A DNA stretch of 64,000 nucleotides from Gammaproteobacteria bacterium (lineage in GTDB: Bacteria > Pseudomonadota > Gammaproteobacteria > GCA-001735895). Numbering within the stretch: the stretch's first letter is position 1; the number at the start of each line of letters is the position of its first letter. The notes beneath the pieces are model-generated. The model did no database searches and was not told where the DNA came from. It was given only the letters and a program-made list of their open reading frames with translations. The translations under genes were made by a program, and so were the position numbers. Of the stretch, positions 1 through 64,000 are shown one piece after another. The DNA lies in the NCBI GenBank assembly GCA_050306135.1, contig JBNLGQ010000040.1, forward strand, positions 14,385-78,384, written 5' to 3'.

Positions 1-23
1 ATGTTATCGCAGCGAAATTAACC

Positions 24-126
24 AGGGAAGCTCTGATTAATTCAGAGGTTTGTGTGAAAAACGAAAATCAGACTTATTGTTTTTCGTGCTTCGAAAGTTC
101 ATGGATGAGTTATTCAGAGTTTCCCT
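24..126. mobile_element. MITE-like element bounded by 21-bp imperfect terminal inverted repeats
   Basis: AGGGAAGCTCTGATTAATTCA (24-44) matches the reverse complement of 106-126 (AGGGAAACTCTGAATAACTCA) at 18/21; non-coding interior. Confidence 0.55.
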
Positions 127-185
127 ATTATGAATTCACCTGATTGCTTCTGAGTCTCAGGTGTTGGCAGCCTGTGCTTCAGGCA

Positions 186-1253
186 CTATCTTTTTTTCTT
201 ATTCTTCATGGTGGTTTTAATAAATTTCCCAAATTCCTTGTCCTTCTTTCTTTTTTCAGAATAAGACATCTCGTAAAATGCTGACTCATTCTTCATTTTC
301 AGATAGTTCCGGTAGCGTTTTTCAGATAGTGCACCTGTATTTATAGCTGCCAGAATGGCGCAACCCTTTTCATTGGTATGCGAGCAATTGCTGAATTTAC
401 AATGCAATGTGAGTTCGATAATCTCCGAAAAGGTTTCGTCTATACCGCTATCAACAGACAGGTTACCCAGCTCTCTCATCCCCGGGGTATCTATGATCAT
501 TGCGCCACCCTCTAAACGAATAAGCTCCCTGCTTGTCGTGGTGTGGCGGCCTTTGTTTTCCTTTTTACTTACCGATTGCGTTTCATAGTCATCTCGCCCC
601 AGAATGCTATTTAACAAGGTGGTCTTTCCAACACCGGAAGAGCCGAGCATGCAGTAAGTATTACCGGGAGTTAGTAAATCCTTAATCGTATTTAAATTGT
701 CACCGCTTAAATTACTGAAGGCCAATATCTCTGTTTGAGGAGCAATAGCCAGAATACTCTGCTTTATCTGATCAATCTCAGACTGATCGATAAGATCACA
801 TTTGCTCAGTAAAATTACTGGAGTGATTTTACTTTCATTCACCATCACCAGATAACGTTCCAGACGACTGAGGTTAAAATTGTAATCTACCGACTGGATG
901 ATAAAGGCAACGTCTATATTTGCCGCAATTAACTGGTAATCAACCAACTTGCCGGCAGTTTTCCTTTTTAAAAGTGTTTTCCTGGGTACCACATCATGAA
1001 TAATGGCATGGGTATCGTCGTCATAAAAATCCGCATAAACCCAGTCACCGGTGGTAGGTAGATCCACTGGTGAATCTGCGGTATATGAAAGATGACCTGA
1101 TAATTCTGCGAATAGCTCACCACTTCCTTTGCTAATACTGAAGCTATCTTTATGCACTGAAAAGATGCGCGCTAACTCATGTGTGGCTAACATCTCAGTA
1201 TCAAGTCGATTTTTGAACCAGTCGCTGTAGCCTAACCTTTCCAGCTTATCCAT
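186..1253 (-). CDS. rsgA: Ribosome small subunit-dependent GTPase A family (circularly permuted GTPase)
   Basis: SKCD, GSSGVGKT, GRHTTT, DTPG and C-terminal Zn motif CKFSNCSHTNEKGC; start placed at MDKLE (1253) behind a GAGGA RBS; may be a paralog. Confidence 0.85.
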   Translation of the reverse strand: MDKLERLGYSDWFKNRLDTEMLATHELARIFSVHKDSFSISKGSGELFAELSGHLSYTADSPVDLPTTGDWVYADFYDDDTHAIIHDVVPRKTLLKRKTAGKLVDYQLIAANIDVAFIIQSVDYNFNLSRLERYLVMVNESKITPVILLSKCDLIDQSEIDQIKQSILAIAPQTEILAFSNLSGDNLNTIKDLLTPGNTYCMLGSSGVGKTTLLNSILGRDDYETQSVSKKENKGRHTTTSRELIRLEGGAMIIDTPGMRELGNLSVDSGIDETFSEIIELTLHCKFSNCSHTNEKGCAILAAINTGALSEKRYRNYLKMKNESAFYEMSYSEKRKKDKEFGKFIKTTMKNKKKR

Positions 1254-1260
1254 ACATTCC

Positions 1261-1953
1261 TCAATCATGTTGAACCATATTCTCACCGACAGAATAAGCC
1301 ATGATCATACTCAGCTGACGGTAGGGGAGACCGGTTTCCTCATGAAACTGGTTAAAGGTTTGTTGAATAAGCTTCAGGTCTTTCTGGCTTGATGGATTGT
1401 CGGAGATTTCCAGTCCATGCAACTTCAGGCAAAGGACAACATCATGAGTGAGTGCAAAGCTATCAGCTCCAACGCGCTGCAGAAAATACTGACCGGTGTT
1501 ACCGCCCAGTCTACTGCCTCTATTTTTAAGATAACGAAATAAACCCACCAGATCGCTAGTAGGCCAGTCAGCCAGGAATTGACCGAAACCATGATACTCA
1601 TTCGCGGTATCATTGACGAACCAGAGATTATGTCTTAAGGCTTTAATTTTTTGACGATTACGTACAATTCTCGTGTCCTGCATATAGCCCTCCCAGTCAT
1701 CATCAGAAAGCTTCATTAATTTCGTTAGATTAAAATCAAAAAAGGCTTCCTCGAATGTTGGCCATTTTTTATTGATCACTGACCACACAAAACCTGACTG
1801 AAAAATTCCGCGAGTCATTTCGGCTAAAAAGTAGCTATCAGGTTTCTCGGATAGTACTTCTGGTGTTCCAACTTCAGGTAGCAGAGATTCCAGAACATCT
1901 TTGCCTCCTTTCCTGTTAATGGCTCGGTTATGGATGGTTTTGAAGGTGTTCAT
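1261..1953 (-). CDS. DNA-3-methyladenine glycosylase I (Tag-like) family protein
   Basis: IFQSGFVWSVINKKWPTFEEAF and IVRNRQKI motifs. Confidence 0.75.
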   Translation of the reverse strand: MNTFKTIHNRAINRKGGKDVLESLLPEVGTPEVLSEKPDSYFLAEMTRGIFQSGFVWSVINKKWPTFEEAFFDFNLTKLMKLSDDDWEGYMQDTRIVRNRQKIKALRHNLWFVNDTANEYHGFGQFLADWPTSDLVGLFRYLKNRGSRLGGNTGQYFLQRVGADSFALTHDVVLCLKLHGLEISDNPSSQKDLKLIQQTFNQFHEETGLPYRQLSMIMAYSVGENMVQHD

Positions 1954-2129
1954 AGTTTATTTGGGGGATTTCGATTGATTCAATGTCACGATTTTATCGA
2001 TTTTTTCATTTCGGGGGCAAAATTAATTTATTTGGCCGCTATTTGATCTGGCAGGCCTTTCAGAAGGGTGTAAATGGACTAGACTATAAGTGCTGTTGTG
2101 ATTTTTTAATCAAACGAAGGAGAACAGCT

Positions 2130-2600
2130 ATGGCTATAGCAGAAACCGTAAAGAATTATCTGTCACAAAATTCAATCAACTACGGTCTAGTCTCGCACCC
2201 ACACTCAGGTTCCAGCCACGAAACAGCTCTGGCCGCTCATGTACGAGAGGATCACATCGCCAAGGGTGTGATGGTTAAGGATGATCTGGGCTATGCAATG
2301 GTACTGGTACCAGCCGTTAACTATATAGATATGAAACATTTACGCAGGGAGCTTGATCGGGAGTTGAAACTTGTAGAAGAGGACGAATTTGCCTCATTGC
2401 TACCCGACTGCGAGCCCGGTGCTGTGCCACCAATCGGACAGGCCTATCAGATTGAGACTTTTCTGGATGAGTCTCTAACCAGCCTTGCAAATGTATATTT
2501 AGAAGCTGGTGACCATGAGAATCTGGTTCAACTCAGTGGAAATGACTTCAAGGCTTTGCAGGGCGGTGTAAGACGAGGGCACTACAGCAATCAAATTTAA
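2130..2600 (+). CDS. YbaK/EbsC family aminoacyl-tRNA deacylase
   Basis: AKGVMV lysine motif, DCEPGAVPPIG, EAGDHE; start MAIAE after an AAGGAG RBS. Confidence 0.85.
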   Translation: MAIAETVKNYLSQNSINYGLVSHPHSGSSHETALAAHVREDHIAKGVMVKDDLGYAMVLVPAVNYIDMKHLRRELDRELKLVEEDEFASLLPDCEPGAVPPIGQAYQIETFLDESLTSLANVYLEAGDHENLVQLSGNDFKALQGGVRRGHYSNQI

Positions 2601-2854
2601 GTGATCAGGTAAAGTCTTGGCCACTGATTGAGCAACATCTATACCCTGTATTCATGGGTTGTGTGACGGTTGAGGGTTTAAATAGTATTCGCATAGCCAG
2701 TTGATAACCGGCTAATGGTTTGCTGTGGCCCATAGATATTACACAGGGCTGAACTCGACACACTTGATTACCGGGTTAATATTGAGGCATACAATGGAAA
2801 ACTATTTCACTAGTAGTTTAAACCCTCTGTCACTCTTTGGAGGAGAAAACTTAT

Positions 2855-4648
2855 ATGCTGACTAAAGAGCAGTTAAGCCAGGCTATTGATCTGTATTTAA
2901 AGCAGAATTATTCACAGCATGCCATTGTTCTGGATGGCGATTGGGGTGTGGGTAAGACCTATTTAATCAATAATGTTATTTTGCCCGGTATCGAAACCAT
3001 AGATTATTTTCATATATCACTTTTCGGATTAAGCACAATAACTGATATCGAGAATGAAATTTATAAAAGTTTCTTAATCAGCACGAATACAAAAAATAGT
3101 TACTTTTCAAATGGAGAGTATTTAAGTGGTGATCTATTAAAGGGAGCCAGGTTGGGCGGTGTTGGTTATGCTGTTCAGTTCATTCTGAAGAAATATAGAG
3201 ATTTTGATAAGCAGTTGTTCAAAATTGTTTTGTGTATTGACGATCTGGAAAGGTGGGTAGGCGATTTAAATATCTGCTTATCCTATATTAATAAACTGGT
3301 AGAACATGAAAATATAAAATGTATTATTTTGGGGAACCTGAACGCTCTGAATGAAGATGGAATACAGAGCCTGGTAAAAGCCAGAGAGAAAACGATAAGG
3401 CATATTTATAAATTTGAAAATACAAGTGTTTCCAGAATTGAAATAGCCATGGGGCTAATAGACTATAAAAATAAGGATTCCCAGGACTTTATAAATACTT
3501 TGCTGTATAGCAATATTGACCCGCTACTTAATTTTTTAAATAAAGTAAGCGAAAAAAATATTCGAACAATTTCCGAAGCTATACAGCTTTATGAGTATAT
3601 TTATTGTCGTCATGAAAAAGAATTTAAAATTTCCAGAAGATTATCATTTACCTATTTTTTAACCCTGTTATCAGCATTAATTTTACTTAAAAAACACTTT
3701 ATCCATGAAAAAGAAAGGTCCGTATTAACTTCTGGAGATTATCGGGAAAATAATGGGTTTAGTTTGCTGAATAAAATTGGTTATTTCGATAAGAATTCAC
3801 CTGGATATCTGACAGAGAAATCAAAGCTTCTTCTTGATACGATTTTTTATAGATTAGATGAGATATCGTTAAAAGGTATCTTTAGTATTATAGAAAATGG
3901 ATTCTATAGAGAAAGAGATTTTGAGGATGATTTTAATAGCTGGATAGATGAAAAGTTTTACGAGCATTATCTTGATACATTCAACTTCCATCAGCTTGAT
4001 GAAGAAGAAGCTGTCGAATTATTAAGGGAAATAATAAGAACCATACTGCATGAGCAAACAATAACTAATCCAGCAACCCTGTTGCTTTTGTCGGAGAGGA
4101 TATTAAACGATATTGAAAAGGGTGTGATAGAGCTGGATTCGGATAAGGTAGAAAGAGAGATTGAGTCAGTAATAAAATGCCTATATGAAGAGGAAAAAAT
4201 GGATGTCATGGATTTAGAATATCTTAATCTACATGCGGAACGATACCCCAAAAGTAAGGCGTTATTTAAACTGACATTAAGTCTTAATAGCCGCTATGTT
4301 AAAGATTCCAGGAGTCATCTACGCAAGAGATTCTGGGAATCATTAAAAGAATCACCTAATGAGATCAATAAGCTATTTAGTAATATATCTGACTGCTCAT
4401 TTTTAATAGATGCTGATTCGGCTGAAGACGTTCTCGACTCTCTTGATTCTCTACATAACGCTCAATTATATTTTTTATCAAGAGAACTGGCTGATGTTAG
4501 AAAAAACTTAGGGCAGGGTGAATTCAATAAAAGTGATGAATACTTTCTCAAAAAAATTATTGATGTAATTTATAAAAAATATGAATTTAAATATGGAATG
4601 CGAGCAAGCAATATGAAAGAAATTGCTAGTACGCTTTCTTCTTTTTAA
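2855..4648 (+). CDS. KAP-family P-loop NTPase
   Basis: Walker A GDWGVGKT, ISLFGL, Walker B LCIDDLER; GGAGGA RBS before ATG 2855; markedly AT-rich. Confidence 0.8.
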   Translation: MLTKEQLSQAIDLYLKQNYSQHAIVLDGDWGVGKTYLINNVILPGIETIDYFHISLFGLSTITDIENEIYKSFLISTNTKNSYFSNGEYLSGDLLKGARLGGVGYAVQFILKKYRDFDKQLFKIVLCIDDLERWVGDLNICLSYINKLVEHENIKCIILGNLNALNEDGIQSLVKAREKTIRHIYKFENTSVSRIEIAMGLIDYKNKDSQDFINTLLYSNIDPLLNFLNKVSEKNIRTISEAIQLYEYIYCRHEKEFKISRRLSFTYFLTLLSALILLKKHFIHEKERSVLTSGDYRENNGFSLLNKIGYFDKNSPGYLTEKSKLLLDTIFYRLDEISLKGIFSIIENGFYRERDFEDDFNSWIDEKFYEHYLDTFNFHQLDEEEAVELLREIIRTILHEQTITNPATLLLLSERILNDIEKGVIELDSDKVEREIESVIKCLYEEEKMDVMDLEYLNLHAERYPKSKALFKLTLSLNSRYVKDSRSHLRKRFWESLKESPNEINKLFSNISDCSFLIDADSAEDVLDSLDSLHNAQLYFLSRELADVRKNLGQGEFNKSDEYFLKKIIDVIYKKYEFKYGMRASNMKEIASTLSSF

Positions 4649-4664
4649 ACGGAATGAAGTATCC

Positions 4665-4694
4665 AGGGCCTGTTTACAGGTGTTAACAGGCCCT
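4665..4694. repeat. Inverted repeat hairpin after the KAP gene (terminator or collapsed MITE ends)
   Basis: AGGGCCTGTT-N10-AACAGGCCCT, 10-bp perfect stem. Confidence 0.5.
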
Positions 4695-4876
4695 TATATA
4701 GTCGTAAAAAAGTGTTCTATATCTGTAATGATCAGCTGATCGAAATATGTACACTTATTTATCTGTAAGTGAAATATCCGTCAGGAAGTAAATTGTTTAG
4801 CTTTCTGCTTCCCTGGATCAGTCTGAATGACCCACCTGACGGAGGGCATGGAGCCCGAAGTAATGACAGGTAAAGG

Positions 4877-5740
4877 CTAATGCAATAGCGTAAACATGCG
4901 ACGCCGATACGTCTTAACCAGCGGATTATCTGACCCTAAAATATCAAACACCTCTAGCAATCCCTTACGCCCGGCATCATCTTTAAAGGTTCTATCCTTC
5001 ATCATGATGTCCAGCAAAATCTTAATGGCTTCTTCAAACTGTCCAGCTGCAGTGAGATAATCACTCATCTGCAACAGGGCATCCAGATCATCTGGGTTAT
5101 CTTTCAGGCGCTGCTCGATCTCAGCCGGATCACCGGCATCCTTAAGCTTCACTGCAAGCTTAATCTGCGCCATCATTTCGCGCACTTCTGGCATATCCTT
5201 ATCTTCATCGTTTAAGGTGTCGATCAGTGCGCTGGCACTTTCATAATCACCCTCATTGGCGACCATTTTTGCGATATTGATTTTCAGGGAGCCATTCTGT
5301 GGATCGTCGGCCAGTGCCTTGTTCATCATGTCCAGAGCATCCTGTTTGCGCCCTTCCTGATAGGCGAGTACTGCTTCACTCATGATTTTATCTGATTCAG
5401 ATCGAATGTGCTTAGCGAGGAACTTACGCACCTCTGATTCGGGCTGTGCACCCATGAATTCATCGACAATCTGCCCATTTACAAACAGCTTAACGGTAGG
5501 AAGGCTTTTCACTCCGGCATGTGCAGCTAGTTCGCCCTGTTCGTCACTATTTACCTTGGCAAGAATGAACGCGCCCTGATATTCTTCGGCCAGCTTGGTG
5601 AGCACAGGAATCAGTGCCTGACAGGGTTGGCACCATTCAGCCCAGAAATCGACCAGTACCGGTTGTTTGAATGAGTTTTCTACGACCAGCGTATTAAAGT
5701 CCTGTGCTGTGACGTGATGAATATAGGGAGATTCGCTCAT
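4877..5740 (-). CDS. cnoX: Thioredoxin-TPR co-chaperone (YbbN/CnoX)
   Basis: DFWAEWCQPC thioredoxin domain, TPR repeats, C-terminal YRRRMFTLLH. Confidence 0.9.
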   Translation of the reverse strand: MSESPYIHHVTAQDFNTLVVENSFKQPVLVDFWAEWCQPCQALIPVLTKLAEEYQGAFILAKVNSDEQGELAAHAGVKSLPTVKLFVNGQIVDEFMGAQPESEVRKFLAKHIRSESDKIMSEAVLAYQEGRKQDALDMMNKALADDPQNGSLKINIAKMVANEGDYESASALIDTLNDEDKDMPEVREMMAQIKLAVKLKDAGDPAEIEQRLKDNPDDLDALLQMSDYLTAAGQFEEAIKILLDIMMKDRTFKDDAGRKGLLEVFDILGSDNPLVKTYRRRMFTLLH

Positions 5741-5854
5741 AGGGGTGCCCGACTTAAAAAACAAGATCGCATATATATAAGGATAACCGTTACAAAATCA
5801 AGCTTGCGATATATACTTTCGCCGCATTAAACCAACAGTACGGAACTCAGTCCA

Positions 5855-7741
5855 TTGAATACAACATATGATGCCTCTGCCATCGAAGTCCTTACCGGCC
5901 TGGACCCGGTAAAAAAACGTCCCGGTATGTATACCGATACTTCGCGTCCTAATCATCTGGCGCAGGAAGTAATCGATAACAGTGTAGATGAAGCGATAGC
6001 AGGTTTTGCCACTCAGATTGGCGTAATCCTGCATCAGGATAACTCTTTGTCGGTCATCGATGATGGCCGCGGTATGCCGGTGGATATCCATCCTCAGCAG
6101 GGTATTCCCGGGGTAGAAGTCATTCTCACCAAGCTGCATGCGGGTGGTAAGTTTTCCAATAAAAACTATCAGTTCTCTGGTGGATTACACGGTGTGGGTG
6201 TGTCCGTGGTGAATGCACTGTCGCGTCAGCTGGATATAAGGGTAAGACGTGATGGCAAGGAACACTCGATGAGTTTCCAGCATGGCGAAAAATCCTCAGA
6301 TTTAGAAGAAATCGGTACGGTGGGTAAGAGAAATAGTGGTACCACCATACGTTTCTGGCCGGATGAAAGCTATTTTGATAGCCCCGGTTTTTCGGTACCT
6401 CGTCTCAAGCATATCTTACGCGCCAAGGCCGTTTTATGTCCGGGTCTAAGAGTTAAGTTCTACGTAGAAAAAACCAAAGAAAGTGACGACTGGTGTTATG
6501 AAGATGGCCTGTCAGATTACCTGAAAGAGTCTTTGAGCGGCTTTGAGATGCTGCCGCTGGAGCCTTTTGTCGGTTCAGTAAAGGGTGAAGTAGAAGCCGT
6601 TGACTGGGCGGTAGTATGGCTACCTGAAGGTGGTGAAACGATTACTGAAAGCTATGTAAACCTGATCCCTACTGCACAGGGTGGTACCCATGTGAATGGA
6701 TTACGCACTGGCTTAACCGATGCCATACGCGAGTTTTGTGAATTTCGTAATCTGGTACCGCGTGGTGTCAAGCTGGCTCCAGATGATGTGTGGGATAAGG
6801 TGTCCTTCATTCTGTCGGTAAAGATGCAGGATCCCCAGTTTTCCGGACAAACCAAAGAAAGACTTTCATCGCGCGAAACGGCAGCATTTGTTTCTGGTAT
6901 TGCCAAGGACGCTTTCAGTCTATGGCTGAACCAGCATGCTGAGACTGGTGACCTGCTTGCTCAAATGGCGATTTCTAACGCTCAAAAGCGACTGAAATCA
7001 TCCAAGAAGGTTGTTCGTAAAAAAGTGAGTGCGGGTCCAGCATTACCTGGCAAGCTGGCGGATTGTACAAGTCAGGATGTGAATCGTACCGAGCTATTCC
7101 TGGTGGAAGGGGACTCGGCAGGTGGTTCTGCAAAGCAGGCACGTGACCGCGTGTTTCAGGCGATTATGCCGCTGCGCGGTAAGATCCTGAATACCTGGGA
7201 AGTATCGGTAGATCAGGTACTGGCTTCGCAGGAAGTTCATGATATCTCGGTGGCCATAGGTGTTGAACCGGGCTCGCCTGACCTGAGCGGACTGCGTTAT
7301 GGAAAGATCTGTATTCTGGCTGATGCCGACTCGGATGGACTGCATATCGCAACACTGTTATGCGCCTTATTCCTGAGACATTTCCAGCCACTGGTAGAAG
7401 GTGGGCATGTGTATGTGGCTAAACCGCCGTTGTATAGAATTGATGTAGGTCGTGAAAAATTCTATGCACTGGATGAAGCGGAACGTGATGGCATTCTGGA
7501 TCGAATTGCTGCTGAGAAAAAGAAAGGTAAGGTTACAGTGACCCGATTTAAAGGTCTGGGTGAGATGAACCCCCTGCAATTGCGTGAAAGCTCAATTGCA
7601 CCAGATACCCGACGACTGGCGCAGCTTACTATTGAAGCAGGTGATGATTCATTCAAGATCATGAATATGTTATTGTCCAAAAAATCCGCTGCCGAACGTA
7701 AATCCTGGTTGCAGGAAAAAGGCGATTTAGCAGAAGTGTAA
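5855..7741 (+). CDS. parE: DNA topoisomerase IV subunit B
   Basis: EVIDNSVDE, GGLHGVGVSVVNALS, EGDSAGGS, PLRGKILN, DADSDG; 628 aa with no GyrB insert; TTG start. Confidence 0.97.
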   Translation: MNTTYDASAIEVLTGLDPVKKRPGMYTDTSRPNHLAQEVIDNSVDEAIAGFATQIGVILHQDNSLSVIDDGRGMPVDIHPQQGIPGVEVILTKLHAGGKFSNKNYQFSGGLHGVGVSVVNALSRQLDIRVRRDGKEHSMSFQHGEKSSDLEEIGTVGKRNSGTTIRFWPDESYFDSPGFSVPRLKHILRAKAVLCPGLRVKFYVEKTKESDDWCYEDGLSDYLKESLSGFEMLPLEPFVGSVKGEVEAVDWAVVWLPEGGETITESYVNLIPTAQGGTHVNGLRTGLTDAIREFCEFRNLVPRGVKLAPDDVWDKVSFILSVKMQDPQFSGQTKERLSSRETAAFVSGIAKDAFSLWLNQHAETGDLLAQMAISNAQKRLKSSKKVVRKKVSAGPALPGKLADCTSQDVNRTELFLVEGDSAGGSAKQARDRVFQAIMPLRGKILNTWEVSVDQVLASQEVHDISVAIGVEPGSPDLSGLRYGKICILADADSDGLHIATLLCALFLRHFQPLVEGGHVYVAKPPLYRIDVGREKFYALDEAERDGILDRIAAEKKKGKVTVTRFKGLGEMNPLQLRESSIAPDTRRLAQLTIEAGDDSFKIMNMLLSKKSAAERKSWLQEKGDLAEV

Positions 7742-7823
7742 TGCTGGGGCAATCAGTTTAAATTAAAATTATGGTCGTGTTCTTTGCGCGGCCTTTTATC
7801 CTTATCAGACAGGTAAGCATCTA

Positions 7824-8642
7824 GTGGTACAGAAAAAAAAATTGAGATTACATGGCTTTAATAACCTGACAAAGACCTTGAGTTTCAATATTTACGATAT
7901 TAATTATGCCGCAAATAGTGAACAGGAAAAACGTTATATTCAGTACATTGATGAAGCTTATAGCGCTGAGCGTCTTACTCAAATATTAATCGATGTAACA
8001 GAGATTATCGGCGCTAATGTGCTAAATATTGCGCATCAGGATTATGACCCACATGGCGCCAGTGTTACCATTCTGATTTCTGAAGAGCCTGTCGCGGCGG
8101 AATCAATATCCAACACTGAGTCACCAGGGCCTTTGCCAGAATCAGTAGTCGGACACCTGGATAAAAGTCATATTACGGTACATACCTATCCCGAAAGCCA
8201 TCCAGAGAGTGGAATATCCACTTTTCGTGCGGATATCGATGTTTCTACCTGTGGGCGAATTTCACCGCTAAAGGCCTTGAATTATCTAATACATTCATTT
8301 GAATCGGATATCGTTATCATGGATTACCGGGTGAGAGGGTTTACTCGTGATGTGAATGGCAAGAAGCATTTTATTGATCATAAAATCAATTCAATTCAAA
8401 ACTATCTGGCACGTGATTCGCGCGAGCGTTACCAGATGGTTGATGTAAATGTTTATCAGGAAAATATTTTTCACACCAAGATGGTGTTAAAGGAGTTTGA
8501 TCTGGATACCTATTTGTTCGGTGTGGATGTGGATGATGTTTCACCCAAGGAGCAGCGCATGATCAGTGAAAAAATTCGCCGTGAAATGATGGAAATATAT
8601 TATGGCAAGAATATCGGTCGCAGTATGCGATTGACCTGGTAA
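7824..8642 (+). CDS. speD: S-adenosylmethionine decarboxylase proenzyme (E. coli type)
   Basis: [23 protein letters not shown] self-cleavage site, DVSTCG. Confidence 0.95.
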
Positions 8643-8688
8643 GATAGCAGGAACATCGCTCATCCAGGTTGAGTTTTCATGTTGAAAA

Positions 8689-9474
8689 TCACTCAGCAGT
8701 AATCGCCTCTCCTGAATTCGAACGACTAAAAAATTTGGACAGGTTGTCGAGATATTCATCAAATGATGAAATGCTGCCATGACCGCTGCCCATTATCACG
8801 CTGACCTTAGTTTTGGCCGGGTCTAAAGCCCGAATCAGGGCTTCACTATGTTTTCTGGGCACTGTACCATCCTTTTCAGCCAGTAGCACCAGAACAGGCT
8901 GCGTCAATAATGATGCCCTGGAGAGGGAATCGAATCTATCCTTTAGTAACCACCTGACGGGAAAAATAGGGTAATGAGACTGTGCTACGTTTATTACACT
9001 ATCATAGGGTGTGACCAGAGCCAGTTTGTCGATCTTTCTCTGGGTAGCGAGATAGATCGCCACACCTGACCCCAGGCTACGGCCAATAACGCTAATGCTT
9101 TGATATTGTGTACTGAGAGCGTCATAGATTGCCAGTGCATCTTCGAATAACGCCTTTTCACTGGCGCTGCCGCTACTACCTCCGAATCCACGGTAGTTAG
9201 CCAGATAAACAGTATGGTCTGGCAACGCCTGATCAAATCTTGTGATGTTGTTTTCTATCGCTTCTGCATTACCACCAAAATAGATAATGGCATGCGGTTG
9301 CTGGTGGATCTTCCACAGTTTCATGCTTTGCTGGGGAGAGTTTAACCAGATGGCTTCAGCCTGTTTTGAATCAGCTTCAGGTGTGGGGAAATAGAGTAGA
9401 TCACGCTGCTTGATAAACAACATCAGGGTGGCGGTCAGATATAAAAACAATAGTAAAAATAAAACTTTCATCAT
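8689..9474 (-). CDS. Membrane-anchored alpha/beta hydrolase (Bem46/ABHD13-like)
   Basis: N-terminal TM, YFGGNAE, YRGFGGS, GRSLG nucleophile, DGTVP, GH. Confidence 0.85.
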   Translation of the reverse strand: MMKVLFLLLFLYLTATLMLFIKQRDLLYFPTPEADSKQAEAIWLNSPQQSMKLWKIHQQPHAIIYFGGNAEAIENNITRFDQALPDHTVYLANYRGFGGSSGSASEKALFEDALAIYDALSTQYQSISVIGRSLGSGVAIYLATQRKIDKLALVTPYDSVINVAQSHYPIFPVRWLLKDRFDSLSRASLLTQPVLVLLAEKDGTVPRKHSEALIRALDPAKTKVSVIMGSGHGSISSFDEYLDNLSKFFSRSNSGEAITAE

Positions 9475-9559
9475 GTGGCAAGTTTAAAGGTTTGGCATAG
9501 CTTCCACCACAACAAGACGGTAAACTACCGCCCACAAAAAATCATCTATCTGGTTACGA

Positions 9560-11812
9560 ATGTCCGATATCATTAATTATGAAGGTGTAGAGCTGGAACC
9601 CCTACATCACTTTACCGAAAAAGCCTATCTCGATTACTCCATGTACGTCATTCTGGATCGTGCATTGCCGCATATCGGCGATGGCCTGAAACCTGTACAA
9701 CGCCGAATTATCTATGCCATGTCTGAACTGGGTTTATCCGCCAGTTCCAAACATAAAAAATCCGCACGTACGGTGGGTGATGTACTGGGTAAGTTTCATC
9801 CACATGGCGATAGTGCCTGCTATGAAGCCATGGTGTTGATGGCGCAGCCATTCTCCTATCGCTATCCCCTGATTGACGGGCAGGGTAACTTTGGCTCAGC
9901 GGATGATCCTAAGTCCTTTGCTGCGATGCGTTATACCGAATCGCGTCTGGCGCCCATCGCCAAGGTTTTATTACGTGAACTGGGGCAGGGCACAGTGGAC
10001 TGGGTGCCTAATTTTGATGGCACCTTACAGGAGCCGCGTCTGTTACCTGCGCGTCTGCCACATATTCTTCTTAATGGTACCACCGGCATAGCTGTGGGTA
10101 TGGCAACTGATCTTCCTCCGCATAATCTACGCGAAGTCGCCAGTGCCTGTATACGTCTGCTGGAAAATTCACGATCAACTCTGGAAGAATTGCTGGAGCA
10201 CATCAAGGGCCCTGATTATCCAACCGAAGCTGAAATTATTACACCAGCGCATGAATTGAAAACCATGTACGAAACCGGTAATGGATCTATCCGCATGCGA
10301 GCGGTTTTTGAGAAAGAAGATGGAGATATCATTATCACTGGATTGCCACATCAGGTATCCGGTGCGCGTATTCTGGAACAGATTGCAGCTCAGATGCAGG
10401 CTAAAAAATTACCCATGGTTGATGATCTACGCGATGAGTCGGATCATGAAAACCCCACACGATTAGTCATCGTACCGCGCTCAAACCGGATTGATGTGGA
10501 AGGCTTGATGAACCATCTGTTTGCCACCACCGACCTGGAAAAAACCTATCGCGTTAATATGAATATGATCGGCGTCAATGGTCGCCCTCAGGTGAAAAAT
10601 CTGAAGATGATCCTCAAGGAGTGGCTGGAATTTAGAATGGATACGGTGCGTCGACGTCTGCAATGGCGACTGGATAAGGTCGACGCGCGCTTACATATTC
10701 TGGAAGGTTTATTGATCGCTTATCTGAACCTAGATGAAGTGATTCGTATCATCAGAACTGAAGAAGAGCCTAAACCGGTATTGATGAAGACATTCAAGAT
10801 TAGCGATCTTCAGGCTGAAGCCATTCTGGAAACCAAGTTACGCAACCTGGCGAAACTGGAAGAAATGAAAATTCGTGGTGAGCAGGATGAGTTATTAAAG
10901 GAAAAAGATGAGCTGGAAAAGGTACTGGGATCAGAGCGTCGTATGAAAACCCTGATCAAGAATGAGATTCTGGAAGATGCGGAAACCTATGGCGATGATC
11001 GTCGTTCTCCCATAGTTTCGCGAGGTGCGGCGAAGGCGATGGATGAGTCAGACCTGATGCCTTCAGAGGCAATCACCGTTGTACTGTCAGCAAAAGGCTG
11101 GGTACGCGCAGGTAAAGGTCATGAACTGGATCCTGAAAGCCTGAGCTACAAATCAGGCGATGAATTCCAGTCTGCTGCACGCGGTAAAAGTAATCAGATG
11201 GCTGTTTTCATCGATAGTGCTGGACGCAGCTATGCCACTCCATCGCACAATTTGCCCTCTGCTCGTGGTCAGGGTGAACCCTTAACCGGACGTTTTAAGC
11301 CTGCTGCAGGTGTCAATTTTATAGCCGCTGTTATGGGACGTGATGATGATCTGTATTTGATGTCGACTACTTTTGGCTATGGCTTCATCTGTAAATTTTC
11401 TGACATGGTGACACGCAATAAAAATGGCAAGGCCCTGATCAGTATCCCGGCTGGTGCCGAGTTATTGCCTCCGGTTCCTGTCAAAGATTACGACAATCAG
11501 TATATCGTCGCGGTAACCAGCGACGGTTATATTGGTGTGATTCCAATACGTGATTTACCTCAACTAGCCAAAGGAAAGGGCAATAAAATTATTAATGTGC
11601 CGCCTAAAAAACTAAAGGCGGGCGAAGAGATTGTTGGCGCAATTCATTGTATAGAAGAAAAAGATAGCCTGACCTTACACGTAGGTAAGAAATTCAAAAC
11701 CATGAATCATCGAGAATTGATGGATTATGTGATTGAACGTGGCAAGCGTGGTAGTAAGTTACCACGTGGCTGGCAGAATGTGGATTGGGTAGAGCAGATC
11801 GACAAAGAATAA
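9560..11812 (+). CDS. parC: DNA topoisomerase IV subunit A
   Basis: [26 protein letters not shown] catalytic Tyr. Confidence 0.97.
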
Positions 11813-11870
11813 AGTGGGCGCCCTTAGCGCCCCTTAAGGTCGATATATTCTTGATATGGAGTCTTAGCTA

Positions 11871-13316
11871 TCAAGGCTCGCCATATTCGGTTGAAACCTC
11901 GGCTAGACGAATGACATTGGTTGAGCCGGGGGTACCAAAAGGAACACCGGCGATTACCACGATACGATCACCCAGCCTGGAAAAGCCTTTACGTTGAACC
12001 ATGCGAACCGATTTGCCCACCATCTCAGAGAATGATTCCACATCGCGTGTCTGTACTGAATAAACCCCCCAGACTAGTGCGAGTTTTCTTGCGACATGAT
12101 CAGAAGGAGTCAGGCCCAGGATAGGCACCATAGCACGCATTCGAGAAACACGAATGGTGGTAGATCCTGTGCTGGTAAAGGTAACGATGGCTGAACAGTT
12201 TCGGGCAGTTGCGATTGAGGTAGCGGCACTGGCAATAGCGTCTGCATCGGTGGTTTCTCCATCAATGGGGTATACGCGCAGCATCTTACGGTAATGCTCG
12301 TCTTTCTCAGTAACGCTGATGATTTTACCCATCACTTCTACCGCTTCTAAAGGGTATTCACCTGCAGCGGTTTCGGCTGATAGCATCACGGCATCGGCTC
12401 CATCGTAAATAGCGGTTGCCACGTCGGAAGCTTCTGCCCGAGTTGGTACTGGGGACTGGATCATGGATTCCAGCATCTGGGTGGCTACGATAACGGGCTT
12501 TCCCTTGGAGCGAGATATTTCGACAATGCGCTTTTGAATGGAGGGCACGCGTTCAGGGGGGAGTTCAACTCCGAGGTCTCCACGAGCCACCATTATGGCG
12601 TCGGAACAGGCAATGATATTTTCCAGATCATCCAGAGCTGAAGGTTTTTCAAGCTTGGCGAGTATACCTGCGCGGCCACCGATTAATTCGCGTGCTTCCA
12701 TGACATCCTCAACTCGCTGCACAAAGGATAGTGCTACCCAGTCGATATTCAGATCCAGGCCATAGGCCAGATCTTTACGGTCTTTTTCTGTAAGGGCGCT
12801 TATAGGCAATTGAGTGTCTGGAACATTGACCCCTTTGCGGTCAGAGATTTTTCCACCCACGATGACCTGAGTGGTAATTTTTGTTGGGGTTACCTGCTGC
12901 ACCCGCAAACGCACCTTGCCATCGTCGATTAACAAGTCATGACCGGGTTGTAACACTTCAAAGATTTCCTTATGTGGCAGGGTGACGCCATGTTCATCGC
13001 CTTCACGTTGATCCAGATAAAGGGTAAATGTATGCTTCTTTTTCAGTTTAACCTTGTCCGCAGTAAAGGTACCGATACGTAGTTTGGGGCCCTGCAAATC
13101 GATCAGTATGCCAATTGGTCGACCCACTTTTTTCTCGATATTCCGGATCATGTCAACACGTTGGCGGTGTTCTTCATGCGCACCATGACTAAAATTGAGG
13201 CGAAATACATTCACCCCGGCCTGGACTAATGACATGATGATGTCTTCTGATGCTGAAGAGGGTCCTAAGGTCGCTACTATTTTGGTACGACGGTCCAGTT
13301 TAAAAGGGCTTTTCAC
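11871..13316 (-). CDS. pyk: Pyruvate kinase
   Basis: TKIVATLGP, RLNFSHG, DLQGPKLR, ARGDLGVE, ATQMLESM. Confidence 0.95.
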   Translation of the reverse strand: MKSPFKLDRRTKIVATLGPSSASEDIIMSLVQAGVNVFRLNFSHGAHEEHRQRVDMIRNIEKKVGRPIGILIDLQGPKLRIGTFTADKVKLKKKHTFTLYLDQREGDEHGVTLPHKEIFEVLQPGHDLLIDDGKVRLRVQQVTPTKITTQVIVGGKISDRKGVNVPDTQLPISALTEKDRKDLAYGLDLNIDWVALSFVQRVEDVMEARELIGGRAGILAKLEKPSALDDLENIIACSDAIMVARGDLGVELPPERVPSIQKRIVEISRSKGKPVIVATQMLESMIQSPVPTRAEASDVATAIYDGADAVMLSAETAAGEYPLEAVEVMGKIISVTEKDEHYRKMLRVYPIDGETTDADAIASAATSIATARNCSAIVTFTSTGSTTIRVSRMRAMVPILGLTPSDHVARKLALVWGVYSVQTRDVESFSEMVGKSVRMVQRKGFSRLGDRIVVIAGVPFGTPGSTNVIRLAEVSTEYGEP

Positions 13317-13642
13317 TTTTTGATTCCTGTGTATTTATCTGTCTAAATGCAAAATCGTTGCAGACTACCTGATATTTATGATCATATGATTACAGTCGGA
13401 CGGGAGTTTGATTAATCAATGATAACTGAATTGCTATGAATAAATCTATTAAGGTGATGAATTATACATGTTTTGAACGCTTATGGCTGAGTTGAGCGAA
13501 TTAGCCTGCTGACGATAGATCTCTGGCACTGAAATTGTGCAGTATACATAAGCCCGTCATCTAAAAATTTTGCCGATAGATGCTTGTTATCAGCTTATTC
13601 ATCATTATATTGAAATTCAGTATCAGCAACTTGAGGTTTAAC

Positions 13643-14533
13643 ATGTTCAGTCGTGTCGTGTTATTTTTGCTCGCTAACTTTGGTGTACTGGGGGTACTCA
13701 GTATATCTATGCGAGTGTTAGGTGTAGATGCCTATCTGGCGCAACAGGGTGGGGCTTTTCAGCTTAATGGTCTGTTACTGATGGCCGCGATCATGGGATT
13801 TGCCGGTTCCTTTATCTCTCTGGCAATGTCCAAAATGCTGGCTAAACGTTCCATGGGTGTTCAGATTATTGAAACCCCACGCAATGAAACCGAGCAATGG
13901 CTGGTGAATGTGGTCAAGCGTCAGGCACAACAGGCTGGAGTCGGTATGCCCGAGGTGGGTATCTTTCCTGCGGATGTGATGAATGCTTTTGCTACCGGCA
14001 TGGATAAGAATAATGCACTTGTTGCAGTGAGTTCAGGTTTGCTCAATCAAATGTCACGAGATGAGGTGGAAGCTGTACTTGGTCATGAGATGTCACATGT
14101 GGCCAATGGTGACATGGTTACGATGGGGTTGTTACAGGGGGTTTTGAATACTTTCGTCATTTTCTTTTCACGAATAATCGGCATTCTGGTCGACCGTGTG
14201 GTATTTAAGGTGGAGCGCGGTGTGGGGCCGGGGTACTGGATCGGGTCTATTGTGGCTGAAATGGTATTAGGCATTCTGGCGGCAGTGGTTGCGGCCTGGT
14301 TTTCTCGCCGGCGCGAGTTTCGTGCTGATGAAGGTGGAGCAAGACTTGCTGGTACAGGAAAGATGGTTGCCGCACTGGAGCGCTTGCGTCACGCTCATGA
14401 GCCTCAGGGTATGAAAGGCGAGTTCGCTGCCTTCGGTATATCTGCAGGAACTTCTCTTATGGAATTGATGAGTACCCATCCGCCACTGGAAAAACGTATT
14501 GCCGCATTGAAGGCATCGGTCCAGAGCCGGTAG
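13643..14533 (+). CDS. htpX: Membrane zinc protease HtpX
   Basis: NAFATG, HEMSH, FSRRREFRADE, STHPPLEKRI; start MFSRV after GAGG. Confidence 0.93.
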   Translation: MFSRVVLFLLANFGVLGVLSISMRVLGVDAYLAQQGGAFQLNGLLLMAAIMGFAGSFISLAMSKMLAKRSMGVQIIETPRNETEQWLVNVVKRQAQQAGVGMPEVGIFPADVMNAFATGMDKNNALVAVSSGLLNQMSRDEVEAVLGHEMSHVANGDMVTMGLLQGVLNTFVIFFSRIIGILVDRVVFKVERGVGPGYWIGSIVAEMVLGILAAVVAAWFSRRREFRADEGGARLAGTGKMVAALERLRHAHEPQGMKGEFAAFGISAGTSLMELMSTHPPLEKRIAALKASVQSR

Positions 14534-14546
14534 CGTCAGACTCTGA

Positions 14547-16640
14547 TTAACTCGACATAGAGGTAAAGTCGTAATTCATCCTGTCGCTGGGTGCCTGTAA
14601 AAAATCACCCTGTACAAAATCGGCACCCACCGACCACAATACGCTTAATACGCTGGCATCAGCAACATTGGGCACGATGCAACGTATCTCCATAGAAGAT
14701 GCCTGTTCAGTAATTTCACGGATACTGACCTGATTTTCCTGATTGGAAGACAGGCCATCCATATAGGCCGCATTGATGCGTAGATAGTCGGCAGGTAGAT
14801 GTTTGACCAGCTGAAATGGGTTTAAACCGGTGCCGAAACCATCTAGAAAAATCTGGCAGTGTAATTGTTTCAGTCCTTTGAACAGGGTTTTTGCAGCCTT
14901 AAGCTGATTCACTGCATGCGCTTCATTCAGGCCTATAACCAGACGTTCGCCCGGTATTTTTGAGCCCTGCAAACGTTGCGCAATCCAGCGTGCCAACGTG
15001 GGGTCTTGAATAGAATCGGCGCTCAGGGTGACAAATATATCAACCTTGCGGTTAGCCTGTATCGACTTGCCAATAATTCTAATAGCCTGCATGATGGACC
15101 AGCGATCCAGCGTTTTAGCGCTGCCTGAACGTTCAGCTGATGGCATAAGCTCAGCATCTGAAAGGATCTCGTCCTCTTCTGTTTTTAACTGGCGGGTAAT
15201 TTCATAGCGCTCTCCGCTTGCTCCACCAATACTAACCACAGGTTGGAATCTGGGGGATATGCTATTGTTGGATATGGCGGCCTTGATCTTGCGGGAAATT
15301 GCGGCATCCTCTTCTTCCTGACTCATTTCACCAGCTACAGGCACATATGCTTCTGCACGGTTACCGCCATTACGTTGAATCTGGTCAAGATTGCGCTCGG
15401 CTCTAGCAATGATCTCATTCGGGTTAGGGGGGACGTTTTCATCAATATAATAAATCGAGATGCTGCAGGTGGCGCTGATAGATTGCTTGCCAATATCAGA
15501 AATATTCTGCTCTATCATTTTAAGTAGATTTGCAGTGCCTGCCTCAACTTCCTGCTTATCCTTGTTGTGGCACAGAATAGTGTAGCTGTATGCGCCAAAG
15601 CGACAGACTCGTTCGTCATCGCCACTGCCCTGTTCGAGGATTTTAGCAATATCATTGATCAGGATGTCGCAGCCTGAGATACCCACGGTATCGCGTACAT
15701 GTGTGAAGTTATCGATTGAAATATATAACATCACCGAGGGTTTTCCGCCACTGATAGCTTCGTCAATATAGGCTTGCAGCTTGTCCATGAAATACTGACG
15801 ATTGTAGAGACCGGTAACCAGGTCGTGTTTATGTAGATAATTAATCTGCTCTTCCAGTTCTGAAGTATCAGCTTTTGAACGGATTAAAATCTGGGTGCAA
15901 GGTTCGCCATCGAAACTGGCTCGAGAGAACTCCAACTGCCCCTGGATCACTTCACCGCTATGGTGAATAAGGTTAAGATTAAGTTCATTGGTGGTATTTT
16001 TGTTCTGGCTTAGATTACGCAAAAATTGTTTTAGCGTATCCTGCTGACTACTTTCTACCATGTCGATCAAAGGAACGCCTTCAACTTCGTCAAAATCAGT
16101 ATGACCGAATAAGTCAAGATAGGGGGCATTTGCATAGATATGCATGCCTTCATGAACATAAGCTACGGCATCCTTGGAGTTTGCGAGTAGTGACTGACAA
16201 CGTTTCTCACTTTCATGTAACTCTTTTTCATTGCCAACAAACTTTCGCCAGAGTTTTAAATTCTGTGCTTCGCGCTTAACCACCAGAGCCAGATGTTCCA
16301 GCTCTGTAGATAGCACTATATCCTGTGCTCCCTGTTCCATCGCATGCACGACCAACGGTTCACTAATCTTGTCGGTGATACCGATAAGTGAAAGGTGTCG
16401 TCCACATTCGTGAATCAGGTGTTGAGCCTGTTGCAGGCTAAAGTCAGGCAAATCCATGGAAAACAGGATCAGATCGAGCGGTTTGCTATTAATGATTTCA
16501 GTCATGTCCTCGTCATCTTCAGCGTGCTCGGCGAGTACATGTAGCCCGGAACTTCTCAAGGAACTGGTAATTTGCTCTGCCTGATGTAAACCTTCATCTA
16601 CGATTAACAGGCGAATAAGTTTTTCTGAATCTGAATGCAT
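14547..16640 (-). CDS. fimX: FimX-like REC-PAS-GGDEF-EAL protein with degenerate catalytic motifs
   Basis: REC, PAS (AVAYVHEGMHIYAN), DLVTGLYNRQYF, RFGAYSY in place of GGDEF, degenerate EAL, VLWSVGADFVQG. Confidence 0.75.
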   Translation of the reverse strand: MHSDSEKLIRLLIVDEGLHQAEQITSSLRSSGLHVLAEHAEDDEDMTEIINSKPLDLILFSMDLPDFSLQQAQHLIHECGRHLSLIGITDKISEPLVVHAMEQGAQDIVLSTELEHLALVVKREAQNLKLWRKFVGNEKELHESEKRCQSLLANSKDAVAYVHEGMHIYANAPYLDLFGHTDFDEVEGVPLIDMVESSQQDTLKQFLRNLSQNKNTTNELNLNLIHHSGEVIQGQLEFSRASFDGEPCTQILIRSKADTSELEEQINYLHKHDLVTGLYNRQYFMDKLQAYIDEAISGGKPSVMLYISIDNFTHVRDTVGISGCDILINDIAKILEQGSGDDERVCRFGAYSYTILCHNKDKQEVEAGTANLLKMIEQNISDIGKQSISATCSISIYYIDENVPPNPNEIIARAERNLDQIQRNGGNRAEAYVPVAGEMSQEEEDAAISRKIKAAISNNSISPRFQPVVSIGGASGERYEITRQLKTEEDEILSDAELMPSAERSGSAKTLDRWSIMQAIRIIGKSIQANRKVDIFVTLSADSIQDPTLARWIAQRLQGSKIPGERLVIGLNEAHAVNQLKAAKTLFKGLKQLHCQIFLDGFGTGLNPFQLVKHLPADYLRINAAYMDGLSSNQENQVSIREITEQASSMEIRCIVPNVADASVLSVLWSVGADFVQGDFLQAPSDRMNYDFTSMSS

Positions 16641-16702
16641 AGTTAGCAGTGTAAGTTAATTCAATTTATCAGGTTTTTTGATTATAGGAATAATAACGTA
16701 AT

Positions 16703-17716
16703 TTAGTCGCAATGTACTGTGCTTTTCGAAAATTTACCTGCAATTTCATCCACCATTCGCGGTAACAGGTATCCAGGTAGCTGCTTTTTGAGGTCACGGT
16801 AGATGCGGCAGGACTCTACTTCAGGCAAAGCAAAGTGCTGGCTACCCTGAACCTTGTCAAGCCTGTGCAGGTAATAAGGGGTGATTGAACTTTCAAACAG
16901 TTTAAAGCTAAGTTTGGCCAGAGAGTCAGCATCATCGTTCACCCCCTTAAGTAAAACGCTTTGATTAAAGATGCGCTGAGCATGCTGATTAATGAGTTTG
17001 AATGTCTGCTGATTATGTTCTGAGATTTCATTTGCATGGTTTATATGCGTAACCCACACGACCTGTCCGTGAAAGGTTTCCAGGATCTGCATCAGTTCAT
17101 CGGTAATGCGCTCGGGCAGCACTGATACCAGGCGACTATGTATACGCAGTAAGTGTATGTGCTTAAGCTGATTTAAATTGTGAATCAATCGGAATATCTG
17201 CTCATCTCCCATCACCAGTGGATCTCCACCTGAAAGAATCACTTCATTGATTTCTGTATGTTGTTGTAGATAACTCACTATCGCTCCCGACAGGCTGAAA
17301 TCGACCACTGCATCAGAATAGGGGAAGTGACGTCTAAAACAATAACGACAGTGAATGGCACAGGCGCCGGTTAAGGTCAGTAAAACTCGATTTGGATACT
17401 TATGGATCAACCCCGGTGCAACCATCGCCTCCTGGTCACCGACCGGATCGCTGCTGTAGCCGGCTGCCAGCTCATTTTCTCGGGCATCAGGTAATACCTG
17501 GAGTAGTAGAGGGTCCTGGGCGTTTCCCTTTTCGATGAGCGAAGCATAATAACGGGTAACACGCAGTGGAAATCCAGCATCGGCATTAAAAATTAATGTG
17601 GATGAATCGATTTGGCAGTAGTCAAGTAAATCCCTACGGTTACGAAAGGCATTTGATAGCAACTGTTTCCAGTTCTGTGATTGTGGTATCTGGATAGAAT
17701 CCGGTATCATTGGCAT
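16703..17716 (-). CDS. epmB: EF-P beta-lysylation radical SAM lysine 2,3-aminomutase
   Basis: HKYPNR, CAIHCRYCFRRHFPY, ILSGGDPL; divergent from efp. Confidence 0.92.
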   Translation of the reverse strand: MPMIPDSIQIPQSQNWKQLLSNAFRNRRDLLDYCQIDSSTLIFNADAGFPLRVTRYYASLIEKGNAQDPLLLQVLPDARENELAAGYSSDPVGDQEAMVAPGLIHKYPNRVLLTLTGACAIHCRYCFRRHFPYSDAVVDFSLSGAIVSYLQQHTEINEVILSGGDPLVMGDEQIFRLIHNLNQLKHIHLLRIHSRLVSVLPERITDELMQILETFHGQVVWVTHINHANEISEHNQQTFKLINQHAQRIFNQSVLLKGVNDDADSLAKLSFKLFESSITPYYLHRLDKVQGSQHFALPEVESCRIYRDLKKQLPGYLLPRMVDEIAGKFSKSTVHCD

Positions 17717-17742
17717 TTTTTAGATAGTGACCCGAGAAGAAT

Positions 17743-18312
17743 ATGGCAAGTTATAGCACCAGCGAGTTTAAAAGCGGATTAAAAGTCATAATGGACGGTG
17801 ACCCCTGCGCCATCATCGAAAATGAATTTGTTAAGCCGGGGAAAGGGCAGGCATTCAATCGCGTTAAGATTCGCAATCTGCGTTCAGGACGAGTGCTGGA
17901 AAAAACCTTCAAGTCAGGCGAAACCCTGGAAGCGGCAGATGTGATTGATATAGACATGCAGTATTTATACGATGATGGAGAATTCTATCATTTTATGGTT
18001 CCTGATACCTTTGAACAACATGCCGCTGATAAAAATGCTGTTGGAGATGCGTATCTATGGTTGAAGGCTCAGGATATGTGTGAAGTGACACTGTATAATG
18101 GTTCGCCATTAGCCGTTACGCCACCGAATTTTGTTGAAATGGCAATCGTTGAGACCGACCCAGGATTAAAAGGCGATACTGCACAGGGTGGCACCAAGCC
18201 AGCTACACTGGAGTCAGGCGCAGTGGTAAAAGTACCTTTATTTCTGGAAATCGGTGAAGTCATACGTGTTGATACCCGCAGTGGAGATTACATGTCACGC
18301 GTAAAGAACTGA
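17743..18312 (+). CDS. efp: Translation elongation factor P
   Basis: [26 protein letters not shown]. Confidence 0.98.
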
Positions 18313-19242
18313 TTGCACAAGTTGCAAACACAGCAGCTGACAATCCTTCAACAAAGGGCCCGAATGCTAAAGCAGATTCGGGCCTTTTTTGATGCACGTG
18401 ATTTTCTCGAAGTCGATACCCCGCTACTTTCAAATAGCAGCAATACTGATGTTCACATCCAGTCGATAACTGCCACAGTTAACCGGCAGACCATGTATCT
18501 GCAAACATCGCCCGAATTCGCCATGAAGCGACTGTTGGTGAGTGGAAGTGGTTCTATCTATCAGATCTGTCATGCATTTCGAGATGAAGAGCAGGGCAGG
18601 CGACACCAGCCCGAATTCAGCCTTTTGGAGTGGTATAGCCTGGGGTTTGATTATCACCAGTTGATGGATCAGATGCAGTTGCTGATCGATCATATTAGTG
18701 AACGCAACAATAGCTATGCAAAAATGACCTACCATGGCTGTTTTCAACACTATCTGGATCTGGATATTGAAAACGACAGCGATGATATTTTAAGGGCCTG
18801 TGTTGATAAACACATCAACGGTATAGAAATTCATCAACTGCAACGCGCTGATTGTCTGGATCTGTTAATCAGCGAAGTCATCGCAAAACAGTTCGAAGGC
18901 TTTACCTTTGTATATGACTTTCCCGCGTCGCAGGCATCTCTGGCAAAAATCAAGACAGATAACCCTCTGGTCGCGGAGCGTTTCGAGCTGTTTTATAACG
19001 ATATGGAGCTGGCAAATGGGTTTACTGAATTAACCGATGCCATGGAACAAAGAGCTCGGTTTGAAACAGATAACCAGAAAAGAATAGCGTCAGGTTTATC
19101 TGCTTATCCAATAGATGAAGATTTTCTGGCGGCACTGGAGCAGGGTATGCCTGATTGTGCAGGAGTAGCATTGGGGCTGGATCGCCTGTTGATGGTGTTG
19201 CTAAAGAGATATTCAATTCAGCAGGTATTAGCGTTAGCCTAA
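18313..19242 (+). CDS. epmA: EF-P lysine aminoacylase (PoxA/GenX)
   Basis: YLQTSPEFAMKRLL, HQPEFSLLEWY, ELANGFTEL, GVALGLDRL. Confidence 0.95.
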   Translation: MHKLQTQQLTILQQRARMLKQIRAFFDARDFLEVDTPLLSNSSNTDVHIQSITATVNRQTMYLQTSPEFAMKRLLVSGSGSIYQICHAFRDEEQGRRHQPEFSLLEWYSLGFDYHQLMDQMQLLIDHISERNNSYAKMTYHGCFQHYLDLDIENDSDDILRACVDKHINGIEIHQLQRADCLDLLISEVIAKQFEGFTFVYDFPASQASLAKIKTDNPLVAERFELFYNDMELANGFTELTDAMEQRARFETDNQKRIASGLSAYPIDEDFLAALEQGMPDCAGVALGLDRLLMVLLKRYSIQQVLALA

Positions 19243-20109
19243 GGTATGTCCAATCATTTCCCCCATGCGCAGGGTTTGCTGCGGATGCAGGTTATTCCAT
19301 TTAACTTTATCAGTGGTGAGCAGAATAACCGTTGATCCCATGTTGAATCGACCCATTTCCTGGCCTTTAATGAATTTTCTTTCAGCATGGTCATAATCAA
19401 ACTCTGATACCTTTTTTCCCTTGGGTGGTGTTACCAGACCGTGCCAGACGGTTTCAATAGCAGCCACATTGATTGCTCCGACCAGAATCATCGCCATGGG
19501 TCCGGTTTCTGTGGAAAATAGACAGACTACGCGTTCATTACGGGCAAATAAACGTTGAATCTGGCGCACGGTCCATGGGGCAACACTGAAAAGGCGACCA
19601 GGGACATGAATCATTTTCTTTAACAGACCATCTATCGGCATGTGTATTCTGTGATAGTTATAGGGGGCGAGGTAAATCGTTGCGAATTTCCCGCCTTCAA
19701 ACATGTGGGCCATTAATGAGTCGCCACCTAGCAGTTCTTCCACTGAGTAAAAATGTCCTTTAGCTTGAAATAAATGCCCCTTCATAATATCGCCACACTG
19801 CGATACCGTACCATCTACTGGGCTGGCAACAGCGTTTTCTGCGCCAGCAACTGGCCTGGCATTGGGAGTGAGTGAGCGGATAAAAAAATCATTAAAACAG
19901 GCGTATTCTTCGATGATCTGAATTTCAGCATCGGACATGTCGACCTTAAAGGTTTTGATAAACCAGCGTATTACCGGAGTCGCCAGCGGGCTTTTGATCC
20001 GGGTAAGGAAATAGACTATACGTGAAATCAGATGATGCGGTAGTGCTGTAAATAACCAGCCCAGTAATTTTTCGGAAAACTGAGACTGGCCATTGATTTT
20101 TTTGGACAT
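19234..20109 (-). CDS. psd: Phosphatidylserine decarboxylase proenzyme
   Basis: SPVDG, YLAPYNYHRIHMP, RNERV, FNMGSTV cleavage site. Confidence 0.95.
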   Translation of the reverse strand: MSKKINGQSQFSEKLLGWLFTALPHHLISRIVYFLTRIKSPLATPVIRWFIKTFKVDMSDAEIQIIEEYACFNDFFIRSLTPNARPVAGAENAVASPVDGTVSQCGDIMKGHLFQAKGHFYSVEELLGGDSLMAHMFEGGKFATIYLAPYNYHRIHMPIDGLLKKMIHVPGRLFSVAPWTVRQIQRLFARNERVVCLFSTETGPMAMILVGAINVAAIETVWHGLVTPPKGKKVSEFDYDHAERKFIKGQEMGRFNMGSTVILLTTDKVKWNNLHPQQTLRMGEMIGHTLG

Positions 20110-20112
20110 GAC

Positions 20113-20532
20113 TTACTGCTTTACTTCGAGTTGGATGTTCTGGGCTTTTGAATCACTAAAGGTAACAATCAGATTAACCTTATCACCTATGGCTAAAGGG
20201 CTCAGGGGGTTAATCAACATGATGTGTTTGCCACCCGGTTTCAGATGAATGCTGCCCTTGGCAGGTATGACAATACTGTCCTGTTGTACCATTTGCATCA
20301 TGCCATCTTTCATGGTGGTTTCATGTAGTTCTACCGTTTCAAAGGCATCACTTTGCATAGCGGTAATGACTACTTCTTCGTTAGATGGGTTACTGATTTG
20401 AACGTAGCCAGCTCGCATCGGGACTACGGGTGGTAGTTGTTTAATCCATCCATCTGAAAATTCAACTTTACTGCTGTCCGCCATAACCTGAAATGAAAAC
20501 AGGCAAAGGATTAAGGTTAATATTTTACTCAT
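20113..20532 (-). CDS. Periplasmic copper chaperone PCu(A)C
   Basis: Signal peptide; ELHET...MMQM...PGGKHIML copper-binding pattern; next to SCO. Confidence 0.9.
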   Translation of the reverse strand: MSKILTLILCLFSFQVMADSSKVEFSDGWIKQLPPVVPMRAGYVQISNPSNEEVVITAMQSDAFETVELHETTMKDGMMQMVQQDSIVIPAKGSIHLKPGGKHIMLINPLSPLAIGDKVNLIVTFSDSKAQNIQLEVKQ

Positions 20533-20546
20533 GAGGTTCCTCGAAA

Positions 20547-21164
20547 TTACTTACGATTAATAATTTTAGTTAAGTCGTGCGCAATAGCAGCACTGTCATG
20601 TGGTGGGCTGAAAATGCCTGTGAAACGACCCTGTGGATCAATTAGAGTGAGAACACCACTATGTGCAACATCGTATCTGGACCCATCAGCTGATTTGCTG
20701 ATGTAATGCATGACGCCCAGAGCCTGTGTTAATTTATTCACCTCATCTATTTCACCACGTGCACTCATGAATGAGGGATTAAAATAAGTTACATAGGTCT
20801 TCATTTTTTCCAGATCATCTCTATCGGGATCAATGGATACAAAGGTAATCTGTAGCTGCTGTATTACTGACTCATCGGAAATCAGCTTTATCATATTAGT
20901 CAGCATTTGCAGTGAATCGGGACAGATATCCGGGCAATTGGTATAGCCAAAGAACATAAGCTGCCATTTCCCCTTGATAGTCTGCTGGTTGAAAGGCTTA
21001 CCCCTGTGATCGGTTAATTCAAACGCAGGAAGCGGCCTGGCCTGACTACCAAACCATGTGGCAGCCTTGAGTACTATAGGTTCAGGTTTTAATAACAGCA
21101 TCGAACTGGCAACACCGAGGCCGATTGCCACTATCAAGCCGATTATGATGAGGGTTTTTTTCAC
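20547..21164 (-). CDS. SCO1/SenC family copper protein
   Basis: N-terminal TM, FGYTNCPDICP, SIDPDRD, conserved His (VAHS); start placed at GTG 21164 because the longer ORF begins inside a repeat element. Confidence 0.9.
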   Translation of the reverse strand: MKKTLIIIGLIVAIGLGVASSMLLLKPEPIVLKAATWFGSQARPLPAFELTDHRGKPFNQQTIKGKWQLMFFGYTNCPDICPDSLQMLTNMIKLISDESVIQQLQITFVSIDPDRDDLEKMKTYVTYFNPSFMSARGEIDEVNKLTQALGVMHYISKSADGSRYDVAHSGVLTLIDPQGRFTGIFSPPHDSAAIAHDLTKIINRK

Positions 21165-21187
21165 TATATCTGTGCCGAAGTTGCTTG

Positions 21188-21427
21188 AACCTAGATTCCG
21201 CAGTTGACCGCTCGCATTCAAAGATAACCTGCTGTTTAGTTAACCATTACAGTCGATTTATCTTTTCATCCAGCAGTTGAATCCCGCTACGTGCTGAATT
21301 GAACGTTTGGGGCGGCGTATATCTGCGTTGTAACTCCTTGGAATAGTTTACTATTCCGCGTCGTTACGCCTTGATCTACACCACCGCAAACGCACACTTC
21401 AACACGTCCAACTGCGGATTCCAGGTT
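21188..21427. mobile_element. 240-bp MITE-like element with 19-bp TIRs and a long internal hairpin
   Basis: AACCTAGATTCCGCAGTTG (21188-21206) vs reverse complement of 21409-21427, 17/19; hairpin ~21289-21407 capped by GGAATAG-TTTA-CTATTCC. Confidence 0.6.
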
Positions 21428-21499
21428 GAAATTACACAATGCAGAAGCAAAACTGTGTACAATTCGCGGCATTATATTTGATGCATAGATTTAAACCTA

Positions 21500-22405
21500 G
21501 TGGAAAGCAAAGAAATCACCGACACCTTGACATCGATCACAGACTATATTCGATGGGCAAGCAGCGAATTTAATCGAAATGAACTCAGCTTCGGTCATGG
21601 CTTTGAGAGTGCACTGGATGAGGCGGTTTATCTGGTATTACATGCTCTCAATTTACCATTCGACTGGCCGCAGCAGTATTTCAGCAGTCAATTGACTCAA
21701 AAAGAACGTGAGCGTGTGCTAGGCATCATTATGCAACGTATTAAAACGCGCCAACCTGCCGCTTATGTTACTAGGGAAGCCTGGTTCTGCGGTCTGCCTT
21801 TTTATGTGGATGAAAGGGTGCTGGTACCAAGATCTCCAATTGGTGAGCTGATTAATCATCATTTTGAACCCTGGATCGATGCGCATCAGGTGAATAGTAT
21901 TCTGGATCTTTGTACGGGAAGTGGCTGTATTGCTATCGCCTGTCAGTATGCTTTTCCTGATGCTCATGTAGCGGCTTCTGACCTTTCCAAAGATGCTCTC
22001 GAAGTCGCACGTCAGAACCTTATTAATCATCAGTTGACCGATCAACTGGACCTGTATGAGTCTGATTTATTTGAACAGATTCCTGCACAACGTTTTGATC
22101 TTATCGTATCCAACCCTCCCTATGTTGATGCGGAAGATATGGCTGCGCTGACTGAAGAATTTAAAGCTGAGCCCAATATGGGCCTGCAGGCTGGTGCCGA
22201 CGGGCTTGAAATTGTTGATCGTATGTTGCAACAGGCGGGTGATTATCTGAGTGATCATGGTTTACTGGTGGTCGAAGTGGGTAATTCACAGGCGGCAATG
22301 ATGGATAAATATCCCGAGCTGCCTTTGACCTGGGTCGAGTTCGAGCATGGTGGGAGTGGGGTTTTCTGTATTACGGCTGAAGATCTGAAAACGTTTGCCA
22401 AATAG
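21500..22405 (+). CDS. prmB: 50S ribosomal protein L3 glutamine methyltransferase
   Basis: FYVDERVLVPRSPIGELI, LDLCTGSGCIA, SNPPYVD, EVGNS. Confidence 0.95.
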   Translation: MESKEITDTLTSITDYIRWASSEFNRNELSFGHGFESALDEAVYLVLHALNLPFDWPQQYFSSQLTQKERERVLGIIMQRIKTRQPAAYVTREAWFCGLPFYVDERVLVPRSPIGELINHHFEPWIDAHQVNSILDLCTGSGCIAIACQYAFPDAHVAASDLSKDALEVARQNLINHQLTDQLDLYESDLFEQIPAQRFDLIVSNPPYVDAEDMAALTEEFKAEPNMGLQAGADGLEIVDRMLQQAGDYLSDHGLLVVEVGNSQAAMMDKYPELPLTWVEFEHGGSGVFCITAEDLKTFAK

Positions 22406-22534
22406 TTGCGATTCAAACATTAGCTTTACTGAATTAAAAAGCAGCTAGCTTCAGAATCGGAAAATTTTCTTGTATTAAACAGATTCACCCATATTTTCAA
22501 GGGTAAATCTAAATATCACAAAGGTAAGTTGAAT

Positions 22535-23338
22535 ATGTCCTGGTGGGGTAAAGCGTTAGGCGGTGCATTTGGTTTTATGATGGGTGGGCCTCTGGGCGCA
22601 CTACTTGGAATCGCTTTTGGCCACAATTTTGATAAGGGCCTGGGCTCCATTATGTCCGACGGAGGCGTAGATCCGGGACAACAGGAGCGTGTGCAGGCAG
22701 CCTTTTTCACGGCTACCTTTTCCGTCATGGGACATATCGCCAAAGCCGATGGCAAGGTCACTGCCGATGAAATCAAGATGGCTCAGGCAGTGATGACCCA
22801 GATGGGACTCTCTGCAGAGGTTCGTGAGTCAGCCAAGAAATTATTTAACGAAGGTAAATCTGCAGACTTCCCACTGGATGCAGTGCTCGAACAGTTCAAA
22901 AAGGAAGTGCATCGCCGTAGCACCCTGATTCAAATGTTCCTGGAAATCCAGCTACAGGCAGCCTATGCCGATGGCGTTATGCATGCAGATGAAGAGAAGG
23001 TACTCATCCATATCTGCCAGAAACTGGGTGTTCCGCTGCATCAATTACACCGTCTGGAAGAAATGCTAAAAGCTGGTTTCGGCCAGAGATCAAGCCGCGC
23101 CGGTAGTTACTCAAGCTCAGCGATGACGGTTAAGGATGCCTATGCCATTATGGGTGTAGAAAAAAATATATCCGATGCCGATCTGAAAAAAGCCTATCGT
23201 CGGCTCATGTCACAGCATCACCCGGATAAACTGGTTGCCAAAGGCCTGCCGGAAGAAATGATTAAGGATGCCACCGAGAAAACCCAGCAGATCAAGGAAG
23301 CTTACGAGAAGATCAAGGAATCCCGAGGTCTCAAATAA
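22535..23338 (+). CDS. djlA: Co-chaperone DjlA
   Basis: N-terminal Gly-rich TM, TerB-like domain (GHIAKADGKV), J domain HHPDKL. Confidence 0.95.
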   Translation: MSWWGKALGGAFGFMMGGPLGALLGIAFGHNFDKGLGSIMSDGGVDPGQQERVQAAFFTATFSVMGHIAKADGKVTADEIKMAQAVMTQMGLSAEVRESAKKLFNEGKSADFPLDAVLEQFKKEVHRRSTLIQMFLEIQLQAAYADGVMHADEEKVLIHICQKLGVPLHQLHRLEEMLKAGFGQRSSRAGSYSSSAMTVKDAYAIMGVEKNISDADLKKAYRRLMSQHHPDKLVAKGLPEEMIKDATEKTQQIKEAYEKIKESRGLK

Positions 23339-23381
23339 TCCCTGATTCTAATCGTTCAGTTAAACCGGAAGAGCAAAAGTC

Positions 23382-23666
23382 ATGATTGATCAAATTTTAT
23401 ACGAGCATAATCCAGCACCGGGTAAACTCGATGTACTCGGTGTTGAAGAATGGCCTCTATGGGAAAAGGAACCCTCTGAGTTTCCCTGGACTTACGATAA
23501 TCAGGAAGTCTGTTACATACTCGAAGGTAGAGTGATAGTGACTCCAGATGGTGGAGAACCGGTAGAACTGGGCCGAGGAGACCTGGTGACCTTCCCCAAG
23601 GGCATGAGCTGTACCTGGAAGGTACTGGAATTTATCTCCAAGCATTATCGTTTTGAGTATGAATGA
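23382..23666 (+). CDS. Cupin domain protein (DUF861 type)
   Basis: WEKEPSEFPWTY, EVCYILEG, GDLVTFPKG, CTWKV. Confidence 0.9.
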   Translation: MIDQILYEHNPAPGKLDVLGVEEWPLWEKEPSEFPWTYDNQEVCYILEGRVIVTPDGGEPVELGRGDLVTFPKGMSCTWKVLEFISKHYRFEYE

Positions 23667-23965
23667 AAAAAGTCTTCACCCATGAAAACCGACTGATCGT
23701 TTTTAATCTGAAAAACCTGCTATAGGAACAGGGTATTGAATGTATGGTTAAAAATGAGTATGCCGGTGGTGGTGTGGGTGATCTGTCTCCGTTTGAAACC
23801 TGGCCAGAGTTATGGGTTATCAATGAGTCTGAGTTTGCTGCTGCAAAGCTTCTGGTTGATCAGTTACAGCAGGATCAAGAGGGCGATATTTTTTGTCCAC
23901 ATTGTGGGGAAGAAAATGGCAGTAGTTTTCGTATCTGCTGGAAGTGTGGCGGGAGTCTTTTTTGA
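23663..23965 (+). pseudogene. DUF2007-type protein with C-terminal zinc ribbon, interrupted by an in-frame TAG at codon 21
   Basis: ATGA overlap with the cupin stop; reads MKKVFTHENRLIVFNLKNLL*EQGIECMVKNE...WPELWV...CPHCGEENGSSFRICWKCG; TAG at 23723-23725. Confidence 0.75.
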
Positions 23966-24086
23966 TTTTTTTTACTGTCATTACGAGGCGTGAAGCAACG
24001 AAGTAATCTCTTCGACGCAGTAGTAACATCCCGGATAGAGTCGCCAGCGGTTTCCCGAAAATAAGGGCGTAGAAAAATTCAAACCC

Positions 24087-24983
24087 TTAAATTCCAGAAC
24101 TTAACCGCTTTCTGTATCTAGATAAAAATAAAAGGATCATAAAAAAGCCAGGAATAGGTAAAGAGAATGATCCACTTTTCCCGCTTGTTGATGTATCACT
24201 GGGCGCTTCTTTTTTAACCAGGCTCCCTTCAGTGTTTAGAATGTAGATAGTCCCATCACCAGAGATACATTCAGGTGATTCTACAATACAGTTGCTCCCA
24301 TCGCTGGTGGGTAATTCCAATCCATTCAGTGGATCAAGGCTATCCAGGGGTTGTATGTTAAGGGTGCCGGTAAGCAATAAAACAGCAGTAGAATTCAAAG
24401 TCACAGAAGTTGGCTGTATGTTCTCCACACCTCCCACTGAGATCGTTGCTGATTCTGGGACAGAAATTGTGCCAGAACCGAGCATGGTTGTAGAGTTCTC
24501 AAGGTTTACTTGTGAACCTGCAGTGATCGTTGAATATAATTCTAAAGATGGAGATGTAAAGCTCAAAGTACCAGAGACATCTATATCACCAGCTATTTGG
24601 ATAGACTGGTTTCCACCTGTTGCTCCAATTGAGATATCGCCTGTAGTTTCCAGGCTATAGCTCCCTGCATCCATATTACCTCTCGTACCTAAAACCAGTG
24701 ATCCACCAGGCCCAAATGTAATACTTTCACCAGCAGATAAGGTCAAGGTGCCACCAGATGAATAATCCAGGTTCGAGGGTTGAATGGCCGTGTTTACAGT
24801 GCCACCTGTGCCGAGGATTAACTCACCACTCGTTCCAAAAGTCAGAGTTAATTCATCAATGGCTTCAAAGCTGCCGCCCTCTGGAAAAGTGACTGAGAAC
24901 TCACAGGTTGCTTCACACAGGTTCTGGGCATGAACTGAATTGAAAAGCGAGAACAAAATAAAAAGTAAAGGCAGGTACTTCAC
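24087..24983 (-). CDS. Exported Gly/Ser/Thr-rich protein with GlyGly-CTERM-like C-terminal anchor
   Basis: Signal peptide ending VHA; C-terminus SGKSGSFSLPIPGFFMILLFLSRYRKR (Ser/Gly linker, TM, basic tail). Confidence 0.65.
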   Translation of the reverse strand: MKYLPLLFILFSLFNSVHAQNLCEATCEFSVTFPEGGSFEAIDELTLTFGTSGELILGTGGTVNTAIQPSNLDYSSGGTLTLSAGESITFGPGGSLVLGTRGNMDAGSYSLETTGDISIGATGGNQSIQIAGDIDVSGTLSFTSPSLELYSTITAGSQVNLENSTTMLGSGTISVPESATISVGGVENIQPTSVTLNSTAVLLLTGTLNIQPLDSLDPLNGLELPTSDGSNCIVESPECISGDGTIYILNTEGSLVKKEAPSDTSTSGKSGSFSLPIPGFFMILLFLSRYRKRLSSGI

Positions 24984-25220
24984 GGCATCATCCGTTGATA
25001 TATTTACATAGGGTTAATATAACATTAATCTTAATTTTTGCAGCTGTTCGTCGATAACTTACATTATTAATCCAGAAAATAGAGTTGTCAGTAGCATTAA
25101 AAATTAACATAACTCAGAGCACTGTTTTATCAGTCAGTTTTCAACGATTTCTATCGTTTTTTCTATGTCCTGACTATTCGGTGATCGTAATTTACCTAAC
25201 AGGCCGTTTGTATTACTGTG

Positions 25221-25574
25221 TCAGAACCTTTTCGCCGTGGAATAATTGCTGACCTTCTTCAAGTAATAAAAGAACAGCAAACAGGACTCGCTTTCCATCG
25301 CTTTTTGTTGTGCTGTACGAGCTGCTTTTAGATCACGCCAGTGAACGACGTCAATCCAGTTTTGATTTCCTGTGTTTATGAGTTCTCTTGATATGAATCC
25401 ATCCCAGCTTTGAAGTGTGCTTAACATGCCTTTTGCTGAATTCAGGAATGATTGTTCACTAACACCGTCTTTAACTTTGAACATCACTACCTCAACAGTT
25501 TCGGCCTGAATAGAATATGCTGAAATTAGTAAGACGACACCAATAAGAAAGTTTTTTATATACGATTTATTCAT
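25221..25574 (-). CDS. Exported ABM-like (dimeric alpha/beta barrel) protein, possibly frameshifted near the C-terminus
   Basis: Signal peptide; VEVVMFKVKDGVSE...GFISREL...WIDVVHW pattern. Confidence 0.6.
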   Translation of the reverse strand: MNKSYIKNFLIGVVLLISAYSIQAETVEVVMFKVKDGVSEQSFLNSAKGMLSTLQSWDGFISRELINTGNQNWIDVVHWRDLKAARTAQQKAMESESCLLFFYYLKKVSNYSTAKRF

Positions 25575-25618
25575 TGTGAACCCCTATAGTTTTTTAGTTG
25601 AGGCTCGATTTTAAAGTT

Positions 25619-25648
25619 ACCCTACTGATAGCAGTGTGTCAGTAGGGT
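25619..25648. promoter_or_regulatory. Palindromic operator-like site resembling YafY/WYL-regulator boxes
   Basis: ACCCTACTGA-N10-TCAGTAGGGT with perfect 10-bp arms, 45 bp upstream of the ABM-like gene. Confidence 0.45.
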
Positions 25649-25698
25649 GTATATATTTTTAGGAAACGACGCGTTTTGAAAATAAGTTCCTAATATTT

Positions 25699-26505
25699 TC
25701 AATCCAGAACTTCAAACGTCAAACTTGCCCAATGACTCTGCCATTCCTGCTCCTCATCCTGCAGGGCAATAATCTTAACCGCCTTAACTAACCAGGGACC
25801 AACCCTGTCCAACTTTATCCGAACCAGTCCCTCAGAATCAGTAAAAACCTTCTGTACATTTTCAGGATGTGACTTACTAAACGCCGAAACCTGCATACCT
25901 ACAATAGACTGCTGTTTATAATGTAGGCGAATAATCATCTCATCTCCCAGAGACATTTGATAAGGGTTGGTTTGAGGGATTAATTCAAGTTCGTAGCCAA
26001 ATTCACGGGTAGAATTATCAATATCATATTCCTTACCCGATTGAATCAGGGTTTTCGCATGACGTATAAAACGCTCATAAGCCCCGTTTTCTGTTTGATT
26101 ATTTTTCTCGCGTAGAGCAATAGCATTATCCAGGCCTTCTTCATGTAGATATTTATTAAAAATATCTGGTTTGATTTTTATATTATTAAAGACTGTTTGA
26201 TAACCGATGGCATAGGTACCTTTTTTATCAGGCGCAAAGTAACCTGCTGGGTCACGGCCCAGTTCACCGGGGACTTCCTCTGTTTTATCCTCATAGTAAA
26301 TACTAAAATCGTTGTACCAGTTGACGACATTAGGCAGAGTGTCCCCCACATATTGATTGCCCTGGTGTAATGACAGTTCGACAGTTTTATCCGGCTCGGT
26401 ATAAAATGGATGTGCTTCAAGCCAGAAGTCATGAGCCAGAACCTTTCCACTAATCAGGCTGAAAATCAGCAGGATCATTCGATAATTTTTATGCGTATTT
26501 TGCAT
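25699..26505 (-). CDS. DUF4198 family exported protein (putative nickel/metal uptake)
   Basis: Signal peptide then AHDFWLE; LELIPQTNPY; C-terminal WQSHWASLTF; start at 26505 or 26478. Confidence 0.85.
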   Translation of the reverse strand: MQNTHKNYRMILLIFSLISGKVLAHDFWLEAHPFYTEPDKTVELSLHQGNQYVGDTLPNVVNWYNDFSIYYEDKTEEVPGELGRDPAGYFAPDKKGTYAIGYQTVFNNIKIKPDIFNKYLHEEGLDNAIALREKNNQTENGAYERFIRHAKTLIQSGKEYDIDNSTREFGYELELIPQTNPYQMSLGDEMIIRLHYKQQSIVGMQVSAFSKSHPENVQKVFTDSEGLVRIKLDRVGPWLVKAVKIIALQDEEQEWQSHWASLTFEVLD

Positions 26506-27609
26506 GTTATTCTTTTCACTTTAGTGTTAACCCAGCTGTCGACTGCCTATGCTCATAAGCTCAGACCCACCATTGTCACAGTAAATTTCTCAGATCAGCT
26601 GATTCAACTAAGAGTGGAAGCTAATGCTGAAGCCTTGCTTGCAGGCATAGGTGCTGGACATGACAATACCGATGATGCACCCGAGGCGCAACAATATAAG
26701 TCTCTTCGTGCGCTGACTCCAGAACAGTTAGCCAAACGTTTTTCGACTTTTGCAGATGTTTATAAAAGTGGATTAAAACTGACCATTTCAAACAAGTCTG
26801 TCAACTGGATATACGACAGGATTCATGTGCCTGATGTTGCAGATACCCGCCTGGCTCGCAAATCCGTGATTTATTTTCATTCTGCATTCCCTGCCAATAC
26901 CGGAGATATCGTATGGAGCAGTAATCCTGCCTATGGTGATATGGTTGTTAATTTTGTCAATCAGGCGGGTGAAAAAGCCAGTCACTGGTTGGTTGATGGT
27001 CAGGCGAGTCCTCCCTTCAAAATTCAGCAGGCAATACAGCAACGTGCATGGACATCGGTATTTGCAGATTATGCTGAACTGGGTTTTTTGCATATTTTAC
27101 CCATGGGGATGGATCACATACTTTTTGTATTGGGGCTGTTTTTACTCAGTCGTAAAACTGCACCTTTATTGTGGCAGGTAACTGCATTTACTGTTGCGCA
27201 TAGTATCACTCTGGCACTGAGCGTGTATGGGGTGATCAGTTTGCCGGCTTCAATTATTGAGCCATTGATTGCGCTGTCTATTGCTTATGTGGGCCTGGAA
27301 AACCTGTTAACCAGAGAGCTAAAACCCTGGCGAGTTGTGGTTGTTTTCCTGTTTGGGCTACTACACGGTATGGGCTTCGCTGAAGTGTTATTCGAACTGG
27401 GGTTGCCCGAGAGTGAGTTTATTACTGCCTTGGTTGCGTTTAATATTGGAGTGGAAGGTGGGCAGTTGGCAGTCATTCTAATTGCGTTAGCTGCTGTGTT
27501 CTGGCTGCGTCATCAGGATCAGTTATATCGTCGACTGGTAGTGATTCCGGGTTCTTTGATTATCACCATGATGGGCCTGTTCTGGGTCTGGCAGCGCGTT
27601 AGCTTTTAA
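26491..27609 (+). CDS. HupE/UreJ family membrane protein with N-terminal periplasmic domain
   Basis: AYAH signal end, GFLHILPMGMDHILF, TAFTVAHSITL, FGLLHGMGFA, FNIGVEGGQ. Confidence 0.9.
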   Translation: MRILHVILFTLVLTQLSTAYAHKLRPTIVTVNFSDQLIQLRVEANAEALLAGIGAGHDNTDDAPEAQQYKSLRALTPEQLAKRFSTFADVYKSGLKLTISNKSVNWIYDRIHVPDVADTRLARKSVIYFHSAFPANTGDIVWSSNPAYGDMVVNFVNQAGEKASHWLVDGQASPPFKIQQAIQQRAWTSVFADYAELGFLHILPMGMDHILFVLGLFLLSRKTAPLLWQVTAFTVAHSITLALSVYGVISLPASIIEPLIALSIAYVGLENLLTRELKPWRVVVVFLFGLLHGMGFAEVLFELGLPESEFITALVAFNIGVEGGQLAVILIALAAVFWLRHQDQLYRRLVVIPGSLIITMMGLFWVWQRVSF

Positions 27610-27773
27610 TAAGTTGTATATGGTTGTCTCGACCAATAGTTCACAACTTGTTGATAAAGCTGCAGCTCGCGTTGAGCTTTGAATAACAGCAAGTTGTTGC
27701 CGTAGCGGATAATTTCCTCGTTGTCATGCTCGGTTACATCTCCTGCGGTACTTTCGACAATTGGATCCTGCAT
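27606..27773 (-). CDS. Possible small hypothetical protein or gene fragment (MQDPIVES...)
   Basis: GAAGG RBS-like sequence before the ATG; no recognisable family. Confidence 0.2.
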   Translation of the reverse strand: MQDPIVESTAGDVTEHDNEEIIRYGNNLLLFKAQRELQLYQQVVNYWSRQPYTTY

Positions 27774-28219
27774 TGTTCTACCTTCGCTCATCCTTGAGCC
27801 CGTACCACTTACGACCATGCAATCATTCGAGCTTACTCCCGATTTGACTGTTTTTTTGCCGCAGGCCCAAATGGGGATATAAAAACCAGATATTTCTAGC
27901 AAAGCTTGAAATATCTGGAAAAGCAAAAGTTATTTTGGATAGAACCGAATCTGAGCAAACTATCCAGGTAAATTATGGTAAGCGGTAAAACAGGTTACCC
28001 GGCGGTCTGTTACCTATTGGAACGAGCCAGGCACAGAGTTAGCAAAAAGCACTGCATCAGATGCAAAAATTCAGGAGGAAGGAAGCCATCGAGATTGAAC
28101 AGAAGTGTGTTTGGGTGAATTCTACTCCAGCTCTAGAACTTGATAGGTATGGATATTGAGTCTATGCTCATAATATTTGGTTCGCCAAGCAATCCGGTGT
28201 TCTGTTTAGCGAGTTAGCC

Positions 28220-28246
28220 TCAACTCGAGGATAAAGCTGCCGATAT
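28220..28246 (+). promoter_or_regulatory. Sigma-28 (FliA)-type promoter upstream of the chemoreceptor gene
   Basis: TCAA-N15-GCCGATAT; a weaker copy TCAA-N16-GCCGCTAT at 28266-28293. Confidence 0.6.
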
Positions 28247-28306
28247 CGGATGTGATGGCTCACTTTCAAGCCAAAATCGCACTGTGCCGCTATCTGGATC
28301 ACAGCG

Positions 28307-29662
28307 ATGGCGCTCTCCAGACGGACTGACAGTGCCCAACATCGAGGGATTAAAATGTTTGTTGACCACGGTAGTATGCCTGCGATTGTGCAGAACACGA
28401 TCAAGCACATCGAACTGTTTTCTCGTCGGGTCTGGCTGAGCTTCGCCGTAATCGCTGTAGTTTCGCTCGCAGCAGCCCCGTTTATCGGCTGGGCCAGCCT
28501 GCTAACACCGGTTGTTGCCCTGCCTTTCATGTTTTTCGTCGCGAAGTTCCTGAGTGCGAGCAGGAAATGGGTGGAAGAGATCCGCCAGGTAGCAGCGGAA
28601 CGCGAGCAGTTTTTCATGGGCATCGTCGATTCCTGTGAACAACCGTGTTCGGTGACGGCGATCGGCGACCAGAAAGACAAAGAATGGCGTTGGCTGTATG
28701 TCAACGGTCCGGTTCGAAGCGCCTTCAACCAGCCATTGTCCGAGTTTCTCGACAAGAGTTGCCACAATTGGGGTGCCAACATCTGCAAGACTGCGAACTG
28801 TGGCCGCGAATGCCTGTCGGCAGGCAAGCCGGAAACGAAGTTCGAACAGGATTTCGGAGCTGGGCTGAACCATTTCCGCGTATACACGAAAACGATCAAT
28901 GACCTCGAAGGGAATCCGGCCTACGTCGTCGAATGGGTCGACCCGAACGAAGAGGTCAAATACCAACTCTTCAACGCAGTAGACAACGTCACCGGTCTTT
29001 CGAGCCAAAGCTCCGAAGCCACGACGACGGTCGCAACCAATATTCACTCGGTAGCAGTCGCATCGGAAGAAATCTCGGCATCGATCGGCGAGATCAGTCG
29101 CTCTGCCGAAGAGGCTGCGAGGGTGGCAGGTGAAGTCGAGGCACTTACCCAGAAGCTGGGGGAGGAGGCAGAATATGCTGGGCAATCGGTGCTAAAACTG
29201 CAAGCCATCGGCAGCCAGATCGGAGAGATCAGCAAGGTCATCGGCGGCATTGCCGAGCAAACGAACCTGTTGGCACTCAACGCGAGCATCGAGGCGGCAC
29301 GTGCCGGTGAATTCGGACGAGGGTTTACGGTTGTTGCAGGGGAAGTCAAGAATCTTGCCCAGAGCACTCAGGGTGCCACGCTCGAGATATCGACCAATAT
29401 CACCGAGATCAACAAACAGATCAGCAGCAACGTGGATCTGATCACGGCCTTTGCCGGTCGCGTCGTGACTGCGGGGGAACAGGTACACAACGTCCAGGTC
29501 GCCATGCAGTCCGTCGCAACCGCTGTCACGCAGCAGACCGCCGCCATGCAGGAAATAGCGCGCAACGCGACGGAAGTATCTTCAGCGTCCAGCGAGGTGA
29601 CGGACCTGAATGGCCGGATGCAGGCCGCGATAAGCGATGCGCGTAACCGGGTGTCGGGATAG
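28307..29662 (+). CDS. Methyl-accepting chemotaxis protein with Cys-rich PAS domain
   Basis: Two close TM helices, PAS with [18 protein letters not shown], signalling hairpin [37 protein letters not shown]; exact start uncertain. Confidence 0.92.
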
Positions 29663-29836
29663 CACCTGGCTTCCGCCTTTCCTAAAAGAATAATGGGTGA
29701 CTCCTGTTATTGTGCTTCGAATATGAATGCATATAGCAACTGACTAAGCTTGGATTTTTCTCACGCTGAATACACTTTAGTTCTGTAGTTTAGTCGTGCC
29801 TGCGAGCGAGTAACTTTTCAGTCATAAAAAGTCACC

Positions 29837-29974
29837 ACAAAATTGACAGGATCAATTTTGAAAAGCTCTACTGACCCGAACTCACAAAGCTATCCCTACA
29901 GTCCCTTTATTATTCCTGCCCTACACCCTTTGGCCCGCACGAAGTGCGTTCAAAACTGTTCCTGACATTTTTGT
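29837..29974. repeat. Inverted pair of REP-like hairpins
   Basis: ACAAAATTGACAGGATCAATTTTGAA vs reverse complement of 29949-29974, 22/26; each arm is itself a hairpin. Confidence 0.6.
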
Positions 29975-30065
29975 CGTCAAAAGTACAGCCAAATCGCGGT
30001 CGGGCCAGACGAGTCTAGTTTTAGATGATATTTTAATATAATAATAACTTAGTTAGGTTCGACCC

Positions 30066-30211
30066 GAATGGCACTTACTTAAGCAGAAAGCTGTCTTCGC
30101 GAGCGTCATCGTTTCGATCTCTAAACAGTGCTGAGACCATCTGCCGAAAAAGATTGTCATGTCGCAAGCTCCTCGCAATGACGTCGTGTTAGCCTTAAGT
30201 AAGCGCCATTC
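30066..30211. mobile_element. 146-bp MITE (IS4-like architecture) with an 11-bp target duplication
   Basis: TIRs GAATGGCACTTACTTAAG / CTTAAGTAAGCGCCATTC (17/18); flanks AGGTTCGACCC (30055-30065) and AGGTCCGACCT (30212-30222). Confidence 0.7.
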
Positions 30212-30349
30212 AGGTCCGACCTTGTTTAGACGACGAAAAAGTTCTTGATGAGCATCCAGGGCAAAATCTTACGGATTCCAAAGGCTATTACCCGGTTCCT
30301 GTTGAGTCCATTTTAAAGTCTGGTTTAATACTTCCCTGATTGCTTTAAC

Positions 30350-30399
30350 TGTCAGTTTTTTTTACTCAACAATTTCTAAGACTGTCAGTATTTATTACA
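30350..30399 (+). promoter_or_regulatory. Tandem TGT-N11-ACA enhancer sites (PrsR-type)
   Basis: TGTCAGTATTTATTACA (30383-30399) and TGTCAGTTTTTTTTACT (30350-30366), 33 bp apart, upstream of a sigma-54 promoter. Confidence 0.6.
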
Positions 30400-30463
30400 G
30401 TCCATTCCAATTGATTTTATTTCTATAAAGATCCTCTCTGTTTTTATTAAATAAATAAAAAAT

Positions 30464-30479
30464 TGGCCCAATATATGCA
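30464..30479 (+). promoter_or_regulatory. Sigma-54 promoter
   Basis: TGGCCCAATATATGCA with GG-N10-GC spacing, upstream of a PEP-CTERM gene. Confidence 0.7.
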
Positions 30480-30514
30480 TTAACTGATAATGACTACTAC
30501 TTTCGAGATGTAAA

Positions 30515-31138
30515 ATGAAAAAAATTGTTTGTTTGTTTGTTTGTTTGTTCGTTGGATCAGCTAATGCAGGGCTAATTCAGATGGATCAGGGAGACCTTTA
30601 TTCTACTCAATATGATGTAGGTGGTATGGGAACAGGCCGTGGTATCGGTTTTGATGTAACCACCGATTTCCATATGTCATCTTTAGGGATTGACCTAAGT
30701 GTAACTTCAGCAGCTTTAGGTGTTTTATATGAGTTTGAAGTCTATGCTTCAACAGATGGACATACAGCAGGAAGTTTGCTTGACAGTCAAGACTTCAGCT
30801 TAATAGAAGGTCAAGGATGGCTTGATGTAGCCGTTGATTTTGACTTTTTAGCTGGAGACTCATATGTCATTAACTTTTCTCGTACTGATGATGCCCGTTT
30901 AATTGGACTTGGTACTCATTACTCCTGGGAACCATCTTCGCATTTTGACTATGGAGTATTAACTACAGTGGAAGGGTTTGAAGGTGCATTTCCAAACTCT
31001 AGTAATCCACTAAGTGCTCATTTTAGAATTGAAACTGCAGAGGCCTCAGTACCTGAGCCCTCCATCCTTGCTCTTATGGGTCTTGGTTTAGCAGGACTGG
31101 GTTTCGCTCGTAGAAGACGCCGTAGCTTCCAATCTTAA
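30515..31138 (+). CDS. PEP-CTERM sorting domain protein
   Basis: Signal peptide ending ANA; C-terminal VPEPSILALMGLGLAGLGFARRRRR. Confidence 0.95.
   Translation: MKKIVCLFVCLFVGSANAGLIQMDQGDLYSTQYDVGGMGTGRGIGFDVTTDFHMSSLGIDLSVTSAALGVLYEFEVYASTDGHTAGSLLDSQDFSLIEGQGWLDVAVDFDFLAGDSYVINFSRTDDARLIGLGTHYSWEPSSHFDYGVLTTVEGFEGAFPNSSNPLSAHFRIETAEASVPEPSILALMGLGLAGLGFARRRRRSFQS
30525..30548 (+). repeat. (TTGT)6 tetranucleotide repeat within signal-peptide codons
   Basis: Six perfect TTGT units encoding IVCLFVCLF. Confidence 0.9.
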
Positions 31139-31200
31139 TACCCCTTCTTATCCTGCGGCAACCCATGGTTGTCAACGATTTACACACTGTACGAAGAATA

Positions 31201-31227
31201 AGCCATCTCATTTGAGGTGGCTTTTTT
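31201..31227 (+). terminator. Intrinsic terminator after the PEP-CTERM gene
   Basis: AGCCATCTC-ATTT-GAGGTGGCT followed by a T tract. Confidence 0.8.
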
Positions 31228-31304
31228 ATTTATACAAAAGGCAAGTTTGTATCGACTTCAGAGATAGCAAATACTGATGCGAATGACAACTTCACTACAT
31301 TCCC

Positions 31305-31498
31305 GTCATCGCTTAAATCTAGTTTGTCAGCAAACAGACCAATACTCGGATAGGGTTATCTTCTGTCACGCATTCATACAGGCTTAAGGGAAATATGTCG
31401 CCTGGGTACACCAACTACTCCCTGAACAAATCGTGTCATGGGGCCTCCTATATTTGCTTATATTTATTATTCGAAAATATGAGTTTTTACACACCCTC
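31305..31498 (-). pseudogene. Decayed IS1182-family transposase 5' fragment with its left end
   Basis: End GAGGGTGTGTAAAAACTC (31498-31481), GGAGG RBS, ATG 31439; frameshift-corrected MTRFVQGV..TQATYFP.LSLYECVTEDNPIRV.IGLFADKLDL resembles IS1182 transposase N-termini. Confidence 0.7.
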
Positions 31499-31690
31499 GG
31501 TCGACACCAGACTTCCACTATATATGACAGCTTCCTGGAACAGGATAGGAAATCATATTTCAATCGGGAAAATCCAGTTTAGTTCGAGCCCCTACGGCTA
31601 TCTTCCTATTTTGTCAGAAAACCTTACCTGGCAAACGAGCTGTGCCCATGTGACAAATTTTATGGATAAAGGTGACAGAGTATCTTTTGT

Positions 31691-32491
31691 CTATTCGGCT
31701 ATGTTAATTGATGCCACCATATCATCATGAATCCATTGCTTGAGATAACTGGCTGCCGTCATCGCAACCGCATCTTCACCAATCCACTCCAGTAAACCTT
31801 CACAGAGTTCGGCAAAGTTACTGCCATTGCTGGCTGCTTCAATGGCCCATGCTTCAGGTACTTCCAATGAGCGCCAGTTGGGTTTTAGATTGTTGCGCCA
31901 CATTAACCAGCGTGTAGGCTGTTGTGTAGTTTGCTTTTCGATGAGTTCTTCATCTTTATCAAGCGCAACCCAGTAAGGCGGGACATTCCAGAAAAGATCC
32001 AGCCATCTGACCGATGGGTTTAGATTTAAAGAGACAGCTGGCCACAAACTGAGGTCGAGTACTGCCATATCCTCCAGAGTAAAATGCCGCTCACTTTCTA
32101 GCGCATCAAAACACAGCCCCTGATTCCATTCAAATTGTGCGAGCTCTGACAGAAATGATTTATCCGGGTGACCACTGTGCTGCAGAAATTCAACCATATG
32201 CTGCCCTACCCAGCGCACCGAAGGATGTTCAGAAGGGTAACGTTTCAGGTAATCGAGTACCAGGTATTCAAAGGCCTCTTCCCCCAGCGTTTTCTGTACG
32301 GCGCTAAAATCCTCGGCCAGTACATCGATAAGTCGAATGCGATAGGCATTGTAATAGGCCCCCAGTCGATGTTCTGCCAGTGCATCTTTTGTGCTGACTA
32401 TATCCTGTACGAACAGCTCTGACCTGCCTTCAAGATAATCCTGAAACCGTAGTTGTATGGCACGTAGTTCCTGGTCTGTATTGGTCATCAC
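31691..32491 (-). CDS. DUF2063 family MNIO partner protein (BufC/HvfC-like)
   Basis: RLGAYYNAYRIRLIDVL, LGEEAF, ELAQFEW; overlaps the DUF692 gene stop. Confidence 0.88.
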   Translation of the reverse strand: MMTNTDQELRAIQLRFQDYLEGRSELFVQDIVSTKDALAEHRLGAYYNAYRIRLIDVLAEDFSAVQKTLGEEAFEYLVLDYLKRYPSEHPSVRWVGQHMVEFLQHSGHPDKSFLSELAQFEWNQGLCFDALESERHFTLEDMAVLDLSLWPAVSLNLNPSVRWLDLFWNVPPYWVALDKDEELIEKQTTQQPTRWLMWRNNLKPNWRSLEVPEAWAIEAASNGSNFAELCEGLLEWIGEDAVAMTAASYLKQWIHDDMVASINIAE

Positions 32492-33333
32492 TTAGCCCCC
32501 TTATAATAGGGTTCCGCGATTGCTCGTGCCTGATTGAGTTCTTTGATGACTTCGGCTAGTGGTGGAATATTTGCATCACGTTCTATCATAGTAGAGACCG
32601 GGCCCAACAGCTGGGCTGTTTTTTCATAAAGCTCCCATACCGGGTCAATGATAGGTTCATCGTGAGTGTCGATGATGAGATTGCCGGTATTTTGGTGACC
32701 GGCCAGGTGGTGTTGCCAGACGCGTTCTGCGGGTATGCCCTGTAGATATTCCATGGCATCAAAATGATGGTTATAACTGCTGACATAAATATTGTTTACA
32801 TCCAGCAGAATATAACAGTCTGCTTTTTCCGCTACGGCTGTTAAAAATTCCCATTCGGTCATAGCATCCGAGGTATAGGTTATATAGCTTGACAGATTTT
32901 CAATCAGCATCTGTCGGCCCATGTAGTCCTGTACCTGTGAGATCCGATCGGCAAAGTGGTTAACCGATGCTTCTGTGTAGGGCATGGGTAACAGGTCGTG
33001 CATATTTTTATGATCGACACCCGTCCAGCACAGGTGGTCAGAAAACCACATGGGTTCAATGCGTTCGATCAGGTTTCTAAGTTGTTTTAGATAATCGTAA
33101 TTGAGTGGGTCAGTGCTACCGACAGACATGGATACTCCATGCATGACCATGGGGTAGTCCTGACGAATTTTATCCAGAAAGTAAAGTGGTTTGCCGCCAT
33201 CGATCATGTAATTTTCTGAAATGATTTCAAACCAGTCGATTTCTTTAGGCTTTTGTTCAAGCACATCCTGATAGTGATCAGTACGGAGCCCGAGGCCAAA
33301 TCCGAGGAATGGTTTATTGCTGTTATTATTCAT
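32488..33333 (-). CDS. DUF692 multinuclear non-heme iron oxidase (MNIO, BufB/HvfB-like)
   Basis: GLGLR, WFEIISENYM, HGVSMS, SDHLCW, HDLLP, IENLSSY, LDVNNIYV, HLAGH, IDTHD, IERD. Confidence 0.95.
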   Translation of the reverse strand: MNNNSNKPFLGFGLGLRTDHYQDVLEQKPKEIDWFEIISENYMIDGGKPLYFLDKIRQDYPMVMHGVSMSVGSTDPLNYDYLKQLRNLIERIEPMWFSDHLCWTGVDHKNMHDLLPMPYTEASVNHFADRISQVQDYMGRQMLIENLSSYITYTSDAMTEWEFLTAVAEKADCYILLDVNNIYVSSYNHHFDAMEYLQGIPAERVWQHHLAGHQNTGNLIIDTHDEPIIDPVWELYEKTAQLLGPVSTMIERDANIPPLAEVIKELNQARAIAEPYYKGAK

Positions 33334-33452
33334 TGCTGATGATCAGGTTTAGCATGAAAGAAGTCAGTAAGTGTAACAACAATACTGCTGCTGTGTATTT
33401 GATCTGGGTTATTTTCGTTAAATTCATTTGCTTTGGACTCTGCTCAATACCC

Positions 33453-33479
33453 AAAAAAACACCGCTCCGAGGAGCGGTG
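33453..33479 (-). terminator. Intrinsic terminator between precursor and MNIO gene
   Basis: Minus strand CACCGCTC-CTCG-GAGCGGTG followed by T7. Confidence 0.8.
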
Positions 33480-33515
33480 ATAATTTACTTGGGGAGGGAA
33501 TTTTAAATCAAAGAA

Positions 33516-33764
33516 TTAACCTTCGAATTTTCCACCTGCAGCATCGCAATCAGATTTGGTTGCCTTAACCCAACCCTGACCTTTACAGGAATTTTGACCA
33601 GCACAGCTGGTTGTTGCTGTAGCACAGGCGCTTGTGCCTTTACAGCTATTGCCACCGATACATTTACCTGAGTCCATCGCTGAAGCGTTCATAGGAGCTA
33701 CTGAAAACATGGTTGCAGCTGCTGCTGCCAAAGCGAAGCCTGAGATTTTTTTTGCTGTATTCAT
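33516..33764 (-). CDS. Bufferin-type (BufA2-like) Cys-rich RiPP precursor with Sec signal peptide
   Basis: Signal MNTAKK...ASA; core with 6 Cys and repeated CxGxNSCKG; directly upstream of DUF692/DUF2063. Confidence 0.85.
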   Translation of the reverse strand: MNTAKKISGFALAAAAATMFSVAPMNASAMDSGKCIGGNSCKGTSACATATTSCAGQNSCKGQGWVKATKSDCDAAGGKFEG

Positions 33765-33827
33765 GGGATATATCCTCATTGGTTAATAGTTTAAATTGTT
33801 GTCATGGTAATGACCATATACACCGCT

Positions 33828-33854
33828 TTAGAGAAAGGTCTTTTGAGGAAGTTC
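33828..33854 (-). promoter_or_regulatory. SigmaE/AlgU-type ECF promoter for the RiPP cluster
   Basis: Minus strand GAACTT-N16-TCTAA, about 65 bp upstream of the precursor ATG. Confidence 0.7.
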
Positions 33855-33928
33855 AGTGAGTTGTTAAAAAAAATTAATATTTATTAAAATTTCTGATTAG
33901 CCCTTATTTCAGTCATATCAATATTCAC

Positions 33929-34080
33929 AAGATATTTACCACAGAGATACAGAGACCACGGAGAGGAAATGTTAGGCAGGTAATGAGTCATCATTAATCG
34001 AAACATCGGTTTTATACCTGAGTAGCCTTTTGAGCTCTCTGGCTTAGTATTTCAGTCTCGGTGTACTCTGTGTTCTCTCA
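33929..34080. repeat. CACAGAG-type inverted-repeat element, copy 1
   Basis: ACCACAGAGATACAGAGACCACGGAG ... CTCGGTGTACTCTGTGTTCTCT; homologous to 62785-62955. Confidence 0.75.
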
Positions 34081-34142
34081 TGAAACAAATCGTAGCTCAT
34101 TGTTTCTAAGAAGTAATTTACAGGGGTTCCCACGGAGGACCA

Positions 34143-34387
34143 CGCTACTGTCCGAGATAATTTCTGCGTGTTTCAAAAGTGTTATAACAACCACTATTAC
34201 ATCGTCATTACCCAGCTTGACTGGGTAATCCAGTGCGATGGCAGGGTATTCGAAACCGGTTGGATTACCGGATCAAGTTCGGTAATGACGAGCATTTATA
34301 TTTAAGTCTCCGTCTAACTATCGCTTCTGAACAACTAGTCACTATTGCCCGATTCCAGATCCAACTCAACCATTCCGGACAGTAGTG
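34143..34387. mobile_element. 245-bp MITE (IS4-like architecture) inserted into a REP hairpin, 10-bp target duplication
   Basis: TIRs CGCTACTGTCCG / CGGACAGTAGTG (11/12); flanks CGGAGGACCA (34133-34142) and CGGAGAACCA (34388-34397). Confidence 0.75.
34202..34291. repeat. Inverted doublet of GTCATT-type palindromic repeats inside the MITE
   Basis: TCGTCATTACCCAGCTTGACTGGGTAATCCA and TGGATTACCGGATCAAGTTCGGTAATGACGA. Confidence 0.8.
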
Positions 34388-34413
34388 CGGAGAACCATGG
34401 GAACGAGTAAAAT

Positions 34414-34505
34414 AAGATAACCACGAAGCTCACGAAGGCCACGAAGAAGGTATCAAATAATATTCTCTCTGTGCTCTCAGTGTCCTCTGTGGTGAATTCT
34501 TTTAA
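34414..34505. repeat. CACAGAG-type element, copy 2
   Basis: ACCACGAAGCTCACGAAGGCCACGAAG ... CTCTGTGCTCTCAGTGTCCTCTGTGGTGAATTCTTTTAA. Confidence 0.7.
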
Positions 34506-34556
34506 TTGCGTCAGATTAGCTGGAGTATCAGTTGAAGATAAGGCCAGGCTATAAAC

Positions 34557-35072
34557 CTAATATTGAGGCGTTCTGATAATCATGGTTTCACCACGCTGAA
34601 CCAGTTCCAGATTTTTTAGAATATTCATACCCAGTAATATTTCATCACTTTGATACCCTGGGTTGATAGTGGCGAGTACATCGTTAAACTCGATTAAACC
34701 AATGCGCAACATATCTAGTCTACTGCGATAGGCAGTGGTCGTTCCATTGGCTGTCTCTACAGTAACAGGTAAGCCTTTATGTAATCCCAGGCGCTGAGCT
34801 ATGTTCTCAGGGATGCTGGTGGTTGTTGCCCCGGTGTCGATCAGGAAGGTCACTTTCTGTCCGTTGATTTCTCCATCCAGTACATAGTGTCCATAACGAT
34901 TACGTTGCAGTTCAATCTGATAAAATCCATCATTGGTGACGGTCTTTACCGACTGATTGGGATTGTTTTGTTGCTCCAGTATCTGTTGAAATAGCAGTGC
35001 AAGTAGAAAAAAACCCAGAATCCAGCCCAGCCAGGTAAACGTATTGCCTAATTTTCGAGTAGAATGTTCCAT
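34557..35072 (-). CDS. Clan AA aspartic protease (TIGR02281 type)
   Basis: N-terminal TM, GHY..G.ING, FLIDTGA, TANG, LLGMN. Confidence 0.9.
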   Translation of the reverse strand: MEHSTRKLGNTFTWLGWILGFFLLALLFQQILEQQNNPNQSVKTVTNDGFYQIELQRNRYGHYVLDGEINGQKVTFLIDTGATTTSIPENIAQRLGLHKGLPVTVETANGTTTAYRSRLDMLRIGLIEFNDVLATINPGYQSDEILLGMNILKNLELVQRGETMIIRTPQY

Positions 35073-35130
35073 ATCGATATGATTGTGGCTTACAGCCCAT
35101 AAATCAACATAATAAATTTAAGAGAGTTTT

Positions 35131-36231
35131 ATGTCTGGTAACAGTTTTGGAAAATTATTTGTTGTCACCTCATTTGGTGAAAGCCATGGCCCAGCCATCG
35201 GCTGTATCGTGGATGGCTGTCCTCCGGGGCTGGAGCTATCCGAGGCTGATTTGCAGCAGGATCTGGATCGACGCAAGCCGGGCACTTCACGTCATACTAC
35301 GCAACGTCGAGAAGCTGATGAGGTGAAAATCCTCTCTGGTGTGTTTGAAGGTAAGACCACGGGCACCTCAATTGGTTTACTGATAAACAATACTGACCAG
35401 CGCTCCAAAGACTATGGCAATATCATGCACCAGTTCCGTCCCGGGCATGCTGATTATACCTATACCCAGAAGTATGGCTTTCGTGATTATCGTGGTGGTG
35501 GTCGATCATCAGCGCGTGAAACCGCGATGCGTGTAGCCGCGGGTGGTATTGCCAAGAAGTATCTGGCTGATAGGTTTGGCATCAGGATTCGTGGCTACCT
35601 TTCTCAGTTAGGACCAATCAAGCTGGAGTTAAAGGACTGGGATGCCGTGAACGATAATCCCTTTTTCAGTCCAGATCCCGACAGAGTTGAAGAGCTGGAA
35701 CTCTACATGGATGCCTTGCGTAAGGAAGGTAACTCCATTGGTGCTGCAGTAACCGTGGTCGCAGAGGGCATACCTCCCGGATTGGGTGAACCGATTTTTG
35801 ATCGTCTTGATGCGGAAATTGCACATGCGATGATGAGTATTAATGCGGTAAAAGGTGTGGAGATTGGCGCGGGCTTTGAGTGTGTTACCCAAAAAGGCAC
35901 CGAGCATCGCGACGAGATAACCCCTCAAGGGTTTCTGTCTAACCATGCAGGTGGCATTCTCGGTGGGATTTCTTCAGGTCAGGATGTCGTGGTGAATATT
36001 GCGCTTAAGCCAACTTCCAGCTTGCATTTGCCTGGACGTTCGGTAGATGTGGATGGTGAACCGGTTGAGGTAATCACCAAAGGTCGACACGATCCCTGCG
36101 TTGGCATACGTGCGACACCTATAGCCGAAGCCATGCTGGCCATCGTATTAATGGACCATATGTTACGCCATCGTGCACAGAATGCCGGGGTAGAGTGCTC
36201 TACACCGATCATACCCTCTTCAGCCAAGTGA
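35131..36231 (+). CDS. aroC: Chorismate synthase
   Basis: [27 protein letters not shown]. Confidence 0.98.
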
Positions 36232-36241
36232 GATCTGATTG

Positions 36242-36595
36242 ATGACATTGATATTGAATGGTTTGCTGGTGTTGATCGCCATTTCGCATATGTTTTTTCT
36301 TTTGCTTGAAATGCTGTGGTGGACCAGGCCCATTGGGCTTAAGGTATTTCGCATGTCTCCGGAAAAGGCGGATATCACGAAAGTTCTGGCTGCAAATCAG
36401 GGCCTGTACAATGGTTTTCTGGCCGCTGGGCTGGTATGGGGGCTTTGGTCACAGGTATTTTCTGTGCAATTGTTTTTTTTAGGCTGTGTCTTTATTGCCG
36501 GAGTATTTGGTGCGCTAACTGTGAGCAAACGCATATTCTGGATTCAGGGGCTTCCTGCTTTACTGGCGCTGTTAATCCTGATTCTGGCTAAATAA
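36242..36595 (+). CDS. DUF1304 family membrane protein
   Basis: LAANQGLYNGFLAAGL, AGVFGALT. Confidence 0.85.
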   Translation: MTLILNGLLVLIAISHMFFLLLEMLWWTRPIGLKVFRMSPEKADITKVLAANQGLYNGFLAAGLVWGLWSQVFSVQLFFLGCVFIAGVFGALTVSKRIFWIQGLPALLALLILILAK

Positions 36596-36612
36596 TTTTA
36601 CGAGATTGAAAA

Positions 36613-36891
36613 ATGAAAAAGCGCTACCTGATCATTCCTTTATTGCTATTACTAGCTGCCTGTAGTGAAGAGCAGCAAAATAAAATCTCGCGTCTGGGTG
36701 TTTCCTGGCTGGAAGGCAATTATAAAGTGACCTATGCCGATGGCAATCATGTGAAAAGCTGGATCATCAGAGATGGCAAAGTTACTTCGGAACCGGGTAA
36801 GGGCTATTATTATTTCTGGGTGACGAATAATGGTAAAAAGCAATATGTTCAGACTCCAATTGCCAGGTCTTATATAGAAGAAATTGACTAG
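36613..36891 (+). CDS. Small lipoprotein of unknown function
   Basis: Lipobox LAAC after a basic/hydrophobic leader. Confidence 0.75.
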   Translation: MKKRYLIIPLLLLLAACSEEQQNKISRLGVSWLEGNYKVTYADGNHVKSWIIRDGKVTSEPGKGYYYFWVTNNGKKQYVQTPIARSYIEEID

Positions 36892-36913
36892 CCGCAGTTA
36901 GTACATTTCCTGT

Positions 36914-38041
36914 ATGCAAAAAAAGTACTGGCGTTTATCACGCTTTTATTTCTTCTATTTTGCCAGTCTAGGTGCTCTGATACCTTTCTGGACTGTGTAT
37001 CTGGATAGTCTCGGTTTTTCGTCTTTGCAGATCGGGCAGTTAATGGCAACGCTTGCGCTTAGCAAGGTCGTTGCTCCTTATTTATGGGGCTGGGTTGCTG
37101 ATCGGACCGGCTATCATATCCGCATCGTGCAGTTGACTTCATTGTTATCTTTGCTGTGTTTTCTGCCTCTGCTCTGGTATGACAGCTTCTGGAGCCTTTT
37201 ATGGCTGATGCTATTGTTCAGCTTTTTCTGGAACGCCTCTTTGCCCCAGTTTGAAGTCGTCACACTGAGCCAGTTGGGTAGTGATAAAGATCGTTACAGT
37301 CAGATTCGATTGTGGGGGTCTTTGGGGTTTATCGTCACTGCGGCTATGCTGGGAGGTCTTTTCCAGACGCTGTCGATCAATTTTCTGCCTGTCATTTTAC
37401 TCATAATTTTTTCTTTTATCTGGTTATCGACATTACCGGTGAAAGAACACAAAGCAGCCGCTGAAACAGATTCCAATATTCTTACAGTTTTAAGAAAACC
37501 ACAGGTGATGGCTTTATTAGTCAGCTGTTTTTTTCTACAGGCCAGCCATGGCCCGTATTACACTTTTTATTCCCTGTACATGGAAAGCCTGGATTATTCA
37601 CGTTTCAGTATCGGGCTGTTGTGGTCTTTAGGGGTATTGGCTGAAGTGGTTTTATTTATGTTCATGCCGCAGTTACTGAAGATTCGAGCGGCGGCATTCT
37701 GGTTGGTAGTGGCTTTTGCATTGACCAGTTTACGTTGGGTATTGATGGCCTGGTTTTCTGATGTATTGATACTGGTGATACTCATTCAATGTTTACATGC
37801 AGCGAGCTTCGGCCTTTTTCACGCGACTTCGATTTATCTAATTCAGCAGTATTTTCCCAACCATCATGGTCGAGGGCAGGCACTGTATGCCTCGGTTAGC
37901 TTTGGTGCAGGTGGTGCGTTAGGCAGCTTTTTTGCGGGTAGTTTGTGGGAAAGTGTTTCACCACAGATGACATTTATGGTTGCAGCTGTGACCTCATTTA
38001 TCGGTTTACTGGTTGCTTTGCAGGTGCAGAAAAACGCATAG
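36914..38041 (+). CDS. MFS transporter (HcaT/PPP-like)
   Basis: About 12 TM segments, WGWVADRTG, IRLWGSLGF; usual aroC neighbour. Confidence 0.88.
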   Translation: MQKKYWRLSRFYFFYFASLGALIPFWTVYLDSLGFSSLQIGQLMATLALSKVVAPYLWGWVADRTGYHIRIVQLTSLLSLLCFLPLLWYDSFWSLLWLMLLFSFFWNASLPQFEVVTLSQLGSDKDRYSQIRLWGSLGFIVTAAMLGGLFQTLSINFLPVILLIIFSFIWLSTLPVKEHKAAAETDSNILTVLRKPQVMALLVSCFFLQASHGPYYTFYSLYMESLDYSRFSIGLLWSLGVLAEVVLFMFMPQLLKIRAAAFWLVVAFALTSLRWVLMAWFSDVLILVILIQCLHAASFGLFHATSIYLIQQYFPNHHGRGQALYASVSFGAGGALGSFFAGSLWESVSPQMTFMVAAVTSFIGLLVALQVQKNA

Positions 38042-38099
38042 ATACTGAGAATATGAGCGCAGCAAAGCAGCAATCTCTTTGCTGCGCTAATGGAATTAG

Positions 38100-38477
38100 T
38101 TACTGGTATTCGAAGGACTGGCTGAGGATGACGTTTCTTTCACCATCTAGTACATTGACTGTCCAGGTGCCACTCCAACCGGGTTGCAGAGATTTACTGG
38201 TCCATACCCTCCAGCGTGCTCCTCCTACATCAAATGATTTCTCAAACATGACGACATCGTTGTATAGCCATTGATGAGTGACAGTTTGTCCCTGTAGCTC
38301 GGTGAGTTCGGTGAAAAAAATAATGTTTGTATTATCTGTAGATAGTGTTTCTATTAGATCAACCGGTTCGCGGTCCACTATGGCGCTGGTAAACTGGCTA
38401 CGGCTGACACTTCCGGCCATCAACTGCGTGCTGATAAACAGGCTTAATATAAAAAGGCTAGTAATAATTTTTTTCAT
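38100..38477 (-). CDS. DUF2914 family exported protein
   Basis: Signal peptide, QFTSAIVDREP, HQW, RWRVWTSK, GTWTV. Confidence 0.8.
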   Translation of the reverse strand: MKKIITSLFILSLFISTQLMAGSVSRSQFTSAIVDREPVDLIETLSTDNTNIIFFTELTELQGQTVTHQWLYNDVVMFEKSFDVGGARWRVWTSKSLQPGWSGTWTVNVLDGERNVILSQSFEYQ

Positions 38478-38578
38478 GCTTATCCCTTCCTGTGAATTAA
38501 TAACGGGCTTTAATATAGCAAGTTTTTAAATGAATGCCATGTTTGATAAGGGATTGCGGCGATGAATAGAGTAGAAGG

Positions 38579-39451
38579 CTAGGTTGCAAACTGCTGAATG
38601 GTTTTCAGCATGGCCTCTACGGCACGTGAGTGACTGCGCCGGGGGTTGATCACAATACCAAGCTGACGGCTACAGTTGAATTCGCTTATATCCAGAGCTA
38701 TAACACTGTGATCGACCATGCTCATTGGCAAAATACTCCAGCCCAGGCCGACCGAAACCATCATTTTAATGGTTTCCAGATAGTTGGTTTCCAGACTGAT
38801 TTTAAGTTCATCCTTAAAAGAGGCTAGTGCAGTTTCAATTGCCTCGCGGGTAAAGGTGCCATGTGAGGGCAATATTGCCGTATGCTGAGTGAGCATTTTC
38901 AGCTCGGGTTTATCGACCTGAGTCAGGGCATGGTTACTGGAGCAGACAATTTTTAATTCATCTATCCATACGGTCTGATAATCCAGTGCAGCGGATGTGG
39001 CGAATGGGAGGGTGACTACTGCCAGATCCATTTGATTCTGTTCTATCAGCGTACATGCCTGTTCCGAATCCATAAAATGTAGATCAAGATCAACCTCGGG
39101 GTATTCGGCAGAATAGGCTCGCAGCACCGGAGGCAGGCGATGTAGACCAATATGATGACTGGTTGCCATACTCAGCGAGCCCATAGGGTTACCCTCCATG
39201 TCGGCTATCTGCTGACGTATGGATTGCAGGTCGAGCATGATTTGACGGGCCTTTGGCAATAGCAGTTCTCCAGTACGCGTCAGATTAAGCTGTTTGCCGA
39301 TGCGATCAATTAGGTGAGTGCCGAGCTGCTCTTCCAACTGTTTAATGCGTTTACTGATGGCAGGCTGAGTTAAAAACAGCTGTTCCGCAGCCACTGAAAA
39401 GGAACGGGTTTCTGCAACCTTGATAAATGCCTGAAGGTTGGCGGTATCCAT
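38579..39451 (-). CDS. LysR-family regulator divergent from leuC
   Basis: HTH SFSVAAEQLFLTQPAISKRIKQLE; ATSHHIGLHRLP. Confidence 0.93.
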   Translation of the reverse strand: MDTANLQAFIKVAETRSFSVAAEQLFLTQPAISKRIKQLEEQLGTHLIDRIGKQLNLTRTGELLLPKARQIMLDLQSIRQQIADMEGNPMGSLSMATSHHIGLHRLPPVLRAYSAEYPEVDLDLHFMDSEQACTLIEQNQMDLAVVTLPFATSAALDYQTVWIDELKIVCSSNHALTQVDKPELKMLTQHTAILPSHGTFTREAIETALASFKDELKISLETNYLETIKMMVSVGLGWSILPMSMVDHSVIALDISEFNCSRQLGIVINPRRSHSRAVEAMLKTIQQFAT

Positions 39452-39554
39452 GACTGATATTCCAATTAGTTATGATAGTTATGAAAATTATGAGTTAGAG
39501 TTATTCTTTAATCAAGGTTAGACTCAACAACAGTTAACAATCAAGGTGAATGAG

Positions 39555-40967
39555 ATGGCTGCTTTAACGCTTTATGACAAGGTTTGGAACCGACACATAG
39601 TAAAACAGGAAGAGAATGGTACAGCTTTGCTGTATATCGACCGTCATCTGGTGCATGAGGTGACTTCTCCTCAGGCGTTTGAAGGTTTAGTCATCAACAA
39701 TCGTCCGCTCTGGCGTAAGCAATCGATTCTGGCTGTGCCTGATCATAATGTACCTACCGATAAGGGTGAGCGAAGTCAGGAGATCACAGACCCTGTGGCC
39801 CGCTTGCAGGTGGATACACTGGATAAGAATTGCGCAGACTTTGATCTGAATGAATTCAAAATGGACGATATACGCCAGGGTGTGGTGCATGTTATCGGCC
39901 CTGAACAGGGTGCTACCTTACCCGGTATGACCGTGGTGTGCGGCGATTCGCATACTGCAACGCACGGAGCTTTCGGTGCTTTAGCCTTTGGTATAGGTAC
40001 CTCTGAGGTTGAGCATGTGATGGCTACCCAGTGCCTGATCCAGAAAAAATCAAAGAATATGCGTATTACTATCGAAGGTGCGGTAGGCAAAGGGGTTACT
40101 GCGAAGGATATCGTGCTTGCCATTATTGGCAGAATTGGTACAGCAGGTGGCACCGGTTATACCATTGAGTTTGCAGGTGAAGCGATCACTAATCTGTCGA
40201 TGGAAGGTCGTATGACTGTGTGCAATATGGCCATAGAAGGCGGTGCCCGTGCTGGCATGATTGCCTGTGATCAAACCACCATCGATTATGTGAAAGGGCG
40301 TCCTTTTGCCCCTGGCGGGGAGCAGTGGGATCAGGCGGTGAGTTACTGGAATACCCTGCACTCCGATGCTGATGCGGTATTTGATCGTGAAATTGTCATC
40401 GAAGCGGCTAGTATTCAGCCACAGGTTACCTGGGGCACCTCTCCAGAAATGGTCATCGCAGTGAACGAAACAGTTCCTGATCCATCTACCGAGGCGGATG
40501 AAGTGAAAGCTAACGGGATGCAGAACGCACTCAAATACATGGGGCTGAATGCGAATGAAGCCATCAACCAGATTTCGGTGGATAAGGTGTTTATCGGTTC
40601 CTGCACCAATTCTCGTATTGAAGATTTGCGTGCTGCAGCAGATATCGCAAAAGGTCGTAAAGTGGCGGATAATGTGAAGCTTGCATTAGTGGTTCCCGGT
40701 AGTGGGCTGGTCAAAGCGCAGGCTGAGCAGGAAGGGCTGGACAGGATATTTGTCGAAGCTGGTTTCGAATGGCGTGAGCCTGGCTGTTCCATGTGCCTGG
40801 CAATGAATGCAGATCGACTGGAACCGGGAGAGCGTTGTGCGTCCACTTCCAATCGTAACTTTGAAGGTCGTCAGGGGCAGGGTGGTCGTACCCATCTGGT
40901 GTCCCCGGCGATGGCTGCTGCTGCTGCGGTTTTCGGTCACTTCACCGATGTGCGGGAGCTTAATTAA
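39555..40967 (+). CDS. leuC: 3-isopropylmalate dehydratase large subunit
   Basis: [43 protein letters not shown]. Confidence 0.98.
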
Positions 40968-40990
40968 GCGAATAAACTTAGAGGTGCTGA

Positions 40991-41119
40991 ATGAAAAAAA
41001 TTGCAATTGTATGTGTACTAGGTCTGATGTTTTCACTGCTAGGTTGCGAGACCATGAAGGGTTTGGGTCAGGATGTTCAGAAAGCAGGCAAGGCGCTGGA
41101 AAAGAAAGCCAGCGAATAG
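40991..41119 (+). CDS. Entericidin A/B family small lipoprotein (absent from the ORF track)
   Basis: GAGGTG RBS; MKKIAIVCVLGLMFSLLGCETMKGLGQDVQKAGKALEKKASE, lipobox LLGC. Confidence 0.88.
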   Translation: MKKIAIVCVLGLMFSLLGCETMKGLGQDVQKAGKALEKKASE

Positions 41120-41155
41120 TTTTTTTATACCGTTCCAACGAGCGCGGAGATAAAA

Positions 41156-41791
41156 GTGGAAAAGTTTGAAAAGTTTACCGGGATTGTCGCAGCTATAGAT
41201 CGACCCAATGTCGATACCGATGCCATCATCCCCAAGCAATATTTGAAGTCAATTAAACGTACTGGCTTTGGTCCAAATCTGTTTGATGACTGGCGTTATC
41301 TTGATCCGGGTTTGCCGGGAATGGACCATCGTGAACGTCGTGTTAATCCTGACTTTATGTTGAACAAGACGCCTTACAAATATGCTCAGATATTGCTGGC
41401 CAGAGAAAACTTTGGCTGCGGATCTTCACGCGAACATGCGGTATGGGCTTTAACTGATTTTGGTTTTAAGGTTGTTATCGCACCTAGCTTTGCTGATATC
41501 TTTTTTAACAACAGTTTTAAAAGCGGGCTGCTGCCTATTGTCTTAAGTCCGGCGATTGTTGATCAGCTATTCAATGAGCTGAACGAAAAAGAAGATTACC
41601 AGTTATCGGTTGATCTTGAACAGCAAGTGGTGTGCAATTCTGCAGGTGTGCAGATATCTTTTGAAGTCGATGAATTCCGCAAGTTTTGCCTGTTGAATGG
41701 ACTGGATGACATTGGTTTGACCCTGCAAAATGCGGATGCGATAAAAGCTTTTGAAGAGAAGTATTATCAACAATCACCGTGGCTAAAGTGA
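41156..41791 (+). CDS. leuD: 3-isopropylmalate dehydratase small subunit
   Basis: [34 protein letters not shown]. Confidence 0.97.
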
Positions 41792-41805
41792 TCGCAGGCA
41801 TATAA

Positions 41806-42882
41806 ATGGCATCTAAAATAGCTGTTTTAGCGGGAGATGGTATTGGTCCTGAAATCATCAATGAGGCAGTAAAGGTACTCGAGTGCCTGAAGCGTTATCA
41901 TGGCTTACCGGTTGAGATGGAAAGCGCTACTATTGGTGGGGCAGCTTACGATGAGTCTGGATCTCCGCTACCCGAAAAAACATTGGCGCTTTGCAAGGAG
42001 TCAGATGCTATATTGATGGGCGCAGTGGGTGGGCCACAGTATCAATCTCTGGAAAGAGATTTGAGGCCTGAAAAAGGGCTGTTGAACCTGCGTTCAGAGC
42101 TGGGCCTATTCTCGAGTTTACGTCCGGCCATTCTCTATCCGCAACTGGCAAGCGCCTCCAGTCTTAAACCTGAGATTGTTTCTGGACTGGATATATTGAT
42201 TGTTCGTGAATTGATCGGTGGTGTTTATTTTGGCCAGCCACGCGGCATTCGTACCCTGGATAGCGGCGAGCGTGAAGGCTATAACACGTTGATTTACGCA
42301 GAACATGAAATTGAACGTATTGCGCGATCAGCTTTTGAAGTGGCTATGAAGCGTAATAAAAAAGTATGTTCTGTAGATAGCGCCAATTTGCTTGAGGTTT
42401 CCGAGCTTTGGCGTGAAGTTATGCAGCGTGTAGTAAAGGAGTACCCAGAGATTGAGCTATCACATATGTATGTCGGTAATGCTTCTATGCAACTGGTGAG
42501 ATGGCCTAAACAGTTTGATGTGATGGTCACCAGTAATATGTTTGGCGATATTCTATCTGATACTGCTGCGATGTTAACGGGCTCAATCGGTATGCTGCCA
42601 TCAGCTTCGCTGGATAAAGATGGCAAAGGTCTGTACGAGCCCATTCATGGGTCGGCTCCGGATATAGTTGGAACCAATACCGCCAATCCTTTGGCGACCA
42701 TTTTATCTGTGGGAATGATGTTGCGTTATAGCCTGAATAATCCAGAGCTTGCCGATCGTGTCGATCAGGCTGTGGAGCTTGTGCTCGATAAGGGTATCCG
42801 TACACAGGATATTGCAGATGGTGGATCTTATGTCAGCACCAGTGAAATGGGTAATGCTGTAGTTAACATTTTAAAGAAATAA
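41806..42882 (+). CDS. leuB: 3-isopropylmalate dehydrogenase-like protein with atypical active-site substitutions
   Basis: [27 protein letters not shown] and operon context; but VDSAN (canonical VDKAN) and YVGN (canonical YVDN). Confidence 0.9.
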
Positions 42883-42893
42883 GGGTAAAAATA

Positions 42894-44009
42894 ATGAATA
42901 GAGTGGGTTTTATTGGTTGGCGCGGGATGGTGGGTTCCGTTTTAATGCAGCGTATGCGTGAAGAGAATGATTTTGCGAAAATCGCAGAACCTGTTTTTTT
43001 TACTACTTCACAGGTCGGTCAGGCAGGACCTGATATCGGCAAGGAAACGCCTCCATTAATGGATGCGAATGACATTGAGTCTTTAAAATCAATGGATGCA
43101 ATTGTTACCTGTCAGGGTGGGGATTACACCAAACAGGTTTTTGATGATCTTCGTGCCAGCGGCTGGCAAGGGTACTGGATAGATGCAGCTTCGGCATTAC
43201 GCATGAAAGATCATGCTGTGATTGTACTGGATCCAGTTAACCGCGACGTGATTGATGCTGCACTGGATGCGGGTAAAAAAGACTTTATCGGTGGCAACTG
43301 TACCGTCAGCCTGATGATGCTGGCCTTAGGTGGATTACTGCAAAATGATCAAATCGAATGGATTAGTGCAATGACCTATCAGGCTGCATCCGGTGCGGGT
43401 GCGCGTAATATGCGTGAGCTGATCAGCCAGATGGGCAGTATTGAAAAATCAGTACATGATTTATTGCTGGACCCATCTTCTGCAATCCTGGATATAGATC
43501 GTCAAGTTGCCGAGCATATTCGTTCAGCTGAATATCCTACTGATCAATTTGGTGTGCCATTAGCGGGCAGCTTAATTCCCTGGATAGACGTGCAACTGGA
43601 AAATGGTCAGAGCAAGGAAGAATGGAAAGGTGGTGTAGAAACCAACAAAATCCTGGGGCGTTCTGATAATTTGATTCCTATTGATGGTCTTTGTGTCAGA
43701 ATAGGGGCAATGCGTTGTCACTCCCAGGCATTAACGATCAAGCTAAAGCAAAATCTGCCGATGGATGAAATTCACGATATGCTGGCAAAAGCTAACGATT
43801 GGGTTAAAGTGCTGCCCAATGATCGAGACATCAGCATGCAACAGCTATCACCTGCCGTAGTAACCGGATCTCTGGATATTCCAGTTGGACGCCTACGTAA
43901 GATGGCAATGGGTGAAAACTATCTGTCTGCTTTTACTGTTGGTGATCAATTATTATGGGGCGCGGCAGAACCGCTACGAAGAATGTTAAATATTTTACTA
44001 AACAGATGA
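42894..44009 (+). CDS. asd: Aspartate-semialdehyde dehydrogenase
   Basis: [39 protein letters not shown]. Confidence 0.97.
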
Positions 44010-44944
44010 CACAACCACTAATTGCAATAACTCATGCCAGCTCTCTGCTGGCAGAAGTTTTAATCCAGCAAATGGCAGAATCCGGCATCAAGTCGGATTC
44101 TGTCGTTTTACTCGATACTAACGAAGAGTCCGGTAATAGACTGGCCTATGCAGATACCTATCTGACCGTAGGTGATCAATACGAATATGACTACGAAAAC
44201 TTAACAGCAGTTTTGCTGTTACAGGCGGATAACGAGCTGGAAAGCCTGTTACAGCATTGTGACAGTTATGTGATCAGTCATCACCTGGATAAAAATCGAG
44301 AAGGTTTATATGTGACAGGATCTGATCTCCCTGACAGCCCCGCGATGATCAAATTACCCAGTCCTGAAGTGGCGACCTTGATGATGGTCATTAATCCACT
44401 GATGCAATCGATGACGATTAAATCACTACAGACAGTCAATGTTCTATCTGCAGCTCTGTTCGGAAAGTCCGGAATTGAGCAGCTCGCTAAACAAACTATC
44501 AACCTGTTAAATAGCAAGGAGGCAGAAAATAGTTTGTTTCCTTTGCAACTTGCTTTTAATATGCTGCCCGCAGTATCAAACACCGAACTGGAGTATCAGT
44601 TATCTACTGCACTGGGTAGTGATACGCAGTGCTCTATAAATAATATACTGGTACCAGCTATGCATGGAATGGCAATATCAGTGTCGGTAGAGCTGGGTGA
44701 AGAGGTGACCTCAGAAGAGGTTCATGACAGGTTGAGTGCTATTGAGGGTGTTGTATTGACTAAACAACCGGTAAGCCCTTTGACACACTGTCAAAATGGT
44801 ACAGATATCGTGATATTCGATCTGAATCAGCCTCAAAATGATGCTAAAAGATTACATTTCTGGATGATTGCCGATTCACTTAGAAATGGATTGGTGCAAA
44901 ATTACCTGAATATATTGGAAGTTTTGCTAAAATCTTTTTTATAA
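44006..44944 (+). CDS. Usg-like Asd paralog lacking the catalytic Cys
   Basis: [18 protein letters not shown]; PSPEV where NC is expected; typical asd-usg-fimV-truA context. Confidence 0.75.
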
Positions 44945-45067
44945 TCTATAGTTACAACTACTTGTGAAAGTGTTTTCTTTAAAGTAAATTCTCTGACTTA
45001 ATAGACAGACTACTGTTCATACAGGGCTTTTTAATAAAAATTCGTTAGGGAGTTTGGGAGACTAAAC

Positions 45068-48000
45068 GTGCGTAAATCGGGAACAATATTATCACTTTGG
45101 ACAGCGTTACTGTGTTTTCCACTCAGTATCTTTGCCCTGGGCCTAGGTGAGATCGAAGTTAATTCGTATTTAAATCAGCCGCTTAAGGCTGAAATTGAAG
45201 TGGTGGCTGCGCGGCCAGGAGAGATCGACGATCTACTGGTCAGCCTGGCAAGTCGCGATGCTTTTCGTAAAGCGGGTCTTGAGCGCCCATCAGATTTATC
45301 CAAACTGCGCTTTCAGATTGAAAAAGCTGAGGATGCTCAGAGTGCAAAAATTCTGATCACAACGAAGTCAGCCATTAAAGAGCCTTTTCTAAATTTCCTG
45401 GTGGAAGCCGATTGGGCCAAAGGGCGTTTACTGAGAGAGTATACCGTCCTGTTAGATCCTCCCTATTTTGCCCAGCAGGCACAACAGGCTGCCCCCAGTA
45501 TCACTAATGAGCCTGCCACTGAATCTCAACCAGCTCCACTGCCCGAGACTCAGCAGGATAGTATGGCAATCGAGCCAGAGGCCGCTGCTCAGCCACAGCC
45601 TATAGCCTTAAACGAACAAACAGCTCAGCCAGTTGAAGAACAGGAACCTGAATCCAGTTATACCGCTCAACCAACCTACAGCGAAACTAGTCCTGTCGAA
45701 AATGAATTTGTCGTTACTCGTGGAGATACTCTGTGGGGTATCGCTGCTCGAATCAAGGATGATGATCACAGTATGGCGCAGGTGATGCTGGCTATCCAGA
45801 CTGCTAATCCTGATGCTTTTGCAAGGGATAACATCAATAACTTAAAAGTGGGTGCTGTTATCCGCATGCCTGACAGTGCCTCCTTTGATGACCTGAGCAA
45901 GCAACAGGCTTATGCACAGGTACTTGAGCAAAATGGGCTTTGGGACGATTACGTTGCCAGAAAAACAGGCACGGCTACAGCCGGTAGCCCAATGGCTGAT
46001 ACTGCCGCTTCATCTGAGCCTGTTGAAGCTGAGTCCGGGCAATTAAGTCTACTTGCCCCTGGTGATGAGGATTCTACAACTGCCAGTATGACATCAGATG
46101 ACTCTGCCGATTCCAATCAATTACGTAAACAACTGGCGCTGGCTGAAGAAGAGCTGGAAGCATCGCGCCTGGAAAATAAGGATTTACAGTCTCGTGTAGC
46201 TGATCTGGAACGTCAGCTAGAGAAAGTTGAAGAGCTGCAAAAGATAGTTCAGATTACTAACAATAGTATGGCCCAGATTCAGCAACAGGCGGCTGATCAG
46301 GAACCGGCTACTGAAGAAAGTAGTAGCATGGTAGAAGAACAACCAAGCGATGTGATGATCGAAGCAGCTGAGAAATTAGCAGCTGAAGAAGGAGATCAGT
46401 CGCTCGATACAACAGACCAGGCTGCAGAAATGATGGTAGACGAAGCCGAGTCAGAAGGTGTTACTGATTCTATGGCTCAATCTACTGATACCATGTCTAC
46501 TGAGGCTGAAACCGTACTGCCAACCCTCCCAGAACAGGATATGCAGCAGGCGGATGATGGCATGATTGCTGATGAAGCCGACACACAACAGCAAACTGAA
46601 GCTGTTCCTGCACCTGCACCTGTCATTGTGACTGAATCTCAGGATGGTATTCTGGATACCGTACCTTCAGTAGATAGTCTTTTAGGTGACCCTATCGTAT
46701 TGGGTGGTATTGGCGCCATAGTCTTATTGTTATTAGGTCTGTTATTTGTACGTCGTCGCAAGTCTTCCGAAGCTGAACAGGGTATCACCATTGAGGAACC
46801 TGATGAGTCTCTAGTTGATGATGACGCGACACCGATCCACCTACCTTCAGTGGGAGACACTGAAGACAGCAAAACACCTGAAGAAGATGAACTGGTAGCT
46901 GATACGGCATCTATGTTGGCTGAGCCTACAGAACAGGCTGAAGATGAATTTTCTAAAACCGCAATAATTTCTGAAGATGAAACCCAGCAAATAGAAAACG
47001 ATTCATCCGCCGTTGATGCTGAGCAGGATGACGTGCTGAATGAGGTCGACGTATATCTAGCCTATGGCCTATATGAGAATGCTGAAGATTTACTAAAAGA
47101 AAACCTTGAAAACTCCCCCGATCGTGCAGATTATCGAGCCAAATTACTGGATACCTTTTTTGCTACCAAGAACAAAGATCAGTTCGTTAAGGAAGCAGAG
47201 GCTCTTAAATCTCTCGGCGGTGCAGCTGATCGTTACTGGAATCGCGTACAGATCATGGGTTATGAACTGGCACCAGAAAATGAATTATTTGCCGGTGCTC
47301 AGGATAGTGATTTATCGGTAGCTGACCTTGAGTTCGCCAAGCCTGAAACTGCTGATTTTGATATTGGTGCAGATGACGATGTTACCGATTATTCAAATAC
47401 AGATTTTGACCTAAGCGTTGATACTCAAAATTTTGAGCCAATAGATCCTACTGTTGTAAAGCCGGCAGCAGTTGTTGAATCAACGGATACTCAAAATATC
47501 GAACCTGTTTTAGACGAATTCTCTGAAACAATGGTAGATAACGAACTGGATCTACCTGAACTGGAAACTGAAGATGAGGAGTTGCCTGATGATATTGGCG
47601 ATTTCGATCTTGATTTAGGTGAAAATGAAACATCAGAATCAAATGACGATGATCTAGACCTCTTAAGTGAGGAAATTGAAGCTGCAGAAGAAGATGATGC
47701 TCTAAGCTTCGACTTACCTGATGATCTGGATCTGTCTACAGGTGTTGAAGATATGGCTGACGATGCCGATATTATCGAGTTGGACGATACGGTTGAAGCT
47801 CCTGCTGCTCAGGATGAACAGTCAGATATGGAAGATGATGATGTCATACTGGAACTGGATTCGGATGATGATGACGAAGCCGACTTAGGGGAAGTCGAAG
47901 TTGAACTGGATACAGGCTCTGCGGAAGATAATGTACAGAAAGCATTTAATTCAACAGATGAGATCAATCTATCTGATATTGCTCTGGATGAGCCAAAGGA

Positions 48001-48571
48001 TATTACTGATACCATGCTAATAGATTCAGCTGAGCTGAATGTCGAGGGTGAAGGATCAGAATCAGATGAAGATGATGAAGAAATTCAGAATCTTGATTCG
48101 GCGCTGGACTTTGATATGTCAGATATTGATTCTGCAGAGCTTCAAACGGGTACTTTTTCACCCTCTGAAGTTGAAGGGGGAGCATCTGAAGATGAAGGCT
48201 TAGATGGAGATGATGATACCGAGTTCAGACCTGCAGAAATGACAGGCGAGTTTGAGGTGCCAGCTGAATCAGATATTCATGATGAAATTGACCCTGATGC
48301 TGGAATAGAAAAGACGGGTACCTTTGCCCCTGGTGATTTTGGTGATGATGAGCTAAATGACTTCTCTTCTATGGATGATGGCCTGGATGATATCGAAGAT
48401 TTGATGCTACCCGATGATGTTGATGAAGTAGCAACCAAACTTGATTTGGCTAAAGCGTTTATTGATATGGGTGATGCTGAAGGCGCTAGAAGTAGTCTGG
48501 AAGAAGTGCTGTCCGAAGGTACTCAGGAACAGAAAGCTGAAGCGACCGGCTTACTGGAACAGATAAAGTAA
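45068..48571 (+). CDS. fimV: Polar landmark protein FimV/HubP
   Basis: ALGLGEIEVNSYLNQPL, REYTVLLDPP, LysM (GDTLWGIA), TM, EVDVYLAYG TPR, acidic region, TKLDLAKAFIDMGD. Confidence 0.93.
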   Translation: MRKSGTILSLWTALLCFPLSIFALGLGEIEVNSYLNQPLKAEIEVVAARPGEIDDLLVSLASRDAFRKAGLERPSDLSKLRFQIEKAEDAQSAKILITTKSAIKEPFLNFLVEADWAKGRLLREYTVLLDPPYFAQQAQQAAPSITNEPATESQPAPLPETQQDSMAIEPEAAAQPQPIALNEQTAQPVEEQEPESSYTAQPTYSETSPVENEFVVTRGDTLWGIAARIKDDDHSMAQVMLAIQTANPDAFARDNINNLKVGAVIRMPDSASFDDLSKQQAYAQVLEQNGLWDDYVARKTGTATAGSPMADTAASSEPVEAESGQLSLLAPGDEDSTTASMTSDDSADSNQLRKQLALAEEELEASRLENKDLQSRVADLERQLEKVEELQKIVQITNNSMAQIQQQAADQEPATEESSSMVEEQPSDVMIEAAEKLAAEEGDQSLDTTDQAAEMMVDEAESEGVTDSMAQSTDTMSTEAETVLPTLPEQDMQQADDGMIADEADTQQQTEAVPAPAPVIVTESQDGILDTVPSVDSLLGDPIVLGGIGAIVLLLLGLLFVRRRKSSEAEQGITIEEPDESLVDDDATPIHLPSVGDTEDSKTPEEDELVADTASMLAEPTEQAEDEFSKTAIISEDETQQIENDSSAVDAEQDDVLNEVDVYLAYGLYENAEDLLKENLENSPDRADYRAKLLDTFFATKNKDQFVKEAEALKSLGGAADRYWNRVQIMGYELAPENELFAGAQDSDLSVADLEFAKPETADFDIGADDDVTDYSNTDFDLSVDTQNFEPIDPTVVKPAAVVESTDTQNIEPVLDEFSETMVDNELDLPELETEDEELPDDIGDFDLDLGENETSESNDDDLDLLSEEIEAAEEDDALSFDLPDDLDLSTGVEDMADDADIIELDDTVEAPAAQDEQSDMEDDDVILELDSDDDDEADLGEVEVELDTGSAEDNVQKAFNSTDEINLSDIALDEPKDITDTMLIDSAELNVEGEGSESDEDDEEIQNLDSALDFDMSDIDSAELQTGTFSPSEVEGGASEDEGLDGDDDTEFRPAEMTGEFEVPAESDIHDEIDPDAGIEKTGTFAPGDFGDDELNDFSSMDDGLDDIEDLMLPDDVDEVATKLDLAKAFIDMGDAEGARSSLEEVLSEGTQEQKAEATGLLEQIK

Positions 48572-48594
48572 TACTCAAATAAGTTAACAAAGCG

Positions 48595-48626
48595 AAGCCT
48601 GTTATTTTATATAACAGGCTTTTTTT
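48595..48626 (+). terminator. Intrinsic terminator after fimV
   Basis: AAGCCTGTTAT-TTTAT-ATAACAGGCTT followed by a T tract. Confidence 0.8.
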
Positions 48627-48671
48627 ATTGGCACTACTGTGCCCGTGGCAAGATCACACAACTTACCTTCT

Positions 48672-49454
48672 ATGTTTAGAGTAGCGCTTGGAATTGAATA
48701 TGATGGTTCTGCTTACTGTGGTTGGCAGAGGCAGACACATAGCCCTTCGGTGCAGCAAAATGTTGAATCTGCGCTTTCTTTTGTGGCAGACCATGAAGTA
48801 GAGCTGGTGTGTGCTGGTCGCACCGATACTGGAGTGCATGCCTGCCAGCAGGTGGTACATTTTGATACCAGTTCTGAACGGTCTATAAGAGCGTGGATGT
48901 TGGGTGCTAATTGCCGACTCCCGAAAGATATACGCATTCTCTGGGTACAGCCTGTAACAACAGATTTCCATGCTCGTTTCACTGCTATCGCTCGTAGTTA
49001 TCGCTATATTATTCTTAACTCTGAAATACCCAGTGCATTATTTAATAATAAAGTATGCTGGCAGCACCAGTTGCTGGATAGTGATAAAATGCACCTTGCG
49101 GCACAACAGCTGGTGGGGACGTTTGATTTCACTTCGTTTCGTGCAGCAGGATGTCAGGCAAAATCACCGGTTCGAGACATTAAGTCTATTGAGATAAGCC
49201 GGCAAGGTGATTTGATCTATCTGGATATTAAGGCCAATGCTTTTTTACATCATATGGTAAGAAACATCAGCGGGAGTCTGATTGCCATTGGGCGTGGTGA
49301 ATATCCGATAGAATGGTTGCAGGAGGTATTGCAGGCTCGCGATCGCAGGCAGGCAGCGATGACGGCAGTGGCTTCCGGGCTGTACTTTTTACGTCCTTAC
49401 TATCCTGAGCAATTCGAATTGCCCTGTAGTGTTCGAAAGCCCGTACTTTTTTAA
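48672..49454 (+). CDS. truA: tRNA pseudouridine(38-40) synthase
   Basis: EYDGSAYCGWQ, AGRTDTGVHA, FHARF, FLHHMVR. Confidence 0.96.
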   Translation: MFRVALGIEYDGSAYCGWQRQTHSPSVQQNVESALSFVADHEVELVCAGRTDTGVHACQQVVHFDTSSERSIRAWMLGANCRLPKDIRILWVQPVTTDFHARFTAIARSYRYIILNSEIPSALFNNKVCWQHQLLDSDKMHLAAQQLVGTFDFTSFRAAGCQAKSPVRDIKSIEISRQGDLIYLDIKANAFLHHMVRNISGSLIAIGRGEYPIEWLQEVLQARDRRQAAMTAVASGLYFLRPYYPEQFELPCSVRKPVLF

Positions 49455-49472
49455 TTTTAAACAGATCTTTTT

Positions 49473-50123
49473 ATGTCACCAGACAGTTTGTATCAGCGTA
49501 CCCGAGTAAAAATTTGTGGGTTAAAAACTTTCGAAGAGGCAAAGCTCGCCGCAGACTGTGGTGCTGACTCAATCGGATTGGTGTTTCATGCCCCGAGCCC
49601 CCGATATGTTGAACTGGAAAATGCCAGGGCTATTCGGCGTCAACTGCCGGCGTTTGTTACTTTGACAGCGCTTTTTCTGAATGAAACCGAGCAATGGGTA
49701 AGTCAGGTGGTTGAAGAGTTGAAGCCTGACTGTCTGCAGTTTCACGGTACAGAGTCTGCAGAATTCTGCCAGCGCTGGGGATTGCCATACATCAAGGCAA
49801 TACCTATGGCTAGTGTGGATAACCCTGATCAATATGCCGCCGAGTACGAATATGCACAGGGTTTTTTAATGGATAGTAATGCCGCTGGACGGCTGGGGGG
49901 ATCAGGTGATACATTTGACTGGTCGAAGATCCCTTCTAATTTCCACCACCCGCTTATTCTTGCGGGTGGTCTCACACCACTTAATGTGGCAGATGCAGTT
50001 GCTCAGGTAAAGCCCTGGGCTGTTGATGTCAGCAGTGGTGTGGAAAAATCCAGAGGGGTTAAGGACACATTATTAATACAGCAATTTTGTAAAGAGGTTC
50101 ATCGTGTCGACTGCCGAAGTTGA
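49473..50123 (+). CDS. trpF: Phosphoribosylanthranilate isomerase
   Basis: [30 protein letters not shown]. Confidence 0.96.
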
Positions 50124-51330
50124 AACAGTAACAGACTATAACCAGTATCCTGACGAGCGTGGCCATTTTGGCCGTTTCGGCGGCTTATTTGTAGCTGAAA
50201 CCTTAATGGGACCATTAAAGGAGTTACGTGAAGCTTATGAGCATTACGCTAAAGATCCTGATTTCCAGAAAGAATTTGATAAAGATCTTCAGCATTATGT
50301 AGGTAGACCGAGTCCGGTTTATCATGCCGAACGTCTGTCGCAAAAGATCGGTGGCGCGCAAATCTGGCTCAAGCGAGAAGATCTAAACCACACTGGCGCC
50401 CACAAAATTAACAATACTATTGGTCAGGCCTTGCTAGCAAAACGCATGGGCAAGAAAAGAATTATCGCCGAAACTGGTGCTGGTCAGCATGGTGTGGCAT
50501 CAGCTACGGTGGCAGCTCGACTGGGGCTGGAATGTGTCGTGTATATGGGCGCTGAAGATATCCAGCGTCAGGCACCCAATGTTTATCGTATGAAATTATT
50601 GGGTGCCGAAGTGGTTCCCGTGACCTCTGGATCTGCCACTTTAAAAGATGCATTAAATGAGGCTATGCGAGACTGGGTAACCAATATTGATGATACCTTT
50701 TATATCATCGGCACTGTGGCCGGCCCTCATCCATATCCTGCTATGGTAAGAGATTTTCAGACCATTATTGGACGTGAAGCACGTGAACAGATGATGCAGG
50801 CAGCTGGAAGATTACCCAATGCACTGGTTGCCTGTGTAGGTGGTGGGTCGAATGCCATAGGGCTGTTTCATGAGTTTCTGAATGACCGAGACATTGAAAT
50901 CTATGGCGTAGAAGGCGGTGGCGATGGTGTCGAATCAGGTCATCATGCTGCACCATTGACTGCAGGTGTCCCCGGCATCTTACATGGGAATAGAACCTTT
51001 CTGATGACCGATACCGATGGTCAGATCACAGAAACTCACTGCGTTTCCGCTGGACTGGATTATCCCGGAGTTGGCCCTGAACATGCCTGGTTAAAAGAAA
51101 CCCATCGTGCTACCTATACCACGGTAACCGATAAAGAAGCTTTGGCAGCTTTTCATGAATTAACCCTTGTTGAGGGTATTATCCCTGCACTGGAATCTTC
51201 TCATGCTATGGCGTATGCCTGTAAGCTCGCGGCTGAAAAGTCGTCAGACCAGATTATTCTGGTTAACCTGTCTGGTCGTGGTGACAAGGATATCAATACG
51301 ATTGCCGAGCTAGAAGGTATCAAACTATGA
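50104..51330 (+). CDS. trpB: Tryptophan synthase beta chain
   Basis: [38 protein letters not shown]. Confidence 0.98.
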
Positions 51331-52142
51331 GCCGTATCAGCCAGAAATTTTCCGATTTAGGTCAGCAAAAAGCCCTGATTCCCTTTATCACTGCTGGTGA
51401 TCCTCAACCTGATTTTACTGTGCCTTTAATGCATCAACTGGTGGCTTCAGGAGCCAGTATTATTGAGTTAGGCGTGCCTTTTTCAGACCCAATGGCGGAT
51501 GGCCCGGTTATACAGGCCGCTGATGAAAGAGCGTTGGCTCATCATGTGAGTCTTAAAGATGTAATCGCTATGGTGGCAGAGTTTAGACAAACGGATAATG
51601 CTACCCCGGTGGTTTTGATGGGCTACCTCAATCCGATTGAGATTATGGGTTATCAACTGTTTGCCGAGCAGGCATCGGCTGCGGGTGTAGACGGTGTGCT
51701 GGTGGTCGATATGCCGCCTGAAGAGGGTGAAGAGTTCACCGCTTTGATGCAACAGTATGACATTAATACGATATTCCTGATTTCTCCAAATACGGATGCA
51801 GAACGTATCGAAAAGATTAATAAACTCGCTTCAGGTTATTTATACTATGTCTCGCTAAAAGGTGTGACTGGAGCGAATACACTGGATGTCGATTCGGTAG
51901 CAGAAAAACTTCAACAAATTCGATCTATTTCTAACCTGCCGGTTGGTGTAGGCTTTGGCATTAAGGATGGAAAAACCGCACAGGCTGTGGCTAAAGTTGC
52001 CGATGCTGTCGTTGTGGGCTCTGCTCTGGTCAATAGAATTGCAGACAACCAGAATGATCAGAATAAAATGAACCAGGAATCGGCAGAACTCATGCATGAA
52101 ATGCGTAGCATGATGGATGAGGCAACAATAATTCACAGGTAA
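51327..52142 (+). CDS. trpA: Tryptophan synthase alpha chain
   Basis: [25 protein letters not shown]. Confidence 0.97.
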
Positions 52143-52146
52143 CAAT

Positions 52147-53007
52147 ATGAGCTGGTTTGACAAGATTTTACCCTCCATCCGTACCAGCGGGGGTAATGAT
52201 AAAAAGAATGTACCCGAAGGCCTGTGGGCCAAATGTAACTCCTGCGATGCGATTATTTATCGTGCTGAGCTTGAGCGTAATAAAGACGTCTGTACCAAAT
52301 GTGATCATCACATGCGCCAGCCTGCAAGACGCAGACTGGAACAGTTTCTGGATGAAGAAGGGCGTATTGAAATTGCGCCTAATCTGGAAGCCGAGGATAT
52401 CCTTAAGTTCAAAGATGATAAAAAATATCGCGACCGCTTAAATGCAGCGCAGAAAGCTACCGGTGAAAAAGATGCTCTGGTGGTCATGAAAGGTTCAGTT
52501 AAAGGGCTTAACCTTGTTGCGGCAGCGTTTGAATTTGGTTTTATGGGTGGGTCTATGGGCTCTGTAGTGGGTGAAAAGTTTGTACGAGCCGCTAATACCT
52601 GTCTGGAACATAACATTCCTCTGGTTTGTTTCACCGCCAGTGGTGGTGCACGCATGCAGGAAGCATTGATTTCTCTGTTTCAAATGGCAAAAACCTCTGC
52701 CGTATTAACCCGCTTATCACGTCGAGGTATTCCCTTTATCTCGGTACTGACTGATCCCACCATGGGGGGGGTATCAGCAAGTTTCGCGATGCTGGGTGAT
52801 ATCCATATTGCCGAGCCTAATGCATTGATTGGGTTTGCTGGACCACGTGTTATCGAACAGACGGTTCGTGAACAATTGCCCGAAGGTTTTCAGCGCAGCG
52901 AATTTCTTCTCGAACATGGCGCTATCGATATGATTGTGGATAGGCGAGAACTGCGGGATAAGATCAGTTCTATCTGTGCCATGCTGTCTGACCAACCTTC
53001 ACCCTGA
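52147..53007 (+). CDS. accD: Acetyl-CoA carboxylase carboxyltransferase beta subunit
   Basis: Zn finger, [22 protein letters not shown]. Confidence 0.97.
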
Positions 53008-53020
53008 TACTGAACATGCA

Positions 53021-53203
53021 ATGATTAGCCTGGCGATAATTGCCTTAGTTTCTTTGCTGTGTATTGTGATGGCGCACCGCATGGCAAAGAAAAAAGGGCT
53101 AAATGCTGTTTTATGGGGAGTGCTAGGCGGTACTTTTGGACCTCTTGTGTTCCCAATTTTAATCTCAATTCCGTCCAGGAAGAAACCTTCCGATACTCTT
53201 TGA
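53021..53203 (+). CDS. Small 2-TM membrane protein (60 aa)
   Basis: MISLAIIALVSLLCIVMAHRMAKKKGLNAVLWGVLGGTFGPL; fills the accD-folC gap. Confidence 0.65.
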   Translation: MISLAIIALVSLLCIVMAHRMAKKKGLNAVLWGVLGGTFGPLVFPILISIPSRKKPSDTL

Positions 53204-53251
53204 GCCTGCTCGGGTAAAACCGGCACCTGAAAATTTTCTGTATGTTTGAAT

Positions 53252-54529
53252 ATGCGATTTGATAATCTGGATGACTGGTTAGACTGGCAACAACAGCTTA
53301 ACCCAAAATCTATTGACCTTGGGCTGCATCGTGTGTCCAGGGTATTCCAGCGTTTACAATTGACTGGCCTGAAACGAGTGATAACCGTAGCAGGCACCAA
53401 TGGTAAAGGCTCAACTGTTGCCTACTACGAAAGCTGGTTGAAAAATGCAGGTTTCAGCGTAGCCAGTTATACCTCTCCTCACCTTTTGCATTACAACGAA
53501 CGTATCAAGATCAATCTACAGCCCGTTTCAGATCAGCTTTTGTGTGATGCTTTTGACCGCATTGATCAGCTGCGTGAGGATATTCAGTTAACCTATTTTG
53601 AATTTGGAACCCTGGCTGCCCTGATATTAATGAGTGATTTTTCTCCCGATTTTTCTATTCTGGAAGTGGGGCTGGGAGGTCGACTGGATGCTGTCAATAT
53701 CATCGATACGGATCTGGCACACCTTACGCCCATAGGTCTGGATCATCAGGGCTGGTTAGGTAACGATCGCGAAACAATCGGTGCTGAAAAAGCAGGTATT
53801 TTACGTAAGGGATGTCTAGCCGTATGCAGTGATAGCCAGCCACCTGGCAGTGTGCTCGAACGACTGGATACGCTTGAATGTGATTACTCACTGGCGGGTC
53901 GAGATTATCAATATACCTGGGTCGATGATCATACGATAGTCTGGAAAGGACGAGACCATGAAGTTAGGCTGACTCCTCCATTACCTGGCATGCATCAGGC
54001 GCAAAACGTGAGTGGTGTATTGGCGGGACTGGAATTACTGGGCTGTTTAGAAGGTCAGGATAGTGAGCGTATTGCAGCTCATTTTTCAGGCGTCAGTTGT
54101 ACTGGTCGATTGCAGACGCTTGATTACCCAGGTTTCAGTGGACGACTTATGGTTGATGTTGGGCATAATCCACAAGCCGCACAGGTTATTGCCAGTTTTT
54201 TAAAAACATTGAAACCACGACATAAAGTAACGGTCTTACTCGGCATGCTGGATGATAAAGATAGTGCTGCTTATGTTGCGGAGCTTTCTGCGTTTGTTGA
54301 TGAATGGTGGCTGGTGACTTTATCTGGTGACCGGGGTTTAACTTCGCAGCAGTTATTTCAGCGACTATCAGCCCAGCAACTTAATAATGTACAGCTTTTC
54401 GAATCAGTTGATGCGGCCTTATCAGAGGCCATGCCATCTCTGGGTAATCAGGATATACTACTGGCCACTGGTTCCTTCCTGACTGTAGAAGCCGTATTAA
54501 AATATTCCGAACAAATTTCTGAGCAATAA
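53252..54529 (+). CDS. folC: Dihydrofolate/folylpolyglutamate synthase
   Basis: VAGTNGKGST, YTSPHL, EVGLGGRLDAVN, DVGHNP. Confidence 0.96.
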   Translation: MRFDNLDDWLDWQQQLNPKSIDLGLHRVSRVFQRLQLTGLKRVITVAGTNGKGSTVAYYESWLKNAGFSVASYTSPHLLHYNERIKINLQPVSDQLLCDAFDRIDQLREDIQLTYFEFGTLAALILMSDFSPDFSILEVGLGGRLDAVNIIDTDLAHLTPIGLDHQGWLGNDRETIGAEKAGILRKGCLAVCSDSQPPGSVLERLDTLECDYSLAGRDYQYTWVDDHTIVWKGRDHEVRLTPPLPGMHQAQNVSGVLAGLELLGCLEGQDSERIAAHFSGVSCTGRLQTLDYPGFSGRLMVDVGHNPQAAQVIASFLKTLKPRHKVTVLLGMLDDKDSAAYVAELSAFVDEWWLVTLSGDRGLTSQQLFQRLSAQQLNNVQLFESVDAALSEAMPSLGNQDILLATGSFLTVEAVLKYSEQISEQ

Positions 54530-55206
54530 TGGATCAACAACTTAAACAGCGACTGGTCGGTATAAGCGTAATATTTGCGCTCGCTGTCATTTTCTTACCG
54601 ATGATTCTGGATGGGTCAGGCCAGCACCTGGAAAAGCTGGATGTCCAAATCCCCATTCCTCCAAGGGTTGAGTCTCGAGTTGATGTTAAGCAACAGGTTA
54701 TTGAGTTGAAGCGTAAGGTTGATGCGTTACCTGAGATGAGCGCTGTGATAGTCGATGAGGTAAGTGATGCACAGGTAAAACCCGAAGAGCCCGCTAAAGC
54801 TCAAAACAGCGAAACCGCTACTGAGGATACGAAAGTTACGCAGCCCATAGCCGCTAAACCAAAGCCTGAACCAAAGCCTGAACCAACGCCTCCAGTCGCC
54901 AAAGAACCCGTTAAAAAGGTAACGCCTAAAGTCACAGCTGCCCCCGAAAAAGCTTTGGCAGGAGGTGATCAATGGGTCATTCAGGTAGGCAGCTTTCATG
55001 ATAAGGATAAGGCTTACAAACAACGCGACCTGTTAAGAAAATCTCGCCTGTCGGCAGTATTTATCGAAAAATTCTCAAAGGATGGTTCACTCAGCTATAG
55101 AGTTCGTATGGGGCCGTTTCTAACGCGTGATAAAGCTAAGGTAGTGAAAAACAAGGTACTTGCCAAATACAATATCAAGGGCTGGTTGATGAAGTATGAA
55201 AAATGA
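54529..55206 (+). CDS. dedD: SPOR-domain cell division protein DedD
   Basis: KQRLVG TM, Pro/Lys-rich linker, SPOR WVIQVGSF; folC-dedD-cvpA synteny. Confidence 0.85.
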   Translation: MDQQLKQRLVGISVIFALAVIFLPMILDGSGQHLEKLDVQIPIPPRVESRVDVKQQVIELKRKVDALPEMSAVIVDEVSDAQVKPEEPAKAQNSETATEDTKVTQPIAAKPKPEPKPEPTPPVAKEPVKKVTPKVTAAPEKALAGGDQWVIQVGSFHDKDKAYKQRDLLRKSRLSAVFIEKFSKDGSLSYRVRMGPFLTRDKAKVVKNKVLAKYNIKGWLMKYEK

Positions 55207-55306
55207 GTTTACTGATACAAAATTAACCCTTCAATTAATCGTTTTATAAGGACGCTAGTAAAGCTGGCATGTTAAAATCCCGCTTTTTCAAGATACAGAG
55301 GCATTA

Positions 55307-55798
55307 ATGGGCTGGTTCGATATCGCAATTCTGGTGGTTATACTGATCTCCTGCTTGATCAGTCTGGTCCGTGGATTTGTAAAGGAATCAATATCACTGG
55401 CAACCTGGCTGGTGGCCGGGTTTATTGCGCTCAGGTATCACCCTGCCATGTCTGAACTACTGGCACCCTATATTGAATCACCGACCATCAGTCTGGCAGT
55501 CGCATTTGCGATTTTATTTATTTTAACGCTGATCGTAGGTGCCATTATTAACTATATGGTTAGCCAGTTGGTCACTAAAACTGGTCTAAGCGGCACTGAC
55601 AAGATGCTGGGTATGATCTTTGGTGCTGCGCGAGGCGTATTAATCGTGGCGATGATTGTGTTATTTGCCGGGTTAACCCCGATTCCTTCAGAAACTTGGT
55701 GGCAGGAATCTATGATGGTTGATCATTTTATGAAAGTGGCTATCTGGATAAAGGATATCCTACCTACTGACATTGCCAGTCATTTTAGTTTTTCATAG
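55307..55798 (+). CDS. cvpA: Colicin V production protein CvpA
   Basis: RGFVKESISL, LSGTDKMLGMIFGAARG. Confidence 0.93.
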   Translation: MGWFDIAILVVILISCLISLVRGFVKESISLATWLVAGFIALRYHPAMSELLAPYIESPTISLAVAFAILFILTLIVGAIINYMVSQLVTKTGLSGTDKMLGMIFGAARGVLIVAMIVLFAGLTPIPSETWWQESMMVDHFMKVAIWIKDILPTDIASHFSFS

Positions 55799-55819
55799 TC
55801 CAGTTCGAGAGAAAATCGC

Positions 55820-57331
55820 ATGTGTGGAATAGTTGGTATCGTTGGGATTCAGCCCGTAGCTCAGGTTATTTACGATAGCCTGCTGGTATTACAACACCGG
55901 GGGCAGGACTCAGCTGGAATGGTAACCTGCGAAGGTAATAAACTACATCTTCGTAAGGATAATGGGATGGTAAGCGATACCTTTCACACCCGTCATATGC
56001 TCAAGCTACGGGGTAATATGGGAATAGGGCATGTTCGTTACCCTACTGCAGGTTGTTCATCATCAGCCGAGGCACAGCCCTTTTATGTCAACTCCCCCTA
56101 CGGTATCTCGCTGGCACACAATGGCAATTTAACCAATGTTGATAAATTAAAGGCTGATCTTTATGCGGAAGATCGCCGTCATATCAATACCGAATCTGAT
56201 TCAGAAGTGTTACTCAATGTGCTGGCGCATGAGTTACAGGAGTCTGGAAAGCTTAAGCTTGAAGTTGACGATATCTTTCAGGCTGTGGCTGCTACCCATA
56301 AACGTATTGAAGGTGCTTACGCCGTTGTTGCCATGCTCACAGGGCGTGGCATATTGGCATTTCGTGATATCTGTGGCATTCGCCCGGTTGTTTACGGTAA
56401 AAGAGTGACCGATCAGGGAACCGAGTATATGGTCGCCTCTGAATCGGTGGCTTTACAGGCATCTGGTTTTGATCTGGTAGCAGATCTTAAGCCCGGCGAA
56501 GCGATTTACATTAGTGATATAGGTGAAATTCATATCCGTCAATGTGCTGAACATAGTCAATTATCACCCTGTATTTTTGAACATGTCTACATGGCGCGTC
56601 CTGACTCAGTGATCGATGATATCTATGTCTACAAGGCTCGCTTACGTATGGGTGTAACGCTGGCGGAAAAGATTCTACGAGAACGTCCAGATCACGATAT
56701 TGATGTAGTAATTCCTATTCCCGATACCAGCAGGCCCTCGGCGATGGAACTCGCCTATCATCTGGGCGTGAAATTTCGAGAGGGCTTTATCAAAAATCGC
56801 TATATTGGACGTACCTTTATCATGCCGGGACAGACTCTGCGTAAGAAATCGGTACGTCGTAAGCTCAACCCTATCGACATTGAATTCAAAGGCAAGAATG
56901 TATTGCTGGTAGACGATTCCATCGTGCGTGGTACAACATCACAGCAGATTATCGAAATGGCACGTGATGCTGGTGCTAATAAGGTCTATATGGCTTCAGC
57001 TGCGCCACCGGTAAGATTCCCTAATGTTTATGGCATAGATATGCCTGCAGTGGATGAGTTGATTGCACATAATCGTACGTCTGATGAGGTAGGTGAGCTG
57101 ATTGGTGCGGACTGGATGATTTATCAGGATCTGGAAGATTTAATAGAAGCGGTGCGTAAGGGTAATCCTTCCATCAAGGAGTTTGACTGTTCCTGCTTCG
57201 ATGGCAAATATGTCACTCAGAATATCAGCAGTGATTACCTCAATAGAGTGCAATCCATCCGTAATGACTCCGCCAAGCAAAGCAGTGAAGAAGCGCAGGT
57301 CGTGGGCATGGAACTGCATAATAACGCCTGA
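55820..57331 (+). CDS. purF: Amidophosphoribosyltransferase
   Basis: [25 protein letters not shown]. Confidence 0.98.
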
Positions 57332-57342
57332 CCCTGTATAGC

Positions 57343-57888
57343 ATGTTGCTGTGGCAGAGGTTACAGAATTTAATCAAGTCCGCAGGGGTTGAGCTTTCAC
57401 AGTGTAACCCTGATCATTCGCTGGTCTATATCAATATTGATCAGCAATTACTGAGTCTGGTTACTCCAGATTCAGTGCCGTTACGATCCTACCCGGTCTC
57501 AACTTCACGCAATGGACCTGGCCAACAGGAGAATAGCTTTAAAACACCACTCGGCATCCATAAAATTGAACGCAAGATTGGTCAGGGTGAACCTCTGGGT
57601 CGTGTATTCAGGGCAAGAGTCGCGACTGATGAACTCAGTTATGCTGAAGACTATCAGGGCGAGCAGGATATTATCAGTAGCCGTATCCTGTGGTTAAAGG
57701 GCCTGCAACCCGGGTGGAACTTAGGTGGTGAGGTGGATACCTTTGATCGCTATATCTATATCCATGGTACGCCAGATGAAGCGCATATAGGCCAGTCTGT
57801 GTCACAGGGATGTATCCGCATGAAAAACCATCATGTGATTGAGCTGTTTGATCAGGTTGATGAAAATGATGTGGTGATTATCGAATAA
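57343..57888 (+). CDS. YkuD-family L,D-transpeptidase-like protein
   Basis: TPLG, YIHGT...SQGCIRM. Confidence 0.88.
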
Positions 57889-57988
57889 AACGGGACCATA
57901 TCACTGCCGTTTTGGTTCACTTAAACGCTGTATAATGGCGTTGAATACTGCTAGTATCGCGTCAGTTTTGATAGCCCTCAGGTCCCTT

Positions 57989-58480
57989 ATGGAACGAATA
58001 GTTGAATCCATTTTTTATGCCAGCCGCTGGTTGCTCGCACCTATCTATTTCGGTCTTTCCCTCGCTTTAGTATTGCTTGGAATCAAGTTTTTCGGGCATC
58101 TGATTCATGCCTTGCCGATGGTTTTTTCATCCTCTGAATCTGACCTGATTCTAGCCGTGTTGTCGCTGATTGATCTGTCTCTGGTCGGTGGCTTACTGGT
58201 TATGGTGATGTTCAGTGGTTACGAAAACTTTATCTCACAATTAAACCTTGAAGAGCATAAGGAAAAGCTTGCATGGCTGGGTAAACTGGACTCAGGTAGT
58301 TTAAAGCAGAAAGTGGCGGCTTCTATCGTAGCGATCTCATCTATTCACCTGCTGCAGAAATTCATGGATGCTGAATCGATAGAGAATGAAAAATTGATGT
58401 GGTATGTCATCATACATCTGACCTTTGTGGTCTCCGCCATAGGCATGGCAGTGGTGGATAAGATGAATACCAAGCACTGA
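57989..58480 (+). CDS. UPF0114/YqhA (TIGR00645) membrane protein
   Basis: [31 protein letters not shown]. Confidence 0.9.
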
Positions 58481-58490
58481 CAATAGATGT

Positions 58491-58519
58491 TTGACAGCGG
58501 GCAAAGCTAAAGTTATGGT
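58491..58519 (+). promoter_or_regulatory. Sigma-70 promoter for the riboswitch-metZ transcript
   Basis: TTGACA-N17-TATGGT. Confidence 0.65.
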
Positions 58520-58529
58520 TAGCCCTTAT

Positions 58530-58583
58530 AGCGCCGATTTGTATCTCGGCTTGCAGGCGCTCAATAAATCTAGCTAAAGAGGG
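58530..58583 (+). ncRNA. SAM-II riboswitch
   Basis: AGCGCC-GATTT...TTGCA-GGCGCT-CAATAAAT-CTAGCTAAAGAGGG fits the SAM-II consensus; upstream of metZ. Confidence 0.9.
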
Positions 58584-58650
58584 TGATGTGCTTTCATTCG
58601 ACAGCACTTCGATTGATAACCCTCCCGAGTTCTTATCCTGGGAGTACAGT

Positions 58651-59826
58651 ATGAACGACGATTTTTATAATTTTGATACCCTCGCTATACGCAGTGGTCA
58701 TCAGCGTACTGCTGAAGGTGAACATAGCGAACCTATTTTTCCTACCTCAAGTTTTGTGTTTAATTCTGCCGCAGAGGCAGCCGCCAGGTTTTCCGGTGAA
58801 CAACCCGGCAATATCTATGCGCGCTTCACCAATCCCACGGTGCGCGCATTTGAACAACGCCTGGCGGCGCTGGAAGGTGCTGAGAGCTGTGTGGCAACTG
58901 CTTCGGGCATGGCGGCGATATTGTCGGTATGTCTGGGGCTGTTAAAGACTGGCGATCATATAGTGTGTTCACGCTCGGTTTTTGGAACAACTACCGTGTT
59001 ATTCGAGAAATATCTGGGTAAATTTGGTGTTGCCACGACCTTCGTTGATCAGACTGATGTTGAGGCCTGGGCACAGGCGATCAGTGCGCAAACTAGAATC
59101 CTGTTTCTTGAAACACCCTCCAACCCGCTGACCGAAGTGGCGGATATTCAGGCAATGGCAGATCTTGCACATGCGCATGATTGCCTGCTGGTTGTGGATA
59201 ATTGTTTCTGTACTCCGGCATTGCAACAGCCCCTGAAATTTGGTGCTGATATCATAGTGCATTCGGCTACCAAGTATCTGGATGGGCAGGGTCGCATCGT
59301 CGGCGGTGCCGTAGTCGGTAATAAGGAGCTGGTGGGGACTGAGATTTTTGGCGTGATACGTTCCGCTGGCCCAAGTATGAGCCCGTTTAACGCCTGGGTA
59401 GCACTGAAAGGACTGGAAACCCTGTCGTTACGTATGAAGGCTCATTCCAGCAACGCTATGCAGCTTGCCGAATTTCTACAACAGCAGCCACAGATTGAGC
59501 GTGTATTTTATGCCGGGCTGGCAGATCATCCTCAGCATGAATTGGCCAAAGCCCAGCAAAAAGACTTTGGGGGTATTGTTTCCTTTCAGGTCAAAGGCGG
59601 TCGAGAACAGGCATGGAATCTAATCGATGAAACCCGTATGTTGTCTATTACAGCCAATTTGGGCGATACCAAAACCACTATTACTCATCCTGCTTCAACC
59701 ACTCACGGTCGTTTAAGCGATGAACAAAAACAGGCATCCGGTATCACTGAAAACCTGTTAAGAGTCGCTGTAGGTCTGGAGGATATTGAAGATATTATAC
59801 GAGACATTACAAGAGGTCTGGGATAG
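58651..59826 (+). CDS. metZ: O-succinylhomoserine sulfhydrylase
   Basis: YARFTNPT, SGMAA, ETPSNP, HSATKYLDGQGR, ITANLGDTKT; in-frame upstream GTG at 58588. Confidence 0.95.
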   Translation: MNDDFYNFDTLAIRSGHQRTAEGEHSEPIFPTSSFVFNSAAEAAARFSGEQPGNIYARFTNPTVRAFEQRLAALEGAESCVATASGMAAILSVCLGLLKTGDHIVCSRSVFGTTTVLFEKYLGKFGVATTFVDQTDVEAWAQAISAQTRILFLETPSNPLTEVADIQAMADLAHAHDCLLVVDNCFCTPALQQPLKFGADIIVHSATKYLDGQGRIVGGAVVGNKELVGTEIFGVIRSAGPSMSPFNAWVALKGLETLSLRMKAHSSNAMQLAEFLQQQPQIERVFYAGLADHPQHELAKAQQKDFGGIVSFQVKGGREQAWNLIDETRMLSITANLGDTKTTITHPASTTHGRLSDEQKQASGITENLLRVAVGLEDIEDIIRDITRGLG

Positions 59827-59832
59827 TCAGAA

Positions 59833-60633
59833 ATGTCGGACGACCTGTATGCGACAATCTATCAGGCTATCGCTGAGACTGATCCGCTAGCCAAATGCCA
59901 GTTAGTCGAGGCGCTTTTTGCAGGCTGGTCTGATGGCGAGCTACTGCGTCTGAATACTGCTGAGGTTCTGGATATCGACATACCGGGGCGTCCACAGCAT
60001 CCAGAGCTGGTTGATCCGCGCAAGGTACCACGCAGATCCCTGGCCACAGAACAGGGCAGGGTAGTTATGTTGCACTCCTTTGCACATATCGAATTTAATG
60101 CCATCAATCTGGCGCTGGATGCAGCCTACCGCTTTCGTGATATGCCGGATGACTATGTCAGCGACTGGTTAAAGGTTGCTCGCGAAGAGGCTTATCATTA
60201 CAAACTGGTGGCAGATTATTTGATAGATCTGGGTTCCAGCTACGGTGCTTTTTCTGCACATAACGGCCTCTGGGATATGGTGTGTAAAACGCGCCACGAT
60301 GTATTGCATCGTATGGCACTGGTGCCGAGGGTAATGGAAGCCCGCGGGCTGGATGTGACGCCGGGCTTAATGCAGAAATTTGCTCAGATTGGCGATCAAC
60401 GTACTGTCAATATTTTGCAGGTAATCTATCAGGAGGAAATTGGGCATGTATCTATTGGCAATCGTTGGTATCACTATTGCTGTGACCAACGAGGCTTGAA
60501 TCCTCAGGATACCTTTGTATCCTTGATAGCTGAATACTTTTCAGGCTGTTTACGTGGGCCCTTCAATCATGCTGCCAGATTAGAAGCAGGGTTTGAGGAG
60601 GATGAATTGAATCAACTGGAAAACTGTTTATGA
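59833..60633 (+). CDS. DUF455 ferritin-like di-iron protein
   Basis: HIEFNAINLA, EEAYH, EARGLD, EEIGHV. Confidence 0.9.
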   Translation: MSDDLYATIYQAIAETDPLAKCQLVEALFAGWSDGELLRLNTAEVLDIDIPGRPQHPELVDPRKVPRRSLATEQGRVVMLHSFAHIEFNAINLALDAAYRFRDMPDDYVSDWLKVAREEAYHYKLVADYLIDLGSSYGAFSAHNGLWDMVCKTRHDVLHRMALVPRVMEARGLDVTPGLMQKFAQIGDQRTVNILQVIYQEEIGHVSIGNRWYHYCCDQRGLNPQDTFVSLIAEYFSGCLRGPFNHAARLEAGFEEDELNQLENCL

Positions 60634-61316
60634 AAAAATATCTGGCCATTGTTTGTGTAGCTTTGTTGCTGCTTGGTCGCCTGGCTTTTGCATCAGATAT
60701 ACCTGTGACCCAGCTGATCTTTGAAGAGTTGGAGCCAGGGATCGATCCCTATACCACTCGTCTGTTAATGAATAAACGCTATTTGCGTTTTGATGATGGG
60801 GATGATGCTGGAGACTTTGTGCTATATGACAGGGTGAAAGGAGAAATCTATAATATTAATCATGATGATCGGTCAATGATCATGATTCAGCGTGGCGCCC
60901 CAATCCAGCTGGATACGTCCGTTCCTTTTACAGTGCAAAGCCGGGTCCTGGAAAATGCGCCGCGGGTGGACAATATGGTGGCGGTCGAACACCAATTTAT
61001 AGCAGAGGGTAAGCTGTGTAAAACGTCGATAAATTTTAACGGCTTGTTACCCCATGTGGTGAAAGCGTTAATCCAGTACCAGTCTGTGTTAATGCAGCAA
61101 AACCAGAAGACTATTTCTACAATGCCTGAGACTGTGAAAACGCCCTGTTATCTGGCTAATAATTACTTTCATCAAAGTGCTGAATACAAGGTGGGGTTTC
61201 CTGTACAGGTTCTTGATTATCAGGGGCGCGAGAAGCGGCTGCTGGATTTTGCCGAAATCAATAAACCATCAAGCTTGTTTGAACGACCTGAAGGCTATCG
61301 GATTTTTTACCCTTAG
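60630..61316 (+). CDS. Exported hypothetical protein
   Basis: Signal peptide ending AFA; ATGA coupling with the upstream gene. Confidence 0.75.
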   Translation: MKKYLAIVCVALLLLGRLAFASDIPVTQLIFEELEPGIDPYTTRLLMNKRYLRFDDGDDAGDFVLYDRVKGEIYNINHDDRSMIMIQRGAPIQLDTSVPFTVQSRVLENAPRVDNMVAVEHQFIAEGKLCKTSINFNGLLPHVVKALIQYQSVLMQQNQKTISTMPETVKTPCYLANNYFHQSAEYKVGFPVQVLDYQGREKRLLDFAEINKPSSLFERPEGYRIFYP

Positions 61317-61317
61317 A

Positions 61318-62049
61318 CTAAGAAGCCGGTAAACGGCAATCATGCAAGGTAAAACAACCCTTATCCCAGCTTAAATAGCTTGCATCAGGCTGCCAGTCAC
61401 CGAGTACGATTCTTTGTTTGTTTGCGTTTAATTGATGAATCGCTGGTCGATGGGTATGGCCATGGATCAATATATCGATCTCCAGATCTGAAAAGGTTTG
61501 TTCAACCGTCTGCTGATTGACATCCATGATTTGATTGGTCTTCTGATTCATTGCCTGGGCTGATTCCTTGCGTAAGGCTTCTGCAATGCTCTGGCGCTCA
61601 GATAATGGTTTGGAGAGAAAATCCTGTTGCCAGAGCGGCTGACGTACCAGCTTGCGAAAATTCTGGTAATCGACATCATCGCTACACAGTATGTCACCAT
61701 GCATGAGTGCAATTTTTTGTTCACCCAGCAGTAATAGTTGAGGCTCAGACAGTAGTGTCATGTTTAGCCTGTTTGACAGCCTGTGGCCAACAAGAAAATC
61801 ACGATTGCCGTGTATGAAATATAGCTCGGCCTGTTTTGAAAACGCTTCTAATGCTGTAAATACTTCCTGAAAAGCCTCTGCTTCATCGTCGTCACCTAGC
61901 CAGACCTCAAATAAGTCGCCGAGAATATACAAAGCCCGCGCATTTTCAGCACGGGCTTTGAGAAAGTCTAAAAAGTGATCGGTGATTTCCTGTTTATTCT
62001 GATCCAGATGCAGATCAGAGATAAACAGGATTTCAGATTTGTCGCTCAC
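61318..62049 (-). CDS. lpxH: UDP-2,3-diacylglucosamine diphosphatase
   Basis: ISDLHL, LGDLFE, GNRDF, HGD, HGHTHRP, LGDW. Confidence 0.96.
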   Translation of the reverse strand: MSDKSEILFISDLHLDQNKQEITDHFLDFLKARAENARALYILGDLFEVWLGDDDEAEAFQEVFTALEAFSKQAELYFIHGNRDFLVGHRLSNRLNMTLLSEPQLLLLGEQKIALMHGDILCSDDVDYQNFRKLVRQPLWQQDFLSKPLSERQSIAEALRKESAQAMNQKTNQIMDVNQQTVEQTFSDLEIDILIHGHTHRPAIHQLNANKQRIVLGDWQPDASYLSWDKGCFTLHDCRLPAS

Positions 62050-62670
62050 TTATAGCTTTTTGACGCCGGTAATGGTGATGGTTTCCAGAGGCACATCCTG
62101 ATGACCGCCTTTGCTACCAGTCTTAACAGCTGCGATTTCGTCGACAACATTCATACCATCGGTAACCTTGCCGAACACGGCATAACCCCAACCTTGCATG
62201 CTTTCGCTGCGGAAGTTTAGGAAATCATTATCTTTGTGGTTAATGAAAAACTGTGAAGTGGCTGAATGTGGATCGTTGGTACGAGCCATTGCCAGTGTGC
62301 CGCGGTCGTTCTTGAGGCCATTGTTGGCTTCATTCTTAATGGGGGCGTGTTTGCTGGGCTTGTCATGCATGTCGGCAGTCAGGCCGCCGCACTGGATCAT
62401 AAAGTTAGGGATCACACGATGGAAAATGGTGTCGGCATAATAACCATCATCAACATAAGTAAGGAAATTGGCGACAGTGTTGGGGGCATTTTCAGCATCC
62501 AGTTCTACTGTGATATTACCTTTAGTAGTTTCAATGACAACAATCGGATTGTTATTTGTTGCATCATTTGTTTCATCATTCATGGATTTTTCACCTTTGA
62601 CGGTATTAAAGAGGGAAAGAGAGAGAATGGCAGTAATAACAACTAATAGTGAAATCAGTGATTTATTCAT
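62050..62670 (-). CDS. ppiB: Cyclophilin-type peptidyl-prolyl isomerase at the ppiB locus, with an N-terminal hydrophobic leader
   Basis: [33 protein letters not shown]; cysS-ppi-lpxH synteny. Confidence 0.85.
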
Positions 62671-62784
62671 CAACTTTCCGTAGGGCGTATTAAAAGAAGC
62701 CGAATTCTAACTGATTTAAAGGTCATGAGGGAAGGGTGCTTGCTGCGGTATTGTTCCTAAAGTTTTCGCTAATTTAGGAAATAA

Positions 62785-62955
62785 AAGATATTAACCACAG
62801 AGACACAGAGATCACAGAGAGGAAATTTAGGCGGAGTTATATTTTAGAGTTGATAATACTCCCTCTTTAACTTTAAACCTGAATCCGTGGTTTCAAGTTG
62901 GCTACAAGTATTTAACCTCCGTGCTCTCTGTGTGCTCTGTGGTGAATGCTTTTAA
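62785..62955. repeat. CACAGAG-type inverted-repeat element, copy 3
   Basis: ACCACAGAGACACAGAGATCACAGAG ... CTCCGTGCTCTCTGTGTGCTCTGTGGT. Confidence 0.8.
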
Positions 62956-63068
62956 GATCGAAATATTTACGGGGTTTCTGGTTAAATCAGGTTTTTTATG
63001 ATGTAGGCTTTTTCCTTCGGGTGATTTAAACTGAGGGCTGTTTTCAGTAAAAGCGTCGCAAAAGATTC

Positions 63069-64000
63069 ATGTTAAAAATTTACAACAGTCTGAGTAATAA
63101 AAAAGAGGTTTTCCAACCGATCGAAGAAGGAAAAGTGCGCATGTATGTGTGCGGAATGACCGTTTACGATTACTGCCATATCGGTCACGCCAGAGTGCTG
63201 GTGGTTTTTGATGTAGTGTATCGTTTCCTGAAGCATCTGGGGTTTGACGTAACCTACATCCGCAATATTACCGATATCGACGACAAGATTATTCAGCGCG
63301 CGAATGAGAATGAAGAAGATTTCCATGCTCTCACTGAACGATTTATTGACGCGATGCATCAGGATACCGATGCGCTTGGGGTGTTAAGACCCGATAGTGA
63401 GCCTAAGGCTACTGATAATATTCCAGCCATTCTGAGCATGATTGAAACACTGGTTGATAAGGGTTATGCCTATCCGGCAGACAATGGAGATGTTTATTTT
63501 GCAGTAGAAAAATTCAACCAGTACGGCAAATTATCGGGTAAGAAGATTGAAGATTTGCGTGCTGGTGAACGCGTTGAGGTGGATACAGCAAAACGTGATC
63601 CACTGGATTTTGTGCTGTGGAAGAAGGCCAAGGCTGATGAGCCTTACTGGGATTCACCCTATGGCAATGGTCGTCCTGGCTGGCATATAGAGTGTTCGGC
63701 TATGTCTACCCAAATGCTGGGAAATCACTTCGATATCCATGGTGGTGGGCAGGATTTACAGTTTCCTCACCATGAGAATGAAATTGCGCAGAGCGAATGT
63801 TGCACCGGTGAGCAGTTTGTTAATTACTGGATGCATAATGGCTTTGTCAGAGTCAATGAAGAAAAAATGTCCAAGTCTCTGGGTAATTTCTTTACCCTGC
63901 GTGATGTGCTGAAAGAATATCGGGCAGAAGAGATTCGCTATTTTATTCTGAACAGTCACTATCGAAGTCCATTAAATTATTCTGATGAGCAGCTAAACCT
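63069..64000 (+). CDS. cysS: Cysteine--tRNA ligase (runs off the window end)
   Basis: [58 protein letters not shown]. Confidence 0.97.

Follow-up and report, generated by a model that had tools for sequence, protein, structure and literature searches.

The window analysed here, the whole stretch of 64,000 nucleotides taken from contig JBNLGQ010000040.1 of a gammaproteobacterial genome (GenBank assembly GCA_050306135.1), contains a leucine operon with the gene order leuC1-leuD1-leuB1-asd (Table 1). This order places leuB1 in the position of an orthologous LeuB gene, beside leuC and leuD; at the leuB loci of relatives, LeuD is present in 26 of 30 and Asd in 25 of 30. An intact leuA gene, which scores 724.5 bits and so exceeds its cut-off, is located at another site in the genome. 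The product of leuB1, which we refer to as LeuB1 or P0001, reaches 485 bits on TIGR00169, the equivalog model for LeuB (cut-off 353.2), a score that describes the protein as a whole. It aligns end to end with solved isopropylmalate dehydrogenases (IPMDHs), the top match in the PDB alignments being 4iwh with an E value of 1.6e-139, and it is up to 90% identical to the canonical LeuB of sister species. By descent, as judged from sequence and gene order, leuB1 is the operon's LeuB orthologue, and the residues it encodes are not those of a working IPMDH. When set beside the IPMDH family (EC 1.1.1.85; TIGR00169; 4iwh, 1a05, 5j32, and the Thermus enzyme 1hex), LeuB1 is alike in its descent, its operon position, and the part of the active site that is built from its own chain, but it is without the Lys, Asp, and Val that one subunit donates to the active site of the other, and it carries N104S, T137I, and I140V in addition.

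Table 1. Genes and codons of the leuB1 locus (positions in the window) and the second LeuB gene, which is placed on contig C1 of the source genome, G000.
Feature	Position	Strand	Description and basis
LysR-family regulator	38579..39451	-	Upstream of leuC1 and divergent from it
leuC1	39546..40967	+	Isopropylmalate isomerase large subunit, ordinary; TIGR00170, 799 bits
leuD1	41156..41791	+	Isomerase small subunit, ordinary; profile match, conserved columns, no omega rise
leuB1 ORF	41806..42882	+	358 aa (P0001); TIGR00169; best PDB match 4iwh
leuB1 codon 104	42115..42117	+	AGT, Ser replacing the invariant Asn of ANLRP; N in 109/109 loci
leuB1 codon 106	42121..42123	+	CGT, substrate-binding Arg; polymorphic, some members of the population having CAC (His)
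leuB1 codons 137-140	42214..42225	+	T137I and I140V within RELTGGIYFG, adjoining L136 and Y141
leuB1 codon 192	42379..42381	+	AGC, Ser replacing the partner-donated general-base Lys; AAA in sister species; PDB alignments
leuB1 codon 195	42388..42390	+	TTG, Leu replacing the donated pocket Val (Val193* of 1A05); V in 108/109 loci; PMC2796266 Table 3
leuB1 codon 224	42475..42477	+	GGT, Gly replacing the partner-donated metal-ligand Asp; GAT in sister species; PDB alignments
asd	42894..44009	+	Aspartate-semialdehyde dehydrogenase; start 11 nt past the leuB1 stop
LeuB2 gene	G000:C1:38336-39433		366 aa; on a contig other than that of leuB1; 44% identical to LeuB1

Altered residues of LeuB1

P0001 reads VDSAN (S192), YVGN (G224), and FSSLRP (S104) at three family motifs, and it keeps R96, R106, R134, Y141, D248, D252, EPIHGSAPD, and the NAD motifs. 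Translation and codons thus confirm the initial annotation of the gene, in which K192S, D224G, and N104S had been reported alongside the retained three Arg, Tyr, Asp, and EPxHGSAPD residues. In the PDB alignments, S192 stands opposite the Lys and G224 opposite the Asp of solved IPMDHs. The roles of these residues can be followed in AtIPMDH2, whose numbering is that of P0001 plus 40 according to the PDB alignment. In PMC8468904, Lys232 of AtIPMDH2 (position 192 plus 40) is described as activating the water that serves as general base, and the Mg ion as bound by Asp288 and Asp292 from one subunit together with Asp264 from its neighbour; the review PMC9041340 cites the same roles for Lys185 of Thermus IPMDH and for Asp217 of its second subunit. 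Both papers agree with the earlier claim that the Lys and the Asp are supplied in trans by the second subunit. The pocket Val is also donated in trans, as Val193* of 1A05 (PMC2796266, Table 3), and it too is changed in LeuB1. A homodimer of LeuB1, which had been proposed to be nearly inactive, is left without its Lys general base and its Asp metal ligand.

The three nearest species have AAA, GAT, and AAT at codons 192, 224, and 104. Because the nearest species have AAA at codon 192, the exchange of Lys for Ser took two base changes, just as had been argued from the AGC codon. Comparison of the sister codons AAA, GAT, AAT, ACT, ATA, and GTG with those of P0001 gives, for the six codons together, seven base changes that are non-synonymous or linked. 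No compensating new Lys was seen among the 30 lineage-specific changes of the protein, in which the only gains of charge are A65E, G324E, and Q357K. As for the source of the changes, adenine-targeted mutagenesis of the kind associated with diversity-generating retroelements (DGR-like) can be eliminated, as C>T, T>C, and G>T exchanges also occur.

We compared P0001 with the 119 other proteins among the best 120 of 8000 scored homologues. These best 119 homologues have K in 117, D in 118, and N in 118 cases, and the proteins that deviate are P0002, itself a member of the leuB1 cluster, and three short-contig sequences with many other oddities. In a set of 109 other loci, made up of 29 from the genomes of 40 relatives and 80 from metagenome contigs, N104, R106, K192, and D224 are present in every one. 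The changes were not seen in other genomes of the same genus at the compared loci, and on this sampling they are private to one species-level lineage.

The exact P0001 protein is found on five NCBI contigs, and S104, S192, and G224 are also carried by the JGI proteins P0002 and P0122, both full-length, and P0124 (321 aa). A metagenome scan for the DNA of near-identical variants gave only relatives of at most 84% identity. Logan contigs of four runs (X1-X4) span both codons 192 and 224, with no difference listed at either; X1 and X2 perhaps derive from the source sample, and X3 and X4 come from other samples of the same study. The argument that the changes are no sequencing error is upheld by this agreement of four runs, which concerns contigs and is compatible with a minor canonical allele, since contigs drop rare variants. 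An artefact of sequencing or assembly might be suspected from a genome assembly of 115 contigs, but it would have had to place identical codons in the contigs of four runs, on five NCBI contigs, and in three JGI proteins, with seven base changes over six codons, and we regard it as extremely improbable.

The positions of the changes are not scattered over the protein. Of the 206 columns with a conservation of 95% or more across the 119 homologues, P0001 deviates at 7, where the median of the other sequences is one deviation. M131L is common to the sister species, which leaves six private deviations, namely N104S, T137I, I140V, K192S, V195L, and D224G; these are the six of the 30 lineage-specific substitutions that fall at sites at least 95% conserved. 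All six lie no more than three residues from R96, R106, R134, Y141, K192, D224, D248, or D252. Such windows around the catalytic residues hold 43 of the 206 conserved positions (p = 6e-5), and the enrichment persists for the four changes that remain when K and D are set aside (p = 0.0014). At the approximately 163 conserved positions outside the active-site windows, we found no change private to P0001. N104S, T137I, and I140V concern second-shell residues, and T137I, I140V, and V195L are conservative. To separate the two halves of the active site, we took 17 active-site residues from Table 3 of PMC2796266 (1A05) and located them in P0001 from motifs and spacing. Among the four donated (chain-B) residues, three are changed (K192S, V195L, and D224G; N194 is kept), as opposed to none of the 13 own-chain residues in P0001, although His takes the place of R106 in P0002, P0122, and the X4 contig. 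A Fisher test by hand gives 4/680 = 0.006 for this contrast, a value that is post hoc and refers to three donated residues that neighbour each other.

Selection on leuB1

The source genome, G000, and a clade formed by the species L004, L005, and L006 are sister groups, and LeuB1 of G000 differs from all three by 30 substitutions. Polarisation with outgroups puts 18 substitutions on the G000 side and 4 on the sister stem, with 13 ambiguous. A two-ratio codon model was fitted to 5 of the 30 loci, the others being left out for dS above 2. For leuB, the G000 branch has an omega of 0.094 and the background one of 0.037 (LRT 8.7, p = 0.003), and omega = 1 is rejected (LRT 20.7, p = 5e-6); the branch value is a mean over the periods that precede and follow the loss. 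It is 2.5 times the background and still far below 1. The neighbouring genes serve as controls. For leuD, omega is 0.035 on the G000 branch and 0.028 in the background (p = 0.74; omega = 1 rejected, LRT 7.6, p = 0.006), and for asd the values are 0.028 and 0.023 (p = 0.69; omega = 1 rejected, LRT 20.2, p = 7e-6). At conserved columns, G000 deviates at 0 of 105 in LeuD, 0 of 185 in Asd, and 0 of 115 in the last 200 aa of LeuC. Because the LeuC1, LeuD1, and Asd controls are unchanged, the rise in omega concerns leuB1 only and is focused on the active site. The same controls, with no deviations and with omega not raised in leuD and asd, rule out a decay of the operon as a whole.

Differences among contigs that already carry S192 and G224 speak to selection after the loss. 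Set against the window, these contigs show 15 codons with synonymous and 3 with non-synonymous differences (S40A, T42A, and R106H), which corresponds to a pN/pS of 0.06 and to a binomial p of 1.5e-7 against a neutral non-synonymous fraction of 0.76, counted on consensus contigs of one study. Eight of the synonymous differences form a cluster at 42744-42825 that may be a recombination tract; without it, p = 0.0025. No frameshift or stop was seen in leuB1 among the five cluster members. R106H affects a substrate-binding Arg that is R in 109/109 loci, and the His is found in P0002, P0122, and the X4 contig. P0122 differs in its background at positions 40, 42, and 214, which sets R106H on at least two haplotype backgrounds. 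On the low pN/pS taken together with the R106H polymorphism, the fold of LeuB1 is constrained and its active site is no longer so. Of the outcomes that the initial annotation had counted against itself, changes that are strain-private with relaxed selection, one part is borne out, in that only one species-level lineage has the changes and its omega is raised 2.5-fold; the other part is contradicted by an omega that is far below 1. A regulatory pseudoenzyme, which had been listed as an alternative, fits the selection data, both the branch omega and the 15:3 polymorphism.

One further sequence bears on the order in which the changes arose. P0123 is a fragment of 197 aa, 94% identical to P0001, that has K192 and V195 but G224. 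It is sister-like at positions 178, 192, 195, 207, 325, 354, and 357 and G000-like at 224, 243, 276, 288, 303, 324, and 350, and these states form five runs (runs test by hand, p about 0.08). P0123 could mean that D224G came first, or it may instead be a recombinant or mosaic sequence or a chimeric contig. Because its states fall partly in blocks, we do not read the order of events from it.

A second LeuB in the genome

The genome has three members of the family, which are leuB1, an NADP-isocitrate dehydrogenase, and LeuB2. The search for a second LeuB-family gene that keeps the Lys and the Asp had been suggested at the outset, and LeuB2 was found as predicted. LeuB2 scores 363.6 bits on TIGR00169 and so passes the cut-off of 353.2, and it keeps the N, K, V, and D together with every own-site motif. 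Its neighbours, at 1.5-5 kb, are a cimA-like synthase gene, leuD2, and leuC2; the best model for the synthase is Leptospira CimA, with 637 bits, below the cut-off of 950. Within the genus, 9 of the 14 genomes, G000 included, have a LeuB2 orthologue at 90% identity or more; 27 genomes from three further genera of the family yielded none. The motifs are kept in all nine copies of the genus, that is, in G000 and the eight orthologues. LeuB2 of G000 has six private substitutions, none of them in a motif, and the range among the orthologues is 0-14. Since the eight other genus genomes have LeuB2 alongside a canonical LeuB1, LeuB2 predates the loss. The paralogue had been imagined as a complementary half, ideally one lacking the own-site residues, and this expectation fails; LeuB2 and its eight orthologues keep all own-site and donated motifs, and LeuB2 is unlinked to leuB1 and older than the loss.

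Relatives of LeuB2 at 72-90% identity are widespread in Gammaproteobacteria and include, by record titles, Halioglobus, Methylomonas, Methylobacter, Cycloclasticus, and Pseudohongiella. At 80 loci of the LeuB2 type, a cimA-like gene is present in 54, LeuD in 16, and LeuC in 12. In four of the five other named gammaproteobacterial genomes that were checked, the LeuB2 type is the only match above the LeuB cut-off. Methanotrophs of this kind, as hosts of the LeuB2 type, are prototrophs. By orthology, LeuB2 is very probably a competent isopropylmalate dehydrogenase.

Possible fates of LeuB1

Our preferred reading, to which we assign a probability of about 0.5, is that a catalytically disabled LeuB1 has been kept as a folded pseudoenzyme in one lineage, with LeuB2 most likely doing the chemistry. 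The donated half of the active site would have been replaced, the general-base Lys by Ser, the metal-ligand Asp by Gly, and the pocket Val by Leu, and second-shell residues would have changed as well through N104S, T137I, and I140V. From the mechanism of the family, a LeuB1 homodimer would have no complete site and would oxidise 3-isopropylmalate poorly or not at all, and orthology suggests that this oxidation is most likely carried out by LeuB2. LeuC1 and LeuD1 are fully conserved, from which it follows that the pathway is in use. LeuB1 itself would stay intact and folded under purifying selection while the constraint on its active site is relaxed and a substrate-binding Arg is polymorphic, and its putative retained role would be a non-catalytic one in ligand binding, regulation, or partnership. 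On the sequence evidence LeuB1 can be classed as a young pseudoenzyme, in that essential residues are lost and purifying selection continued after the loss, the latter being read from contigs of one study with a possible recombination tract. Redundancy alone is an insufficient cause of the change, because the eight other genus genomes with LeuB2 keep a canonical LeuB1.

A gene caught in the course of its death would look similar in several respects. LeuB2 would make LeuB1 dispensable, the lesions would be the first neutral changes, and no function would be retained; the apparent constraint would then come from the short time since the loss together with selection against polarity on asd and against a misfolded product. 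The presence of a complete second LeuB, the 2.5-fold rise of omega in leuB1 only, the segregation of R106H, the restriction of the changes to one lineage, and the start of asd 11 nt beyond the leuB1 stop are all consistent with such a course. Yet all six of the invariant-site changes lie in active-site motifs and none at the approximately 163 other conserved positions, where neutrality of the whole protein would place most of them, and among the S192/G224 haplotypes synonymous and non-synonymous differences stand at 15:3, where neutrality predicts a non-synonymous fraction of 0.76. Polarity accounts for the lack of stops but not for the scarcity of missense changes, and neither frameshift nor stop occurs in the five cluster members. 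We therefore consider gene death unlikely. We note that an ORF without any function could also be preserved if selection acted against misfolding or against polarity on asd, which counts against the preferred reading of LeuB1 as a retained pseudoenzyme.

Confinement of the changes to donated residues is what a heterodimer predicts too, and this likewise tells against the preferred reading. In such a heterodimer, the Lys, Asp, and Val of LeuB2 would complete the own site of LeuB1, giving one composite site and one dead or regulatory site. Besides the changes at three of four donated residues as opposed to none of 13 own-site residues, the idea draws on LeuB2 keeping the Lys and Asp and being the one further gene of the LeuB class that the genome has, on the purifying selection acting on LeuB1, and on the solved heteromeric members of the family (5gre, 6kde, and 3blv, by PDB titles). 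Against it, LeuB2 shows neither a complementary loss nor unusual private changes (six, in a range of 0-14, and none in a motif), and it shares just 44% identity with LeuB1, is unlinked to it, and predates the loss. R106H, present on at least two haplotype backgrounds, removes an own-site Arg that the composite site would need. Nothing thus points to the heterodimer specifically; the confinement to donated residues fits it and R106H weakens it, and we find it doubtful. The initial annotation had suggested that one site could be completed by a paralogue, and of this the existence of a paralogue keeping the Lys and Asp stands, whereas the complementary loss is missing and R106H hits an own-site Arg. 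Equally doubtful is the stronger form, in which LeuB1 would be an obligate asymmetric partner of LeuB2, either as the own-site half of a composite site or as a subunit that senses 3-isopropylmalate or NAD. If true, this obligate pairing would be a bacterial counterpart of IDH3 at its origin and of reverse polarity, the donated residues being the ones lost.

It is also conceivable that LeuB1 is still an enzyme, either with weak but sufficient IPMDH activity that uses water or another base, or with an enlarged pocket for another substrate or chemistry. The retention of 13 of 13 own-site residues and of the NAD motifs would agree with this, as would the conservative T137I, I140V, and V195L, which resemble tuning, the purifying selection on LeuB1, and the full conservation of the adjacent leuC1 and leuD1. 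In related enzymes, however, replacing the Lys slows the reaction by orders of magnitude. The 30 changes specific to the lineage include no new Lys that might compensate, the R106H polymorphism speaks against a conserved mode of substrate binding, and the change is confined to a single species-level lineage. The mechanism of the family, as set out in PMC8468904, needs the Lys and a metal site of three Asp residues. A surviving catalytic function of LeuB1 seems improbable to us on this balance.

Two known situations can be compared with a LeuB1 pseudoenzyme. In the regulatory subunit of heteromeric NAD-dependent isocitrate dehydrogenase (NAD-IDH), the own-site residues are lost and the donated ones kept, and LeuB1 is the reverse, with its donated residues lost and its own site kept. 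The two belong to the same fold family (human IDH3 alpha/beta/gamma and yeast IDH1/IDH2; 5gre, 6kde, and 3blv), and in NAD-IDH, by PDB titles, active sites are shared between two subunits and a catalytic paralogue is paired with a non-catalytic one. The subunits of NAD-IDH are dedicated partners, whereas LeuB2 is a complete, self-sufficient LeuB and a heteromer of LeuB1 and LeuB2 is hypothetical. The other comparison is with displacement by a paralogue, here by a second leu set composed of LeuB2, the cimA-like gene, leuC2, and leuD2, in which a redundant isozyme makes catalytic loss tolerable. Unlike in plain displacement, leuB1 is neither deleted nor broken; it is under purifying selection, its active site alone is altered, and leuC1 and leuD1 are untouched. 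A literature search on IPMDH pseudoenzymes found no published LeuB without these residues.

The scope of the case is narrow, with one species-level lineage affected and, in the redundant LeuB2, a mundane circumstance that enabled the change. Within that scope it offers a rare snapshot of an early stage, in which the orthologue of a core biosynthetic enzyme, still in its operon, appears to have had its active site alone dismantled, the shared half first, while the fold remains under selection, and it may serve as a natural test case for the origin of pseudoenzymes or of heteromeric enzymes from redundant homodimers. Automatic annotation calls leuB1 a normal LeuB, and metabolic reconstructions would assign the dehydrogenase of the leucine pathway to it, whereas, judged by the residues of the two proteins, it is the unlinked LeuB2 that would have to carry the flux.

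A second leucine-type gene set around leuB2

The source genome carries a second set of leucine-type genes, which spans positions 10337-16525 of L128 (G000:C1:28000-47999), the locus that holds the complete leuB2; its members and flanking genes are listed in the table below. Its products probably make isoleucine by way of citramalate or provide a second isopropylmalate pathway. Five LeuB2-type loci from other database records (L136, L180, L197, L137, and L209) are found under the titles Klebsiella pneumoniae, Planctomycetota, or Deltaproteobacteria MAGs. Because their neighbors and identities fit the gammaproteobacterial LeuB2/cimA-like module, these records are probably mislabeled or mis-binned.

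Features of the leuB2 locus (L128) and of the window 3' of asd
Feature	Coordinates	Strand	Remark
tdh-kbl			upstream flank of the leuB2-leuC2 set
leuB2	L128 10337-11437	+	
YcaQ-like ORF	L128 11643-12857	-	
cimA-like synthase	L128 12888-14447	-	
leuD2	L128 14468-15079	-	
leuC2	L128 15128-16525	-	
Sec-dependent nosZ			downstream flank of the leuB2-leuC2 set
Asd-like paralogue	window 43955-44944		after asd; best model PRK05671
FimV/HubP-family gene	window 45068-48571		next after the Asd-like paralogue

Variation in leuB1 and among deviant LeuB relatives

Eight synonymous differences fall within 82 bases of leuB1 (window 42744-42825) in the contigs from X3 and X4, sequencing runs of other samples of the same study, and the X3 contig shows no other leuB1 difference. 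The cluster looks like a short recombination tract donated by a related strain.

Three LeuB relatives (P0065, P0066, and P0083), each on a short single contig of 1.2-1.9 kb, deviate at many invariant sites, with 11-15 deviations at conserved columns. K192Q occurs in two of the three and D224E in one, and position 248 shows D248G or D-to-L changes. These may be error-rich assemblies or decaying copies of independent origin.

Genes 3' of asd

The Asd-like paralogue scores 95.9 bits against its best model, far under the cut-off of 284. Its true start is probably later than the listed one, since the latter overlaps the 3' end of asd. The order leuB-asd-asd-like-fimV is similar to the arrangement in Pseudomonas.
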